From an uncultured SAR86 cluster bacterium (GTDB lineage Bacteria > Pseudomonadota > Gammaproteobacteria > Magnimaribacterales > D2472), in assembly GCA_902591665.1 (NCBI GenBank), contig CACJBO010000001.1, forward strand, positions 15,112-79,111: a DNA stretch of 64,000 nt, in the 5' to 3' direction. Positions 1 through 64,000 of this stretch are shown here, one piece after another. The notes beneath the pieces were generated by a model. That model was not told the origin of the DNA and did not search any database. It saw only the letters and a list, made by a program, of their open reading frames with translations. The position numbers were made by a program, and so were the translations under genes. The stretch's first letter is position 1. The number at the start of each line of letters is the position of its first letter.

Positions 1-954
1 CAAGGTCTTTCAGTAATATCTGATGGAGTTACACTTCAAGACTTTGCAGTTGAAGATGCAAAAGGAGATGCCATTAAAGTTAAGGGTGTTCATGGTATTA
101 GCTTTATAAGAGTAAGAACCGAGTGGACAAACGGACCAGATGAGCTCAATGGAGCTTATGGGTTGTATCCCGTAGAATCAAAAAATGTATTAATAGATTC
201 GTGTGTAGCAATTGGAGCCTCTGATGCTGGGATATATGTTGGGCAATCTGAAAATATTATTGTAAAAAATAGTAGAGCGGAATTTAATGTAGCTGGTATT
301 GAGATCGAAAACTCATATTATGCTGATGTTTTTAATAACCATGCGGAAAATAATACAGGCGGGATTCTTGTATTTGATCTTCCTGATATTCCCCAACAAG
401 GCGGCCATCATGTAAGAGTTTTTAGGAATAAATCTATTAATAATAATACTGATAATTTTGCTCCTGAAGGAAATATAGTTGGAGAAGTGCCAAGAGGAAC
501 TGGAATCATTATTCAAGCAAACTCTCATGTAGAGATATTTGAAAATGATATAGGTGGTAATGATACCGTTAATATTGCGATAGTCACCTATGGTTATGAG
601 ACTGAAGATGAAAATTATTACCCTCACCCTAGAGCAATTCAGATTCACAATAATAGGTTTACAAAGTCAGGAAATAATCCAGATTTAGAGACTGGAGAAT
701 TAGCAAAAATTCTCTATGAATTATCAGACAAAAATATGCCGGATATTTTTTGGGACGGGATACTTCCAATGAAACAAATAATATTTGGACAACCTGATAA
801 TGAAAAATTAATTCTTGGAGATAATGGCTCTGCTACATTTCTAACTATTAATCCAATTAAATACATGCTGCCAATCTTTAATCCTGTTGAGAGAGATTAT
901 GATAATTACAGAGGTACAATTACCCCTCTTCCGGAAGTAAAATTCAGTGACTAA
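1..954 (+). CDS. Parallel beta-helix repeat protein (partner of SO2930-type cytochrome), 5'-truncated by window edge
   Basis: Frame 1 is open from base 1 (QGLSVISDGVTLQDFAVEDAKGDAIKV...GAYGLYPVES). Beta-helix repeats GASDAGIYVGQS, NVAGIEIENS, NTGGILVFDLP. Confidence 0.85.
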   Translation, partial: QGLSVISDGVTLQDFAVEDAKGDAIKVKGVHGISFIRVRTEWTNGPDELNGAYGLYPVESKNVLIDSCVAIGASDAGIYVGQSENIIVKNSRAEFNVAGIEIENSYYADVFNNHAENNTGGILVFDLPDIPQQGGHHVRVFRNKSINNNTDNFAPEGNIVGEVPRGTGIIIQANSHVEIFENDIGGNDTVNIAIVTYGYETEDENYYPHPRAIQIHNNRFTKSGNNPDLETGELAKILYELSDKNMPDIFWDGILPMKQIIFGQPDNEKLILGDNGSATFLTINPIKYMLPIFNPVERDYDNYRGTITPLPEVKFSD

Positions 955-1987
955 AAGTAATATAAAACTCTTGTTATGCTTACTCTTTTTTAGTTATTTA
1001 GATTCTTCTGTTTATGTAAAAGAGGATCTTATTTATCAAGATAAACCACCGAAAAAACTATCAGAATATGGCTTTTTTCAAGATATGAATAATCAAAAAC
1101 CATCTGATGGAGTTCTGCCTTATGACTTAATTAGTCCTCTATTTTCAGATTATGCAGATAAATTAAGATTTATATATATTCCAGAAAATGAGATAGCAAC
1201 TTATAAGCCCAATAAGGTATTTGATTTTCCTAATGGCACTGCATTAATAAAAACTTTTGCATATTTAAATAATTATCAAAACTCAAATATTTCTAAGCAA
1301 CTTCTAGAGACTCGACTATTGATTAAGAAAAATAATGAATGGGTTAATGTTAGTTATGTTTGGAACGATGAACAAAATGAAGCTTTTTTAAGCATTGCTG
1401 GAAAAACTATTTCGACCAAATTTGTTAATGAATTTGGTGATTTAATAGATGTGCGATACAGGGTTCCCAATATTAATCAGTGCAAAGAGTGTCATATATC
1501 AAATAAGAAAATAACTCCTATTGGACCAAAAGCAAGGAATCTTAATAGAGACTTTGAGTACTTTAATGGAAGAATGAATCAATTAACCAAATGGCACAAC
1601 CAAGGATGGATTGTTGACGAAATAAATGAAAAGAATATGGTTGATTGGTCTGATAAGTCATCAAGCCTTGATGCAAAAGCTAGATCCTATCTCGATATTA
1701 ACTGCGCTCATTGTCATATTGAAGGAGGATCAGCGGATACAAGCGGTCTTTATCTTGATTACACCGAAAATCGCAAAATTAATTTAGGTATTTTTAAAAA
1801 GCCAGTAGCTACAGGCAGAGCTAGTAATAATCTTAGTTATTCGATTGTTCCGGGGGAGCCAAAAAAATCTATCTTGCTTTTTAGGATGGAGTCTTTAGAT
1901 CCTGGCATTATGATGCCTGAGTCAGGAAGAGCTTTGCAGCATAAAGAGGCTATTGAATTAATTAATGAATGGATTAAAAATCTTTAA
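947..1987 (+). CDS. SO2930-family diheme c-type cytochrome
   Basis: Signal peptide, two CxxCH motifs (CKECH, CAHCH), PLFSDYA.KLRF and LETRLL motifs; overlaps the upstream gene. Confidence 0.8.
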   Translation: MTKSNIKLLLCLLFFSYLDSSVYVKEDLIYQDKPPKKLSEYGFFQDMNNQKPSDGVLPYDLISPLFSDYADKLRFIYIPENEIATYKPNKVFDFPNGTALIKTFAYLNNYQNSNISKQLLETRLLIKKNNEWVNVSYVWNDEQNEAFLSIAGKTISTKFVNEFGDLIDVRYRVPNINQCKECHISNKKITPIGPKARNLNRDFEYFNGRMNQLTKWHNQGWIVDEINEKNMVDWSDKSSSLDAKARSYLDINCAHCHIEGGSADTSGLYLDYTENRKINLGIFKKPVATGRASNNLSYSIVPGEPKKSILLFRMESLDPGIMMPESGRALQHKEAIELINEWIKNL

Positions 1988-2051
1988 AATATCTTTAAAT
2001 TTGTTATAAAGTGCATAAGTATTATAAATACCTTTTAAGGAGAAATTCATT

Positions 2052-2849
2052 ATGTCTAATCATTCAGCTTTAAATACTTTTGGTAAATCAGGGAATCCTG
2101 CAATTAGGTCATCAGCTTTTAATATTAGATCAAATGATTCTAGTGACAGGATGACTTTAGATGGAGCTGTGAATAAGACAGCTGTTATGTTGGCAGTATT
2201 GGTTTCAACAGCCATATTTTCATGGGTGTTTACATCTAATCCGATTGTTCAATTAATTAGTTTCATATCTATTTTTGCCGGTTACGTGTCTATGTTTGCA
2301 ACCTTTGGGTTTTATTTCTTTTTCATAGGATGGATTGTTAAACCGCGTCCCTATCTTGCTCCTAAACTATGGTTAATTGTTGCCGCCGGTCAGGGATTTT
2401 TAGTTGGACAGATTTCACTTTTTGCAGAAACGATGTATCCAGGTATTGTTCTTGAAGCAGTTTCACTTACTTTTTGCGTTGCTGCTTCTTTATTGCTTGC
2501 ATATAAATCTGGGCTTATAAAGCCAACTCAAAATTTTGTATTAATGGTATTTGCAGCAACTGTGGGCATTCTTTTATTTTATTTATCATTATGGATCTTT
2601 TCACTATTTGGATTTGGTCTACCAAACATAATTAGTGGTAATAGTAATACTGCTATTGGATTCTCTTTGTTTGTTGTTGCTATGGCTGCTTTTAATCTTG
2701 TTATCGATTTTGATATTATTGAGCAGTCAGCTGATGAGGGAGCTCCAAAATATATGGAATATTTTGGGTCTATGGCATTAACTATTACTTTAGTGTGGTT
2801 ATACATAGAAATATTGAGGCTCTTGATGAAACTAAACTCTAGAAGATAA
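2052..2849 (+). CDS. Bax inhibitor-1/YccA-like membrane protein
   Basis: SGNPA...MTLDGAVNKT N-terminus, about 7 TM segments, C-terminal LVWLYIEILRLL; AGGAG RBS upstream. Confidence 0.85.
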   Translation: MSNHSALNTFGKSGNPAIRSSAFNIRSNDSSDRMTLDGAVNKTAVMLAVLVSTAIFSWVFTSNPIVQLISFISIFAGYVSMFATFGFYFFFIGWIVKPRPYLAPKLWLIVAAGQGFLVGQISLFAETMYPGIVLEAVSLTFCVAASLLLAYKSGLIKPTQNFVLMVFAATVGILLFYLSLWIFSLFGFGLPNIISGNSNTAIGFSLFVVAMAAFNLVIDFDIIEQSADEGAPKYMEYFGSMALTITLVWLYIEILRLLMKLNSRR

Positions 2850-3061
2850 TGTTTTCAGGAAATCCTTATATATTAATTTTGGGAGGAATATCAATTTTAA
2901 TTTTTTTTACTTTCTTAAGAACTCGTGCATCAAAAAAACAAATGAATAGAAATAATAGGGCAGATTATTCTTGGTATTGGTTTAAAAGCAAAGAAAAGAA
3001 AAAAGAAGAAAATATCATTGATGGTATAGCAGAGGAAGTTAAAGATGATAAAAATGAATAA
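2849..3061 (+). CDS. Small single-TM hypothetical protein
   Basis: TAATG coupling to the upstream gene; N-terminal hydrophobic helix and charged tail. Confidence 0.6.
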   Translation: MFSGNPYILILGGISILIFFTFLRTRASKKQMNRNNRADYSWYWFKSKEKKKEENIIDGIAEEVKDDKNE

Positions 3062-5213
3062 ATTTGTATTACTGATATTAACTTTCAATTTATCGTTAAA
3101 TATATATACCAGTCCTCCAATTATTCAGCCTGGTGCTCCAGGCGAAAATTCTAAAGTGCTTGACCCTGATCTAGCATCAAATATAGCTGGAGCAAGTTAT
3201 GTTGAAGCTGATGTTAGATTTTTAGAGGGAATGATTACACATCATAGACAAGCAATAGTGATGTCCAAACTTGCAAAAAAAAGAACTAACAACAAAACAA
3301 TTCTTGACTTAGCTAACAGAATTGACGTTTCTCAAGAAGACGAAATTAATTTCATGGAAAGCTGGTTAAAGTCAAGAAAAGAGATAAAAACAAATATATC
3401 TCATAATCACCATATGCATATGGAAATGTCTGGAATGGCATCTCCAGATCAACTTATAGAACTTGAAAATTCAAAAAGTACCGATTTTGATAGATTGTTT
3501 CTTCAGTTAATGATAGCCCATCATGATGGTGCGCTTGAAATGGTTAAAGAACTAAAAAAATACCCAGGATCAGCAAATGAACCACTCTTAAATGAATTTG
3601 TTGCTGATTTAGTGAATGATCAAGGTGTTGAAATTGAAAGAATGAATATCATTGCAGTTAATCTTTCAGATGATCCTAGATCAGGCTTAACTGCCGGTCT
3701 TTTTATTGCTGATGAAGCTATTCTAAATTTGGAACTAATTGCTTCCCTTCGAAAACCTGTTGGATTTTATGATCCAGATGATCCTGAGGCAAAAGGTAAA
3801 GAAGACCTCACAAAAGATCTTGATGAAGATAGAGAATTATCAACTCTTGAGAAATCAAGAGCAAGAAAATCACCTATTTTAAGCTTTGCAAATACTGATA
3901 TGGCTTTCAGGGATGATCTGCTTGTCGCTGGAAATTATCATGGTTTTAATATGTATAAAATTAATGAAGATGGAGTTCCGAGTCTTATTTCATCAATAGT
4001 TTGTCCTGGTGGTCAAGGCGATGTCTCAATTGTAGGAAATCTATTAATTATGTCTGTTGAGCAAATCAGAAGCAGAGTAGACTGTGGATCTAATGGTGTT
4101 GGAAGAGATGCAAGTTCTGATAGGTTCAGAGGGATTAGGATTTTTGATATCTCAGATTTAACAAATCCAAAACAAGTGGGTGCAGTTCAAACTTGCCGAG
4201 GATCTCATACTCATTCAGTTGTTTCAGGACCAACTAATGGTGGAAAAATTGTTGTTTATAATTCAGGAACTTCTAGTGTTAGAGATGAAGAAGAAATGGA
4301 GCAATGCATTGGAGATATACCTGGAGATAAAAGAACAGCTTTATTTAGAATTGATGTTATAGAAATTCCAGTTTCTGATCCTTCAAAATCTAAAATTGTA
4401 AGCAGTCCGACTGTCTTTGCAGACCCAGAGACTGGTGCTCTTGGTGGCTTATGGGTTGGGGGCGATCATGGAGACGATACTCAAGAAACCAAAAGAACTG
4501 ATCAATGTCATGATATTACTGTATTCCCATCAGCTAACATTGCAGCAGGAGCTTGTTCTGGAAATGGTATCTTGTTTGATATAAGCGATCCATATAATCC
4601 CAAAAGACTTGATGTTGTTACTGATATTGGTTTCGCTTATTGGCATTCAGCAACATTTAATAATGATGGAACGAAAGTTATATTTACTGACGAATGGGGT
4701 GGTGGTGGCCGTCCAAGATGCAGAGCATGGGATCCATTAGATTGGGGAGCAGATGCTATCTATGACATAGTTGATAATAAATTAGAGTTTAGGAGCCATT
4801 ACAAAATGCCTGCACCACAAGTTGAAACAGAAAATTGTGTTGCTCATAACGGATCTATAATACCTGTTCCAGGTCGTGATATTTTTGTTCAAGCTTGGTA
4901 TCAAGGCGGAATATCAATTATGGATTTTACTGATTCAGCCAATCCTAAAGAAATAGCTTATTTTGATAGAGGGCCTATTAATGATGAAATTTTAGTAACT
5001 GGAGGTTACTGGTCTGCCTATTATTATGATGGATATATTTATGGTACTGAAATAACTAGAGGTTTAGATGTTTTCAAACTGACTCCAAGTGAGCATCTGA
5101 CTGCAAAAGAAATTGAACAAGCCGCTGGCGCATATCCGATTAATGGATCTATGGTTTTCAACCCGCAACAACAAATACCAATGGCATGGCCAGAAAGCGG
5201 TGCAAGTCAATAA
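3045..5213 (+). CDS. Exported DUF305 (ferritin-like) plus LVIVD-repeat beta-propeller fusion protein
   Basis: Signal peptide; DUF305 motifs ADVRFLEGMITHHRQA and FLQLMIAHHDGA; LVIVD-type C-terminal region (CPGGQGDVS, TCRGSHTH, QAWYQGG). Start may be the ATG at 3054. Confidence 0.8.
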   Translation: MIKMNKFVLLILTFNLSLNIYTSPPIIQPGAPGENSKVLDPDLASNIAGASYVEADVRFLEGMITHHRQAIVMSKLAKKRTNNKTILDLANRIDVSQEDEINFMESWLKSRKEIKTNISHNHHMHMEMSGMASPDQLIELENSKSTDFDRLFLQLMIAHHDGALEMVKELKKYPGSANEPLLNEFVADLVNDQGVEIERMNIIAVNLSDDPRSGLTAGLFIADEAILNLELIASLRKPVGFYDPDDPEAKGKEDLTKDLDEDRELSTLEKSRARKSPILSFANTDMAFRDDLLVAGNYHGFNMYKINEDGVPSLISSIVCPGGQGDVSIVGNLLIMSVEQIRSRVDCGSNGVGRDASSDRFRGIRIFDISDLTNPKQVGAVQTCRGSHTHSVVSGPTNGGKIVVYNSGTSSVRDEEEMEQCIGDIPGDKRTALFRIDVIEIPVSDPSKSKIVSSPTVFADPETGALGGLWVGGDHGDDTQETKRTDQCHDITVFPSANIAAGACSGNGILFDISDPYNPKRLDVVTDIGFAYWHSATFNNDGTKVIFTDEWGGGGRPRCRAWDPLDWGADAIYDIVDNKLEFRSHYKMPAPQVETENCVAHNGSIIPVPGRDIFVQAWYQGGISIMDFTDSANPKEIAYFDRGPINDEILVTGGYWSAYYYDGYIYGTEITRGLDVFKLTPSEHLTAKEIEQAAGAYPINGSMVFNPQQQIPMAWPESGASQ

Positions 5214-5229
5214 AAAATAATTAGTTATT

Positions 5230-6045
5230 ATGGAAATTGCTTTTGATTTTGGAATAACCAATACAGATGTTGCAGTTCAAGATAATCAAGAACTAACTTT
5301 TTATACATTTTCCTCAAAAAAAGTTGAGATAGCTTTTATTTTAGAAATTCTCTCTGAAATAAATCTAGATACAAAACTTATCGCCAAAATTGCTGTCACA
5401 GGAGGCAAATCTAGCGACCTTCAAGATGCTTTAGATGGCATACCAATAATTAAAATTAATGAAGTTGAGGCTGTGGGTCATGGTGCTAAAGAGTTATATC
5501 AAATAAAAGATCAAAAGTTCATGGCTGTTAGTACTGGAACAGGCACCGCTTGCGTTACTTATATGGATAATAAATTTCACCATTTAGGTGGCATATCTGT
5601 TGGGGGCGGAACCTTACAAGGTTTATCTAATTTGACTATTGATATTAATAAAGCAGATGAGATTGAGGAATTATCTAGAATAGGTAATAAAAAGAACCTA
5701 GACGCATTAATTGGTGAGGTTGTAAATAATATTGGTTCTCTTAATCCAGACATAACAGCTTCTAATTTTTCTAAAGCAAGAAATATGAATAACTTTAATA
5801 ATGAAGATATAGCATCCTCCATATCAAATATGGTTGGAGAGGTAATTGGGACTGTAGCTTATCTAAATGCATTATTAATCGGTGTAAGTAATGTCTATTT
5901 TATTGGAAGAGTTTCTAAGATGAGTAACGTTAGAAATGGGATAGAAAAAAGATTGAATTTAGCTGGAATATCAGGCAATTACATAGAAAAACAAGAATTT
6001 GCAAATGTGATTGGCGCTATTGCATATTTAAATGCCAATACCTAA
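5230..6045 (+). CDS. Type II (Fumble/CoaW-like) pantothenate kinase-like protein
   Basis: DFGITNT, VTGG, NEVEAVGHG, STGTGT, GGISVGGGTLQGL and TASNF follow the motif order of staphylococcal CoaW. Confidence 0.75.
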   Translation: MEIAFDFGITNTDVAVQDNQELTFYTFSSKKVEIAFILEILSEINLDTKLIAKIAVTGGKSSDLQDALDGIPIIKINEVEAVGHGAKELYQIKDQKFMAVSTGTGTACVTYMDNKFHHLGGISVGGGTLQGLSNLTIDINKADEIEELSRIGNKKNLDALIGEVVNNIGSLNPDITASNFSKARNMNNFNNEDIASSISNMVGEVIGTVAYLNALLIGVSNVYFIGRVSKMSNVRNGIEKRLNLAGISGNYIEKQEFANVIGAIAYLNANT

Positions 6046-6072
6046 AATGTAAATAATTAACGATATATTCCA

Positions 6073-7323
6073 ATGATAGTTACAGACAAATCATCAATCA
6101 TTACCTTTGCAATACCAGTTTTCATGCTGTTGATTCTTATTGAGTATTGTTATGGAGTCTATAAAGGTAAAAGCAATTACAGATTGAATGATACTTTTAC
6201 GAGCCTATCGATTGGAATGATTAGCAGATATCCGACTATGCTTAATCTTGGTCTACAAAGTCTTATCTTTGTATATATAAGTAAATATTTTAATGTTGGT
6301 TTGTTGTCAATTAAGAATCCTATAACTTGGATTGTGGCTTTTCTTCTCTATGATCTTTCTTATTACTGGATGCATAGAATGCATCACGAGATAAAAATTT
6401 TATGGGCAACTCATAGCGTCCATCATCATGGCGAGGAATTCAACCTGTCCACTGCACTCAGACAAACAAGCACAGGATGGTTATGGAAATGGGTATTTTA
6501 TCTACCAATGGTATTTCTTGGGGTGCCGGGCGAAGTTTTCGTTACTGTAGCTGGTATTAATTTAGTCTATCAGTTTTGGGTTCATACAGAACATATAGGC
6601 CATCTAGGTTTTTTAGAAAAGATATTTATCACTCCAATGAATCATGGTATCCATCACGCTAAAAATAAAGAGTATATAGATGCTAATTACGGTGGGGTCT
6701 TCATAATATGGGATCGTATGTTTGGAACTTATATTGCTAGAGATCCTGAAATTACACCTGTGTATGGAACCGTGAGTGCACTAAAAAGTTGGAATCCTAT
6801 TTGGGCCAATTTTCAAATTTTTACAACCATGTTTAAAGACTCGATGAAAACCAAAAAGTTTAGTGACAAGATAAAAGTATGGTTTTCAAAAACTTATTGG
6901 AGACCAGATGACTGCATAGAAGAAAAAGATCCTAAAGATTTTTACATTAAATATGACCCTGTAATATCAACAGATATTAAAGTTTTTAGTTTCTTGCAAC
7001 TCATGTTTACCGGCATTGTTTCTACTTCAGTGTTATTTTTCCTATCTCAGATTACTTACAATGAAATTTTTATATATGCAGTTGCTATAACTATTTTAAG
7101 CTCGATGACAGGCCTGCTTTTAGAGGGCAAAAGATATATGTATTTTGTAATATTAATGTTTTCAGTTGCAGGTATTTTAGCTATCGAATTATTTGGAGTG
7201 TTAAATACTAACGTTCTTTCAACAACTCTCTTAAGTAGCCAGTTATACGTAAATATTCTTTTAGTATGTCTAATATATATTTATCAAAGCTACCAAGGCT
7301 TTTCAGCAGCTAGAGCTAGATAA
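6073..7323 (+). CDS. Sterol desaturase/fatty acid hydroxylase family, alkylglycerol monooxygenase-like
   Basis: His boxes HRMHH, HSVHH, QFWVH, HGIHH; NLSTALRQ and IIWDRMFGT; extra C-terminal TM helices. Confidence 0.85.
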   Translation: MIVTDKSSIITFAIPVFMLLILIEYCYGVYKGKSNYRLNDTFTSLSIGMISRYPTMLNLGLQSLIFVYISKYFNVGLLSIKNPITWIVAFLLYDLSYYWMHRMHHEIKILWATHSVHHHGEEFNLSTALRQTSTGWLWKWVFYLPMVFLGVPGEVFVTVAGINLVYQFWVHTEHIGHLGFLEKIFITPMNHGIHHAKNKEYIDANYGGVFIIWDRMFGTYIARDPEITPVYGTVSALKSWNPIWANFQIFTTMFKDSMKTKKFSDKIKVWFSKTYWRPDDCIEEKDPKDFYIKYDPVISTDIKVFSFLQLMFTGIVSTSVLFFLSQITYNEIFIYAVAITILSSMTGLLLEGKRYMYFVILMFSVAGILAIELFGVLNTNVLSTTLLSSQLYVNILLVCLIYIYQSYQGFSAARAR

Positions 7324-8049
7324 TTAAGACCTTATTTTAGCAGGCACTCCTGCGACGGTAGTATTATCCGGTACATCTTTTAGAACAAGACTTCCTGCTG
7401 CTACGATTGCACCCTCTCCTATTGTAATATCACCCAAAACAGTGCTTGCAGCAAAGATTGATGCTCCTTTCTTTATATTTGGATGTCTTTTTCCTGATTC
7501 AAAACCCTTGCCACCTAAAGTTACACCTTGGAAAATTGATACTTCAGATTCAATTTTAGATGTTTCACCAATGACAACACCAGTAGCATGATCGATCATT
7601 ACAGCTCCGGCAATTTTAGCAGCGGGGTGAATATCAACACCAAATACTTCTGAAGCTCTATTTTGAAAAAATAATGCCATTGTGTGTCTTTCATTGTTCC
7701 ACAGACAATGTGCTGCTCTATAAGTAGCTAAACCTAGAAATCCTTTATAAAAAAGTAATGGTGTAGAAAAGTATTTGCATGCAGGATCATGATCTTTGAA
7801 AAACTTTATATCTTCTTCAAGGTTTTTTTCAATATCTTCGCAATCTCTATATACCTCTAAGATAAATTTCTTAATATCCATTGCGGACAAAGCATCGCTA
7901 TGTAATTTCGAAGCTAAAATCGATGCTACAGCTCCAATTAAATCTTTTTGAGACAGAACAAGTGAATATAAAAAAGAACCAAGAGATGGCTCAGCTTCAA
8001 CCCTCAACTTGATCTCATTTTGAATTTTGGTCCACAAATCTATATCCAT
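7324..8049 (-). CDS. cysE: Serine O-acetyltransferase
   Basis: DPAC...PLLFYKGF, VDIHPAA, DHATGVVIGET, VTLGG, RHP, VAGVPAK. Confidence 0.92.
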   Translation of the reverse strand: MDIDLWTKIQNEIKLRVEAEPSLGSFLYSLVLSQKDLIGAVASILASKLHSDALSAMDIKKFILEVYRDCEDIEKNLEEDIKFFKDHDPACKYFSTPLLFYKGFLGLATYRAAHCLWNNERHTMALFFQNRASEVFGVDIHPAAKIAGAVMIDHATGVVIGETSKIESEVSIFQGVTLGGKGFESGKRHPNIKKGASIFAASTVLGDITIGEGAIVAAGSLVLKDVPDNTTVAGVPAKIRS

Positions 8050-8082
8050 ATGAAAAGGATTATAAGCATATTGAGATAATAT

Positions 8083-8113
8083 AAAAGCTCAGGTGCCTTT
8101 ATGACACCTGAGT
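8083..8113 (-). terminator. Rho-independent terminator after katG
   Basis: Minus strand CTCAGGTGTC-ATAAA-GGCACCTGAG followed by CTTTT. Confidence 0.75.
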
Positions 8114-8122
8114 TATTATTTA

Positions 8123-10294
<2,172 letters not shown>

Positions 10295-10385
10295 TTAATT
10301 TTGAGTTACTTAATACTTTAACTAATTTTTATATATTGATAAATATACTATTAATGTATTTTATGTTCGATTAAAATGTATATAA

Positions 10386-11288
10386 ATGATCTCTATAAAG
10401 CAATTAAATTATGCGCTTGCAGTTGCCAAGAGGTTGCACTTTAAAAAAGCAGCAGATGATTGTTTTGTATCACCTTCTACTCTGAGTAATGCAATTACAG
10501 AACTTGAAAATCAAATTGGTTTTCAAATTTTTGAAAGAACAAATAAAAAAGTCATAGTCACCAAACTTGGACTTGAACTTTTAAAAAAGGCTGAAACAGT
10601 TCAGCTTCATATTGAAGATATAAAAAATCTTGGTGAGAAACAAAAAGCTCCATTAAGCTCCCCATTAACCATTGGAATTATTCCAACCATAGGTCCTTAT
10701 TTACTCCCTCTAGTCCTACCAAAATTAAAAAAATATCATCCAAATCTAAACTTAAAAATTTTAGAGGGCAAATCTAGCTCATTAGTGCAAAAAGTGAATG
10801 ATGGAGACTTAGATATGGCTATTCTTGCTCTTCCATACAACTTAGGAGGATTATTATCCTTTAAATTTTGGGAAGAAAACTTTTATTATGTAAGCCACAA
10901 AAAAAATGAATACAAAAAAGCATTAAAAGCAAAAGATATAAATTTTTCAGAATTAATGTTGCTCGATGATGGCCATTGTTTAAAAAATCATGTGCTAGCT
11001 GCATGTAAAATTAATGATAATCAACAATTTTCAATGGAAGCATCTAGTCTTACTACCTTGATCCAATTAGTAGCTAATAATATGGGTTCAACTCTTGTTC
11101 CCCACATGTCGATTAAACATTTGATTCATACTAATTCGATGATAAAAAAGTCAATCTTAAACGAGCCTGGTCCCCATCGAGAGCTTGCAATAGTAGTAAG
11201 ACAAACTTATGCAGATATTGAAAATGTTATGCTATTGATTGATATTTTTAAAAATGAATTGGGTAAATATTCAGAAAATATTCAATAA
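10386..11288 (+). CDS. oxyR: Peroxide-sensing LysR regulator OxyR
   Basis: LysR HTH; DGHCLKNHVLAAC carries both redox cysteines; divergent from katG. Confidence 0.9.
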   Translation: MISIKQLNYALAVAKRLHFKKAADDCFVSPSTLSNAITELENQIGFQIFERTNKKVIVTKLGLELLKKAETVQLHIEDIKNLGEKQKAPLSSPLTIGIIPTIGPYLLPLVLPKLKKYHPNLNLKILEGKSSSLVQKVNDGDLDMAILALPYNLGGLLSFKFWEENFYYVSHKKNEYKKALKAKDINFSELMLLDDGHCLKNHVLAACKINDNQQFSMEASSLTTLIQLVANNMGSTLVPHMSIKHLIHTNSMIKKSILNEPGPHRELAIVVRQTYADIENVMLLIDIFKNELGKYSENIQ

Positions 11289-11293
11289 AGAAA

Positions 11294-11369
11294 TGGTGGA
11301 GCTACGCGGGATCGAACCGCGGACCCCCTGCTTGCAAAGCAGGTGCTCTCCCAGCTGAGCTATAGCCCC
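11294..11369 (-). tRNA. tRNA-Ala (TGC)
   Basis: 76 nt GGGGCTATAGCTCAGCTGGGAGAGC...TTGCAAG...GGTTCGATCC...CTCCACCA; G3-U70 pair; encoded CCA. Confidence 0.97.
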
Positions 11370-11421
11370 ATTTTCAAAAGCTGTATTGTACTTTAAAAAT
11401 TTTAATTTTGTACACTAATTC

Positions 11422-11455
11422 AAAGAAAAGGGGTGAACAATGCCACCCCAATTTT
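11422..11455 (-). terminator. Rho-independent terminator after the TonB-dependent receptor gene
   Basis: Minus strand GGGGTG-GCATTGTT-CACCCC followed by TTTTCTTT. Confidence 0.7.
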
Positions 11456-11489
11456 TGAAAGCTAAAGCGCTCTCAAGCTATAAATCTCA

Positions 11490-13586
11490 TTAGAATGTTT
11501 TTCTGATTGAGACCCTTGCATTAAACGGCTCACCAACAGATGCCTGATGAGTGCTGTGTGAATGAGGGAAATATAACTCATCTGTAAGATTTTCTACATT
11601 CATTTGAATGCTTAGATCATCTGCAATCTTATAATATGCTCCAAAATCAATCCTTGTATATTCTGGCAATATTAATCCTGGCTTATTATTGCTAATGTTT
11701 GATTCGCCTTGTTGAGTCATACCAAAAGCCCACCCAAACTTATCTGAGACTTCATAGGTAGCAAATAAAGACAGCGTATGTTCCGGAATCTCTCTTGGTT
11801 CACTCCCAGAACTTGTTTTGCCATCCATTGAACTGTACCCAACAACAAGATTCATCTTGTCATTCACTTTTCCTTTTAACTCAAGCTCCAAACCATCTAC
11901 CTGAAGTCCAACAATCTCTGCACCCTCACCACTTGCATCTCTTGTTGCTATAGTCTGCTCACTGTCAAAATAAGCTGCAGCAAAACTTAGATTTTCAGAG
12001 ATAGCAATTTTTACTCCAAATTCACTACTTTCGTATACGTCTGGATCTAGAGCTGCAGCTGAAGAAGTTAATTTTTTATATTGCTCACCAGATCTTGGTA
12101 AAAAACTTTCGCTATAACTGTAGTACCAAGACACATTTTCACTTGGCTTAAAGATTACGCCAGCTCTAGGAGAAAATTCTTTATCTTCTCTAGATTGCGA
12201 AGTTCCTGATTTAATATCAGCAACTGTTATATCAAAAGTATCGTGACGGCCGCCAATCATTAATTTTAATCTATTGGAAACATCTATTTGGTCCTGAAAA
12301 TAAATAGATGTAACTTCAATATCAGATCTTGTTTTACTTTTAAGTTTTGCTGTAAAGTCATTGCTTGTTGCAACGCCTGAAGAATTCACTGAAAAGTTCA
12401 TTGGTCTAGTTATATTAAAAATTTCATTATCATCGCTTGTTGTAGACCAAAACGTATCATATCTATGATTGTCATTAGATGTATCTATAATTTCCCCACC
12501 AAATAAAAGCGTATGGGTAGAAGTTCCAATTTGAATTTCATTTACTAAATTACCTGTTATAACAGTATTTTCTCTTTCAGTTGGATCAAGGTAACCATCC
12601 ATGGTTACAACAGTCTCACCTGCGTTATAACCAGATGCATAATAATTCTTGTACACCTTTTCAAATTCACTTGAAACAATAGAAAGATTTCCCTTACTAG
12701 TATCAGAAAAATCAGTACTCAATGTTGCCCTGAAGATAGTAGCTTCAAGCGTTGTCAGATTTACGTCTTTATCACCAAAAGTGATCTTTTCAAATCTTTT
12801 AATAGGCTTACCGTTTTCTGTTGGAACACCTCTATCTATAAATCTTTCATGATCTGCATACTCATATGAAAGGTCCAAAGTAGTTCTTTCAGTAACTTTT
12901 AATTTTAATGTAGGATTAATGCCAGTTCTTTGCCCATCATAATGATCTCTATGATTTTCTAGTGCATCACTATGCATCATAAAACGCAAAGCTGAATTAT
13001 CTCCGCTTTGAACGTTATAGTCTAAGGTTAAATCATTTGCACCAAAGAAATCTACTCCAAAATCTACAGCTCCAAATTTGTCATTAAGAACTGCTTTTTT
13101 AGAAACTCTATTAACAACACCACCAGTTCCGCCTCTTCCAAAGAGTAAAGCATTTGGCCCTCTAAGAATTTCAACTTGTTCCACGTTATATAGAGAACGA
13201 TAGTATTGAACATCGTCTCTAATACCATCTTGAAAAAAATCTGCTGTCGACCTTACTCCTCTGAAAACTACTGCATCACGATGACCTTCTCCCTGAGAAG
13301 TATTAACACCTGGAACATATCTAATAATATCTCCAATTGCTCTAAAACCTTGTTTGCGTATGTCATCATCTGTGACAATTGAAACCGTTTGTGGGACATC
13401 TAATACTGGAACTGGAGTTTTTAAAGCAGTAACCTGATCAGCATATAAAACATTTCCTTTAACAACAATCTCTTCAACATTTTCTGAATCATCAGCAGTT
13501 ATTGCAAAAGATGCAATAAATAAAATACTTATGAATAGTAATGGAGATATATTTTCGATTAACTTTGTATAAATCTTTGGCATCAT
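11490..13586 (-). CDS. TonB-dependent receptor, siderophore-receptor-like
   Basis: Signal peptide, TonB box EEIVVKG, plug DVPQTVSIV...VEILRGPNALLFG, C-terminal NLTDELY...F; Fur box upstream. Confidence 0.9.
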   Translation of the reverse strand: MMPKIYTKLIENISPLLFISILFIASFAITADDSENVEEIVVKGNVLYADQVTALKTPVPVLDVPQTVSIVTDDDIRKQGFRAIGDIIRYVPGVNTSQGEGHRDAVVFRGVRSTADFFQDGIRDDVQYYRSLYNVEQVEILRGPNALLFGRGGTGGVVNRVSKKAVLNDKFGAVDFGVDFFGANDLTLDYNVQSGDNSALRFMMHSDALENHRDHYDGQRTGINPTLKLKVTERTTLDLSYEYADHERFIDRGVPTENGKPIKRFEKITFGDKDVNLTTLEATIFRATLSTDFSDTSKGNLSIVSSEFEKVYKNYYASGYNAGETVVTMDGYLDPTERENTVITGNLVNEIQIGTSTHTLLFGGEIIDTSNDNHRYDTFWSTTSDDNEIFNITRPMNFSVNSSGVATSNDFTAKLKSKTRSDIEVTSIYFQDQIDVSNRLKLMIGGRHDTFDITVADIKSGTSQSREDKEFSPRAGVIFKPSENVSWYYSYSESFLPRSGEQYKKLTSSAAALDPDVYESSEFGVKIAISENLSFAAAYFDSEQTIATRDASGEGAEIVGLQVDGLELELKGKVNDKMNLVVGYSSMDGKTSSGSEPREIPEHTLSLFATYEVSDKFGWAFGMTQQGESNISNNKPGLILPEYTRIDFGAYYKIADDLSIQMNVENLTDELYFPHSHSTHQASVGEPFNARVSIRKTF

Positions 13587-13725
13587 AATTTTCTTCTTAA
13601 TAAACTATTGGTTCTTAAAAGCCGCCGACCTCTCCAGATATTTTTGATAATTAAAACTTTTAATTTTCAAAAAAAGCACACTCTTAAGGGGACTATAAAG
13701 CTGACGACCTTTAAGAGATGTAAAT

Positions 13726-13747
13726 GATAATGAGAATGATTCTCATT
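13726..13747. promoter_or_regulatory. Fur box
   Basis: GATAATGAGAATGATTCTC matches 16/19 of GATAATGATAATCATTATC; perfect inverted repeat AATGAGAAT-G-ATTCTCATT at 13729-13747. Confidence 0.85.
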
Positions 13748-13816
13748 TGCAAGTAGAAATTAAAAAAATATACTTTTTTTTAAATAGTTAATAGTTTATG
13801 GGTATTTGAATGAACT

Positions 13817-14269
13817 TTATTTATTTCCGCGAATCAGGAAATAGACACTAAGTACAAATAAAAACATCTGCTCGCTTGTTAAGAGCTTCATTGGGGGCCA
13901 AACAAACCAATCCGGATGTCCGATATAAAAAACATTAAACATTAAAATTACAAGAAACAAAGCAGACATCCTAGTAGTAAAATGACCTGCCTGTGATGCA
14001 AACAATCCAATTAGTCCACCTAATATAATCCCTACCCCACCAAGAATTTCAACTAAAATTACAATAGAGACAAACACTTCAGGCATTGGAATGAAAATGC
14101 TTTCAAACCAAGTTACCATTCTATGTTGCTCCTCCATCATAAAAGGTGCTGGTAATTTTTTATAGCCGTGTAAAAAGAAAGCAATGCCAAGTGCGATTCT
14201 AAAAAACCAAGGAGCAATGTTATTAAATGGGCTTGAAATAGAATCTAGTCGTGCATTAATTTTTTTCAT
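13817..14269 (-). CDS. DoxX family membrane protein
   Basis: RIALGIAFFLHGYKK and VEILGGVGIILG motifs; about 4 TM segments. Confidence 0.8.
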   Translation of the reverse strand: MKKINARLDSISSPFNNIAPWFFRIALGIAFFLHGYKKLPAPFMMEEQHRMVTWFESIFIPMPEVFVSIVILVEILGGVGIILGGLIGLFASQAGHFTTRMSALFLVILMFNVFYIGHPDWFVWPPMKLLTSEQMFLFVLSVYFLIRGNK

Positions 14270-14277
14270 GTTTACTC

Positions 14278-15582
14278 CTAATTTTCTAAAAGTATATCCT
14301 TGTCCTCACAAAGAGCAAAGCCATTCACACCGATGAAACGATCTAGCTCATCCCTTCCAATATCAATATGAGCATATATTTGACCGCTAGATGATATTTT
14401 TTCTTCATTTATACAACCCATTCTAAATAGCTTTGATCTAATTTTTCCTAAGGATGATTCTAATGAAATCCATCCTTTGTATATACCATTAAAAAGCTCT
14501 TCATTTATTAAATCCCTTAACTCTGCTATACCAATATTTTTTTCAGCTGATATCCAAACCTCTTTTGATATCTGATTTGAAGACTCTTTACTGAAAAACA
14601 TATCTACAAGGTCACATTTATTGTTAATTCTTATTTGTGGAATTTTTTCTAAATCTAGATCAGTTAATATCTTATTTACTTCCACTTCCTTTTGTTTTCT
14701 ATCTACATCTGAAGCATCTACAACATGTAGTAACAAGTCAGCCGATTTGAGCTCATCTAATGTGGCCTTAAATGATTCTATAAGCTGAGTTGGTAGTTGA
14801 GATATAAAACCAACAGTATCAGAAAATAATATTGGCCCAAGTTCTGGATCTATATTTTTTCTTGTTACTGAATCTAAAGTTGCAAACAATTTATCTTCTG
14901 CTTGCTGTTTACTATTTGTAAGAGAATTAAAGAGAGTCGTCTTACCAGCATTTGTATAACCAACAAGAGCAACTAATTTATTTCTACTTTTTTTTCTTGA
15001 ATAGCTGTTAAGCTGTTTTTGTTTATGTGCTTTGTCTAATCTTAATTTAAGTCTTTTAATTCTATGGCCAATCAATCTTCTATCAGTTTCAAGCTGAGTT
15101 TCACCGGGACCTCTTAAGCCTATACCACCCTTTTGTCTTTCTAAGTGGGTCCATCCTCTTATTAGTCTTGTAGACAAGTGATTTAGTTGTGCTAACTCGA
15201 CCTGAAGCTTGCCGATATGAGTTGTAGCTCTTGAAGCAAAGATATCAAGGATGAGTTCAGTTTTATCTATGACTCTAATTTTTAAATATAGTTCAAGATT
15301 CCTTGCTTGAGATGCAGATAGCTGATGATTAACAATTGCTAAGTCTGCTTTAGCTTGTTGAACTTTATTTTTAATTTCTTCAAGCTTTCCTTTATTGATA
15401 AAGTGGCTAATGGAAGGTTTGCTTTGCTTACTGTAGCTTTTGTCAACTATTTCAGCTCCAGCAGAATTCACCAATTCATTAAATTCTTCAAAATCATTTT
15501 CAAGCTCGTGGCCCGTTTTAAGAGATTCGACTTCAAGAAAGATTATTAATGTTTTTGAGATTTGAGTTTGTTCAATAATCAT
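14278..15582 (-). CDS. hflX: Ribosome-splitting GTPase HflX
   Basis: GKLQVELAQL, RGPGETQLETDRR, GYTNAGKT, DTVGF, NKCD. Confidence 0.96.
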   Translation of the reverse strand: MIIEQTQISKTLIIFLEVESLKTGHELENDFEEFNELVNSAGAEIVDKSYSKQSKPSISHFINKGKLEEIKNKVQQAKADLAIVNHQLSASQARNLELYLKIRVIDKTELILDIFASRATTHIGKLQVELAQLNHLSTRLIRGWTHLERQKGGIGLRGPGETQLETDRRLIGHRIKRLKLRLDKAHKQKQLNSYSRKKSRNKLVALVGYTNAGKTTLFNSLTNSKQQAEDKLFATLDSVTRKNIDPELGPILFSDTVGFISQLPTQLIESFKATLDELKSADLLLHVVDASDVDRKQKEVEVNKILTDLDLEKIPQIRINNKCDLVDMFFSKESSNQISKEVWISAEKNIGIAELRDLINEELFNGIYKGWISLESSLGKIRSKLFRMGCINEEKISSSGQIYAHIDIGRDELDRFIGVNGFALCEDKDILLEN

Positions 15583-15630
15583 ATATTTAAGAATATTGTA
15601 GAGATTTTATAAAAATTTGTTAATATTAAA

Positions 15631-15792
15631 TTGATATCATTAAAAATTCTTTTAGGAGATTATTTTATAGATAAAGGAGAAAGAGCAAGGAAATCAGCAA
15701 TTGCTAGTTCAAAGAGAAAAGCTGTAAGAGAAATTAAGAAAAAGAGACTCAATAAGCTTTATAGAGAATTACGAAAAGCTCGAAAAAAATAA
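15631..15792 (+). CDS. Very basic small protein (not in ORF track)
   Basis: Open frame from TTG 15631 to TAA 15792; AGGAG lies 8 nt before an in-frame ATA at 15667; product (M)DKGERARKSAIASSKRKAVREIKKKRLNKLYRELRKARKK. Confidence 0.5.
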   Translation: MISLKILLGDYFIDKGERARKSAIASSKRKAVREIKKKRLNKLYRELRKARKK

Positions 15793-15864
15793 AGTAAGTC
15801 TTTGAACATGGTATTCAGATTGTACTTTTAATATAAAAGTAATAGGGGTTTATATAATTTAAAA

Positions 15865-15951
15865 ATGATAGATAAAATATTAGAAAAAGTAGATAAGTAT
15901 ATTGTTTTGATTATTGTTGTGCTTTGTCTTTTTATTGCTAGCGTGGCGTAA
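15865..15951 (+). CDS. 28-aa single-TM peptide (not in ORF track)
   Basis: MIDKILEKVDKYIVLIIVVLCLFIASVA; stop lies 2 nt from the stop of the convergent gene. Confidence 0.4.
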   Translation: MIDKILEKVDKYIVLIIVVLCLFIASVA

Positions 15952-15953
15952 GC

Positions 15954-16538
15954 CTAAAATTTCTTTTTTTGAGATTCACATTTGCCTGAAGCAAAAATTT
16001 CAATTTTTGGATTCTTGTTTTTTGAACCATCTTTTTTATTAAGCCATATATCTCCTGACATCTGACCCTTGCCTGTATACCAGTTAAAAGTATTTGAAAC
16101 TCTATAAGCACCGACTTCGTAATCTGGAAAAATACTATGGGTTTCACCAGATCTCATTGAATGTTCTACTGTGATACCAGTTTTAGATTTTGTGGCTTTC
16201 CACTCTGCATCTGGATTAATCCATATTGGAGAAGGTTCTAGTGTATGAGTAAGTGATTTAAAAGTTTCTTTTTCTGAATCAACCTCCCAGTATTGAACGA
16301 TGTATATTTTATCTTTTTGCCAATCTTCTTCAGCAAAGTTTGTTTTTGCTCTTTGAAGCAAAAATAAAGATTGTTGTGTCTGTCTAGCTAAATTTTTGAA
16401 GAGTTCTATACCTTCAGAAAGGTATGTCTTCTTAATATCTTTGTAAGTTACTGAATAAGTCCCATCTAACTCACATAAAATTTTGCTATTCTCTCCATAA
16501 ATAGAAAAAGAAAATAAAATCAAAAAAAGATAACGCAT
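15954..16538 (-). CDS. Hypothetical exported protein
   Basis: Signal peptide MRYLFLILFSFSIYG; one Cys near each terminus; no family recognised. Confidence 0.7.
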   Translation of the reverse strand: MRYLFLILFSFSIYGENSKILCELDGTYSVTYKDIKKTYLSEGIELFKNLARQTQQSLFLLQRAKTNFAEEDWQKDKIYIVQYWEVDSEKETFKSLTHTLEPSPIWINPDAEWKATKSKTGITVEHSMRSGETHSIFPDYEVGAYRVSNTFNWYTGKGQMSGDIWLNKKDGSKNKNPKIEIFASGKCESQKKKF

Positions 16539-16545
16539 AATTCTT

Positions 16546-16800
16546 TTAGCTTGGGTATTTGCTTGCCCAGTATTTGTCTAATACAAAATACCAGACACTA
16601 TTTAACAAAGGCTCTACAATTGCATCCGTTATAGCTGCAGAGAAGCTTGCACCAGTAAAATACATCACGCAAGAAGCAGCAATAATAAAATGGCCAATTG
16701 TATATATAATTGTTCTTATAATAGTTCCGCGGTTAGCTTGATACACTCTTTGAATTGGTGCATTAAAGAGCATTACTGATTTTTTAATTTGTTCAATCAT
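16546..16800 (-). CDS. DUF2061-like small membrane protein
   Basis: RTIIYTIGHFIIA...AIVEPLLNSVWYFVLDKYW pattern; ATG at 16800 preferred over 16830. Confidence 0.7.
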   Translation of the reverse strand: MIEQIKKSVMLFNAPIQRVYQANRGTIIRTIIYTIGHFIIAASCVMYFTGASFSAAITDAIVEPLLNSVWYFVLDKYWASKYPS

Positions 16801-16865
16801 ATTGTTCAAACTATAACAAAAAAAACACAATTGAAGATAGTTAAATAACCATTTAATATGGCAAG

Positions 16866-19289
16866 ATGCTTAACCCCGAAAAACTAGTAAAAGAACTAAC
16901 ACTTAAAGAAAAGATTCAAATTTTAAGTGGTTATGATGCATGGTATACCCATAAAATTGAAAGATTAAACATCCCAAGCCTTAAAATGTCTGACGGACCT
17001 AATGGTGTCAGAGGTGATGGAAAATCAGGTAAGTCATCTGCATGTTTCCCATGTGCTATATCTGTTGGATCAACATGGAATATAGAACTTGTTAATGAAC
17101 TTGGACAAGAATTAGGAAATGAAGCAAAAGTAAAAAGTGTAGATGTTCTTTTAGGTCCAACTATTAATATCCACAGACATCCTTTGGGGGGAAGACACTT
17201 TGAATGTTTTTCTGAAGATCCTTTTTTAACAGGGAAAATAGCTATTGAGTATGTAAATGGTGTTCAATCAAAAGAAGTGGCTGCATGCTTGAAGCATTTT
17301 GTTGGTAATGATACAGAGTTTGAAAGGTACACAGTCAGCTCAAATATTGATGAAAAGACATTAAGAGAAATATATCTTCTTCCTTTTGAAATGGCTATAA
17401 AAGAAGCCAATGCTCAAGTTGTCATGAGTGCTTACAACAAACTAAATAATATTTATTGTAGCTCGGATGAAAACCTCCTTATAAATATTTTAAAAAAAGA
17501 ATGGGGTTTTGATGGTTATGTTGTCAGTGATTGGGGCGCTGCAACTGAAACTATTGAAAATGCATTAGGCGGACTTGATTTAGAAATGCCTGGCCCTGCT
17601 AAAACATGGGGAGAAAATTTACTCAAAGCAGTTAATGAAAAAAAAATATCAATTAAGATGATTGATGACAAAGTAAAAAGAATATTGAATGTATTAAATT
17701 TCTCTAAAAGATATGAAAATCTAGATAACCAATCAGAAGGAGCTATTAATTCAAGTTCACAGCGACAACTTTTAAAAAGAGCTGCTCAAGAGGGGATGGT
17801 TCTATTAAAGAATGAAAATATCCTTCCAATGAAAAAAGATATTTCTTCAATTGGCATTATTGGACCAAATGGAACTAAAGCTCAGATAATAGGTGGTGGG
17901 AGCGCAACTCTTGTGCCCTACTATGAATCACACCCAATTGAAGCTTTTAAAAGCTCGTTAAATGAAAATACTTTAATTCGATCCTCAAAGGGATGCCATA
18001 CCTATAGATACCTTCCTGAAATAAATAAATCACTTACAGAAGAAGATGGGTTTTTGGTTGAATACTTTAATGTCACTGAGGGCGGGAATGATTTCATTTC
18101 TAGCAAGGTTTTAACCGGAAGTAAGTTTTGGATATTTGAGGGTTTTGCCAAGGATATTATTGGGGGTGATGAAAAGCCTGATATTCTTGTTAAATTTTCT
18201 TGTACTTATACTCCAAACATTAGTGGCGAACATAACTTTGAAATTTTTGCGATAGGAAAAAGTAAGTTACTAATCGATGAGACTGAAATCATAGATAACT
18301 GGACTAATACTTCTCCAGGAGATGCATTTTTTGCTCATGGAACTACGTCAAAAAGAGGCAGCAAAGTACTTAAGAAAAATAAAAGTTATAAGATTGAGAT
18401 TCAATATAAATTTGAAGGTAATTTTCCTGCTATTTACATAGGATGTCAGCCACCAGATAAAATTGATTTGATGGACGAAGCACTCAAAATTGCAAAAGAA
18501 GTTGAGCAAGTAGTATTAATGGTTGGCACCAATTCAGACTGGGAAACTGAGGGCAATGATAGAGTAGATTTTAATCTGCCTGGTAAGCAAAATGAACTAA
18601 TTGAAAAAGTATTAGAAATAAATCCTAATACAATTGTTGTTTTAAATACTGGCTCACCAATAAATATGCCATGGATTAATAAAGCGAAAGCTGTTATTCA
18701 ATCATGGTATGCCGGTCAAGAATATGGCAATGCTCTTGTTGATATTTTAACTGGGGCCACAAACCCATCTGGAAAGTTACCAACAACATTTCCAGTTAAT
18801 CTTTCAGACACTCCTGCTTTTGAATCCTATCCTGGCAAAAATTTACAAATGGACTATGATGAAAAATTATTGGTGGGCTATAAATGGTATGACAAGAATT
18901 TAATTGAGCCACTTTTCCCATTTGGTCACGGCTTATCTTATACAGAATTTGAATATTCCGAATTAAAAATTAAAAAGGATATGAATAATAGTTTTATTTG
19001 TTCATACACGGTCAAAAATACTGGAGATACTTCCGGTTCTGAGATTTCACAATGTTATGTGCAGCCACATGAAAGTGATAACAATGAACCAATTAAAACG
19101 CTTCAGGGTTTCGATAAAACATTTTTGAATCCAGGTGAGTCCAAAGAAATTGAGATTGGATTAAGTAAAAGAAATTTCTCCTCATGGGATTTATCAAAGA
19201 ACGACTGGGATATTAAATATAAAGAATATGATATTTTGATAGGATCTTCGTCAAGGGATATTAAACTGATTGAAAGAATTAATTTATAG
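16866..19289 (+). CDS. GH3 beta-glucosidase with PA14-like insert and Fn3-like C-terminus
   Basis: SDGPNGVRG, CLKHFVGN, VVSDWGA nucleophile motif, ETEGNDR, PFGHGLSYT; no signal peptide. Confidence 0.93.
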   Translation: MLNPEKLVKELTLKEKIQILSGYDAWYTHKIERLNIPSLKMSDGPNGVRGDGKSGKSSACFPCAISVGSTWNIELVNELGQELGNEAKVKSVDVLLGPTINIHRHPLGGRHFECFSEDPFLTGKIAIEYVNGVQSKEVAACLKHFVGNDTEFERYTVSSNIDEKTLREIYLLPFEMAIKEANAQVVMSAYNKLNNIYCSSDENLLINILKKEWGFDGYVVSDWGAATETIENALGGLDLEMPGPAKTWGENLLKAVNEKKISIKMIDDKVKRILNVLNFSKRYENLDNQSEGAINSSSQRQLLKRAAQEGMVLLKNENILPMKKDISSIGIIGPNGTKAQIIGGGSATLVPYYESHPIEAFKSSLNENTLIRSSKGCHTYRYLPEINKSLTEEDGFLVEYFNVTEGGNDFISSKVLTGSKFWIFEGFAKDIIGGDEKPDILVKFSCTYTPNISGEHNFEIFAIGKSKLLIDETEIIDNWTNTSPGDAFFAHGTTSKRGSKVLKKNKSYKIEIQYKFEGNFPAIYIGCQPPDKIDLMDEALKIAKEVEQVVLMVGTNSDWETEGNDRVDFNLPGKQNELIEKVLEINPNTIVVLNTGSPINMPWINKAKAVIQSWYAGQEYGNALVDILTGATNPSGKLPTTFPVNLSDTPAFESYPGKNLQMDYDEKLLVGYKWYDKNLIEPLFPFGHGLSYTEFEYSELKIKKDMNNSFICSYTVKNTGDTSGSEISQCYVQPHESDNNEPIKTLQGFDKTFLNPGESKEIEIGLSKRNFSSWDLSKNDWDIKYKEYDILIGSSSRDIKLIERINL

Positions 19290-21282
19290 TCAATTGTTCA
19301 ATTTCTGCATCTGTTAAATTAAGGCTTGTAGCAAAAATAGAGCTATTTAATTCGTTAATAGTTCTTGGTCCAATAAGTGGGAATATTACTTTTGAAGATT
19401 GTATTACATACGCAAGAGCGATCTCTATTGGTTCAACATTCCTTTCTGCTGCTATGTTAAAACAAATCTCCCTTTTTTTTAGATTAATTTCACTATGCCA
19501 AACTCTTTTTTCTTCATCCATGGATGGGTTTGAAAAATGATCACTCGTAGCTATTTCTTTTTTCTTTATAAAAAAGCCTCTTGCAGTGCTAGACCATGGA
19601 AACAATATGATATTGTTTTGATCGATATAATCTAAAAAATTATTATCAATAGTCACACAACCAGGCCACACAGGATCAATCATTTCTGCAAGACTAAAGT
19701 TATTACTTAATATAGTGAAAGGTTCCTTATTTTCTTTAAGAGCAAAATCTCTGGCTTGCTTAAACCTTTCTAGCTCCCAATTAGAGGCACCAATTTTATG
19801 AATAAGGCCTTCGGCTTTTATTTCATCAAGAGCGTCAATAAATTCAGATACTGGTATATCGTTGTTGTCCCTGTGGAGACAATAAATATCAATTTTATCA
19901 AGATTTAATCTTTCTAATGATTCGATAATTTGCGGTTTAATACATTCCGGTCTGCAATCAGGTGTATGTGCACCCTTGCCCAAAACTAAAACCTCTTCTT
20001 GAACGCCTCTAGAATTAATCCAATTTCCTAAATATTTATCACCCATACCATTGTTATAAATATATGCCGTATCAAAAACTCTTCCCCCTGCTCCGTAAAA
20101 ATAATCAAACATGGCGAAAGCATGAATATCTGAAGTTTGATTGTCGCAACCAAGAGCTAACTTAGAAAAATCTTTATCAAATCCATCGATTTTGATTCCC
20201 TCAAGTTTTTTATTTTGGGTGGAAAAAAACTTTGATTTAATAAGTTGAGAAGTCTCTGTTGATTCGTGAGGGCATTTAATACCAAGCTCTTTTCTCCATT
20301 TATCAAGCCACAACATTATGCTTTGAGAATCAGCATGAGATATTAAATCAGATTCCAATTTATTGTTAAGAATACATTCAGAAGCGTGATCGATTTCTCT
20401 TGTAAAAAGCCCAACCTCATCTTTGTAAGAAATTTCATCAACAAGTTTATTTTTGGAATAAACCTTTATTGAAGAATGTCCGTCTTGAAATTGACCACAG
20501 TGCCATGGTTGGCTAACACTTAACTTATAGTCGCCACTAATAATTTCTAAGTTATTTTCATATACCTCATTAATGGCGCATGAGATATTAGCCTCAATAT
20601 TTTCTGAAAACAAAATACGAGCTTTTGAATTGCTATCAACACCAGTCTCATCCAAGTTGCCATTAGCTTCAAAGCTTATTGGATCCGCATACGGTTTTTT
20701 TAATATATGTCCTGCTAATAATTTACTCATTGATAAGGGATAACAGCCTACATCCATAATAGCTCCGCCGCCTAACATAAGGTTTCTTAGTCTATGGTCT
20801 TTAGGTATTTCTGCATGGAATCCAAATGAAGAATTAATTTCTACTTTTTCATTAGTGTCACGCAGGCTCTCAATATTTTTAAGAATATTAAAAGTTTGTG
20901 GGTGTGTTCTATACATATAAGCTTCCATTAAGAAAACTCCATAATCTTTAGCCAGTCCAAATAAAACCATACTTTCAATATGATTCATTGCAATTGGCTT
21001 TTCACATAAGACATGTTTGTTGTTCTTCATTGCTTGCAATGCATATTCAAAATGTGAGCTGTGAGGTGTTGCAATATAAATTGCATCGATTTCATTTGAT
21101 GAGACTAGTTCCTCGATATCATTTATACCGGTAACATTGAATTTCTGAGAGAATATTTCAAGTGTCTCTTTATTTCTTCCAAAAACAGAAATCAATTCTG
21201 ATTGATTGCAATGTTTAATTGAATGTGCAAAAGCACTGGCTATTGATCCAGTTCCAACAATACCCCATCTAATTTTAGACAT
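19279..21282 (-). CDS. Gfo/Idh/MocA oxidoreductase fused to aldo/keto reductase
   Basis: N-half RWGIVGTGSIA, CEKP, GGGAIMDVGCY; C-half FDTAYIY, SLERL..DKIDIYCLHRD, IGASNW, PLIGPRT. Confidence 0.88.
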   Translation of the reverse strand: MSKIRWGIVGTGSIASAFAHSIKHCNQSELISVFGRNKETLEIFSQKFNVTGINDIEELVSSNEIDAIYIATPHSSHFEYALQAMKNNKHVLCEKPIAMNHIESMVLFGLAKDYGVFLMEAYMYRTHPQTFNILKNIESLRDTNEKVEINSSFGFHAEIPKDHRLRNLMLGGGAIMDVGCYPLSMSKLLAGHILKKPYADPISFEANGNLDETGVDSNSKARILFSENIEANISCAINEVYENNLEIISGDYKLSVSQPWHCGQFQDGHSSIKVYSKNKLVDEISYKDEVGLFTREIDHASECILNNKLESDLISHADSQSIMLWLDKWRKELGIKCPHESTETSQLIKSKFFSTQNKKLEGIKIDGFDKDFSKLALGCDNQTSDIHAFAMFDYFYGAGGRVFDTAYIYNNGMGDKYLGNWINSRGVQEEVLVLGKGAHTPDCRPECIKPQIIESLERLNLDKIDIYCLHRDNNDIPVSEFIDALDEIKAEGLIHKIGASNWELERFKQARDFALKENKEPFTILSNNFSLAEMIDPVWPGCVTIDNNFLDYIDQNNIILFPWSSTARGFFIKKKEIATSDHFSNPSMDEEKRVWHSEINLKKREICFNIAAERNVEPIEIALAYVIQSSKVIFPLIGPRTINELNSSIFATSLNLTDAEIEQLTIN

Positions 21283-22621
21283 TTTTTAATTTTCTTTTTT
21301 CAATATCATCCATTAGTTGATTATGATATTTCTTATCAATAGGATAGAAATACACCAAAGCAAAACTTATTAATACTCCAACAATTGGGACAAGTGACAT
21401 TAAAGCCTTCAAATTCTCAAGAGTTTCTTTTGACTGTTCCTGATTAGGCTCGAAACCAATTTTAGTTAATATTATTCCTAATATAAAAGCTGCTAATGCA
21501 ATTGCACCTTTTTGTGCAAAGGTCATAAAGCCATACAAAGATGATTCTGTTCTAATACCTGTTTTCCATTCTCCATACTCAATAGTATCTGGAAGCATAG
21601 ACCAAAATAAAACACCTGTAGCGCCATTGCTAAAACCAATAATACTAACAATGAAAAGCAACTCATTAAGCTTAGAGATTGGATAAAAGTAAAAAACAGT
21701 GAATCCAAAAAACAAAAAAGTCATAGATATCAACCAAGTATTCCTCTTGCCCAACTTAACTGCCAAGTATGCCCATATAGGTATTGCTGTAAAAGCAGAG
21801 CCGTTTAAAAATAGTAAAATCATTCCCTGATATTCATGTAATCCTAATGAATATTTATTAAAATAAATTAAATTATTGTTAAACATTAAAACAGTTCCTA
21901 TCAATATTAATATTGCAGAAAAAACTATCCAGAATGGATAGTTATTTGAAACAGATTTTGCAACATTCTTAAAGTTTGGAAGAGCTTCTTTAGCTGACTC
22001 AAATTCTCTTTCTTTGACAAAGTATAAAGTTGCTGCGAGTATTATCACTGCAACAAACCCTGCAATTAAACCAAGATACACAAAACCCAAAGATTCTTCA
22101 CCAGCACCAAAAAATAGAACAATTGGGAATCCAAGAAATGAGATAGAAGTAGTGCCAAGCTGCGCAAACAGCATTCTTGCTGTAGTTAATTTTGTTCTCT
22201 CATCACTATCATCTGTGATTCTAGCTGTTAAAGACGAGTAAGGAACGCTAACAATTGTAAAACAGGTTCTATGGAATAAATTTGCAACCAATAGAAATAT
22301 TAATAAGGACATACCTTCAAACGGCGGCACCCACAACAATAAAATAAAAGACAAGGCCAATGGAACAGAGCCATAATATATATAGGGTCTATAGCTTCCC
22401 ATTTTAGTTCGTGTTCTCTCAGCTATGAAACCCATATAGGGATCAGTTAAAGCATCCCATGCTATTCCAAGACCATAAATTAAACCTGCCATTGATGGAG
22501 AAATGCCTACGACATCTGTATAAAAATAAAAGAGGTATAAGCTTACTCCACTCCAATAAAGACATATTGCATAGTCACCAATACCATACCCTATTCTAAT
22601 TTTGTTGGTTAATGTGTTCAT
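21275..22621 (-). CDS. Glycoside-pentoside-hexuronide (GPH) cation symporter, MFS
   Basis: GYGIGD, YTDVVG, WDALTDPYMG, PYSSLTA, WSMLPDTIEYGEWKTGIR; real start likely the ATG at 22621. Confidence 0.9.
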   Translation of the reverse strand: MNTLTNKIRIGYGIGDYAICLYWSGVSLYLFYFYTDVVGISPSMAGLIYGLGIAWDALTDPYMGFIAERTRTKMGSYRPYIYYGSVPLALSFILLLWVPPFEGMSLLIFLLVANLFHRTCFTIVSVPYSSLTARITDDSDERTKLTTARMLFAQLGTTSISFLGFPIVLFFGAGEESLGFVYLGLIAGFVAVIILAATLYFVKEREFESAKEALPNFKNVAKSVSNNYPFWIVFSAILILIGTVLMFNNNLIYFNKYSLGLHEYQGMILLFLNGSAFTAIPIWAYLAVKLGKRNTWLISMTFLFFGFTVFYFYPISKLNELLFIVSIIGFSNGATGVLFWSMLPDTIEYGEWKTGIRTESSLYGFMTFAQKGAIALAAFILGIILTKIGFEPNQEQSKETLENLKALMSLVPIVGVLISFALVYFYPIDKKYHNQLMDDIEKRKLKNV

Positions 22622-22702
22622 AATAAGAAATTTGAATATTAAAACATTAATGTATATGAAAAAGCTGTGTATTGCATTCCTAAAATATGTAAGACTAGTC
22701 TT

Positions 22703-23608
22703 ATGAGTTATGAAGAAGGATATGCAGAAAATAATGGTATAAAAATATTTTATAGAGATTATGGTCCAAAGAATGCTATTCCAATTCTCATGGTCCATGG
22801 GCTTGGAGCACAATTAGTTCATTGGCCTGAACATCTAATAGATTTTCTGATAGAAAATAATTACAGGCCAATTACTTTTGATAATAGAGATTCTGGGCTA
22901 TCAACAAGATTTAAAAAGAAACCATCAATTGTTTTAGGTTATCTAAGATATTTTTTTAGATTGCCAATAAGATCTGAATATACTTTAAATGATATGGCAA
23001 GAGACGGTATAAATGTTTTAGATCATTTGAACATCAATCAAGCACATGTAATAGGTACTTCTATGGGAGGCATGATTAGCCAAATTATTTGTTCTAAATA
23101 TCCTAAACGTGTGAAAACTTTTACCCTGATAGCTTCAACAGCATCTGTACCAGGACCTTTGAATGGAGCTACAAAAGAGGTGCGAGATATGATGGTTAGT
23201 CGATCAAAGACCACAAACCCAACTATGGATGAGGTATATCAAAGAGAACTGAAATGGGTTGGACTAATTGGAATGGAGGGCAAAGAGTTAGATACTCCTA
23301 AATTTAAACAAGATACTATAAATAATTTTAATAGAATTAAAAATGTTAAAGATGGATTTGGTTATGCTAGACAGCTTACAGCAATACTGTCTTCAAAAAA
23401 TAGAATTAAAAAAGTTAAATCAATTAAAGCAAAAACACTTCTAATTCACGGAGAGAAAGATCCAGTGTTGAATGTTAAAAACTCTTATTCAATGAATAAG
23501 CTCATTCCAGATAGCGAGTTAATTGTTATCCCAAACATGCGCCATTTAATTGAAGAAGAAATTCTTGATCAATTTAAAGAAAAACTAAAAATTCACCTTA
23601 AGACTTAA
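22703..23608 (+). CDS. Alpha/beta hydrolase (esterase-like)
   Basis: HGLG, FDNRDSG, GTSMGG nucleophile elbow, HGEKDP, terminal His; start likely the ATG at 22703. Confidence 0.88.
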   Translation: MSYEEGYAENNGIKIFYRDYGPKNAIPILMVHGLGAQLVHWPEHLIDFLIENNYRPITFDNRDSGLSTRFKKKPSIVLGYLRYFFRLPIRSEYTLNDMARDGINVLDHLNINQAHVIGTSMGGMISQIICSKYPKRVKTFTLIASTASVPGPLNGATKEVRDMMVSRSKTTNPTMDEVYQRELKWVGLIGMEGKELDTPKFKQDTINNFNRIKNVKDGFGYARQLTAILSSKNRIKKVKSIKAKTLLIHGEKDPVLNVKNSYSMNKLIPDSELIVIPNMRHLIEEEILDQFKEKLKIHLKT

Positions 23609-24695
23609 TTAAATTAAGCACATGTTTTCCTATGGAAAGACAACTTGTTACACCTGGACTTTCAACTCCTTGAATATTTATAAGTCCATCAACCCCATGA
23701 TCCCTGAAACTCTTTATAGAAAAATCCTTCATGGTTTCATTAAAACTTTGTAATTTAGGTCTTATACCAACATAATCAGGATGAAGTTTTGCAGAGTCTA
23801 TCTGGGGCCAATATTGTTTTATAGATTCAATAAATGTACTTTTTAAACTCTCATCAAAACTAAAATCAATTTCATCAACCCAGGTTATATCTGGTCCAAA
23901 TCTTATCTGACCAGATAAATCAAAACCCACATGCAGGCCTGAAGAAAACTCATTTGCAAGTGGGTATACCAAAGTGGTGAATGGGTGATTTCCATTGTAT
24001 TTAAAATAATGGCCTTTTGCATATTTTATAGAAGAGAAATGTCCTTCATCTAAGACATCAATTTTTTGTGAGATCATATCTGAATATAAGCCTGAAGCAT
24101 TAACGAGATAGCGAGTATCTATTTCATAGCTACTGCCATCGTTGCATATGATTTTAAAACCATGTTCAATCTTTTCAGCTGCAATGAAGTTTGTGTTGAA
24201 TGAAATTAAACCGCCGTTATGCTGAATATCACCCTCCAATGCGCTAATAAGCTCAGGCACATCAATTATTCCTGTGTTAGGAGAAAAAATCGCTTCTTCT
24301 ATTTTTAAATCTGGATAGATCTCTTTCATTTTTCTATTAGAAAAAAGATCAACCTCAACTAAATTTTTAATTCCTTGATTATAAATTTTATGCAATTTTT
24401 CTATGTCATTTTTATGTGATGCGATTATATATTTGCCAATTTTTTTATGATTGATTCTTTTGAGATTGGCATACTCATAAAGTAGCTTATTGCCTGAAAC
24501 ACAAAATTTAGTTTTAAATGAATTTTCTGGGTAATAAATTCCAGCATGAATAACTCCAGAATTTCTTGAGGAGATACCCTCGCCTGCTCTTGATTCTTGT
24601 TCTAGAACAACAACAGAATATCCTTGTTCGCTGCAAAATTTTGCAATTGATAAACCAACTACGCCAGCGCCTATTATGGTTACATCAAAAAACAT
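23598..24695 (-). CDS. FAD-dependent oxidoreductase, L-2-hydroxyglutarate oxidase (LhgO) family
   Basis: IIGAGVVG, SSRNSGVIHAGIYY, KGHYF, GIRPKL, GVESPGVTS. Confidence 0.85.
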   Translation of the reverse strand: MFFDVTIIGAGVVGLSIAKFCSEQGYSVVVLEQESRAGEGISSRNSGVIHAGIYYPENSFKTKFCVSGNKLLYEYANLKRINHKKIGKYIIASHKNDIEKLHKIYNQGIKNLVEVDLFSNRKMKEIYPDLKIEEAIFSPNTGIIDVPELISALEGDIQHNGGLISFNTNFIAAEKIEHGFKIICNDGSSYEIDTRYLVNASGLYSDMISQKIDVLDEGHFSSIKYAKGHYFKYNGNHPFTTLVYPLANEFSSGLHVGFDLSGQIRFGPDITWVDEIDFSFDESLKSTFIESIKQYWPQIDSAKLHPDYVGIRPKLQSFNETMKDFSIKSFRDHGVDGLINIQGVESPGVTSCLSIGKHVLNLIKS

Positions 24696-24705
24696 ATCTA
24701 GATCA

Positions 24706-24777
24706 CTAGATCAAAGGAATCAAAGGTATGTTGCAGGAAGATATAAAAAATAGACTAAATAGTATTAATAACTTCAT
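24706..24777 (-). CDS. 23-aa micro-lipoprotein (not in ORF track)
   Basis: MKLLILFSLFFISSCNIPLIPLI: basic N-terminus, hydrophobic core, lipobox ISSC; ends 10 nt before the LhgO-like start. Confidence 0.6.
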   Translation of the reverse strand: MKLLILFSLFFISSCNIPLIPLI

Positions 24778-24833
24778 AGTTTGATTCTGCCACAATACCA
24801 GCATAGATATAAATATATTTTTTGTTTTATAAA

Positions 24834-24860
24834 TAAAAAGAGCCCTTAAAGGGCTCTTAA
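24834..24860 (-). terminator. Rho-independent terminator after the GcvT-like gene
   Basis: AAGAGCCCT...AGGGCTCTT inverted repeat with a T-run on the minus strand. Confidence 0.8.
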
Positions 24861-24877
24861 TATTTAATAGCTAGAAA

Positions 24878-26182
24878 CTATTCGGCAAAGTCTAACCCTT
24901 TAGCGGCTTCAACTTCTCGCTTGTTAGGATTCACAGACTCCCTGAATGGCACATCTACAATTTCTGCATCAACTGAGACTCCTGGAGTTTCTGAATATTC
25001 ATCAGGAAGTTTAACTTTGTATTTAGTTCCTACTTCCGAAGCCTCCCATGGCACCCATGCAAGAGCAATATTGGTCTCTAATTCAGGCGACCACCAAGGA
25101 GATGTTACATAACCTACTTCTTTATCCTCAGTATCTGTAACCAACCAAAAATCAGGAGCATAGTTTGTAATCTCTTTTCCTCCAAGAGTAATACCAACCA
25201 TCTTCATTTTAAATGGTGCATTTCCTTCATCAATTATTGCTCTTTGTCTTTCAAGTTCCTCTTTACCAATATAATCAGATTTTTTATTACGAGGCACTTG
25301 ATAGCTCAGGTTAACTTGAAATGGTGAGGTCTCATGATCGAGATCTTGTCCCCAAGATAGAATACCAGCAGCAATTCTGCGATGATGAGCAGGAGCAATA
25401 ACCATTAAACCAAACTCCTCACCTGCTTCAAGCACTGCATTCCACATTTTTTCAGCATTTGCATGAGCATCACGAACATAGATCTCATAACCTTTTTCAC
25501 CAGTGAAGCCAGTTTGACTTATAACACAGTCAGCTCCACCAACTTTACATTCCATGAGTCCATAGTAAGGAATTTCTCTAAGCTCTTCCCCTGCAAGTTT
25601 TGCCATCAAGTCTTCAGATAATGGGCCTTGAATTTGAACAGGACATACATCTATTTCATCAATCTCAACATCATATTTTTTAGTAACATTTACACCTTGT
25701 AACCAAAGTAAGAGATCGCTATCTGATATTGAGAACCAAAATTCATCCTCTGATAGTCTCAATAAAACCGGGTCATTAAGAACCCCGCCTTTTTCATTAC
25801 ATAAGATGGCATATTTACCATGCATTGGTTCAATCTTTGTAGCATCACGAGTTATCACATAATCCGTAAAAGCCTCGGCATCTGGACCTTTAACTCTTAT
25901 CTGTCTTTCAACAGCAACGTTCCACATTGTTACTCTATTCACAAGGGCTTCATACTCAACCATAGCTCCGCCATCTTCTGGCTTTACATAACCTCTAGGG
26001 TGATAGATGCGATTATAAACTGTAGCTCTCCAGCAACCAGCTTCATGAGATAGATGCCAGAAAGGCGACTTTCTTACTCGTGTGGAAATTAAAAGCTCTG
26101 TCTTAGTTGGCCCACTTTGTCTAAGATTTATTGGAACCACTCTATCGCTTTGATCAACACTTGGATGATTAGGATTTGTCAT
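24878..26182 (-). CDS. GcvT-family THF-dependent aminomethyltransferase/demethylase (DmdA-like)
   Basis: WNVAVERQIRVKGPDA, NDPVLLRL, QIQGP, SQTGFTGEKGYEIY, RIAAGILSWGQD, VTSPWWSP. Confidence 0.85.
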   Translation of the reverse strand: MTNPNHPSVDQSDRVVPINLRQSGPTKTELLISTRVRKSPFWHLSHEAGCWRATVYNRIYHPRGYVKPEDGGAMVEYEALVNRVTMWNVAVERQIRVKGPDAEAFTDYVITRDATKIEPMHGKYAILCNEKGGVLNDPVLLRLSEDEFWFSISDSDLLLWLQGVNVTKKYDVEIDEIDVCPVQIQGPLSEDLMAKLAGEELREIPYYGLMECKVGGADCVISQTGFTGEKGYEIYVRDAHANAEKMWNAVLEAGEEFGLMVIAPAHHRRIAAGILSWGQDLDHETSPFQVNLSYQVPRNKKSDYIGKEELERQRAIIDEGNAPFKMKMVGITLGGKEITNYAPDFWLVTDTEDKEVGYVTSPWWSPELETNIALAWVPWEASEVGTKYKVKLPDEYSETPGVSVDAEIVDVPFRESVNPNKREVEAAKGLDFAE

Positions 26183-26357
26183 ATTTACCCCCCTTGTAAA
26201 TTATTAACATTTACCAAATTAAACGACATTTTTTTATCTTTGTAAATCAAAATATTTTGATAATTTATGCCTAAAAAAATGACAAAATTTTTAGTAAAAA
26301 AAATCAAAATAAATTACTATTATTGGATGTAAATAAACAATAGGTTATAAAAATTCT

Positions 26358-26825
26358 ATGCATAAAAAATATCTTAATTTTGTAATTTTTTCACTGGCAT
26401 TATTAATGTTCCAGCATAAATCTATTGCTGATACGGACACTAAGACAATGCTATTAACTCATAAAACACCAACATGCGGTTGTTGTAAAGAATGGGTTAA
26501 ACATGCAAAAGAAAAAGGCTTTAATGTTCATACACAAGATCATCAAAACCTTGAAGGTATTAAAAAAATGTATGCTATCAAGCCAGAATATAGATCTTGT
26601 CATACAACCGTATCTACAAATGGTTTTATTTTCGAGGGTCATATACCAGTAAAGTACATAACCCAATTTTTATCAGAAGATCATCCTAATGCCATAGGTT
26701 TATCAGTACCAGGAATGCCCTTAGGGTCACCTGGCATGGAGTTTGATGATAGGTTTACACCTTATGACGTGCTTATCTTATATAAAGATGGATCGAGTAA
26801 AGTATTCGCAGAAGTAAGGAATTAA
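26358..26825 (+). CDS. DUF411 (CopG-like) periplasmic metal-binding protein
   Basis: Signal peptide; PTCGCC..W, SCHT, EGHIP, VPGMPLGSPGME. Confidence 0.9.
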   Translation: MHKKYLNFVIFSLALLMFQHKSIADTDTKTMLLTHKTPTCGCCKEWVKHAKEKGFNVHTQDHQNLEGIKKMYAIKPEYRSCHTTVSTNGFIFEGHIPVKYITQFLSEDHPNAIGLSVPGMPLGSPGMEFDDRFTPYDVLILYKDGSSKVFAEVRN

Positions 26826-26833
26826 TAAATTGC

Positions 26834-28183
26834 TTATGAATTAAGCCTTTTGTTTATTTCTTCTTTTAGAAGCCACATTCTATCCTGGCCCCACACATAG
26901 AATGGATTATCATCATTTGCATCTGTTATTTTGAAACTAGGCACACCCCAACAATTACCTGAGTACATGTCTTTTAAATTATCATCTAAAACTTTTTTCC
27001 AATCATTGCTTCCTAGTTTTTTAGAGATAATATTCCAATCAAGACCAAGCTTTTCAACTGTAGACTTTAGATAGTCATCCTCTCCAATATTAATCCCATC
27101 GTAAAATGAGGCTTGAAGTAATTCATTAATGTACTCAAAACCTTTTCCAGCCTCATTAATAATTGGGAATATAGAATAAGCTTTCCTAGCTGGCTTTCCT
27201 AATGGAGAATAAATCTTACCAATTGGATTATTCTTTTTTAGCCCCTCTCTTGCAGCATCAGAAATAATGTATTTAGCTTTAAAATTTGGAATAGTCATTT
27301 TGCGCATTAGCATTGGTAAAACGGGTTTGGTTATTAGATTAATTGGGTACCCATCTTTTATTTCTTGCACACCTGTTACGCTGACAAAAGTATATGGGCT
27401 ATTTAAAGATGGGTAATAGTAAAGATTAAATTTATATTCACTTTCAAGTTTATCTGGTGCTTTTAAATTTGGAACACAAACAGACTCATTCATTGAATCT
27501 TTTCTTAAACCTAATTCATCTAATCTCTCTTCGAGATGATTAATTCTATCAACTCCCCAGTAAAGCTCTTTTCCATAAAAAAAAGCTGATCCAAAATAGT
27601 AATCTTTATCGTCTCTTATTGTATTCCCTTGCTCTAATTTTTTTAAAACTTCATCAGGAGTTGCCTTATGTTTTGTTGAAAGCTCTTCTAAAGTTTTTTG
27701 ATCATGAGACCATAATGCTTTACTAACTTTTTTGGCAAGGGAGGTAAAATCCGACTCATCTGCTGCAGTCAAAATAGAATTAGCTAAATTAACCAAATTT
27801 TTTTCTGGATAGGTCTGTGATGAAAATGCCACACCATAATAATCTGCAATACGGTTTACATCTCTTAAACAATAATCACCATATAAAGTTGGCTCATGAA
27901 CAGTTTCGGGATTTTCTTCACCAACAAGAACAGGCTTTAACAAAACATCAAATGTAGAAGCAATTTTTTCAACGTACTCAACTGTCAGGGCTGAATAAGG
28001 ATCATCAACTTTATGAAAATAAACAACGGTATGTGACTCTTGTGATTCTTGCCTCTCAGCCTCAAATGCAACTCGTGCCTTTTTAATGAGATCATAGCTT
28101 GCATAGGTATTCATAACTTTATTTCTTACCTTTGCAAAAATTGTTCGGCGAGACATAAAATTCATAAAAGCTTTTGAAATCAT
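26834..28183 (-). CDS. Tandem DsbA-like/HCCA isomerase (GST-kappa-like) two-domain protein
   Basis: Two thioredoxin-fold units: DDPYS...YWGVDR and NSPYT...WGVPSF...WGQDR. Confidence 0.8.
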   Translation of the reverse strand: MISKAFMNFMSRRTIFAKVRNKVMNTYASYDLIKKARVAFEAERQESQESHTVVYFHKVDDPYSALTVEYVEKIASTFDVLLKPVLVGEENPETVHEPTLYGDYCLRDVNRIADYYGVAFSSQTYPEKNLVNLANSILTAADESDFTSLAKKVSKALWSHDQKTLEELSTKHKATPDEVLKKLEQGNTIRDDKDYYFGSAFFYGKELYWGVDRINHLEERLDELGLRKDSMNESVCVPNLKAPDKLESEYKFNLYYYPSLNSPYTFVSVTGVQEIKDGYPINLITKPVLPMLMRKMTIPNFKAKYIISDAAREGLKKNNPIGKIYSPLGKPARKAYSIFPIINEAGKGFEYINELLQASFYDGINIGEDDYLKSTVEKLGLDWNIISKKLGSNDWKKVLDDNLKDMYSGNCWGVPSFKITDANDDNPFYVWGQDRMWLLKEEINKRLNS

Positions 28184-28291
28184 ATTAATTAATTTTTAAT
28201 AAGTATTGTTTAAAAAGGATGCCACAACTAAAAGTTTTAACAAAATATTTGTTCTATAGATTTATTAGCAGCTAATGTGCAGATTAAAATA

Positions 28292-29596
28292 TTAGTTATT
28301 ATCTAAATAATCTTTTATAGCAAGCTTGTCTGCTTTCATATCAGCTCTAAAGGCATTAAAAAGCTTTTGTTTATGATTGGGCATAAGACCTCTAGCCATA
28401 TTTTTAATTTGTTGATAAAACCAAGCCATAGCGCCAAACGCATTGATAACTTTAATTATCGTAAATGGGCTTGATGGAGAGAGAATTGAAGGACCTAAAG
28501 ATAGAGTCTTTTCAAAACTAGGAAGAACATCTAACTCTTCCGCTATCATTTTTTTAACACAATAAGGGTCTACACATAAAGGTCTTCCAATACCAACGAT
28601 CTGACAAACATTACTTTGCAGAGCATCCTCAATACCTTCTCTGGTTCTAAAACCGCCTGTTACCATCAGAGGCAAAGAAACTGCTTTTCTGATATCTTGT
28701 GCATATTCAAGAAAATAAGCCTCTCTTGCAATTGTACTTTCTTTTCTTTGCTCGCTTCTTTTTGGATTAATGGTTAAATCATCAACACCTATTAGTTTTG
28801 GTTGCTCATAGGTACCACCTGAAATTTCTATGATATCTACACCAGCATTTTCTAGCATTTGAGCAACCTGAATACTTTCATCAGGAGTGAACCCACCCTT
28901 TTGAAAATCTGTAGAATTTAATTTAACTGAAATAGGGAAATCCTCTCCAACTTCCTTTCTGCATTTATTAATTATTTCTAAATGAACCCTAGCCCTATTT
29001 TCAATACTGCCGCCCCAGGCATCAGTTCTATTATTGATATCAGGTGATAAAAACTCTGATAAAAGATAGCCATGGGCTGAATGAAATTGAACGCCAGTAA
29101 AGCCTGTTTCCCTTGCAATTTTTGCAGTAAAAACAAATCTATCTATTACATCAAGAATATTTTCTTCTGTCATGGGCGTTGGGGCGCCATAATTCTTACC
29201 AGGAATTTTTAATCCAATATTTGATGGAGCCAAGGGTGAAGAATTAATTTCACCTGGTGTTTGCCTTCCTGCATGTGAAATTTGCATCCATAACTGTGTA
29301 TTATCTTTTGTTCCTGCTGCTGACCATGCTTTAAGAGCATCATACTGATCTTTATAGTTATTCTGATCTATAACAACATTTGCAGGACCTTCAATGTTTC
29401 GTCGATCAACCTGAACATTACCAGTTAACAAAATACCAATATCGCCATCGGCCCATCTATCATATAGATTTGCATGTCCTTGATGGGCTAAATTATTACC
29501 TTTAGCAATTCGTTCTGTCATAGCTGCTTTGCAAACACGATTTTTAACTATCTGGCCACAAGGCAGGGTAAAAGATTGATTCATCAAGCTAGACAT
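28292..29596 (-). CDS. NADH:flavin oxidoreductase (old yellow enzyme family)
   Basis: NRVCKAAMTE, QISHAGRQ, HSAHGYLLSEFLSP..N.RTD.WGGS, EISGGTYE; start likely the ATG at 29596. Confidence 0.9.
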   Translation of the reverse strand: MSSLMNQSFTLPCGQIVKNRVCKAAMTERIAKGNNLAHQGHANLYDRWADGDIGILLTGNVQVDRRNIEGPANVVIDQNNYKDQYDALKAWSAAGTKDNTQLWMQISHAGRQTPGEINSSPLAPSNIGLKIPGKNYGAPTPMTEENILDVIDRFVFTAKIARETGFTGVQFHSAHGYLLSEFLSPDINNRTDAWGGSIENRARVHLEIINKCRKEVGEDFPISVKLNSTDFQKGGFTPDESIQVAQMLENAGVDIIEISGGTYEQPKLIGVDDLTINPKRSEQRKESTIAREAYFLEYAQDIRKAVSLPLMVTGGFRTREGIEDALQSNVCQIVGIGRPLCVDPYCVKKMIAEELDVLPSFEKTLSLGPSILSPSSPFTIIKVINAFGAMAWFYQQIKNMARGLMPNHKQKLFNAFRADMKADKLAIKDYLDNN

Positions 29597-29703
29597 TTGA
29601 ATTTCCCCCAATTACAAGAATGTAATGTATTAATCTAATTTGTTTATATTATTTGTATTCTTTGTAAATTGAAAGATGAAATTATTTAATATATGTTAAA
29701 AAT

Positions 29704-30447
29704 ATGAACATTTCTTCAGGGAAGAATTATCATCCTGTCTCCGCTATCCTACTGTCACTAGCTGTATTTTTTATTCCTTTGCTGTTTCTATATTTTGTGC
29801 TTGGTATTGTTTATGGACTTGATGATTCAGATACCTTAAAAAATCTTCTTCAGCAAAATGAAGTTAGTCTTAATTCTTATGGAACAGATATTTTGATCTA
29901 TCCCATCGAAGATAATGTAATGTATTTACTATCTGTTCCATTACAAGTTTTATTTATTTCTTGGTTGTTGAGGAGAAAAAGTATTGATCCAGTCCATAGT
30001 CTTGGATTAAATTTTTTTGATCGCAAGGCGTTTATATATGCAGTAGTTCTATGGATTTTATATTTTGCCTTTGCTTCTCTATACGGATATGTGCTTGAAA
30101 TTGAAATGCCTAGTGACTTTTTTGAATACTCAAAAGCAGTTCCAGTGTGGATGATAAGTATAGTATTTATAATTGGAGCTCCCATTGCAGAGGAATTATT
30201 GTTTAGAGGATACCTATACTCACAATTAAAAAATACAAAACTGGGTATCAACGGAACTATTTTTTTAACAAGTTTGCTTTGGACAGTGCTGCATGCTCAA
30301 TATGATATTGACATCCTTTTCTCACTATTCTTTTTAGGCTTAGTTCTGGGTTATGTAAGATATAAATATAACTCTGTATACTTAGCTATAGCTATCCATG
30401 CTATACATAATATCCAAGCCACAATTTATATTTTATTTTTTACTTAA
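29704..30447 (+). CDS. CPBP (Abi/CAAX) intramembrane glutamic endopeptidase
   Basis: PIAEELLFRG, WTVLH, HAIHN motifs. Confidence 0.9.
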   Translation: MNISSGKNYHPVSAILLSLAVFFIPLLFLYFVLGIVYGLDDSDTLKNLLQQNEVSLNSYGTDILIYPIEDNVMYLLSVPLQVLFISWLLRRKSIDPVHSLGLNFFDRKAFIYAVVLWILYFAFASLYGYVLEIEMPSDFFEYSKAVPVWMISIVFIIGAPIAEELLFRGYLYSQLKNTKLGINGTIFLTSLLWTVLHAQYDIDILFSLFFLGLVLGYVRYKYNSVYLAIAIHAIHNIQATIYILFFT

Positions 30448-30514
30448 TGGTCATATTCCTGCATTATTGAAGTTATTTTTTAATAATAATTAATATTCGG
30501 TATAGATTTTTATT

Positions 30515-31612
30515 ATGTTCAATGGTCCAGCAATCTTATATGGCTCTAGTATTTCTTATTTTACTGGCAAAATGGAAAATTACTTCAGGGTTAGAAACAT
30601 ACCTTATAAAAGAATAGTTGCTCCTTATCCAGCTTTTGAAAAACAAATGAAGCAGAAGGTTGGCATTCATCAAATGCCAGCAGTAGTATTGCCAGATGGG
30701 AGATGGATGACTGATACCACAAAAATGATTGAGTGGTTTGAATCAAAACTAGATAAACCATCAATCATTCCCAATGATCCAGTTCAGGCTTATATTAGTT
30801 ATTTAATTGAAGATTGGGCTGATGAGTGGTGGTGGCGACCAGCAATGCATTACCGATGGTATTATAAAGAAGGAGCTAATTTTGCATCTGATCGTTTAGC
30901 AACCGAACTTTTAGGATCAATGCCAGCTCCACATTTTCTTAAGAAAAAATTTCTTACCCGAAGACAAAGAAACGGTTATACAGTTGGCGATGGTGTTTCC
31001 AAAGAAAATATTGATGCTATTGAGAATAATGTTAAAACTCTATTTAAAAATTTAGAAAATATTTTCTCTAAAAGAACATTCATTCTTGGCGATATTCCAT
31101 CTCTTGCAGATATTGGTTTATCTGGCCCATTTTTTCGACACTTCGCTCTTGATCCTGTTCCTTTTAAAATTATTGGAAGTGAGGCTCCCTCAATTCTTAG
31201 TTGGCTTAATTCTTTATGGAATACAAAACTACCTTCTCAAGAATATAACTACTTAGATAATATTCCTGAAGACTTGGAACCCTTTCTCAAAGAGATAGGA
31301 AAAACTTATCTACCGTATTTATGTGCTAACGTTGACGCTGTTTCAAAAAATCAAAGTTTTTTTGAATTTCAGTCTGATGACATGCATTTTTTAAAAGCAA
31401 GATATTCTCAATATAGGGTTTGGTGTCTAAAGGAGCTTCAAGATAAATATCATCAGATACCAGAAGACAGAAAAGAAGAAACAAGAAAATTGCTTACCAA
31501 ATATGGATGCTGGGAACCATTATGGAGGTATCAAGATTTACCTATGGATACCGCGCAAGAAGAAAGGCTACCATTCTGGGCAGATAGAAAAATGATTGGG
31601 GTTAATGAGTAA
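30515..31612 (+). CDS. Glutathione S-transferase family protein
   Basis: SYFTGK, QMPAV, DTT, EDWADEW, LGDIPSLADIG. Confidence 0.8.
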   Translation: MFNGPAILYGSSISYFTGKMENYFRVRNIPYKRIVAPYPAFEKQMKQKVGIHQMPAVVLPDGRWMTDTTKMIEWFESKLDKPSIIPNDPVQAYISYLIEDWADEWWWRPAMHYRWYYKEGANFASDRLATELLGSMPAPHFLKKKFLTRRQRNGYTVGDGVSKENIDAIENNVKTLFKNLENIFSKRTFILGDIPSLADIGLSGPFFRHFALDPVPFKIIGSEAPSILSWLNSLWNTKLPSQEYNYLDNIPEDLEPFLKEIGKTYLPYLCANVDAVSKNQSFFEFQSDDMHFLKARYSQYRVWCLKELQDKYHQIPEDRKEETRKLLTKYGCWEPLWRYQDLPMDTAQEERLPFWADRKMIGVNE

Positions 31613-31615
31613 AAA

Positions 31616-31692
31616 TGGTGGGCCCGGGAGGACTCGAACCTCCGACCAATGGATTATGAGTCCACTGCTCTAACCAACTGAGCTACAGGCCC
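31616..31692 (-). tRNA. ileX: tRNA-Ile2 (CAT anticodon, lysidine type)
   Basis: 77 nt GGGCCTGTAGCTCAGTTGGTTAGAGC...CTCATAA...GGTTCGAGTCC...GGCCCACCA; resembles ileX and lies downstream of rpoD. Confidence 0.9.
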
Positions 31693-31797
31693 TTTCAATC
31701 GATGATATCGACTAAAGAACGAGCAATTATATAAGAATATATAATTTAGGGAAGCTTTTATCTCTTGAGAATTTTTGAAATACGTTATTATTAGCAA

Positions 31798-32436
31798 ATG
31801 ATTAACCTTGATGGAGTACAACCCTTTGCAGAAGGTGGCAACAGAAGATGTTATGTGCATCCTGAAAATAGCTATCGCTGTCTAAAAGTTACCATTCAAG
31901 ATCAATCAAAGATAGCTAAGCAAAATGCTCCTTGGTATAAAAAATTTAGAAGTGAATCCACATTTGATGACAATATTCGTGAGCAAAAAGCCTACGGTCA
32001 GAGGGCTTTAAAAAAAGATGATCCTGAAACATGGAAACATCTTGCACGATGGCATGGGATGGTTGAAACGTCTATTGGATTAGCGTCTGAAACCGATTTA
32101 ATTAGAGACAACCAAAATAACATTGCTATTACATTAGAAAAATACCTCTTCACTTATGGTATGACTGACGAGATTCAAAAGGCTATTAAAGAATTTGAAA
32201 CATGGTTAAGATCATCTTTGGTATTAACAAAAAATATTATTCCACACAACATTGTTCTTGGTTATGAGGATGGAAAAATTGTATTAAAAATTATTGACGG
32301 TCTTGGTTCTAAATCCTATCTGCCTCTGACCCAAATCAGTGATCTATTTGCAAGAAGGTATGTAGAAAGGAGAATCCAGTTAATGCAATCAAGAATTAAC
32401 TGGGATTTAACCGGTAGAAAAGGGAGTTGGAAATAA
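31798..32436 (+). CDS. YrbL family (kinase-like) protein
   Basis: GGNRRCYVHP....CLKV, G.VET.IG, NIV, IIDGLG. Confidence 0.8.
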   Translation: MINLDGVQPFAEGGNRRCYVHPENSYRCLKVTIQDQSKIAKQNAPWYKKFRSESTFDDNIREQKAYGQRALKKDDPETWKHLARWHGMVETSIGLASETDLIRDNQNNIAITLEKYLFTYGMTDEIQKAIKEFETWLRSSLVLTKNIIPHNIVLGYEDGKIVLKIIDGLGSKSYLPLTQISDLFARRYVERRIQLMQSRINWDLTGRKGSWK

Positions 32437-32438
32437 AA

Positions 32439-34253
32439 TTAGTCGTCTAAGAAACTTTTTAGATGGCTAGATCTACTAGGATGTCTTAACTTTCTTAAAG
32501 CTTTTGCTTCAATCTGTCTTATTCTTTCTCTAGTAACATCAAACTGTTTGCCAACTTCTTCTAAGGTATGGTCAGTATTCATACCGATACCAAATCTCAT
32601 TCTAAGTACTTTTGCTTCTCTTGCAGTTAACGATGCTAAAACATCATCGGTTGCAAAGTGAAGACTATCTTCAGTAGCATTTTCTAAAGGAGACTCTATA
32701 ACAGTATCTTCAATAAAATCACCTAGGCTTGAATCTTCATCATCTCCAATTGGCGTTTCAGTTGAAATTGGTTCCTTAGCAATTTTTAAAACTTTTCTTA
32801 CCTTATCCTCTGGCATATCTAGTTCTTTACTCAACTCTTCAGGAGTAGGCTCTCTGCCCATATCCTGCATCATCTGACGAGATACTCTATTAAGCTTGTT
32901 GATAGTCTCAATCATGTGAACAGGAATTCTAATTGTTCTGGCTTGGTCAGCAATAGATCTTGTTATAGCCTGTCTAATCCACCATGTTGCATAGGTAGAA
33001 AACTTATACCCTCTTCTGTATTCAAATTTGTCGACAGCCTTCATAAGACCAATATTTCCTTCTTGAATTAGATCAAGGAACTGAAGTCCTCTGTTGGTAT
33101 ATTTTTTAGCAATAGATATTACAAGCCTAAGGTTTGCTTCAACCATGTCTTTTTTGGCTCTTCTCATCTTGGTTTCGCCCATAGACATGCTTCGATTGAT
33201 TTCTTTAATTTCTTTTACACTTAGGCCAACTCTTTGCTCAAGATCGATGATGTCTTTTTGAGCAATTACAACATCTTGTTTTACTTTTTCAAGAAGATCT
33301 TTTTTATATTTTTTCTCTTTCATAAGAGAATCAACCCATCTTACTTTTGTAAGATTTTCTGCATAGCTTGCTAAAAAGTCTTTTCTTGGCATGCGTGCAT
33401 TTCTTACAAGCTGCTCTTGTATAGATTTTTCTTTTTCTCTAATTCTGCTCAAGCCTGATCTTGCTATTGCGGAAATATCATCAAACATTCTTGGACTAAA
33501 CTTGAGGAACTGAAATATTTCACCTAATTTTTTATATTCAGCATTGGCCTCTTTTGAGTGTCTACCTTTAGATTCAATAACTTTTAAAGTTTTATTGTAT
33601 TGACGTTTAAGGTTTGTCATTCTTCTTTGGACTTCCTGCATGTCTGGACCCGAAGACGCTTCTTCATCTGACTCTTCAGCTGCCTCAGCTTCTTCTTTTG
33701 CTCTTTGACTGCCAGGACCTGCTGATGGTACTTCTTCCATCTCCTCTAAGAATCCGGTTAGAAAATCATTAATTTTTTTCTCACCATCTTTGACCATTTG
33801 ATGATACTCAATGACATACTCAACTGTTTTAGGATAGTAAACACTTGCGGCAAGCAAGTCTCTCATACCCTCTTCAATTCTTTTTGCAATCTCAATTTCG
33901 CCTTCACGAGTTAACAGATCAACGGTACCCATTTCTCTCATGTACATACGAACTGGATCAGTAGTTCTGCCTGTTTCATTTTCAACAGCTGCAAGAGCTT
34001 CAGCAGCTTGTTCTAAGGCTATATCATCAGAATCTTCTGACTCTGCTAGTAATAAATCATCTGCATCCGGAGCAGTTTCATGAACTTGAAGACCCAAATC
34101 ATTGATCATTCCAATAATTTCATCTACCTGGTCAGGATCAGATATGTCTTCAGGCAAATGATCATTAACATCTGCATAAGTTAAGTAACCTTGCTCTCTT
34201 CCCTTTTCAATAAGTTCGGCTATCTTTGAACCTTTTTTACTTAATTTATCCAC
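32439..34253 (-). CDS. rpoD: RNA polymerase sigma-70 factor
   Basis: [47 protein letters not shown]; GTG start. Confidence 0.98.
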
Positions 34254-34311
34254 GAATTCTTGTACTCCAAATGTATTAGCTCTATTTGGTGATTAATTTC
34301 ATTATTTCAAT

Positions 34312-36087
34312 CTATTTTGAGCTTAAATTTTTTAATAAAATCTGATCTTCCTCTGACATTACATCCTTTTTCAGGATTATCTGTTGTAGTTCTCTTTTTT
34401 CAGCAGATGTTATTTCCTGCATATTATACTTTTCTTTTAATGTTTCCTGCCTATCTTTTTCAGATTTTGAAATTATATCAATACAATCGTTAAGCATTTT
34501 TTTTGCATTTTCCTCTGATAGTTTTATCTCAGAAACTAATGCTTCTCCAAATAGATTTTTTATTTTTTCATTTTCTATTTGTTCAAAAAGTATTGAAGGT
34601 GATGCTGTTGGATTGTCTTTATAAAAGTTCCTAACATCATGTAAAAATAAAAATCTTGAATCTTTTGCAATTAGATTAAAAGACCTTTCACCTGCTAACT
34701 TAGGATATTGAATTAAAGCTGTGAAAACTCCCAAAACCGACTTTCTAATGACAGAGGCTGAAACTTTTTTGACAGGCTCTTCTTGTTTTACATTTTCTGG
34801 GACTATATTAATAACACCGTTAAGTAATTTCCCAAAATCTAAATCACAAATATGCCCAATCTCACTGGTATAAGCCTCTCTTAATGTTGGATTTACAATT
34901 TTATCAACCAGAGGAACTGCAAACTGAGCAACCCTTGACCTTCCTTCAATTGATGAAAGATCGTCTTGTTTCTTGATGGTATCCAAAAAGTATTCTGAAA
35001 AAGTGATAGCTTCATCTGCTAGCTTTAAAAAAGCATCTTTGCCTTTATTTTTTATAAAACTATCTGGATCATCGCCTGGCTTTAAAAATATAAAGCTCAT
35101 CCGCACATCCTCTCTAAGCAAAGGTAAGGCATTCTCGACTGCTCTCCACGATGCCTTTTGACCGGCCTCATCTCCATCAAACACAACAAAAATATCATTG
35201 GTATAACTTAAAATTTTTCGAAGTTGTTCCGGAGTAAAAGCAGTGCCAGAGGAAGCAATAGCATTTTTAATTCCGTATTGATGCAATCCAATAACATCCA
35301 TATAGCCTTCAACTAAAAAAAGAGATTTGGGCCTTTTTTCTATAAGTCTTGCCTCATATAGACCATATAGCTCATATTTTTTCTTGTATGTTTTTGTTTC
35401 AGGTGAGTTTAAATATTTTGCCTGATTGTCTTTATCAGCAATCAACCTGCCTCCAAAAGCTATATGCTCTCCTTTAATATTTCTTATTGGAAACATTAAT
35501 CTATCCCTGAAACGATCGTACATCTCCCCGTTATCATTAGTACCAAAAAGACCAGAATCTTCTAAATCATTTTGATCATATTGTGGAGACAAGATGCTAT
35601 GGAGAGATGGATTTTTTTCCATTGAATAGCCTAACTCAAAAAATTTTGCAGTTTCGCCACTTATTCCTCTGGCTTTTAAATAATCAACTGCATTTTTTCC
35701 TTTTGGTCCTTTTAGTTGGTCTTTAAAAATTTCAGTTGCCTTGGCATTTATGCCAATAGCATCTGATATATCTACTGGCTTTTCTTGTTTCGGCACCTCC
35801 ATTCCGACAGAAGCAGCTAATAATTCAACTGATTCCATAAAATCAATACCATCATATTCTCTTAAAAAGTTGATAGCATTCCCTGAAGCTTTGCAGGCAA
35901 AACAATGGTAGGAACCCGTTTCTTCATATACTACAAATGATGGTGTTTTCTCATTACCATCTCCATGAAAAGGACATTTAGCTTTATATCGACCCCCAGA
36001 TCGTTCAAGCTGGACTCTTCTATTTATAATATCAACAATACTTACCGTAGAAAGCAGTCGGTCAATAAAGCTTGATGGTATAGACAT
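34312..36087 (-). CDS. dnaG: DNA primase
   Basis: CPFH...CFAC zinc finger, KYLNSPET, EGYMDV, FDGDEAG, DPD. Confidence 0.97.
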   Translation of the reverse strand: MSIPSSFIDRLLSTVSIVDIINRRVQLERSGGRYKAKCPFHGDGNEKTPSFVVYEETGSYHCFACKASGNAINFLREYDGIDFMESVELLAASVGMEVPKQEKPVDISDAIGINAKATEIFKDQLKGPKGKNAVDYLKARGISGETAKFFELGYSMEKNPSLHSILSPQYDQNDLEDSGLFGTNDNGEMYDRFRDRLMFPIRNIKGEHIAFGGRLIADKDNQAKYLNSPETKTYKKKYELYGLYEARLIEKRPKSLFLVEGYMDVIGLHQYGIKNAIASSGTAFTPEQLRKILSYTNDIFVVFDGDEAGQKASWRAVENALPLLREDVRMSFIFLKPGDDPDSFIKNKGKDAFLKLADEAITFSEYFLDTIKKQDDLSSIEGRSRVAQFAVPLVDKIVNPTLREAYTSEIGHICDLDFGKLLNGVINIVPENVKQEEPVKKVSASVIRKSVLGVFTALIQYPKLAGERSFNLIAKDSRFLFLHDVRNFYKDNPTASPSILFEQIENEKIKNLFGEALVSEIKLSEENAKKMLNDCIDIISKSEKDRQETLKEKYNMQEITSAEKRELQQIILKKDVMSEEDQILLKNLSSK

Positions 36088-36089
36088 AT

Positions 36090-36479
36090 TTAATTTTCAC
36101 TCAGCCAATTATCAATTAGTATTTTTGCAGCCTGTGCATCTACTAGATCGGTTTTTAATTCTATAAGATTTTGTCTTGCTTCAAAACTTGTTAATCTTTC
36201 GTCTACGTATTCACACGGGATATTGGTGATTTTTTTTAATTTTTTAAAAAAAATATCAACCTCCTTCATCATATCACTATCTGTTCCATCCATATTTAAA
36301 GGTTTTCCAACAAGAATAAGTTCAGGCCTCCACTCTTCGACTATAGACTGAATACTATTCCAGTTTATTTTGTTATTTTTATTAAAAATAATCTCAAGAG
36401 GTGATGAGGTTCTAGTTTTTGTCTGACCCACTGCGACACCAATCTTTTTTACACCAAAATCAAAGGATACGATTTGCAT
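36090..36479 (-). CDS. ruvX: YqgF/RuvX pre-16S rRNA nuclease
   Basis: FDFGVKKIGVAVG, DERLTS, DAQAA; ATG at 36479 overlaps the upstream stop (TAATG). Confidence 0.92.
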   Translation of the reverse strand: MQIVSFDFGVKKIGVAVGQTKTRTSSPLEIIFNKNNKINWNSIQSIVEEWRPELILVGKPLNMDGTDSDMMKEVDIFFKKLKKITNIPCEYVDERLTSFEARQNLIELKTDLVDAQAAKILIDNWLSEN

Positions 36480-37105
36480 TATCTTGGGGTGAAATTCCAA
36501 TCTCTAATTATTTCTAGAATGCCGTACTCATTTATCATCTTTGGATCAAATGGAGCAAAGGGAGCTGCTTTTTCAAGAATGTCTATTGCCATTTTATCGA
36601 CATAAGTATTTCCCGAAGAGATTAAGATTTCTGATTTTATAAGATTTCCAAAAGAATCTATTGTTGCCATTACCTGAACCTTGCTATTTGTATATTCAAT
36701 ATCATTTGCAGCTATTAGCTCATCGCCAATAGATTCGATTTCCCTTTGCCATAAATTTAAATACATTGCTTCTTCATTAGTAACAGTAGAGTTTGCTTGT
36801 AGTTTTTTTACCTTTTGAGCTTGATATATTTTTCTTTCTACTTTTTTTGTAAAGGTGCCCTCTTTGGAACTATTTGATTTAAAAGTATTGTTTACAGATT
36901 CATTTAATTCACCAATAGAGTCCTGAGAAGAATTTGCAAATTTAACATTAATAATTGGCGATTCATCTATAAGTGGTATTTTATAAAAAGTGGTAAATGT
37001 AACTCCAAAAATAAGTACTGTATGAAAAAATATAGACAATAAAAAAGATTTATTGAGTGTTAAAGACCTTTTACTAACTCTTTGATTTGCTGATATCGAA
37101 CTCAT
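36479..37105 (-). CDS. TonB-like protein (TM anchor plus TonB C-terminal domain)
   Basis: SIFFH TM motif; SSG...D...AAPFAPF...IIRDWNF; same position after gshB as Pseudomonas tonB3. Confidence 0.75.
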   Translation of the reverse strand: MSSISANQRVSKRSLTLNKSFLLSIFFHTVLIFGVTFTTFYKIPLIDESPIINVKFANSSQDSIGELNESVNNTFKSNSSKEGTFTKKVERKIYQAQKVKKLQANSTVTNEEAMYLNLWQREIESIGDELIAANDIEYTNSKVQVMATIDSFGNLIKSEILISSGNTYVDKMAIDILEKAAPFAPFDPKMINEYGILEIIRDWNFTPR

Positions 37106-38028
37106 AGTTTAGAAAAATATTCTTGTATAGGATTCTTACCAGATTGATTATATATTTCTCTAGCGCATGTAGGGCTTGTTATATTAATTTCAGTTAAATA
37201 GTCACCAATCATATCTATGCCAGCAAAATTTATTCCTTTAGAGACAAGAAATTTTCCAACAATCTCTGCTACATTTTTTTGTCTTTCATTAATATCCTTC
37301 ACAACACCCCTGCCACCAGCTGCTAAATTACCTTTAAAGCTATCACCCTGGGGTATTCTTGCTAAAGTCTTTTCAAAAGGTTTTCCATGAATAATTAGGA
37401 TTCTAAAATCTCCTTGATAGATTTCAGGTATGAATTCTTGTACTACAATCTGAGTAGTTTCATCTTCTGTCATATCCAATAAAATATCCAAGTTTTCCTC
37501 TTCCATATCCTCCATCTTAAAAATAGATTCACCGCCCATACCATCCAAAGGTTTAACAACTATAGTTTCATGATTAGCTTGAAAATTAATTACTTTTTCA
37601 AGATTTGATGTAACCAATGTTCTAGGAATAAAGTCTTCGAAATGAAGTGCAAATACTTTTTCATTGAATTCTTTTATAGAGTTTGGCTTATTAAATATGT
37701 TGGCTCCTTGGGTCTCTGCAAGACCTAATAAATGAAGAGCATTAACGTAATCAATATCAACTGGGGGATCTTTTCTCATAAAAGTATACAGAAATTCCGA
37801 AACCTGAATTCGTTCTTTTCTGATTCCTTCAACTTGACTTGTTCCAATCTCAATTATGTTACGAGCATCAACATAAACATAACCCTCATCAACATAAAGG
37901 TGCTTCATTTCTGCTTGATAAACCTTATATCCAAGAGAGATAGCCTCTTCCATCATAAAGATAGATGTATCTTTACTAGGCTTTAGTTCTTTCATCGGGT
38001 CTGTGATGAAGAGTACTTTTTTAGTCAT
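37102..38028 (-). CDS. gshB: Glutathione synthetase
   Basis: MRKDPP, NEK, KPLDGMGG, GNLAAGG, EINITSPT. Confidence 0.96.
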   Translation of the reverse strand: MTKKVLFITDPMKELKPSKDTSIFMMEEAISLGYKVYQAEMKHLYVDEGYVYVDARNIIEIGTSQVEGIRKERIQVSEFLYTFMRKDPPVDIDYVNALHLLGLAETQGANIFNKPNSIKEFNEKVFALHFEDFIPRTLVTSNLEKVINFQANHETIVVKPLDGMGGESIFKMEDMEEENLDILLDMTEDETTQIVVQEFIPEIYQGDFRILIIHGKPFEKTLARIPQGDSFKGNLAAGGRGVVKDINERQKNVAEIVGKFLVSKGINFAGIDMIGDYLTEINITSPTCAREIYNQSGKNPIQEYFSKL

Positions 38029-38030
38029 TA

Positions 38031-38759
38031 TTAAATCTTATCAAAATGGTTTTGAAATAATGATGCTATCACAAGAGGCGCTGTTTCTGCTCTTAGAATA
38101 TTTTTTGATAGCAGTTTAAAGCTAAAATCTTTTTCATACATGTGATTGATCTCAGATTCTGAGAATCCAGACTCTGCTCCAGTTATTACAAAAATATTAT
38201 TTGATTCAACCAAACTAACATCAAAATTATCATTTGCCTCCACATCAAATACATATGTTGTACTTTGATCAAGTTTTTTTGTAGCGTCGCTAAGTGAAGA
38301 TACAAAACTAGTAATTGGTAAAAAATTTGTACCGCATTGCTTGCACGCTGAAATAATAACTTCTTCAGATTTGCTATAAATCTTTGATAAATCTTTTTTT
38401 GCAATACTTTGATCAATTAAATCAGGCTTATAAAAAATAAACTCTGTAGCTCCAATTTCGCATAGCTTCTGAATCATAAAATGAAAATTTTCTTTCTTAA
38501 TAAATGGCAGTACGAAACCAAGTCTATTAGTTGCAGGTTTGTCTGTTTTTATGTCAGAAACCCTTTGAAGAGAAGCTGAAGATCTATTTGATTCTAATAT
38601 CTTACAAATTGCTGAAGAGCCATGACCATCAAATACTTCAACTTCGTCATTAATAGCCAGTCTGAGCACTTTTGTTAAGTGCAATGATTGAACCTGATCT
38701 ATTTTAAAGACACTATTTGTTTCTGATACTGATTTACAATATATTCTATGGATTCTCAC
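38031..38759 (-). CDS. rsmE: 16S rRNA m3U1498 methyltransferase
   Basis: HLTKVLRL, QKLCEIG, ACKQC, GAESGFS, ILRAETA. Confidence 0.9.
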   Translation of the reverse strand: MRIHRIYCKSVSETNSVFKIDQVQSLHLTKVLRLAINDEVEVFDGHGSSAICKILESNRSSASLQRVSDIKTDKPATNRLGFVLPFIKKENFHFMIQKLCEIGATEFIFYKPDLIDQSIAKKDLSKIYSKSEEVIISACKQCGTNFLPITSFVSSLSDATKKLDQSTTYVFDVEANDNFDVSLVESNNIFVITGAESGFSESEINHMYEKDFSFKLLSKNILRAETAPLVIASLFQNHFDKI

Positions 38760-38789
38760 AATATCATTATAGCTATAGGTTGAATATAA

Positions 38790-39353
38790 ATGTCAGAGAT
38801 AAATCTTTTATTAGTCCGGCATGGAGAAGCTGCAGAAAGCTGGGGCAAGCATCCAGACCCTGGTTTAAGCGAATTAGGAATAAAACAATCAGCTTCATTG
38901 GTTAATAATAAAATGCTTGAGTTACTAGATTCTTATAGTTTTGTTTCAAGCCCAAAATTAAGAGCAAAAATGACAGCAGAACCATTGATTAAGAAATTTA
39001 ATAAGGAGTTGATAATAAATGATGCATACTCCGAGATACCATCAGATGATATTGATAATTCTCAAAAAAAAGCTTGGCTTACAGATTTGATGAATACCGA
39101 CATCAGAGATTTACCTGATTTTGTAGTGAATTGGAGAAATAACATTATCAAACATTCACTTGGCGTTTCGAAAAATACAATTATATTTACCCATTTCATG
39201 GTTATTAATGCCTTAGTAAGTTCGCTTCTTCAAAAGAGTGCGCTCATGTATTTCTACCCTAATTACGTATCCGTAACTAAAATTACTTTTGAAAATAAAG
39301 AGGTTAAAAGCATCTCTCTAGGTGATGAGAAAAAAACTATAATAAATCTTTAA
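38790..39353 (+). CDS. Histidine phosphatase family protein
   Basis: LVRHGE, SSPKLRA..TA, FTH. Confidence 0.85.
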   Translation: MSEINLLLVRHGEAAESWGKHPDPGLSELGIKQSASLVNNKMLELLDSYSFVSSPKLRAKMTAEPLIKKFNKELIINDAYSEIPSDDIDNSQKKAWLTDLMNTDIRDLPDFVVNWRNNIIKHSLGVSKNTIIFTHFMVINALVSSLLQKSALMYFYPNYVSVTKITFENKEVKSISLGDEKKTIINL

Positions 39354-39420
39354 AAATCTATTGAGCAATTTTTAAACAACTGTAAACTGATATTTCTTAT
39401 TATTAATTTAAAAAATTCAT

Positions 39421-39687
39421 TTGGGAAATAAAAAAAAATCATTTGATAGCTATTCTAAAAAACCACTGAAGGATGAGGTTAGAAAAGCTATGAAAAGATA
39501 TTTTGCACAACTAGATCAAAAAAATATGCCCATCGATGTCTATCAACTTGTACTTAATGAGGTTGAGCCCCCACTTTTAGATGCGGTGATGAAATTTGCT
39601 AATAATAATCAATCCAAGGCTGCAAGAATTCTTGGAATGAATAGAACAACCCTTAGAACAAAATTAAAAAAATATAATATTAAATAA
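39421..39687 (+). CDS. fis: Fis family DNA-binding protein
   Basis: VYQLVLNEVEPPLL, NQSKAARILGMNRTTLRTKLKKY; precedes purH. Confidence 0.88.
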   Translation: MGNKKKSFDSYSKKPLKDEVRKAMKRYFAQLDQKNMPIDVYQLVLNEVEPPLLDAVMKFANNNQSKAARILGMNRTTLRTKLKKYNIK

Positions 39688-41228
39688 TGCATTCAATAAA
39701 GCCAAAAACAGCTCTTATAAGTCTCTCAGATAAATCAGGTCTAGAAGAACTAGTTAAATTTCTAGTCTCAAAAGAAGTAAAAATGCTTTCTACAGGCGGG
39801 ACCTTCAAAGCGATAAAAGAAATTACATCTGAAGTTGTTGAGGTTTCTGACTTTACTGGATTTGAAGAGATGATGGATGGAAGAGTTAAAACTTTGCATC
39901 CAAAGATTCATGCAGGGATTCTTGCAAGACGCGATCAAGACATGGAAATACTTCAACAAAGAGGTTACGAGACAATTGATTTAGTAGTAGTCAATCTCTA
40001 CCCATTTAAAGAAACAATCGCCCAAGATTGTTCTTTTGATGAGGCAATTGAAAAAATAGATATTGGCGGTCCAACCATGATTAGATCAGCTGCAAAAAAT
40101 TTTAAAGACGTTGCTGTTGTATCAAACCCTTCTGATTATTCGAGACTAATTGAAGAATGGGAAAATGGCGATGGCATTTCATATGATTTTAGAAAAGAAT
40201 TATCTCAAAAAGTATTTGAGACAATGGCCGACTACAATCTTTCTATTTCAAATTATCTAAAAGAAGAAACTGATAACTTAATACCGAATTATAGTTTTGA
40301 GAAAAGTTCACCTTTAAGATATGGCGAAAATCCTCATCAAACAGCAAATCTCTTTACCTTCTCTGATCTTGAACATAAAAATATTGCCAATGCAGATATT
40401 TTGCAAGGCAAAGAATTATCCTATAACAATATAGTGGACGCTGATGCGGCATGGGAGTGTGTTAGAGCATTTGATGATCCTGCATGCGTAATTGTTAAAC
40501 ATGCAAATCCCTGTGGAGTGGCAGAATCAGATGATATCTATGATGCCTATGATTTAGCATTTAAAACAGATCCAACATCAGCATTTGGTGGAATCATTGC
40601 TTTAAATAGAACATTAGATACAAAAACGGCTAAAGAAATAAATTCTAGGCAATTTGTTGAAGTTATTTTGGCAACTGATTACGAAGAAGGTGCATTGGCT
40701 GAATTTGCTAAAAAGAAAAATGTCAGAGTTCTAAGAGTAGATCTTGAGCAAGACAATCCCTATCCCGGAATGATTAAAAAAGTATCTGGAGGAATTTTAA
40801 TTCAGTCAGATGATAATTATGTCGTGCCGAAAGAAGACTTGAAATGCGTAACAAAAAGAGAGCCAACACGAGAAGAATTAGATGATTTAATGTTTGCTTG
40901 GAGGGTTGCCAAGTTTGTTAAAAGTAATGCCATAGTTTATGTAAAAAATCGACAAACAATAGGTATCGGTGCTGGCCAAATGAGCAGAGTTATTAGTGCT
41001 GATATTGCAAACTTAAAAGCCAAAGAAGAAGGGTTAGAGGTTAAAGGTGCTTCTATGGCTTCTGATGCATTTTTTCCCTTTAGAGATGGCATAGATAAAG
41101 CTGCTTCAAGTGGAATCTCTTCAATAATTCAACCAGGCGGATCAATCAGAGATGATGAAGTGATTGCAGCCGCAAATGAGAATGATATTGCGATGGTTTT
41201 CACAAGCACAAGACACTTCAGGCACTGA
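39687..41228 (+). CDS. purH: AICAR transformylase/IMP cyclohydrolase
   Basis: GRVKTLHP, IDIGGP, RYGENPHQ, KHANPCG, RHFRH. Confidence 0.98.
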   Translation: MHSIKPKTALISLSDKSGLEELVKFLVSKEVKMLSTGGTFKAIKEITSEVVEVSDFTGFEEMMDGRVKTLHPKIHAGILARRDQDMEILQQRGYETIDLVVVNLYPFKETIAQDCSFDEAIEKIDIGGPTMIRSAAKNFKDVAVVSNPSDYSRLIEEWENGDGISYDFRKELSQKVFETMADYNLSISNYLKEETDNLIPNYSFEKSSPLRYGENPHQTANLFTFSDLEHKNIANADILQGKELSYNNIVDADAAWECVRAFDDPACVIVKHANPCGVAESDDIYDAYDLAFKTDPTSAFGGIIALNRTLDTKTAKEINSRQFVEVILATDYEEGALAEFAKKKNVRVLRVDLEQDNPYPGMIKKVSGGILIQSDDNYVVPKEDLKCVTKREPTREELDDLMFAWRVAKFVKSNAIVYVKNRQTIGIGAGQMSRVISADIANLKAKEEGLEVKGASMASDAFFPFRDGIDKAASSGISSIIQPGGSIRDDEVIAAANENDIAMVFTSTRHFRH

Positions 41229-42499
41229 TGAAAGTTTTAGTCATTGGCTCAGGTGGAAGAGAACATGCTCTAGCATGGAAGTCCTCTCAAGATGACGCAG
41301 TGACCAAAGTTTTTGTTTGTCCGGGTAATGCTGGGACAGCGTTAGAGGAAAAGTTAGAAAATATTTCGTTAAATTTAAATAACTTTGAGGAAATAGCAGA
41401 TTTTTGCAAGAACGAGAATATTGCTCTTGTAATTATTGGTCCTGAACAGCCACTTGTTATGGGCATGACTGATTTTCTTCAAGCTAAAGATATTAATACT
41501 TTTGGTCCCTCTGAAGCTGCTGCTCAACTTGAAGGCTCAAAAACTTTTTCAAAAGATTTCTTTGTAAAGTACGGAATACCAACAGCAGGCTATGCAGCTT
41601 TTGATTCTTTTGATGAAGCACTTATGCACCTTGATAAAATTGAATTTCCAACTGTTGTTAAGGCTGATGGTCTAGCAGCCGGTAAAGGTGTGATTATTTG
41701 CAAAACAAAGAATGAAGCCGTCAATGCTCTTGAAAGTATCTTTAAAGATCAAGCATTCGGAGAGGCTGGAAGTAGCGTTGTGATAGAAGATTTTTTAGAA
41801 GGAGAAGAAGCTAGCTTCATAGCTGTTGTAAGCAAGGATAAAATTATTCCTCTAGCAACAAGTCAAGATCATAAAGCTGTAGGTGAAGGTGATGTTGGGC
41901 TTAATACGGGTGGTATGGGTGCATACTCACCAGCTCCAATAGTGGATGAAAACATTCATCAAAAAATTATTGACGAGGTTATGACCCCAACAATGCATGG
42001 TCTTATTTCTGAAGGATCACCCTACTTGGGATTTCTATATGCAGGCTTGATGATTAAAGATGGTGAAATAAAAGTTTTAGAATTCAACTGTAGATTTGGA
42101 GATCCAGAAACTCAACCAATTCTATTAAGACTTAAATCAAGTTTGGTAGAACTTTGTTTGGCTGCTATAAATGATGAACTTGAATCTCATGAGATTGGAT
42201 GGACTGAAAAACATTCTTGTGGCGTCGTAATTGCATCACAAGGCTATCCTGAAAGTTATGAATCTAATAAATTAGTTTCACTTCCAAATAACTGTGGGGG
42301 TGAAATAAAACTATTTCATGCTGGAACTAAACTTTCCAGTAATAATGAAGTTTTGACCTCTGGGGGCAGAGTTTTCTGTGCAACAGCTCTAGGCGATAAC
42401 TTGAAGGAGGCACAAGCTAAAGCATATAATCTCGTTGAACAAGTATCCTTTGAGGGTGCTTTTTACAGAAGAGATATTGGTTTTAAAGGAATTAAATGA
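41228..42499 (+). CDS. purD: Phosphoribosylamine-glycine ligase
   Basis: GSGGREHAL, KADGLAAGKGV, NTGGMGAYSP, EFNCRFGDPE. Confidence 0.98.
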   Translation: MKVLVIGSGGREHALAWKSSQDDAVTKVFVCPGNAGTALEEKLENISLNLNNFEEIADFCKNENIALVIIGPEQPLVMGMTDFLQAKDINTFGPSEAAAQLEGSKTFSKDFFVKYGIPTAGYAAFDSFDEALMHLDKIEFPTVVKADGLAAGKGVIICKTKNEAVNALESIFKDQAFGEAGSSVVIEDFLEGEEASFIAVVSKDKIIPLATSQDHKAVGEGDVGLNTGGMGAYSPAPIVDENIHQKIIDEVMTPTMHGLISEGSPYLGFLYAGLMIKDGEIKVLEFNCRFGDPETQPILLRLKSSLVELCLAAINDELESHEIGWTEKHSCGVVIASQGYPESYESNKLVSLPNNCGGEIKLFHAGTKLSSNNEVLTSGGRVFCATALGDNLKEAQAKAYNLVEQVSFEGAFYRRDIGFKGIK

Positions 42500-43131
42500 G
42501 CATAATAAATAACATTGTTAATGAATTTGATATTGCCTTAAAAACATTATCCAACAAAAAATCAGGCACTGGACGAGCTTATCCTGCGGATTCGATTCAA
42601 GATAATACCGAGAGCCTTTCCCAAAAAGAAAAAGATTTATCAATACAAATGATGAGGGTGAACCTTGCTGGAGAGGTAGCTGCACAAGCTTTATACAGAG
42701 GACAAGCACTTGTTTGCAAAGATCAAAAGATAAAAGAGCATTTAATTGAGGCTGGAGAGGAAGAAACAGATCATCTGGTGTGGTGTAAAAAAAGATTGGA
42801 TGAACTTGATGGCAAAGAATCAATATTTAACCCATTGTGGTATGCAGGTTCTTTTGCAATAGGTGCAATTTTTGGAAGATATGGAGAAAAAGTTAGTCTG
42901 GGTTTTGTTGAAGAAACTGAAAAGCAAGTAGTGGTACATTTGGACAAACATCTCAATAAAATATCTTCAAAAGACAAAGAAACAATTGAAATTCTTCAAA
43001 CCATGAGAGCTGATGAAGATGCTCATGCCCAACAAGCTGTTGAGAACGGTGGAGAAGAATTAGAGATACCTACAAAAAAGATTATGAAATATACCGCCAA
43101 GGTAATGACATCAACAAGCGCACACATCTAG
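42496..43131 (+). CDS. coq7: Demethoxyubiquinone hydroxylase Coq7
   Basis: MRVNLAGEVAAQALY.GQ, EETDHL, ETEKQV..HL, DEDAH di-iron motifs. Confidence 0.93.
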   Translation: MSIINNIVNEFDIALKTLSNKKSGTGRAYPADSIQDNTESLSQKEKDLSIQMMRVNLAGEVAAQALYRGQALVCKDQKIKEHLIEAGEEETDHLVWCKKRLDELDGKESIFNPLWYAGSFAIGAIFGRYGEKVSLGFVEETEKQVVVHLDKHLNKISSKDKETIEILQTMRADEDAHAQQAVENGGEELEIPTKKIMKYTAKVMTSTSAHI

Positions 43132-43136
43132 CTCAA

Positions 43137-43868
43137 ATGAAAAATATAGTTTTGCCTTTATTATTAATAACAGCAAATATCTATTCACAACCCATAGTAA
43201 ACATAGAAAATCTAAGATATTCTGGCGAAATTGGAGTATTTAAATCAGCCGGCATTTCATTTAATGGCTCAAGAGGCAATGAAGATAGAGATGATTACAG
43301 CCTAAATTTTACCTATGTTAACAACAACGAAATAGTTGAGTCTCTATTTACAGCAAGTAAATCTGAAAGAACAAAAGATGACATAATTGAAGATGAATCA
43401 TCATTTTTTCATGGAAGGTTGTTATTTAAATCAGAAAAAAATAATAATTTAGAAACTTATATTCAATCAAGCAGGAATCCTTTTCAATCATATAAAGAAA
43501 GAAATTTAGTTGGTTTAGGGTATAGGTTCAGCATCAGCAAAGATCAAAAAATTGGTCTTAGTATTATGCATGAAGATGAACAAAGCCTTGGCGGAACTAC
43601 TAAACAAGTTGAAAGATTAAATCTGTATTTCAGCAGAGTTTTTGCACTTGAAGGAAAGAACTCACTTTCAGCATCTTTCTTTTATCAGCCATCAATTAAA
43701 GATATAGATTCAGATTACAAAGCATCTGGTTTGATGACGCTAAATCTACCTATATCTGAAAACTTTTCTCTTGATGTTCAATTATCATCTTCTGTTGATA
43801 ATGACCCTCCTGATTTATCAAAAAAATCTAATCACTCATTCTCAACAAATTTTAGATACAAATTTTAA
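43137..43868 (+). CDS. DUF481-like outer-membrane beta-barrel
   Basis: Signal peptide, IVNIE..R start, GSRGN, amphipathic strands, C-terminal YKF. Confidence 0.7.
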   Translation: MKNIVLPLLLITANIYSQPIVNIENLRYSGEIGVFKSAGISFNGSRGNEDRDDYSLNFTYVNNNEIVESLFTASKSERTKDDIIEDESSFFHGRLLFKSEKNNNLETYIQSSRNPFQSYKERNLVGLGYRFSISKDQKIGLSIMHEDEQSLGGTTKQVERLNLYFSRVFALEGKNSLSASFFYQPSIKDIDSDYKASGLMTLNLPISENFSLDVQLSSSVDNDPPDLSKKSNHSFSTNFRYKF

Positions 43869-43871
43869 TTA

Positions 43872-45041
43872 TTACGAGTTCATTTTTTGCCACTTAATTG
43901 GCACGCCCTCAAGTTTATATCTATTAGATTCTTCTCTTAATTTTTCAAACTCTGTTTTTGAAGAATATACAGTAACTATTAATGCGTTTTGCTTGTTGGC
44001 TGTTATTCTCAGCACCCTGCCCATTCTTTGGATTCTTTGTCTTTTAGATGATGAAGCGCTAAGTATCATTGCTCCATCTGCTTCTGGCATATCAAACCCT
44101 TCATCAAGAGCTGTACAGCTAACCAGAACATTTAAATTTCCATTTTTAAAATTATTTAAATTTTCTTCCCTCTCGGCATTGTCCAAATCAGTATTATAAA
44201 TCGCTGATTTATATCCTTTGGTATTAATAATTTTATTGAACTCTTTTGCTTGTTTTTTATTCTCGGTGAACACAATCCAACTATCTCTCTTATGTTTTTG
44301 TAGTAACTCAATTCCAAAGGGGATTCTATTTTTAGAATTTTTTACCATTCTGGCTCTATTAAAAATTAACATTTTTAATGGGTAGTCATTCATATCATTT
44401 CCACCAATTGTGGCTGCTCTTCTTTGAATGCTTTTTGTGAACTTTTTATATTTTTCCTCTTCATCAGGAGTCATAGCTGCGTAGGCATATAAAAGCTTGA
44501 AGTTAACTATCACCTCATCTTCTCTTGCATCTATATAGTCATAATCAAAGATAATGTCTCCAAGTATCTTTCTAATAATGATATAAAAATTATCGTCATA
44601 ATCTCTTTCGGGAGTTGCTGAAAGGCCTAAAGTTGCATGCCAACTATTGGAAAGAACTTCTCCCCTTTTTTCAGTGCCGATTTTGTGACACTCATCAACA
44701 ATAAGAAGAGTTTTTGCTGCATCAAATTGTTCAATAATATTTTTTACAGAATCAATGGTGGATATATTTATTCTTGAGAGATGTTCTAAATGTTCTCCAC
44801 CTCCGTTTAAAGCAATGTCTTTTTCATTAAAATCTTTTTGTAATCCTTCATACCATTGATCTAATAGCGCTATGGATGGAACGACAATAAAAATTGAATG
44901 GTCTTTGTTTTCTTCTAGATACTTAGCTAGGCAATGAATGGCAAAAACTGTTTTACCACCTCCCGTAACTACTTTAACAATACCTCTTTTTTTTGCCCAC
45001 CATAAGGGAAATGCTTTTGCTTGCCACTCTCTTAGCTTCAA
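43872..45041 (-). CDS. SF2 DExH helicase, XPB/Ssl2/Rad25-like
   Basis: LREWQ, TGGGKT, DECH, LSATPER, LDEGFD, QRMGRVLR; TTG start overlaps the trpC stop. Confidence 0.88.
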   Translation of the reverse strand: MKLREWQAKAFPLWWAKKRGIVKVVTGGGKTVFAIHCLAKYLEENKDHSIFIVVPSIALLDQWYEGLQKDFNEKDIALNGGGEHLEHLSRINISTIDSVKNIIEQFDAAKTLLIVDECHKIGTEKRGEVLSNSWHATLGLSATPERDYDDNFYIIIRKILGDIIFDYDYIDAREDEVIVNFKLLYAYAAMTPDEEEKYKKFTKSIQRRAATIGGNDMNDYPLKMLIFNRARMVKNSKNRIPFGIELLQKHKRDSWIVFTENKKQAKEFNKIINTKGYKSAIYNTDLDNAEREENLNNFKNGNLNVLVSCTALDEGFDMPEADGAMILSASSSKRQRIQRMGRVLRITANKQNALIVTVYSSKTEFEKLREESNRYKLEGVPIKWQKMNS

Positions 45042-45787
45042 GCAAAATCTCCTCTCATCAGGCTCTCGCCAATAAGAAATACGTGAATGTTATTTTCTTT
45101 GAGTAAATCAATATCGGATTGATTTTTAATTCCAGACTCAGCAACAAAAATATTATCTGTTTGAAATTCTTCCCTAAGATTAATGGAATTATTTAGATCA
45201 ACCTCAAAGGTTTTAAGATTTCTATTATTTACTCCAATAATGGCATTCTTGTATGCCTGAACTCTTTTTAACTCATCTAAATCATGCACTTCAATTAAGT
45301 AATCTAGCTCCAATTCTTCTGCTAAATTAACAAAATCTTTTATTTGAACATCATCAAGAACACTTGCTATGAGAAGAATACAATCGGCGCCTATTAATTT
45401 AGCTTCATAAATTTGATACTCATCTACAGTAAAGTCTTTTCTCAGTATTGGCAGATTGGTTATCTTTTTTACTTCCTTAAGGTATTCAACACTTCCTTGA
45501 AAGTAGTCTTCTTCGGTAAGAATTGAAAGCGCTGAAGCACCAAAGGACTCATATTCTTTTGCTTTTTTAACTGGATCAAAATTGGTGTCTATTATGCCTG
45601 CACTGGGCGAAGCTTTTTTAATCTCTGCAATGATAGCTTGGTCTTTGCCAATTAAATTATTCTTAAAATTTGCTTTAGGAAGCTGTGTTTTTTTTAGTTG
45701 ATTCAAAATATTTTCAACAGGTAAGTCTATCTTTTTTTGAACTAATTTCGTCTTAGTGTTATCTACAATTTCATCAAGAATAGTCAT
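45038..45787 (-). CDS. trpC: Indole-3-glycerol phosphate synthase
   Basis: IAEIKKASPSAG, LRKDF, GVNNRNL, AESGI, LIGESLM. Confidence 0.96.
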   Translation of the reverse strand: MTILDEIVDNTKTKLVQKKIDLPVENILNQLKKTQLPKANFKNNLIGKDQAIIAEIKKASPSAGIIDTNFDPVKKAKEYESFGASALSILTEEDYFQGSVEYLKEVKKITNLPILRKDFTVDEYQIYEAKLIGADCILLIASVLDDVQIKDFVNLAEELELDYLIEVHDLDELKRVQAYKNAIIGVNNRNLKTFEVDLNNSINLREEFQTDNIFVAESGIKNQSDIDLLKENNIHVFLIGESLMRGDFA

Positions 45788-46797
45788 TAGATATTTGAAA
45801 CCCTTACATAGGCTGCTAATTTGTCAGCAGCTTTTCCATTATTCATTAAATCAAATGATAGCTCTACTCCCTCACTTATTGAGTCTACCTTTCTGGCAAT
45901 ATAAAGCGCTGCACCTGAATTGAGAGCAATCATATCTTGAACTGCAGATTTTTCTCCAGCAAAAGCTTCTTGCACCATCCTCAAACTTTCTTCAGATGAT
46001 TGAGCAGCAATATCCTCAAATGGAGCAGAAGCTATTCCAAAATCTTCAGGACATATTGCATATTCATTTATTTTAAAATCTTTATATTCGGATACATTCG
46101 TAGGGCCGGTTATGCTTATTTCATCCAAACCATCTTCCCCGTGAACTACCATGACATGCTCCATGTCTAAATTTTTTGCAACTCTTGAAAAGGTACTTAA
46201 AAGACTATTGTCATAAACTCCAATTATTTGTCTTCTTGCCCCACAAGGATTGGTATGTGGTCCTAATAAATTAAAGATTGTTTTCTTGCCTATTCGTTGT
46301 CTTGCTGGCATTACGTATTTCATTGATTCATGGTGCAAGGGTGCAAAAAGAAAGATAAAGCCAACCTGATTAAACACATTGAGCAATTTATTTCTATCGT
46401 GAGTTATGTCTGCACCAGCTTCTGTTAGAAAGTCAGCGCTACCAGATTTACTAGAAATAGCTTTATTTCCATGTTTTGTTATCGATGCTCCACCAGCAGC
46501 AGCAACAAAAGATGAAGCGGTTGAGCAATTAAAAGTATGGAGTCCGGTTCCTCCGGTACCACAGGTGTCTATATGAGTTCCATTCCCTATATCAAACTTA
46601 AGAGATTTTTCTCTCATAACGGTAGCTGCGGCTGTTATTTCTGGCTCTTGAATCCCTTTTTCATTTAAGGCTAAAAGAAAACTTTCTATGTCATTATCTT
46701 CGACTTCACCGCACATAATGTGATTTACAACATCCTGCATTTCTTGATTTGAAAGATCTTCCTTTCTACTTAATTTGTTAAGAATCTCCTTAATCAT
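45787..46797 (-). CDS. trpD: Anthranilate phosphoribosyltransferase
   Basis: DTCGTGG, FNCST, KHGNKAISSKSGSAD, GLDEIS. Confidence 0.96.
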   Translation of the reverse strand: MIKEILNKLSRKEDLSNQEMQDVVNHIMCGEVEDNDIESFLLALNEKGIQEPEITAAATVMREKSLKFDIGNGTHIDTCGTGGTGLHTFNCSTASSFVAAAGGASITKHGNKAISSKSGSADFLTEAGADITHDRNKLLNVFNQVGFIFLFAPLHHESMKYVMPARQRIGKKTIFNLLGPHTNPCGARRQIIGVYDNSLLSTFSRVAKNLDMEHVMVVHGEDGLDEISITGPTNVSEYKDFKINEYAICPEDFGIASAPFEDIAAQSSEESLRMVQEAFAGEKSAVQDMIALNSGAALYIARKVDSISEGVELSFDLMNNGKAADKLAAYVRVSNI

Positions 46798-47357
46798 AAC
46801 TCTAAAAAATTTTTAATAAGCTTCATGCCGTGCCCTGTTTCAATAGATTCAGGATGAAATTGAACTCCATAAATTGGTTTATCTTTATGTTCAATTGCCA
46901 TAATAACATCTGGGTTTTCTTCTAACACTGCAGTAATTTCAAGCTCGTTTGGCAGAGAATCCTTTTCTATTACAAGACTATGATAACGAACCACCGAATA
47001 AGGGCTATCTATGCCATTAAAAATACCTTCCTGACTGTGTGAAATTTTAGATAACTTTCCATGAATAATTTCTGGCGCTTTTATAATTTTGCCTCCGAAA
47101 GCAGCACCTATAGATTGATGTCCAAGACATACTCCAAGTATTGGAACTTTTGCTTCTTGAATTAACTTTACAGATATTCCCGCTTCATTTGGCGTACAGG
47201 GCCCTGGTGAAATTACTATTTTTTCTGGATTAAGGTCCTCAATTCCTTCTATTGAAATTTCATCATTTCTAACAACTAATACTTCCTTACCACATTCACC
47301 CACATAGTGGACAAGGTTATATGTGAAACTATCATAATTATCTATTACTAATATCAT
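46794..47357 (-). CDS. trpG: Anthranilate synthase component II
   Basis: IDNYDSFTYNL, SPGP, GVCLGHQ, QFHPES. Confidence 0.95.
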   Translation of the reverse strand: MILVIDNYDSFTYNLVHYVGECGKEVLVVRNDEISIEGIEDLNPEKIVISPGPCTPNEAGISVKLIQEAKVPILGVCLGHQSIGAAFGGKIIKAPEIIHGKLSKISHSQEGIFNGIDSPYSVVRYHSLVIEKDSLPNELEITAVLEENPDVIMAIEHKDKPIYGVQFHPESIETGHGMKLIKNFLEL

Positions 47358-48820
47358 GAGATCATTTCCAGCGCGTCTATAAAGGCTTTAGATTTTTGAA
47401 TACATTCCAACCATTCATTTTCTGGGACTGAGTCAGCAACTATTCCAGCGCCAGCACCTACATGAATTTTGTTATCTTTTATAACAGCAGTTCTTATGGC
47501 AATTGCTGTATCTATATTCCCATTCCAAGAAATATATCCTATAGCACCACCGTATATACCTCTTGAACTGGGTTCTAATTCATTGATTATCTCCATAGCT
47601 CTAATTTTTGGCGCACCAGATAATGTCCCCGCTGGCAATGAAGCTTTTAGCGCGTCAAGATAATCGAGATCCTTCGAAAGAGTGCCTTCTACATTTGAGA
47701 CTATATGCATGACATGAGAATATTTTTCAATAACCATTTTATCTGTCACTTTTACTGAGCCTATTTCTGAAACTCTACCAACATCATTTCTTCCTAAATC
47801 AATGAGCATCAGATGCTCAGCCAACTCTTTTGGATCATTTAACAAGTCTTCTTCATTTTGTTTATCTTCTTCTAAGTCCTTACCCCTCTTTCTTGTTCCA
47901 GCAATTGGCCTTAGAGTCAATTTAGTGTCTTCAAGTCTCACCAAAATCTCAGGTGAAGATCCCACTACTTGGCACTCTTCAAGGTCTAGGTAATACATAT
48001 AGGGAGAAGGATTAAGCTTTCTTATGGCTCTATATAAATGAAAAGGATCTAAATCAAACTTAGAGTAAAAATCCTGAGCAAGGACAACCTGAAATACATC
48101 ACCTTCTTTAATATAGTTTTTTATTGTATTTACAGTATCTAGGTATTCTTCTTTTTTAAAATTTGATTCAAAATGCATAGAGCCTTTTGGTTCTTTAAAT
48201 TTTAATTCTTCTAAATTAGAACTAGATGAAAAGTATGCCTTCATTTCATTTATTCGTTCTTGAACAACATCATATGAATGTTTGGCTGGGTCAGCATTAA
48301 AAATAACTTGAGCAGAATTATTAAAATTGTCGTATACAACTAATTGCTCTGCTTTAACTAAAAAAATTTCAGGCATATGTTTCTTAAATTTAGATCCCTT
48401 AGATGAAAGATCTGAAATTCTTTTTTCAGCATATCGTGCACTTTCATATGCAAAAAAACCTACGAACCCGCCATGAAATCTTGGTAAACCAGTCATGTTA
48501 GGTGATTTAAAACTTGATGTAATTTTCTGTATCTCGCCTAATGGGTCATCTGAAGTGATAGAAGTTACCTTGTTACTTTTCTTTAATTCAACAACATTTC
48601 CAGTAACCTTAATGGTATCTGAGCAATTAAACCCAATGATTGAGTACTGTGACCACCTATCTCCACCTTCAACAGACTCAAGTAAAAATGTATTATTCTT
48701 TTTTGATACCTGAGAATATAAAGTTAAGGGTGTTTGATTTTCAATCGGCAAGCTCTCAACAACAGGAATAATATTAAATCCTGAATCAATGTGTGCTTGA
48801 AACTCTTCCTTACTTAGCAT
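47354..48820 (-). CDS. trpE: Anthranilate synthase component I
   Basis: LLES, NPSPYM, PIAGTR, AEHLMLIDLGRND, GTLSGAPKIRAM. Confidence 0.96.
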   Translation of the reverse strand: MLSKEEFQAHIDSGFNIIPVVESLPIENQTPLTLYSQVSKKNNTFLLESVEGGDRWSQYSIIGFNCSDTIKVTGNVVELKKSNKVTSITSDDPLGEIQKITSSFKSPNMTGLPRFHGGFVGFFAYESARYAEKRISDLSSKGSKFKKHMPEIFLVKAEQLVVYDNFNNSAQVIFNADPAKHSYDVVQERINEMKAYFSSSSNLEELKFKEPKGSMHFESNFKKEEYLDTVNTIKNYIKEGDVFQVVLAQDFYSKFDLDPFHLYRAIRKLNPSPYMYYLDLEECQVVGSSPEILVRLEDTKLTLRPIAGTRKRGKDLEEDKQNEEDLLNDPKELAEHLMLIDLGRNDVGRVSEIGSVKVTDKMVIEKYSHVMHIVSNVEGTLSKDLDYLDALKASLPAGTLSGAPKIRAMEIINELEPSSRGIYGGAIGYISWNGNIDTAIAIRTAVIKDNKIHVGAGAGIVADSVPENEWLECIQKSKAFIDALEMIS

Positions 48821-49259
48821 TTTGTATAACTGCGTTTATGTTAATAAAGTCGCCAACATGAAATCCATTTTTTTTAAACCAGCCTTTATTTACTTCTAAT
48901 GCATATAAAACAGGCTTTTTAGAGCATACTGACTTCCTTGATAATGGCACCATATCATAAATACCTATTATTTCACCTGTATCTTCAATATAAGCAACAC
49001 TTAATGGTATTGATGTGTTCTTCATCCACATGCATTGAATTTTTTTTCTATCCCAAGCAAAAATCATACCGCTATCATAGGGAAGACTTTTCCTATACAT
49101 TAAGCCAATTTTTCTATCTTCAGAATTGGAAACAATTTCTATTTGCGATAAATATTTTTCTAGAAAAATAAAACCTTTACTTTCAGCAGAAATATTTAAA
49201 GAAATTAAAAAAGAAAGACTAAGTAATTTGAGCACGGAGCGTGCTAATGGTCTGCTCAT
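48810..49259 (-). CDS. DUF192 family protein
   Basis: [28 protein letters not shown]; real start may be the GTG at 49235. Confidence 0.88.
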
Positions 49260-49887
49260 AATTATCAGTATTAAAGATAGCTGATCCGGCTACAAATGTA
49301 TCAGCTCCAGCTTTTGCTGCAAGATTAATAGTATCGTTATTAATTCCGCCATCAACCTCAAGACGAATATCTTTACCTGTTTCATCTATCATTTTTCTAA
49401 CTTTTTCTATTTTATCTAAAGAACTATGAATAAATGATTGGCCCCCGAATCCAGGATTGACACTCATTATTAAAACTAAATCTAGATCTTCGATTACGTT
49501 TTCTAATATATCCAAAGAAGATGCTGGATTAAAAACTAAGCCTGCTTTGCAATCTTGATCTTTTATTGCATGAATTGATCTATGAACATGCTTTGAAGCT
49601 TCGGGATGAAAACTAATCAGATCAGCTCCAGCTTTTATAAAACTTTGTGCTAATTCATCAACAGGATCGATCATTAAGTGAACGTCAATAAATTCTTTTA
49701 CGCCAAAATCTCTTAAGGATTTACATACCATAGGTCCAATAGTTAAATTGGGCACATAATGATTATCCATAACATCAAAATGTATCCAATCTGCTCCAGC
49801 ATTTAGAACATTTACAACTTCTTCACCTAGCGTTGCAAAATTAGCAGATAGAATTGATGGTGCAATAATATATTTACTTTCACTCAT
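49219..49887 (-). CDS. rpe: Ribulose-phosphate 3-epimerase
   Basis: [34 protein letters not shown]. Confidence 0.97.
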
Positions 49888-49890
49888 GGG

Positions 49891-50562
49891 TTAATTTTCG
49901 TCTTTATAGGTTTTATTAGCAAGCTCTAAACGATCAATAGTACCAGTATCTATCCAGGTAGAGTCTGAAAATTCTCCGGTGACTTTATTTTTTTTAACGT
50001 ACTCAATAAGTATAGATTCCCATATATCAAATGGCGCATCTTCTATTTTTAATCCCTCAAATATTATTGGGTTGATAATAGATATGCCGCTCCATGTGCA
50101 TTCATTTAAATTATTGCTAATGGATACTTCATCAGCATTAAGTGAAAAATCTCCCTCAACATTGTGATCGGGATTCTCTACACCAACCAAATGAGCAATA
50201 TCTACATCCTGCTTTATATTCTTTAAATTGATTTGATGATAAATGTCGGCATTAATAAGCATAAAAGGATCTTTTCCAAGCAACCCAATAGCATTTAGAA
50301 CTCCTCCTCCCGTTCCAAGAGGAATTTCTTCTTCAGAAAAACTAATATTTGCGTTTGGGAAAATCTCTAAAACGTGTTTTTTAATCATGCTTCCAAGATA
50401 GGAGACATTAATGATAATGTCATTGAATCCCGCAGCTAATAAAGCATTTATATTTCTTTCGATCAGAGACTCATTGCCAATTTTTAATAATGGCTTTGGT
50501 AAATTTTCTGTAAGTGGCATCATTCTTTTGCCATATCCTGCTGCGAGAATCATAACTTTCAT
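49891..50562 (-). CDS. murU: MurNAc-alpha-1-phosphate uridylyltransferase (MurU-like)
   Basis: ILAAGYGKRMMPLT..PKPL, NPDHN..GDF; directly downstream of an amgK-like gene. Confidence 0.85.
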   Translation of the reverse strand: MKVMILAAGYGKRMMPLTENLPKPLLKIGNESLIERNINALLAAGFNDIIINVSYLGSMIKKHVLEIFPNANISFSEEEIPLGTGGGVLNAIGLLGKDPFMLINADIYHQINLKNIKQDVDIAHLVGVENPDHNVEGDFSLNADEVSISNNLNECTWSGISIINPIIFEGLKIEDAPFDIWESILIEYVKKNKVTGEFSDSTWIDTGTIDRLELANKTYKDEN

Positions 50563-51518
50563 AAAGCCTCTAACTCCTCATGCAGTTTTGGCATAACAGC
50601 AGAACTTAAATGCTCTTTTAAGGACATAAATTCATCATTGGGTATTAAAGTAATTAAATTTTCAAGAATTCCAGGCAAATCCTTTAATCTAAAGGTTCTA
50701 TTATCTTGAATATATAAATTGCTAAGGGTACCTAAAATTCTCATATTGCGTTGAATACCGCCCCACCTTAACCATTCATTAACATCTTTAACAGAAACAT
50801 CTAACTGCAAACACTGAACGTAATGTTTGAGAGCGTTATCAATTAATTGATCAGAATAAGAAATATAGTGATCTACTATTATTCCAGCTAAATCTATACC
50901 AACAGGGCCAATGCATAAATCCTGAAAATCTATTACTGCAATTTCATTACTAGAATCTACCATTAGATTTCTTCTTTCAAAATCAAAATGGCAATTCATC
51001 CATGGTTGTTCGGATAACTCAGAAAAGGCTCTAGCTTGAAGGGTTTCTAGCTGCTTTAATTTTTTACAAGATAAAAATTTTTCTAAAAAAATAGATTGAA
51101 TTGTTTCCATTTGCATCATCAAAGATTCTTCATCAAGTTTATCTATTTGAGGAATATGAGCTGTTTGAATTTTAGATAGAATCTCAACTGACTGCTTCAT
51201 CAGTTCAGGGTTTTCATTGAGATCAATATCTATTAAACATTTATCTCCTAGATCTTGTTGAACAATTACTCCTACATCTTGGTTAACCAAAATAATTTCA
51301 GGAGAATTAATGCTTAAGTTTGTAAAAAAATTTGAAACATGAAGGAATTTAGTATGGTTACCTTTTTTAGGATCTAGATAGCACATTACCAAAGACTCTG
51401 CTTTGTCAAAATGCAATCTATAGTACTCTCTTCCACTTGCCTCAAGTTTTAAGACATCAACTTCAATGGCATTAAAGCCAGTTTTGTTTGCTAGTTCTAA
51501 TGCCTCTTCTTTATTCAA
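50559..51518 (-). CDS. amgK: Anomeric MurNAc/GlcNAc kinase (AmgK-like)
   Basis: EASGREYYR, QDLGD, HFDFERRNLM, IDFQD...GP, QRNMRILG; paired with murU. Confidence 0.8.
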   Translation of the reverse strand: MNKEEALELANKTGFNAIEVDVLKLEASGREYYRLHFDKAESLVMCYLDPKKGNHTKFLHVSNFFTNLSINSPEIILVNQDVGVIVQQDLGDKCLIDIDLNENPELMKQSVEILSKIQTAHIPQIDKLDEESLMMQMETIQSIFLEKFLSCKKLKQLETLQARAFSELSEQPWMNCHFDFERRNLMVDSSNEIAVIDFQDLCIGPVGIDLAGIIVDHYISYSDQLIDNALKHYVQCLQLDVSVKDVNEWLRWGGIQRNMRILGTLSNLYIQDNRTFRLKDLPGILENLITLIPNDEFMSLKEHLSSAVMPKLHEELEAL

Positions 51519-52376
51519 TTAACTGTTTTTAACTTCATCAGGTACAGGAGTATCATCAGGAACGAAAAAGTCAGGCATGAGCTCCCCATACGGAACATTA
51601 GCATATTTTGAAAAATCTGTTACTCCAGCTTTATGAAGAACTAAGTCATCAATACAAAAATTTCCAGTAAAAGTTTTAGAATCTTTAGTTAAAATTTCAT
51701 AAGCAGCATCAGCCATAATATCTACATTTCTAGATAGTCTCATAATTTCATCACCGCCAAGATGATTTTGAACTGCAGCAGTTGCTATTGCTGTTCTAGG
51801 CCAAAGAGCATTGACAGCTATACCTCTATCAGCAAATTCTTCAGCCATACCTAGGACACACATGCTCATGGTGTATTTAGCCATTGAGTATGCAACAGTG
51901 CCAGCAAACCATTTTGGGTGCATATCTAAAGGCGGCGATAGGTTTAGAATATGAGGATTTGATGCCTTTTCTAAATGCGGTAAACAGTATTTACTTACCA
52001 TATAGGTGCCTCTTCCATTAATCTGATGCATGAGATCATATCTTTTCATTTCAGTATCTTTGACATTTGTTAACTGAATTGCAGAAGCATTGTTAATACA
52101 AATATCTATGCCACCAAAATGATCAACCGCTTTATTTATAGCATCTCGAACATTATCTTCGCTTCTAATATCACAAATAATAGGCAGAGCATCTCCACCC
52201 GCCTCAACAATTTCATCTGCAGCTGTGTAGATAGTCCCAGGTAATTTTGGATGCGGATCAGCAGTTTTTGCTGCTATCACAATTTTAGCGCCATCTTGAG
52301 CTGCCTTTTTTGCCATAGCCAAGCCAATACCTCTGCTGCCGCCAGATATAAATATAACTTTATCTTTTAAACTCAT
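51519..52376 (-). CDS. Short-chain dehydrogenase, HSDL2-like
   Basis: SGGSRGIG, KTADPHPKLPGTI, NNASAI, YSMAK, NALWPRT. Confidence 0.88.
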   Translation of the reverse strand: MSLKDKVIFISGGSRGIGLAMAKKAAQDGAKIVIAAKTADPHPKLPGTIYTAADEIVEAGGDALPIICDIRSEDNVRDAINKAVDHFGGIDICINNASAIQLTNVKDTEMKRYDLMHQINGRGTYMVSKYCLPHLEKASNPHILNLSPPLDMHPKWFAGTVAYSMAKYTMSMCVLGMAEEFADRGIAVNALWPRTAIATAAVQNHLGGDEIMRLSRNVDIMADAAYEILTKDSKTFTGNFCIDDLVLHKAGVTDFSKYANVPYGELMPDFFVPDDTPVPDEVKNS

Positions 52377-52393
52377 AACTTCTTCCTTAATTA

Positions 52394-53134
52394 TTAAAAC
52401 TTTTCCATATATGGCCTTAAATCTAATTCATGGGTCCATGCACTTCTGTGTTGAGTATGAACAAACCAATAAGCATCAGCAATAGCCTCTGGTTGAAGGA
52501 TACCGTCTTTTTCCTTGAGAGCATATATATCAGGAAAAGTTTCTTTTATAAAAGCAGTATCTATAGCGCCATCAATTACGAAATGTGCGACATGAATCCC
52601 CTGAGGCCCTAATTCTCTTGCCATACTTTGAGCTAATGCTCTGAGAGCAAATTTAGCACTTGAAAAAGCAGAAAAACCAGAACTCCCTCTCATAGAAGCT
52701 GTGGCGCCAGTAAAAAATATACTCCCTTTATTTCTCTTTTTCATGTACTTTGCGGCCTCTCTGCCGGTAAGAAACCCTCCAAAAGCTGCCATCTCCCAAA
52801 CTTTTCTAAAAACTCTTGAGGTCGTTTCTTCTATTGGAAAAAAAACATTTGCACCTGGGTTAAAAATTACCACATCAATAGGAGCAACTTCTTCTTCTAC
52901 TTGCTTAAATAAATCTTGAATGGAGTCTTCTTCTCTTGCATCAACTCCAAAACATTTGATCCATCCATCTATTTCCTTAATGTCATTTTCAAGTTGTTTA
53001 AATTTATCTAAATTGCCTGGTCTTCTTACAGCGCAAACTTTGTAACCATTAAGGGCGAATTTCTTGCAAAGCGCTGATCCTGTTGCATCTCCGGCACCTA
53101 TAATAATTGCAGAATATTTTGAAAAATCTTTCAT
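52394..53134 (-). CDS. Short-chain dehydrogenase/reductase (atypical)
   Basis: GAGDATG, FTGATAS.RG, FSSAK (Phe in place of the usual catalytic Tyr), WTHELDLRP. Confidence 0.85.
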   Translation of the reverse strand: MKDFSKYSAIIIGAGDATGSALCKKFALNGYKVCAVRRPGNLDKFKQLENDIKEIDGWIKCFGVDAREEDSIQDLFKQVEEEVAPIDVVIFNPGANVFFPIEETTSRVFRKVWEMAAFGGFLTGREAAKYMKKRNKGSIFFTGATASMRGSSGFSAFSSAKFALRALAQSMARELGPQGIHVAHFVIDGAIDTAFIKETFPDIYALKEKDGILQPEAIADAYWFVHTQHRSAWTHELDLRPYMEKF

Positions 53135-53175
53135 AACATTGTTTAATTGTTCTTACTTTAAAAATTGTAACCTAA

Positions 53176-53781
53176 ATGATAGTTGACTTTATATATGATG
53201 TCGCCACACCTAATGGCTACCTTGCACATAAGGTTATACCTGAATTCGAAAAAAGAACAAATACATCATTTAATTATGTCCCTTGTCTTGCTGGTGGAAT
53301 ATTTAAGCTTACTAATAATACTCCACCCCTAATAGCAAACGCTGATGTGAAGAATAAATCTGATTATTTTTTTGTAGAAATGAATAGATGGATAAAAAAA
53401 CATAAAATTGGCCGATTTAAAAATAATTCTAATTTTCCTCAAAACTCTTTACTTATTCAAAGGGGGGCAATTGCTGCTAAACAGCTTGATATCTTAAAAG
53501 AATATGTTGAATGTACTATGTCTGGAATGTGGGAAAAAGATTTAAATATCCAAGAAAAGGATGTTCTTCAGCAAGCTCTAGAAAACGATGGAATCGATCA
53601 TAAAAAAATTTTTGAGATTATTGAAACTCAGGAATGCAAAGATCAACTAATTGCTAATACCTCCTGGGCAGTAGAAAAAGGTGCCTTTGGTATTCCGACA
53701 TTTTTAATTGATGATCAAATCTTTTTTGGAAAAGATCATATGTATCAACTTGAAGAATATATAAATTCAAAAAAAGAATAG
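53176..53781 (+). CDS. HCCA isomerase/GST-kappa family protein
   Basis: DFIYDVATPNGYL, GGIFK..NN.PP, GAFGIPTF, FFGKD. Confidence 0.85.
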   Translation: MIVDFIYDVATPNGYLAHKVIPEFEKRTNTSFNYVPCLAGGIFKLTNNTPPLIANADVKNKSDYFFVEMNRWIKKHKIGRFKNNSNFPQNSLLIQRGAIAAKQLDILKEYVECTMSGMWEKDLNIQEKDVLQQALENDGIDHKKIFEIIETQECKDQLIANTSWAVEKGAFGIPTFLIDDQIFFGKDHMYQLEEYINSKKE

Positions 53782-53830
53782 AACTTTTCTTAAAATACTC
53801 TTTCAAAGCTATGAGGTATAGAATATATAC

Positions 53831-56218
53831 ATGAAGAGATTACATCTCCTGCCTATTTGTATTGGTGCAATTTATTCAATCCATTCATATGGAGAGTTTC
53901 TAGTGGATGATGTTCTTGTTCAATCTAAAGAAAATACTCTTTCATGTATTTCGTACGTTCCAAACATTGGAAAAGTTAAAAAAAATGAAGATTTAGAAAT
54001 AAATTCTGATAAATTTCAAATTACTGATGACAAAAGATTGGTTTTGTATGGGAATGTTTCGCTAGATTTTCCTGAAGGGCTCTTAAAAGCACAAAATGCC
54101 GAACTAGATAGGGAAAATGGAAAAGTAAAATTTTCAAATTCGGGAGAAATTTTCCTTACAAATTTTTATTTTAAATCTGAGGATGGATATCTAAATAAAG
54201 ATAATAGTTCAATTGCTCTAAGTAAAGGCATAGCATTTTCACAAGAAAGAAATCTAGTTTTTAATTTTGATAAGTTAGAGGGCAATCTTGATGACACAAT
54301 AAATTTACTTGGAGCTTCTATGTCATCTTGTTCAAATCCAGATAAGGGCTGGTTGCTTCTAGCTGATAAAATAGTTTTAGATTCACAGGCAAATAGAGGT
54401 TTGGCAAAAAATATTAAAATCCAAGCAGCTGGTTCAACAATTTTTGCATTCCCCTATATTCCATTTGCTACCTCAGATAAGAGAATGAGTGGTTTTTTGG
54501 AGCCATCAATATCTTATTCATCAGATGGCATTGATTTAATGATTCCATATTACAAAGTTATTAATAGTAGGTCAGATATTACATTTGCTCCGAGACATAT
54601 AGCCAAAAGAGGCTCGGGTCTTGAAATTAATTACAGGGCACTTCATGGAGAAAAAAACAACTTTAGAAATCTAGATATCATATATTTTAATAAAGATGAT
54701 GAGTTTGAAAAAGAAACATTGAATTCTGATTCTTCCAGGTGGATATATAAATTTAATGATGTACTAAATTTAAGTCATTCAACTATAAATGTTGATTGGT
54801 CAAAATCTTCAGATGGTTTGGTGATGAGAGATATACCTGGGGATATAACATCAATAGGCTACAGAAGGATCCAAAATTTGAATCAAAATGTCTCTATTCA
54901 CACAAGATTTAAAAATACAAAGCTAACTATAGAGCATCAAGCCTACCAGTCACTTAATCCCATTCTTACAAATGGATATAAAAAATCTCCTGCCCTAACT
55001 CTTGAATACAGAAAAAATATTAATGGATTTATCTTTTCTGAAAATTTGGACATATCAACGTTTAAAGCTAATACCATTCATGGGTATTTTGGCTATCAAA
55101 CAATGGATAATAATTACTTAAGGTTAATTAAAAATCCTGATGAGGGTCAGAGAATATATTCAGATCTTAGTGTTTCTAAGATTTTTAATGTAAATGGTTT
55201 TAATGTCTTATCAAGAGTTGGCATAAAAAGTATTGACTACAACCTTACTGATTCATCAAAAAATACTCAAAGCATCAATGTGCCAAATGCGCTTATAGAT
55301 ATTAGCTCTATGTATGTAAATAAAAATGGTTCTTCTATCAATATTTTAAAGCCAAGATTTATTTATGGTTATACAGCCTATAGAAATCAAGAGAACAACC
55401 CTATCTTTGATAGCAATGAGATATCTCCAAATAATGAGTTATTTATTAATGATAGGTTTTCAGGGATGGATAGAATCGGCGATCAAAGCTTCTACACACT
55501 GAGTATTGATTACACCCATATGAAAATGGGAATGAAGAAAGCATCTTTAAGTATTTCAAAGAAATATTATCTCAAAGACAGAAAGGTGTGGATGAACCCA
55601 TCAATGAACTCAATGAACCAAATGGGTTCTATGAATTCAATGAATCAAATGAATTCAATGAGTTCTATGATGAGAATGAATTTGGATGAGGGACCTGCGG
55701 TAATTATGGCATCATGGATGCCCAGTATGAATACAATGATTATGGGTTATGGTGGCTACCTCAAAGATCAAAAGAAAATGCCTCTAGGCGGAATCACTCT
55801 TAAACATAAACTTAAATCTGGCAATATAGGTTATGCTCATAGATTCAGAAGAATGGCGGGTGATTTTAACATTGAGATGGATTATTCAGAATTCTTTGCA
55901 GATATTGATTTAAATCCAAATTTCAAATTTATTGCAAAATTAAAAAGAGATAACAACACAAGTCAAAACATAGAAAGTCTTATAGGCATAGAGTATGAAA
56001 ATTGTTGCTTGGCATTGAGAATTACAGGATCTGATAGAAATTTTTCAAGATTCCTTGTAAAAGAAGAAATTTTGTACCCCACTCTAGCCGATGCATGGGA
56101 TAATGTTATAGATATTGAAAGCAAAAGCAGAATTAATTTTGAGTTTGAGTTAAAAGGTTTGAATTCTTCTTTTGATAAAATGAATAAGTTATTTAAAAAT
56201 TCTCTATTTAATTATTAA
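53831..56218 (+). CDS. lptD: LPS-assembly outer-membrane protein LptD
   Basis: OstA-like N-domain, PYIPF...RMSGFL.P, DRFSGMDRIGD, YENCC, FELKGL; heads the surA-pdxA operon. Confidence 0.9.
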   Translation: MKRLHLLPICIGAIYSIHSYGEFLVDDVLVQSKENTLSCISYVPNIGKVKKNEDLEINSDKFQITDDKRLVLYGNVSLDFPEGLLKAQNAELDRENGKVKFSNSGEIFLTNFYFKSEDGYLNKDNSSIALSKGIAFSQERNLVFNFDKLEGNLDDTINLLGASMSSCSNPDKGWLLLADKIVLDSQANRGLAKNIKIQAAGSTIFAFPYIPFATSDKRMSGFLEPSISYSSDGIDLMIPYYKVINSRSDITFAPRHIAKRGSGLEINYRALHGEKNNFRNLDIIYFNKDDEFEKETLNSDSSRWIYKFNDVLNLSHSTINVDWSKSSDGLVMRDIPGDITSIGYRRIQNLNQNVSIHTRFKNTKLTIEHQAYQSLNPILTNGYKKSPALTLEYRKNINGFIFSENLDISTFKANTIHGYFGYQTMDNNYLRLIKNPDEGQRIYSDLSVSKIFNVNGFNVLSRVGIKSIDYNLTDSSKNTQSINVPNALIDISSMYVNKNGSSINILKPRFIYGYTAYRNQENNPIFDSNEISPNNELFINDRFSGMDRIGDQSFYTLSIDYTHMKMGMKKASLSISKKYYLKDRKVWMNPSMNSMNQMGSMNSMNQMNSMSSMMRMNLDEGPAVIMASWMPSMNTMIMGYGGYLKDQKKMPLGGITLKHKLKSGNIGYAHRFRRMAGDFNIEMDYSEFFADIDLNPNFKFIAKLKRDNNTSQNIESLIGIEYENCCLALRITGSDRNFSRFLVKEEILYPTLADAWDNVIDIESKSRINFEFELKGLNSSFDKMNKLFKNSLFNY
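55601..55681 (+). repeat. Imperfect 3 x 27-bp (9-bp sub-period) in-frame tandem repeat in lptD
   Basis: TCAATGAACTCAATGAACCAAATGGGT / TCTATGAATTCAATGAATCAAATGAAT / TCAATGAGTTCTATGATGAGAATGAAT, encoding SMNSMNQMG SMNSMNQMN SMSSMMRMN. Confidence 0.9.
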
Positions 56219-56228
56219 TGCAATAAAT

Positions 56229-57470
56229 ATGAAACAGTTTACCCTTATCGCTTCACTTTTTTTATCGTCTGGCCTTTTCGCTGCAATTGAGATTTTGGAT
56301 AGAGTAGCAGTAATAGTGGATGATGGAGTCATCATGGAATCCCAGATTAATTCTGGTTTAGAAAACATGATTCTAAGATACGACGAACAGAATATTCCAA
56401 AACCGCCAATGGACAACCTTAAGGAACAAGTTATTGAGTCGCTTATAATTGAGGAACTTCAATTGCAGCTTGCTAATAGAGCTGGTGTAAGAATAAGCGA
56501 TACTGAGCTAAATGACTCAATAATCAGGATAGCTGCTAATAATCAAATGGAGCTGCAACAGTTCATAGATTATGTTGAACAAGGTGGTGAGTCCTATGAA
56601 GACTTGCGAGAAAATGTAAAAAAACAAATGATTATCCAAAGAATTCAAAGAGGCAGAGTGGGTTCCGAGATAAGTATAACTGAGAAAGAATTCCAAGCTT
56701 TTTTAGCAACTGATGAATCTTTAGCGTCTCTTGAACCAGAGCTTCTAGTTCAGCAAATATTGGTCAAGACTCTGGATCAAGCAATAAATGCAATTGAAAG
56801 AATTAATAGTGGAGAGGATTTTTCAAACATAGCCAAAGAAGTATCTATCAGCAGTAATGCAGATAATGGAGGATTGATGCCATGGAGGCGAGCAATAGAA
56901 ATGCCTGAATTATTTTCTAATGCTGTAAGTAAAAAAGAAATAGGTTTTATTTCTGAGCCTTTGGAAAGCGGAGCTGGATACCATGTTTTAATGTTAGTTG
57001 ATAAAAAAGGTCCCTTTGTCCAGTATGAAGATCAGTGGTCGTCAAGGCACATCTTGCTTATACCCTCAACGATAAGAGATGAGGAAGCTACTGAAATAGA
57101 AATTAATGAAATCAGGTCAAGAATTCTTGATGGGGAAGACTTTTCAGACTTAGCTAAAGAATATTCTGAAGATCCTGGCTCAGCAAGCCTTGGTGGTGAA
57201 TTGGGCTGGCTTGGTAAAGGTGTATTAGCGGCAGAATTTGAAAAAGTTATGATTGATATAGATGCTGGAGAAGTATCACCTGTATTTCAAACTCAATTTG
57301 GTTTTCATTTCCTAGAGGTTTTGGATTCAAGAAGTTATGACATGACAAGAGACCTTATTGAAGATAGAGCTTATCAAATCCTATACGGAAGAAAATATGA
57401 TGAAGAGCTTGAAAATACATTACGCTCTATGAGAGCTGAGGCTTTTGTTGAAATAAAAGATCTAGATTGA
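56229..57470 (+). CDS. surA: Periplasmic chaperone/PPIase SurA
   Basis: LDRVAVIVDDGVI; two parvulin domains (SRHILL, SEDPGS..GGELGW). Confidence 0.93.
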   Translation: MKQFTLIASLFLSSGLFAAIEILDRVAVIVDDGVIMESQINSGLENMILRYDEQNIPKPPMDNLKEQVIESLIIEELQLQLANRAGVRISDTELNDSIIRIAANNQMELQQFIDYVEQGGESYEDLRENVKKQMIIQRIQRGRVGSEISITEKEFQAFLATDESLASLEPELLVQQILVKTLDQAINAIERINSGEDFSNIAKEVSISSNADNGGLMPWRRAIEMPELFSNAVSKKEIGFISEPLESGAGYHVLMLVDKKGPFVQYEDQWSSRHILLIPSTIRDEEATEIEINEIRSRILDGEDFSDLAKEYSEDPGSASLGGELGWLGKGVLAAEFEKVMIDIDAGEVSPVFQTQFGFHFLEVLDSRSYDMTRDLIEDRAYQILYGRKYDEELENTLRSMRAEAFVEIKDLD

Positions 57471-58447
57471 AAAAAATTATTTACTCTCCTGGCGAGCCTT
57501 CAGGCATAGGGCCAGACCTAATAATACAACTTTGCACCTCCAAATTTTGGGTAGATATTAAACTTCCTATTGTTTGTCTTGCAGATCCGAAATTATTAAT
57601 AGATAGAGCTAGTAAATTAGGTAAAAAGATAAAGCTTTTGCAAATAAATGATCTAGACAAAATACAAAAAAACAAAAAAAATCATATTCAAGTGCTTTGT
57701 GTAACTAAATGTAATAACTTAAAACCTGGCAAACTCTATAAATCAAATGCAAGTTATGTATTAAAAAACCTAGATTTTGCTATTGAAAATGCGCTCAATG
57801 ATAAAAATACTGCTCTTGTAACTGGTCCAATAAGTAAAGAGAATATTATTTCAATAAACAAAAAATTTCAGGGTCATACAGAATACATACAAAAAAAGAC
57901 TGCAAGCGATAATGTATTAATGTTACTAGGCTCAGATAAACTTAAAGTGGCATTAGCAACAACCCATCTTCCGCTAAAAAATGTTGCAAAAGCAATAACT
58001 AAAAAATTAATTACCTCAAAAGCTAGAATTCTAAATGATGAACTAAAAAATAAATTTAAAATTAAAAATCCAAAAATTACTCTGCTTGGACTAAATCCAC
58101 ATGCTGGAGAAGGAGGAAAAATTGGTTCAGAAGAAAAAGATATTTTAATACCTGCTGTAAAAGAATTAAGACGAAAAAAAATTAATATATCCTATCCAAA
58201 ATCTGCAGATACAGCATTTACAAAAAAACTATTAAATGAAACAGATGCTTACCTTGGTATGTACCATGATCAAGTTTTACCAGTCATCAAAGCTTTGAGC
58301 TTTGGTTCAACAACTAACATTACCTTAGGAGTTCCAATTATTAGAACATCAGTTGACCATGGGGTAGCATTAGATATTGCAGGAACTGCAAAATCCGATA
58401 CATCATCTCTAAAAGAGGCAATTAAAATTGCTAAAAAAATAATTTAA
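57467..58447 (+). CDS. pdxA: 4-hydroxythreonine-4-phosphate dehydrogenase
   Basis: GEPSGIGP, GHTE, LNPHAGE, MYHDQ, RTSVDHG. Confidence 0.95.
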   Translation: MKKIIYSPGEPSGIGPDLIIQLCTSKFWVDIKLPIVCLADPKLLIDRASKLGKKIKLLQINDLDKIQKNKKNHIQVLCVTKCNNLKPGKLYKSNASYVLKNLDFAIENALNDKNTALVTGPISKENIISINKKFQGHTEYIQKKTASDNVLMLLGSDKLKVALATTHLPLKNVAKAITKKLITSKARILNDELKNKFKIKNPKITLLGLNPHAGEGGKIGSEEKDILIPAVKELRRKKINISYPKSADTAFTKKLLNETDAYLGMYHDQVLPVIKALSFGSTTNITLGVPIIRTSVDHGVALDIAGTAKSDTSSLKEAIKIAKKII

Positions 58448-59214
58448 TGATTTCGAGAGATATTAGAAGAAAATTTGGTCAAAATTACCTATCTGATCCA
58501 GCAATTATATTTGAAATGGGGCAGGCAATCTCACCACAGACTAACTCAAATTTTTTTGAAATAGGCCCTGGAATGGGAGCTCTAACAAACGTTTTAAACC
58601 AAGATGGTATTTCTATTAAGGCAATTGATATTGATAAAAATAATATCGACTATCTTTCAAAACAATTTACAGGCCCTGCAAAATTTGAATTTTTTCAAGG
58701 AGATATCTTAACCACGTCATTAAACTTTTTAGAAGATGAAAATTACAGAATTGTTGGCAACCTTCCCTATAATATTTCAACACAAATAATTTTAAAGTTT
58801 ATCGACTGGCATAACGTGATTCAAGATATGCATTTTCTTGTTCAAAAAGAAGTGGCAGAAAAAATTAATGGAACTTTAGGTACAAAAAATTGGGGCAAGC
58901 TTTCGATCAAACTATCTGCATTTTTTAATATCCAAATTTTATTTGATGTTCCACCTGAGTCTTTTGATATTAAGCCCAAGGTAAACTCAAGCTTTATAAG
59001 GCTTACACCTAAGAAAAATGTTATAGATGTGTCGACAAAAAATAATTTATTTAAAATAATAGATATGTCATTTTCTTCAAGAAGAAAAAATATTAAAAAT
59101 AATTTAAAAAAAGCTAATATTGACTGGGATACATTAGAAATTAATCAAAATCTTAGGCCTGAAGAGGTGTCATTAGAAAATTACTTAAAAATTGCAAAGC
59201 AGTATCAAGAATAA
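58447..59214 (+). CDS. rsmA: 16S rRNA adenine dimethyltransferase
   Basis: FGQNYL, EIGPGMG, GNLPYNIST, QKEVA, PKVNS. Confidence 0.95.
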   Translation: MISRDIRRKFGQNYLSDPAIIFEMGQAISPQTNSNFFEIGPGMGALTNVLNQDGISIKAIDIDKNNIDYLSKQFTGPAKFEFFQGDILTTSLNFLEDENYRIVGNLPYNISTQIILKFIDWHNVIQDMHFLVQKEVAEKINGTLGTKNWGKLSIKLSAFFNIQILFDVPPESFDIKPKVNSSFIRLTPKKNVIDVSTKNNLFKIIDMSFSSRRKNIKNNLKKANIDWDTLEINQNLRPEEVSLENYLKIAKQYQE

Positions 59215-60021
59215 ATGGCGCATTATGTTGTTGGTGATGTTCAGGGGTGCTTCAAAGAATTAGAGGCACTATTAAAAAAAGTTAATTTTAATAAAGAGAT
59301 AGACCAATTAATTTTTGCTGGAGATCTAGTTAATAGAGGTAAAGATTCTCATAAAGTTCTTGAATTCTGCATTAAAAACAAAAAATCAGTATCTGGAGTT
59401 TTGGGTAATCATGATTTTTATTTACTATATCTAATAGAGCATCAAAAAAAAGATAAGTCACTTAAAAAAGTTCTTGAATCAAAAAATATAAAGCATTATC
59501 AATCGTGGTTAAAGTCCCTTCCTCTGTTTCTAGAAATTAAAATAAAAGAAACAAACGAGGTTTTTTGGATTTCACATGCGGGCATACCCTTTATTTGGAG
59601 CATAGATAATGCAAAAAAATTATCAAAAGAAGTTCAAGCTTCACTTAAAAATGATGCATCAAATATTCTTGCAAAAATGTGGGGGGATGCACCAAAGAAA
59701 TGGAACGAAAATTTAAAAGGATATAAAAGGCTAAGAGTAATAATTAATTACTTTACAAGAATGAGATATTTGTCAGAAGATGGGTCGCTTAAGCTAGATT
59801 TAAAAAGTAAAACTGCTAAAAAAGGATATATACACTGGTTTCATCAAACAAAAGAAAACTTAAATAATAATGAAAATATAGTTTTTGGGCATTGGGCATC
59901 AATAAATGGTGAGACAAATATAGATAATATAATAGGGCTTGATACAGGTTGTGTTTGGGGAAATAAACTTACAGCTATAAGATTGGAAGATAAAAAAATA
60001 TTTCAAATTAAAAAACAATGA
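59215..60021 (+). CDS. apaH: Symmetrical Ap4A hydrolase
   Basis: GDVQGC, GDLVNRG, LGNHD, HAG, FGHWA, LDTGCVWG. Confidence 0.95.
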   Translation: MAHYVVGDVQGCFKELEALLKKVNFNKEIDQLIFAGDLVNRGKDSHKVLEFCIKNKKSVSGVLGNHDFYLLYLIEHQKKDKSLKKVLESKNIKHYQSWLKSLPLFLEIKIKETNEVFWISHAGIPFIWSIDNAKKLSKEVQASLKNDASNILAKMWGDAPKKWNENLKGYKRLRVIINYFTRMRYLSEDGSLKLDLKSKTAKKGYIHWFHQTKENLNNNENIVFGHWASINGETNIDNIIGLDTGCVWGNKLTAIRLEDKKIFQIKKQ

Positions 60022-61038
60022 AGATATATGAGGTTGGTGGAGCCGTTAGAGATGCCCTGCTGGATAAAAAAGCTAAAGATAAAGACTGGGTTGTTGTCGG
60101 ATCTTCACCTGAAGAAATGGTATCTAATGGGTTTAAACCCATAGGAAAAGATTTCCCTGTATTTCTCCACCCAACATCAAAAGAAGAATATGCACTCGCA
60201 AGGACTGAACGAAAGACTGGTCATGGTTATCATGGTTTTAACTTCTATTATGGTAAAGAGGTAACGCTAGAAGAAGACTTGTCGAGAAGAGATTTAACAA
60301 TAAATGCAATTGCAAAGGACTCTGATGGCAATATTATTGATCCCTATGGGGGCAGAGATGATATTAAGAAAAAAATATTCAGACACGTATCAGATGCATT
60401 TTCAGAAGATCCATTGAGAGCTATTAGGCTTGCTAGATTCCATACTTATGAACATTTAAAAGATTTTGTTATCGATGAAAGCACTGAAAAAATGCTCGAA
60501 GAAATTATTAGCTCCGGTGAAATAGCAAATCTGTCATCTGACAGAATTTGGACTGAGACTGACAGAGCATTAAGTTCAGAAAATCCAAATATATTTTTTG
60601 AGGTAATAATAAAATATAAAATGCACTCACCCTTCTTTAATAAATTAAGTGTTCCAATATGTGATACAAGTTCAAATAACCTCGTGCGATGGGCCGAACT
60701 TCAAGCCAACAATGATTTTTCTTTGGGAGACAATCTTCCAGTACCTAATGCGCAAAAAAAATGCGTCAGATGTTTTGATGAGGTTAATAAAAATTACCAA
60801 ATATATGTCTAATGAATCACTTATAGACTTATTACCTAAGCTTAATATGGAAAGAAATCAGTCACTGATTAGTGACTTATGTAGCCTACCGCATCTTTCA
60901 GATTCGAAAGATTTAATATTAAGATTATTAGCAAAAACAATTGAAGCAGATTTTTCTGTTCTTAAAAATATTCCAACTGAGAAAATTTATGAAGAAAAGC
61001 ATAAAATATATAAACAAATAGTTAATCAATCTTTATGA
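60018..61038 (+). pseudogene. cca: CCA-adding tRNA nucleotidyltransferase split by a frameshift (real lesion or sequencing error)
   Basis: VGGAVRD..DKDWVV, EEYALARTERK, RRDLTINA, EDPLR in frame to about 60760; the C-terminus continues in another frame after the A8 run at 60754-60761; deleting one A gives a 339-aa ORF. Confidence 0.8.
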
Positions 61039-61763
61039 ATAAAACCATATTAATTACTGGTGCAGCAAAAAGAATAGGTAAAGAAATAGCCTTAACTTTT
61101 TCTCAAATGGGGTGGAATATCATTATTCACTACAATTCTTCAAAAAAGGATGCGCAGGATTTGGCAGATCAAATCAATACTCATAACCCCAACTCTGCAA
61201 AAATCATTCAAGCGAATTTAGACATCTCATCAGATGTTCAAAGATTAGTTGATGAATCTAAATTATGCTTTGATTCAATCGATGTTTTAGTAAACAATGC
61301 TTCAACTTTTTATCCAACCCCGATTGATGATATTTCTGAAGAGCACTGGGATAAATTGATTGGAAGTAATCTTAAAGGTCCATTATTTTTAATTCAGGGT
61401 CTAAAAGATAAGTTAATTGAATCAAGGGGTTCTATAGTAAATATTACGGATACAAATTTAAGCAAAGGCGTTGCAAATTTTTCTATATACGCATCTGCTA
61501 AAGGGGGTTTAGAATCGATAACTAAGGTTCTTGCAAGAGAATTAGCTCCAGAAGTTAATGTTAATGCAATAGCACCTGGTGCAATGCTCGAGCCACCTGA
61601 TATAACTTGGACTGATGAACAAAAGGAAAAGGTAATAGCTAATATCCCGCTAAAGAAAATGGGATCTGAAGAAGATATCGCTAAAACTGTTAAGTTTGTT
61701 GTTAGTTCAAAGTATATGACAGGGCAAGTTATTAAAGTTGATGGAGGAAGATCACTCTCATGA
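61035..61763 (+). CDS. Pteridine reductase (FolM/PTR1-like SDR)
   Basis: TGAAKRIG, HYNSS, NNASTF, YASAK, VDGGRSL; close to folB-folK. Confidence 0.85.
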   Translation: MNKTILITGAAKRIGKEIALTFSQMGWNIIIHYNSSKKDAQDLADQINTHNPNSAKIIQANLDISSDVQRLVDESKLCFDSIDVLVNNASTFYPTPIDDISEEHWDKLIGSNLKGPLFLIQGLKDKLIESRGSIVNITDTNLSKGVANFSIYASAKGGLESITKVLARELAPEVNVNAIAPGAMLEPPDITWTDEQKEKVIANIPLKKMGSEEDIAKTVKFVVSSKYMTGQVIKVDGGRSLS

Positions 61764-62821
61764 CAACCGATGCTCAAAAATATGAAAAAATATTTTCAGG
61801 AACAAAAGAAGTTGCTGAAAATTTAAAAATAGATGCTTCAAAACTTCAACCATGGATTGATGCTCATGTTCCTGGAGCTGGTTCAATAAAATTAATAGAG
61901 CAATTTAGGGGCGGTCAATCTAATCCTACTTATAAAATTGCCACAGATAATAAAAATCTAGTTCTAAGAAGAAAGCCACCAGGCAAGCTTCTGCCTTCAG
62001 CCCATGCTGTCGACAGAGAATATAAAGTCATCACTGCTCTTGGTCAAACTGATGTTCCTGTTCCAAAAACCTACGGTCTTTGTGAGGATGAAGATGTAGC
62101 TGGAACCACTTTTTTTGTTATGGATTGTTTAGATGGAGATATTTATTGGGATCATATGCTCCCCTCACTATCAAAAGAACAAAGGATTAAAGTCTATCAA
62201 AGTAAAAATAAAACTCTTGCAGCACTTCATAGTGTTGATTACAAAAAAGTTGGATTAGAGGATTATGGCAAACCTGGTAATTATGTCGCAAGGCAGGTTT
62301 CAAGATGGTCTAAACAATACAAAGCATCTGAGACAGACAATATTGTTGAAATGAATAATCTTATAGAGTGGTTACCAGAAAATATTCCTGATGATGATGA
62401 GACCTCAATTGTTCATGGAGACTATCGCCTAGATAACATGATAATGAAGAACCAAGAAGTCATAGGTGTTCTTGATTGGGAGCTTTCTACTTTAGGTCAT
62501 CCAATCGCAGATTTTTGCTATCACTGTCTTACATGGAGAACAGAGCCATTATTTTATGATCATGCAAAATTAAAAGAAATGGGCATTCCTAATGAAATGG
62601 AATATCGCGACATGTACTCTGAAATTACAGGAAAAGATCTATCAGCTAATTGGGAATTCTATATGGCCTTCAGCTTATTTAAAGTAGGTGCTATATGCCA
62701 GGGCATTCTTGGCAGGGTTAGAGATGGAACTGCATCAAGTAAGCATGCTGAAGACAGAGGAATGAAAGTCTACCCTCTTTCACAAGGAGCATGGTCAATT
62801 GTAGAAAATAACTTTAAATAG
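61760..62821 (+). CDS. Phosphotransferase family protein (ACAD10/11 kinase-domain-like)
   Basis: GGQSNPTY, LRRKPPG.LLPSAHAVDRE, HGDYRLDN, LDWELSTLG. Confidence 0.88.
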   Translation: MTTDAQKYEKIFSGTKEVAENLKIDASKLQPWIDAHVPGAGSIKLIEQFRGGQSNPTYKIATDNKNLVLRRKPPGKLLPSAHAVDREYKVITALGQTDVPVPKTYGLCEDEDVAGTTFFVMDCLDGDIYWDHMLPSLSKEQRIKVYQSKNKTLAALHSVDYKKVGLEDYGKPGNYVARQVSRWSKQYKASETDNIVEMNNLIEWLPENIPDDDETSIVHGDYRLDNMIMKNQEVIGVLDWELSTLGHPIADFCYHCLTWRTEPLFYDHAKLKEMGIPNEMEYRDMYSEITGKDLSANWEFYMAFSLFKVGAICQGILGRVRDGTASSKHAEDRGMKVYPLSQGAWSIVENNFK

Positions 62822-63425
62822 TTTTTTTAAAAAAAAGTATTATTCCAGTAATTGAGCTAATTAGGGCAAGAACAGAAAATATCTTTAATAACAAATTATT
62901 GATATTGTCTCTATCTTCATAATCCATAATGTGTAAAGCCCACAAAAGATCCCACGCTCTCCATGAATCAGATCTTATAGCAGCTATATCTCCTGTCATA
63001 GAATCAACATAAATATTAATTCCATCACTAGTGTCTGTAGAGACTTTATATATGGGCAGTCTCCTGCCTCTATACTCAACACCTCTGTCAGCTTTTTCAA
63101 TTAAAGTTACGCTTACTGGATTTAATGATGTTTTTTCTTTAGCAATTGATATTGCCTCTTCAGGTAACAATATATCAACTGGAAAATTTTGAGGATAAGA
63201 AGAGTACGTTTTTACTCCATTATCATTTGTTTCAATAATTTCTTGTCCGAGTCTTTTAAAAATTCTGTATTCGGTCTCTAAGGGCAATCGATATTGCTCT
63301 CCCCTAACCATCTCAATTTTATTAAATGCAAAATAAATTCCAGAGACTGTCCAAAGCAAAAGCTGAATAGCAATAAATATACTTAAGTATCTGTGAATCT
63401 TTCTAATTGTAAATTTCTTTGCCAT
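62814..63425 (-). CDS. PepSY-associated TM helix protein (compact)
   Basis: RKIHRYL, LWTVSGIYF, EYRGRRLP.Y, WALHIMDY. Confidence 0.8.
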   Translation of the reverse strand: MAKKFTIRKIHRYLSIFIAIQLLLWTVSGIYFAFNKIEMVRGEQYRLPLETEYRIFKRLGQEIIETNDNGVKTYSSYPQNFPVDILLPEEAISIAKEKTSLNPVSVTLIEKADRGVEYRGRRLPIYKVSTDTSDGINIYVDSMTGDIAAIRSDSWRAWDLLWALHIMDYEDRDNINNLLLKIFSVLALISSITGIILFFKKTI

Positions 63426-63800
63426 TTATAAAACTTCTTTTAGCGGCTCTGATACAAATGAATATTTTTCTATCTCATCACTTTCATATAATATTTCGTC
63501 TTCGTTGATTTGAAGAACTATATCAATGTCTAATGTTCTAGCACTAAACTTAGGAACATCTCTTTTTCTGCCAGATTCATTTTCAATATCTTTAAGCTTT
63601 TCATTAAGATCATCAAAATTGAGATCGGACTCACCTGCTACTACTAAATTTAAAAAGTCATCACCCTCAAATCCTTCGGCTTTAGTTTTGTGAATAGATG
63701 AAAATTTGGTATTTGTTAATATTTTATTTAATTGCTCGATAGCAAAAATGATATTTGCTTCAGCATTTATGTTACTTCCTAAGGATAAGAAATATTGCAT
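63426..63800 (-). CDS. folK: 6-hydroxymethyl-7,8-dihydropterin pyrophosphokinase
   Basis: LSLGSN, FLNLVV, IE...GR, RTLDIDI. Confidence 0.88.
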   Translation of the reverse strand: MQYFLSLGSNINAEANIIFAIEQLNKILTNTKFSSIHKTKAEGFEGDDFLNLVVAGESDLNFDDLNEKLKDIENESGRKRDVPKFSARTLDIDIVLQINEDEILYESDEIEKYSFVSEPLKEVL

Positions 63801-64000
63801 TATCTATGAATAATTAGGCCGACATCTTTTGAGCCTCTTATAGCTCCTGGTTTTGATACCCTTAGCTTTATTGATTCAACTCCATATTCATTTTTTACTA
63901 AAGAGGCTATGCCTTCAGCAAGAGTTTCTTGAAGTTGAAATGATGACTCTTCTACAAATTTTATTACGCCTTTGGCAATGGCTTTATAATCGACTGTATC
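63800..64000 (-). CDS. folB: Dihydroneopterin aldolase, 3' part only (cut by window edge)
   Basis: Manual translation DTVDYKAIAKGV...FQLQETLAE...VSKPGAIRGSKDVGLIIHR*; TAATG overlap with folK. Confidence 0.9.
   Translation of the reverse strand, partial: DTVDYKAIAKGVIKFVEESSFQLQETLAEGIASLVKNEYGVESIKLRVSKPGAIRGSKDVGLIIHR

Follow-up and report, generated by a model that had tools for sequence, protein, structure and literature searches.

The window, a stretch of 64,000 nucleotides from an uncultured SAR86 cluster bacterium (NCBI GenBank assembly GCA_902591665.1, contig CACJBO010000001.1, positions 15,112 to 79,111 of the forward strand), contains a tiny ORF of 23 codons in total on its minus strand, with the ATG at 24777-24775 and the TAG at 24708-24706. 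The encoded peptide starts with methionine (M) and lysine (K; codon AAG), continues with a hydrophobic core and the lipobox I-S-S-C, whose cysteine (C) codon lies at 24735-24733, and ends with N-I-P-L-I-P-L-I directly before the stop. A preliminary description of this DNA had reported the same ORF with these elements, giving no strand, and had placed it between a terminator and an LhgO-like gene; both the ORF and its position were confirmed. On the minus strand the order is the stop of a GcvT-like gene, a hairpin, an AT-rich spacer, the TGGCAGAAT box, 6 bases, the ATG, 22 codons, the TAG, 10 bases and the ATG of the LhgO-like gene (Table 1). The hairpin at 24858-24838 separates the GcvT-like gene from the small gene. 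Between the small-gene TAG and the LhgO-like ATG at 24695, 10 nt further on, there is no terminator. The LhgO-like gene (lhgO) is probably co-transcribed with the small gene here, and is not its constant partner.

Table 1. Features of the small gene and its flanks in the window
Feature	Position in the window	Strand	Remarks
GcvT-like gene, upstream	24878-26182	-	GCV_T match
Intrinsic-terminator-like hairpin, ends the GcvT-like gene	24838..24858	-	9 pairs, 5 of them G-C, then a T run
TGGCAGAAT, extended -10-like box, candidate promoter	24784..24792	-	ends 6 nt before the ATG; invariant in genus-g1 copies
Predicted signal peptide, codons 1-14: M-K, hydrophobic core, I-S-S before C	24736..24777	-	fits a PS51257-like rule
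Predicted mature part, 9 codons: C and N-I-P-L-I-P-L-I	24709..24735	-	conserved in relatives
Stop TAG right after the last I	24706..24708	-	position fixed in relatives
DAO-family FAD oxidoreductase gene (LhgO-like)	23598..24695	-	DAO, 170 bits

Two details of the preliminary description needed revision. The TG-N-TATTGT element that it placed just upstream exists (TG-g-TATTGT, 24800-24792), but the element conserved in relatives is TGGCAGAAT at 24792-24784. Likewise, the internal I-P-L repeat is present in this peptide but is lineage-specific, most relatives reading IPLVPF. An alternative in-frame ATG at 24804 occurs only in the closest relatives, and reading from there would cross the conserved TGGCAGAAT box; the start was therefore taken as 24777. 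Just upstream of the GcvT-like gene the window further contains genes for a DUF411 protein with a signal peptide (26358-26825, plus strand) and a 449-aa protein that carries a DSBA-like domain at its C-terminus (26834-28183, minus strand). In one related genome (G009) the DSBA-like gene immediately precedes the peptide gene.

Lipoprotein signals follow the rule of PROSITE PS51257, with K or arginine (R), an uncharged hydrophobic core and [LIVMF..]-x-[AGS]-C, the C being at about position 15-35. Using this PS51257-like rule, we counted ORFs with an M start, a length of 18-45 aa, a lipobox and a tail of at most 15 residues. The 1.18-Mb genome contained 25 such tiny lipobox ORFs, compared with 13-24 (mean 18.2) in ten block-shuffled genomes. 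Since the shuffled genomes give nearly as many, a lone ORF of this kind is not beyond chance. ORFs with K and hydrophobic residues arise cheaply in DNA of 33% GC, AT-rich codons favouring just these residues. Both points speak for the possibility that there is no gene at this place, either because the ORF arose by chance in AT-rich DNA or because a conserved DNA or RNA element happens to be open. What exceeds chance is the conservation of the ORF and not the bare ORF.

Conservation of the small gene

One comparison left the peptide aside and took the LhgO-like protein as the query in 61 related genomes (E up to 0.001). It had a match in 48 of them, and 30 loci were examined. Ten loci have an LhgO identity of 72-100%, and in nine of them the small ORF was found directly upstream of lhgO; these nine syntenic copies keep the C, the residues following it and the stop despite many base differences. 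At LhgO loci with at most 67% identity no such ORF was seen (L016 was viewed in part and L017 left out). At the tenth high-identity locus (L007 in genome G017) the small gene is absent, while the TGGCAGAAT box is kept and is followed after 6 nt by an ATG. By its sequence, this locus looks like a recent gene loss that retained the promoter. The remaining ATG of L007 begins an ORF of 10 codons, which overlaps with the start of lhgO.

Searches with a degenerate DNA pattern for C-N-I-P-[LF]-[IV]-P-[LF]-I, which did not include a stop (pattern 1; control, the reversed pattern), revealed a single match in the window's own genome. Among 139 genomes of the family, pattern 1 matched at 27 places in 26 genomes, versus one match of the control. 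In 26 of the 27 cases the match is an ORF of 23-30 codons that begins with M-K or M-K-K, has a hydrophobic core and a lipobox, and stops right after the isoleucine (I); the remaining match (L039) falls within a gene of 342 aa on the opposite strand and was discarded. A looser pattern that included the stop (pattern 2) detected 37 places in 35 of the same 139 genomes, with no control match. One of these places (G117:C1), which ends in TGG instead of a stop, was also dropped. The 36 true copies are distributed over five genera, namely g1 (13 genomes, including this one), g9 (9 of 32 genomes), g8 (3 of 9), g5 (9 of 41) and g10 (1 of 3). The genus g5 displayed a variant with an 8-residue mature part, C-I-P-F-[VI]-P-I-I.

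A profile of 26 sequences gave a bimodal result when searched against 266 genomes of the order. It showed 27 matches at 32-49 bits, all of them in family f1; the remaining matches reached 20 bits at most and covered only the signal-peptide part, with the exception of a variant without asparagine (N) at 17.6 bits. A search for related loci in genome contigs returned five loci, two of which were true and identical to the copies in G033 and G106, and three unrelated. Of the 26 family genomes with a completeness of 90% or more, 7 have the small gene. The small gene is dispensable, because its presence is patchy and because it has been lost at L007 in a close relative. One genome of g1 (G011) has two copies of the peptide gene, L054 on contig C1 and L058 on contig C4, each located behind its own 434-aa GcvT-like paralogue; lhgO follows only one of the two.

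At E up to 0.001, an hmmsearch of the profile against 1.84 billion representative proteins yielded eight. Seven of these end exactly with the I of the motif, and no longer protein that begins its mature part with the motif was among the eight. The exception, P0005 (58 aa), reads past the usual stop, with Tyr-Thr-Tyr where related genomes have stop-Ile-stop and with otherwise the same downstream residues; read-through, an error in sequencing or an artefact of gene calling may account for it. A search for homologous proteins with the 49-aa P0007 detected only the query itself. The preliminary description had stated that standard gene callers would miss such ORFs. The ORF was indeed skipped, but the eight representative clusters imply that gene callers do sometimes call its relatives, and public records may already list such ORFs as hypothetical proteins.

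Scanning metagenomes with the valine (V) variant plus stop revealed 12 loci, 11 of which contain the same kind of ORF, and eight of these 11 are on contigs of 58-71% GC. The twelfth locus (L131), which is without a signal peptide, was dropped. With the exception of L134, the precursors of the eight high-GC loci have 24-32 residues and start from ATG, GTG or TTG. The motif was also found in one of 400 sampled other genomes of the class (no control matches); this genome, G625, belongs to another gammaproteobacterial family and its mature part reads C-N-V-P-F-I-P-G-I. It was found in none of 400 genomes drawn evenly from the phylum (again no control matches), and neither pattern had a copy in 2.9 million viral contigs. 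Homologues that keep both the frame and the C, for which the preliminary description had proposed a pattern search, are hence present in low-GC and in high-GC lineages. Judged by these sequences, the family is genuine and spans very different genomes (31% to 71% GC), yet it is sporadic.

Sequence features and selection

The pooled sets comprise 48 ORFs; these encode 42 different peptides, with 13 different mature sequences. Their common design consists of a K/R start, a variable hydrophobic core, a lipobox, the near-invariant C-(N)-[IV]-P-x-[VI]-P-x-I and an immediate stop. An alignment of 26 sequences showed that C, N, I, P, P and I of the mature part are invariant. All 26 true pattern-1 ORFs stop at the same position, though the stop was not part of the pattern. 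The residue after the C is N, or I in g5, and none of the 13 distinct mature variants has a charged residue. The region before the C varies freely in sequence and in length (14-23 residues). The PS51257-like lipoprotein rule fits the ORF of the window and 39 of the 42 distinct peptides; the other three deviate, one of them having I at position -1. By sequence, the small gene belongs to a family of 23-32-codon genes with the architecture of lipoprotein precursors. The hidden gene for a lipoprotein-type precursor with a nine-residue mature part that had been proposed for this locus is supported, in so far as 48 ORFs keep the frame, the C, the lipobox and the stop.

The selection test was done with eight species taken from LhgO synteny alone. 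For the nine mature codons it gave a pS of 0.676 and a pN of 0.048 (ratio 0.07), and for the twelve codons before the C a pS of 0.575 and a pN of 0.258 (ratio 0.45). The synonymous-biased conservation suggested beforehand is thus seen in the mature codons (pN/pS 0.07 at pS 0.68). In the signal-peptide part of the 26 sequences, variability is far lower at second codon positions than at the first and third ones. This low variability is expected for the NTN codons of hydrophobic residues, and the region lies outside the search pattern. A fast-varying signal, an invariant C, a frozen tail and a fixed stop are, at the level of sequence, what one would expect if a lipoprotein signal is cleaved off and the mature peptide has a function.

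These results bear on the possibility that there is no gene. Homologues in DNA of 58-71% GC encode the same peptide with different codons, third positions are nearly saturated and first and second positions fixed, and the control patterns matched at 0-1 places versus 27-37. A comparison with Rfam gave nothing of note, no match being better than E 0.089. A chance ORF or an open DNA or RNA element is hardly credible against these findings, and the pattern of substitutions indicates that the small ORF is almost certainly a translated gene.

A real gene could also encode an unprocessed hydrophobic membrane peptide, that is, a single helix of 23-32 residues with an unlipidated C, which would serve a membrane complex as a subunit or modulator. 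Among the small proteins known from bacteria, many are membrane subunits of this single-helix kind. The whole 23-aa chain is hydrophobic, with an uncharged mature part, and its lipidation is itself a prediction. However, positions -3 to -1 before the invariant C keep lipobox character in 39 of the 42 distinct peptides, the freely varying region before the C (pN/pS 0.45) differs sharply from the near-invariant part after it (pN/pS 0.07), and Lgt, LspA and Lnt are all present. We therefore consider an unprocessed peptide unlikely, whereas a cleaved and lipidated peptide is a likely product given the lipobox and the tail behind it.

Gene neighbours and expression signals

The neighbourhood of the small gene differs between lineages. 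Most g1 genomes have the GcvT-like gene upstream and, downstream, lhgO or in some cases directly a convergent hydrolase gene; in three other g1 genomes an unrelated 274-aa lipoprotein gene is located downstream. The g9 copies lie between SelO upstream and a convergent 2-hydroxyacid dehydrogenase downstream. An HxlR-type regulator is the upstream neighbour in g8 and a tRNA the downstream neighbour in g10. On four to five high-GC contigs a DUF3422 gene precedes the small gene and an ArsC-family gene follows it. The small gene is without an lhgO neighbour in g9, g8, g10, g5 and several g1 genomes, and lhgO without the small gene also occurs, at lower LhgO identity. Comparison of the neighbourhoods across lineages revealed no common neighbour or partner gene.

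At four of the high-GC loci (L127, L130, L132 and L133) the peptide stop overlaps the in-frame ATG of a 114-aa ArsC-family gene (TGATG), and the order DUF3422, peptide gene, ArsC-like gene and convergent YitT gene recurs in these four. L125 has an ArsC-like gene too, without overlap, its ATG being about 14 nt past the peptide stop.

Such close spacing, with a stop that overlaps the next start on several high-GC contigs and lies only 10 nt from the lhgO ATG in the window with no terminator between, could be taken as the mark of a cis-acting leader ORF. The ORF would then act on the LhgO-like gene by attenuation, stalling or translational coupling, and the peptide itself would be functionless. 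A constant linkage to lhgO was, however, not found: most peptide-gene loci are without lhgO, and lhgO is also found without the peptide. In g9, g8, g10, g5 and part of g1 the neighbours include convergent genes (PdxB-like dehydrogenase, hydrolase) and one tRNA. Amino-acid-level selection on the last nine codons holds in all contexts, and the RNA fold of the region is no better than that of shuffled sequences (z -0.36). Because the neighbours differ between lineages, a leader peptide for lhgO is very improbable. The link seen in the window is local, and lhgO most probably simply uses the promoter of the small gene.

Of 32 distinct low-GC upstream sequences, 26 have a TGn-nAnAAT box whose end lies 5-7 nt (6 nt by eye) ahead of the ATG. 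It has the form TGGCAGAAT in g1, a TGnnA[AT]AAT-like form in g9 and the form TGAGAGAAT in g5. As background, the same arrangement precedes 99 of the 46,479 ATGs of the genome (0.2%). Among 975 long ORFs of the genome, 17 have the box 5-7 nt before a candidate ATG, and leaderless mRNAs may therefore be made from a small number of its genes. A purine-rich Shine-Dalgarno-like motif was seen 7-10 nt before the start in seven of the eight high-GC loci (all but L134). A -10 hexamer that ends 6 nt before an ATG places the transcription start at about the A of this codon. The position of the -10-like box therefore suggests a leaderless mRNA for the low-GC copies.

Assembled metatranscriptome contigs from two studies cover the gene, one with 763 nt over 24687-25400 and one with 151 nt over 24729-24851. 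Their variants keep the frame, with a synonymous change in a proline (P) codon at 24724 and a 3-nt insertion behind 24757. This coverage weakly supports transcription, as assembled contigs carry no information on level, strand or ends and may contain DNA. Some runs left parts of the stretch uncovered, to which no meaning is attached.

Lipoprotein processing, known families and proposed action

The genome encodes the processing enzymes Lgt (220 bits), LspA (115.7 bits) and Lnt (233.5 bits), all above cut-offs. The enzymes which the preliminary description had invoked for this precursor, Lgt and LspA, are thus available, lipidation and cleavage of the peptide being predicted. One LolC/E-like protein was detected just under the cut-off (359 bits). 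The Pfam models of LolA and LolB had no match in this 92%-complete genome. The LolA model matched none of 19 genomes of g1 (including this one) and none of four genomes of family f4, and matched all eight genomes of f2 and f3, which are sister families. A recognisable LolA may be lacking in this lineage.

Searches of Pfam and NCBIfam with 13 variants (six low-GC, seven other) at E up to 10 revealed only weak matches to the signal peptide. Those to LPAM_1 (PF08139) reached 17.6 bits, below the cut-off of 20 bits. The precursors resemble the generic lipoprotein signal of LPAM_1 and PS51257 in their K/R n-region, hydrophobic core and [LIV]-[SAT]-[SAG]-C; in contrast to the family, these entries describe a signal only and not a conserved mature nonapeptide. 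The family was previously uncurated, no Pfam or NCBIfam model covering the mature part. A profile search of PDB sequences had no match, and in the ESM Atlas the best score, 0.84, was to unnamed clusters and provided no lead. No paper containing the strings of the mature motif was found, and the accessible parts of the literature on small, smallest or tiny lipoproteins contained nothing relevant.

Entericidins (EcnA/EcnB), with which the preliminary description had compared the peptide in size, are very small chromosomal lipoproteins. The mature part of the small gene is less than half as long as theirs, and in contrast to them no paired second gene was seen in the neighbourhoods. The small gene was rejected as an entericidin, no entericidin model in Pfam or NCBIfam matching any of the 13 variants at E up to 10.

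A toxic or membrane-active peptide, similar to type I toxins or entericidins and serving stress lysis or competition, might be expected from a tiny, hydrophobic product with a lipobox and from a gene that is patchy, dispensable and duplicated in one genome. We consider such a role improbable. No paired antidote ORF or antisense-RNA-like feature was noticed and the neighbourhoods consist of housekeeping genes; neither entericidin nor toxin families were matched in Pfam or NCBIfam at E up to 10, and the 2.9 million viral contigs were without copies. Furthermore, a mature part that is near-identical from 31% to 71% GC points to a conserved interaction surface.

The nearest known system is LptM (YifL; PF13627, NF047847), a small lipoprotein belonging to the LPS translocon. 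According to the accessible part of its published description, the family motif of LptM consists of the lipobox and a short mature N-terminal stretch, and the conserved N-terminus contacts LptD and thus an outer-membrane machine (PMC10567701). LptM and the small-gene product are thus alike, within that description, in being small lipoproteins or predicted lipoproteins whose conserved part is the lipobox with a short stretch after the C, a part that is functional in LptM. The LptM-like gene of the genome is also tiny (35-41 codons), but it reads C-G-V-K-G-P-L where the small-gene family has C-N-[IV]-P-x-[VI]-P-x-I, and whereas the tail of LptM is variable, the small-gene family always stops after 8-9 residues. 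Identity of the small gene with LptM was rejected: NF047847 gave at most 14 bits (cut-off 27.7) and covered the signal part only, and PF13627 remained unmatched at E up to 10. Identity by location was rejected as well, since it is a different ORF, the LptM-like one, that sits before lysA, and the small gene is not adjacent to lysA/dapF. This LptM-like gene (L138:1468-1593, minus strand; G000:C1 about 254403-254468) lies outside the window, directly before lysA. Its peptide ends with ...S-S-C-G-V-K-G-P-L-V-N-S-Y-V-V-T-K-I-Q and gave 22.6 bits (cut-off 27.7 bits); by sequence it looks like a minimal LptM.

From these data we propose the following route for the small-gene product. In the low-GC lineage, transcription would start from the -10 box 6 nt before the ATG and yield a leaderless mRNA; in this genome the lhgO-like gene, 10 nt further downstream, probably shares the promoter. 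A chain of 23 residues finishes translation while it is still within the ribosome tunnel, and membrane insertion must therefore follow translation. The short hydrophobic precursor would insert post-translationally, its uncharged nine-residue tail probably being able to pass the membrane largely unaided. Lgt would then place a diacylglycerol on the C, LspA would cleave before it and Lnt would N-acylate it. The predicted outcome is a triacylated nonapeptide, C-N-I-P-L-I-P-L-I, in a periplasm-facing leaflet of a membrane.

The invariant P-x-x-P core together with the fixed free C-terminus could make this peptide a lipid-anchored ligand for a protein of the envelope; the preliminary description had thought of a plug or regulator of an outer-membrane protein, or of a signal. 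A partner is proposed because the mature sequence is almost identical in genomes from 31% to 71% GC, and a role for the free C-terminus, along with the two prolines, because the chain always ends at the same I. As no conserved neighbour or partner gene was found, the ligand idea is drawn from analogy, its action being modelled on LptM, whose conserved lipidated N-terminus works on LptD. By this analogy, a dedicated ligand of an envelope protein is a possible but tentative assignment. It is equally speculative that these peptides, as the shortest ribosomally encoded lipoproteins described, dock into one conserved envelope protein, in a hydrophobic groove or a domain that reads the C-terminus, as lipid-anchored subunit or regulator. 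Each would be an N-acyl-diacylglyceryl-Cys peptide of 8-9 residues, and annotation would have overlooked the family on account of its small size. The account as a whole, with an independent 23-codon protein-coding gene, a type-II signal and a mature part of 8-9 residues, transcribed and processed as above and acting as a ligand, is the one that we favour with moderate confidence.

A lipoprotein is usually pictured as a folded protein held by a lipid anchor. In this family the anchor would bear only eight further residues, and these are under very strong selection in distant lineages. The small gene is a clean example of a conserved gene that was missed by standard gene callers and by curated family libraries, and in abundant marine bacteria with small genomes each retained gene is informative. 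If our reading is true, the family would lower the size limit known for functional lipoproteins and represent a ribosomal route to lipopeptides in Gram-negative bacteria, and its mature peptide would provide an easily synthesised, defined probe for the envelope partner.
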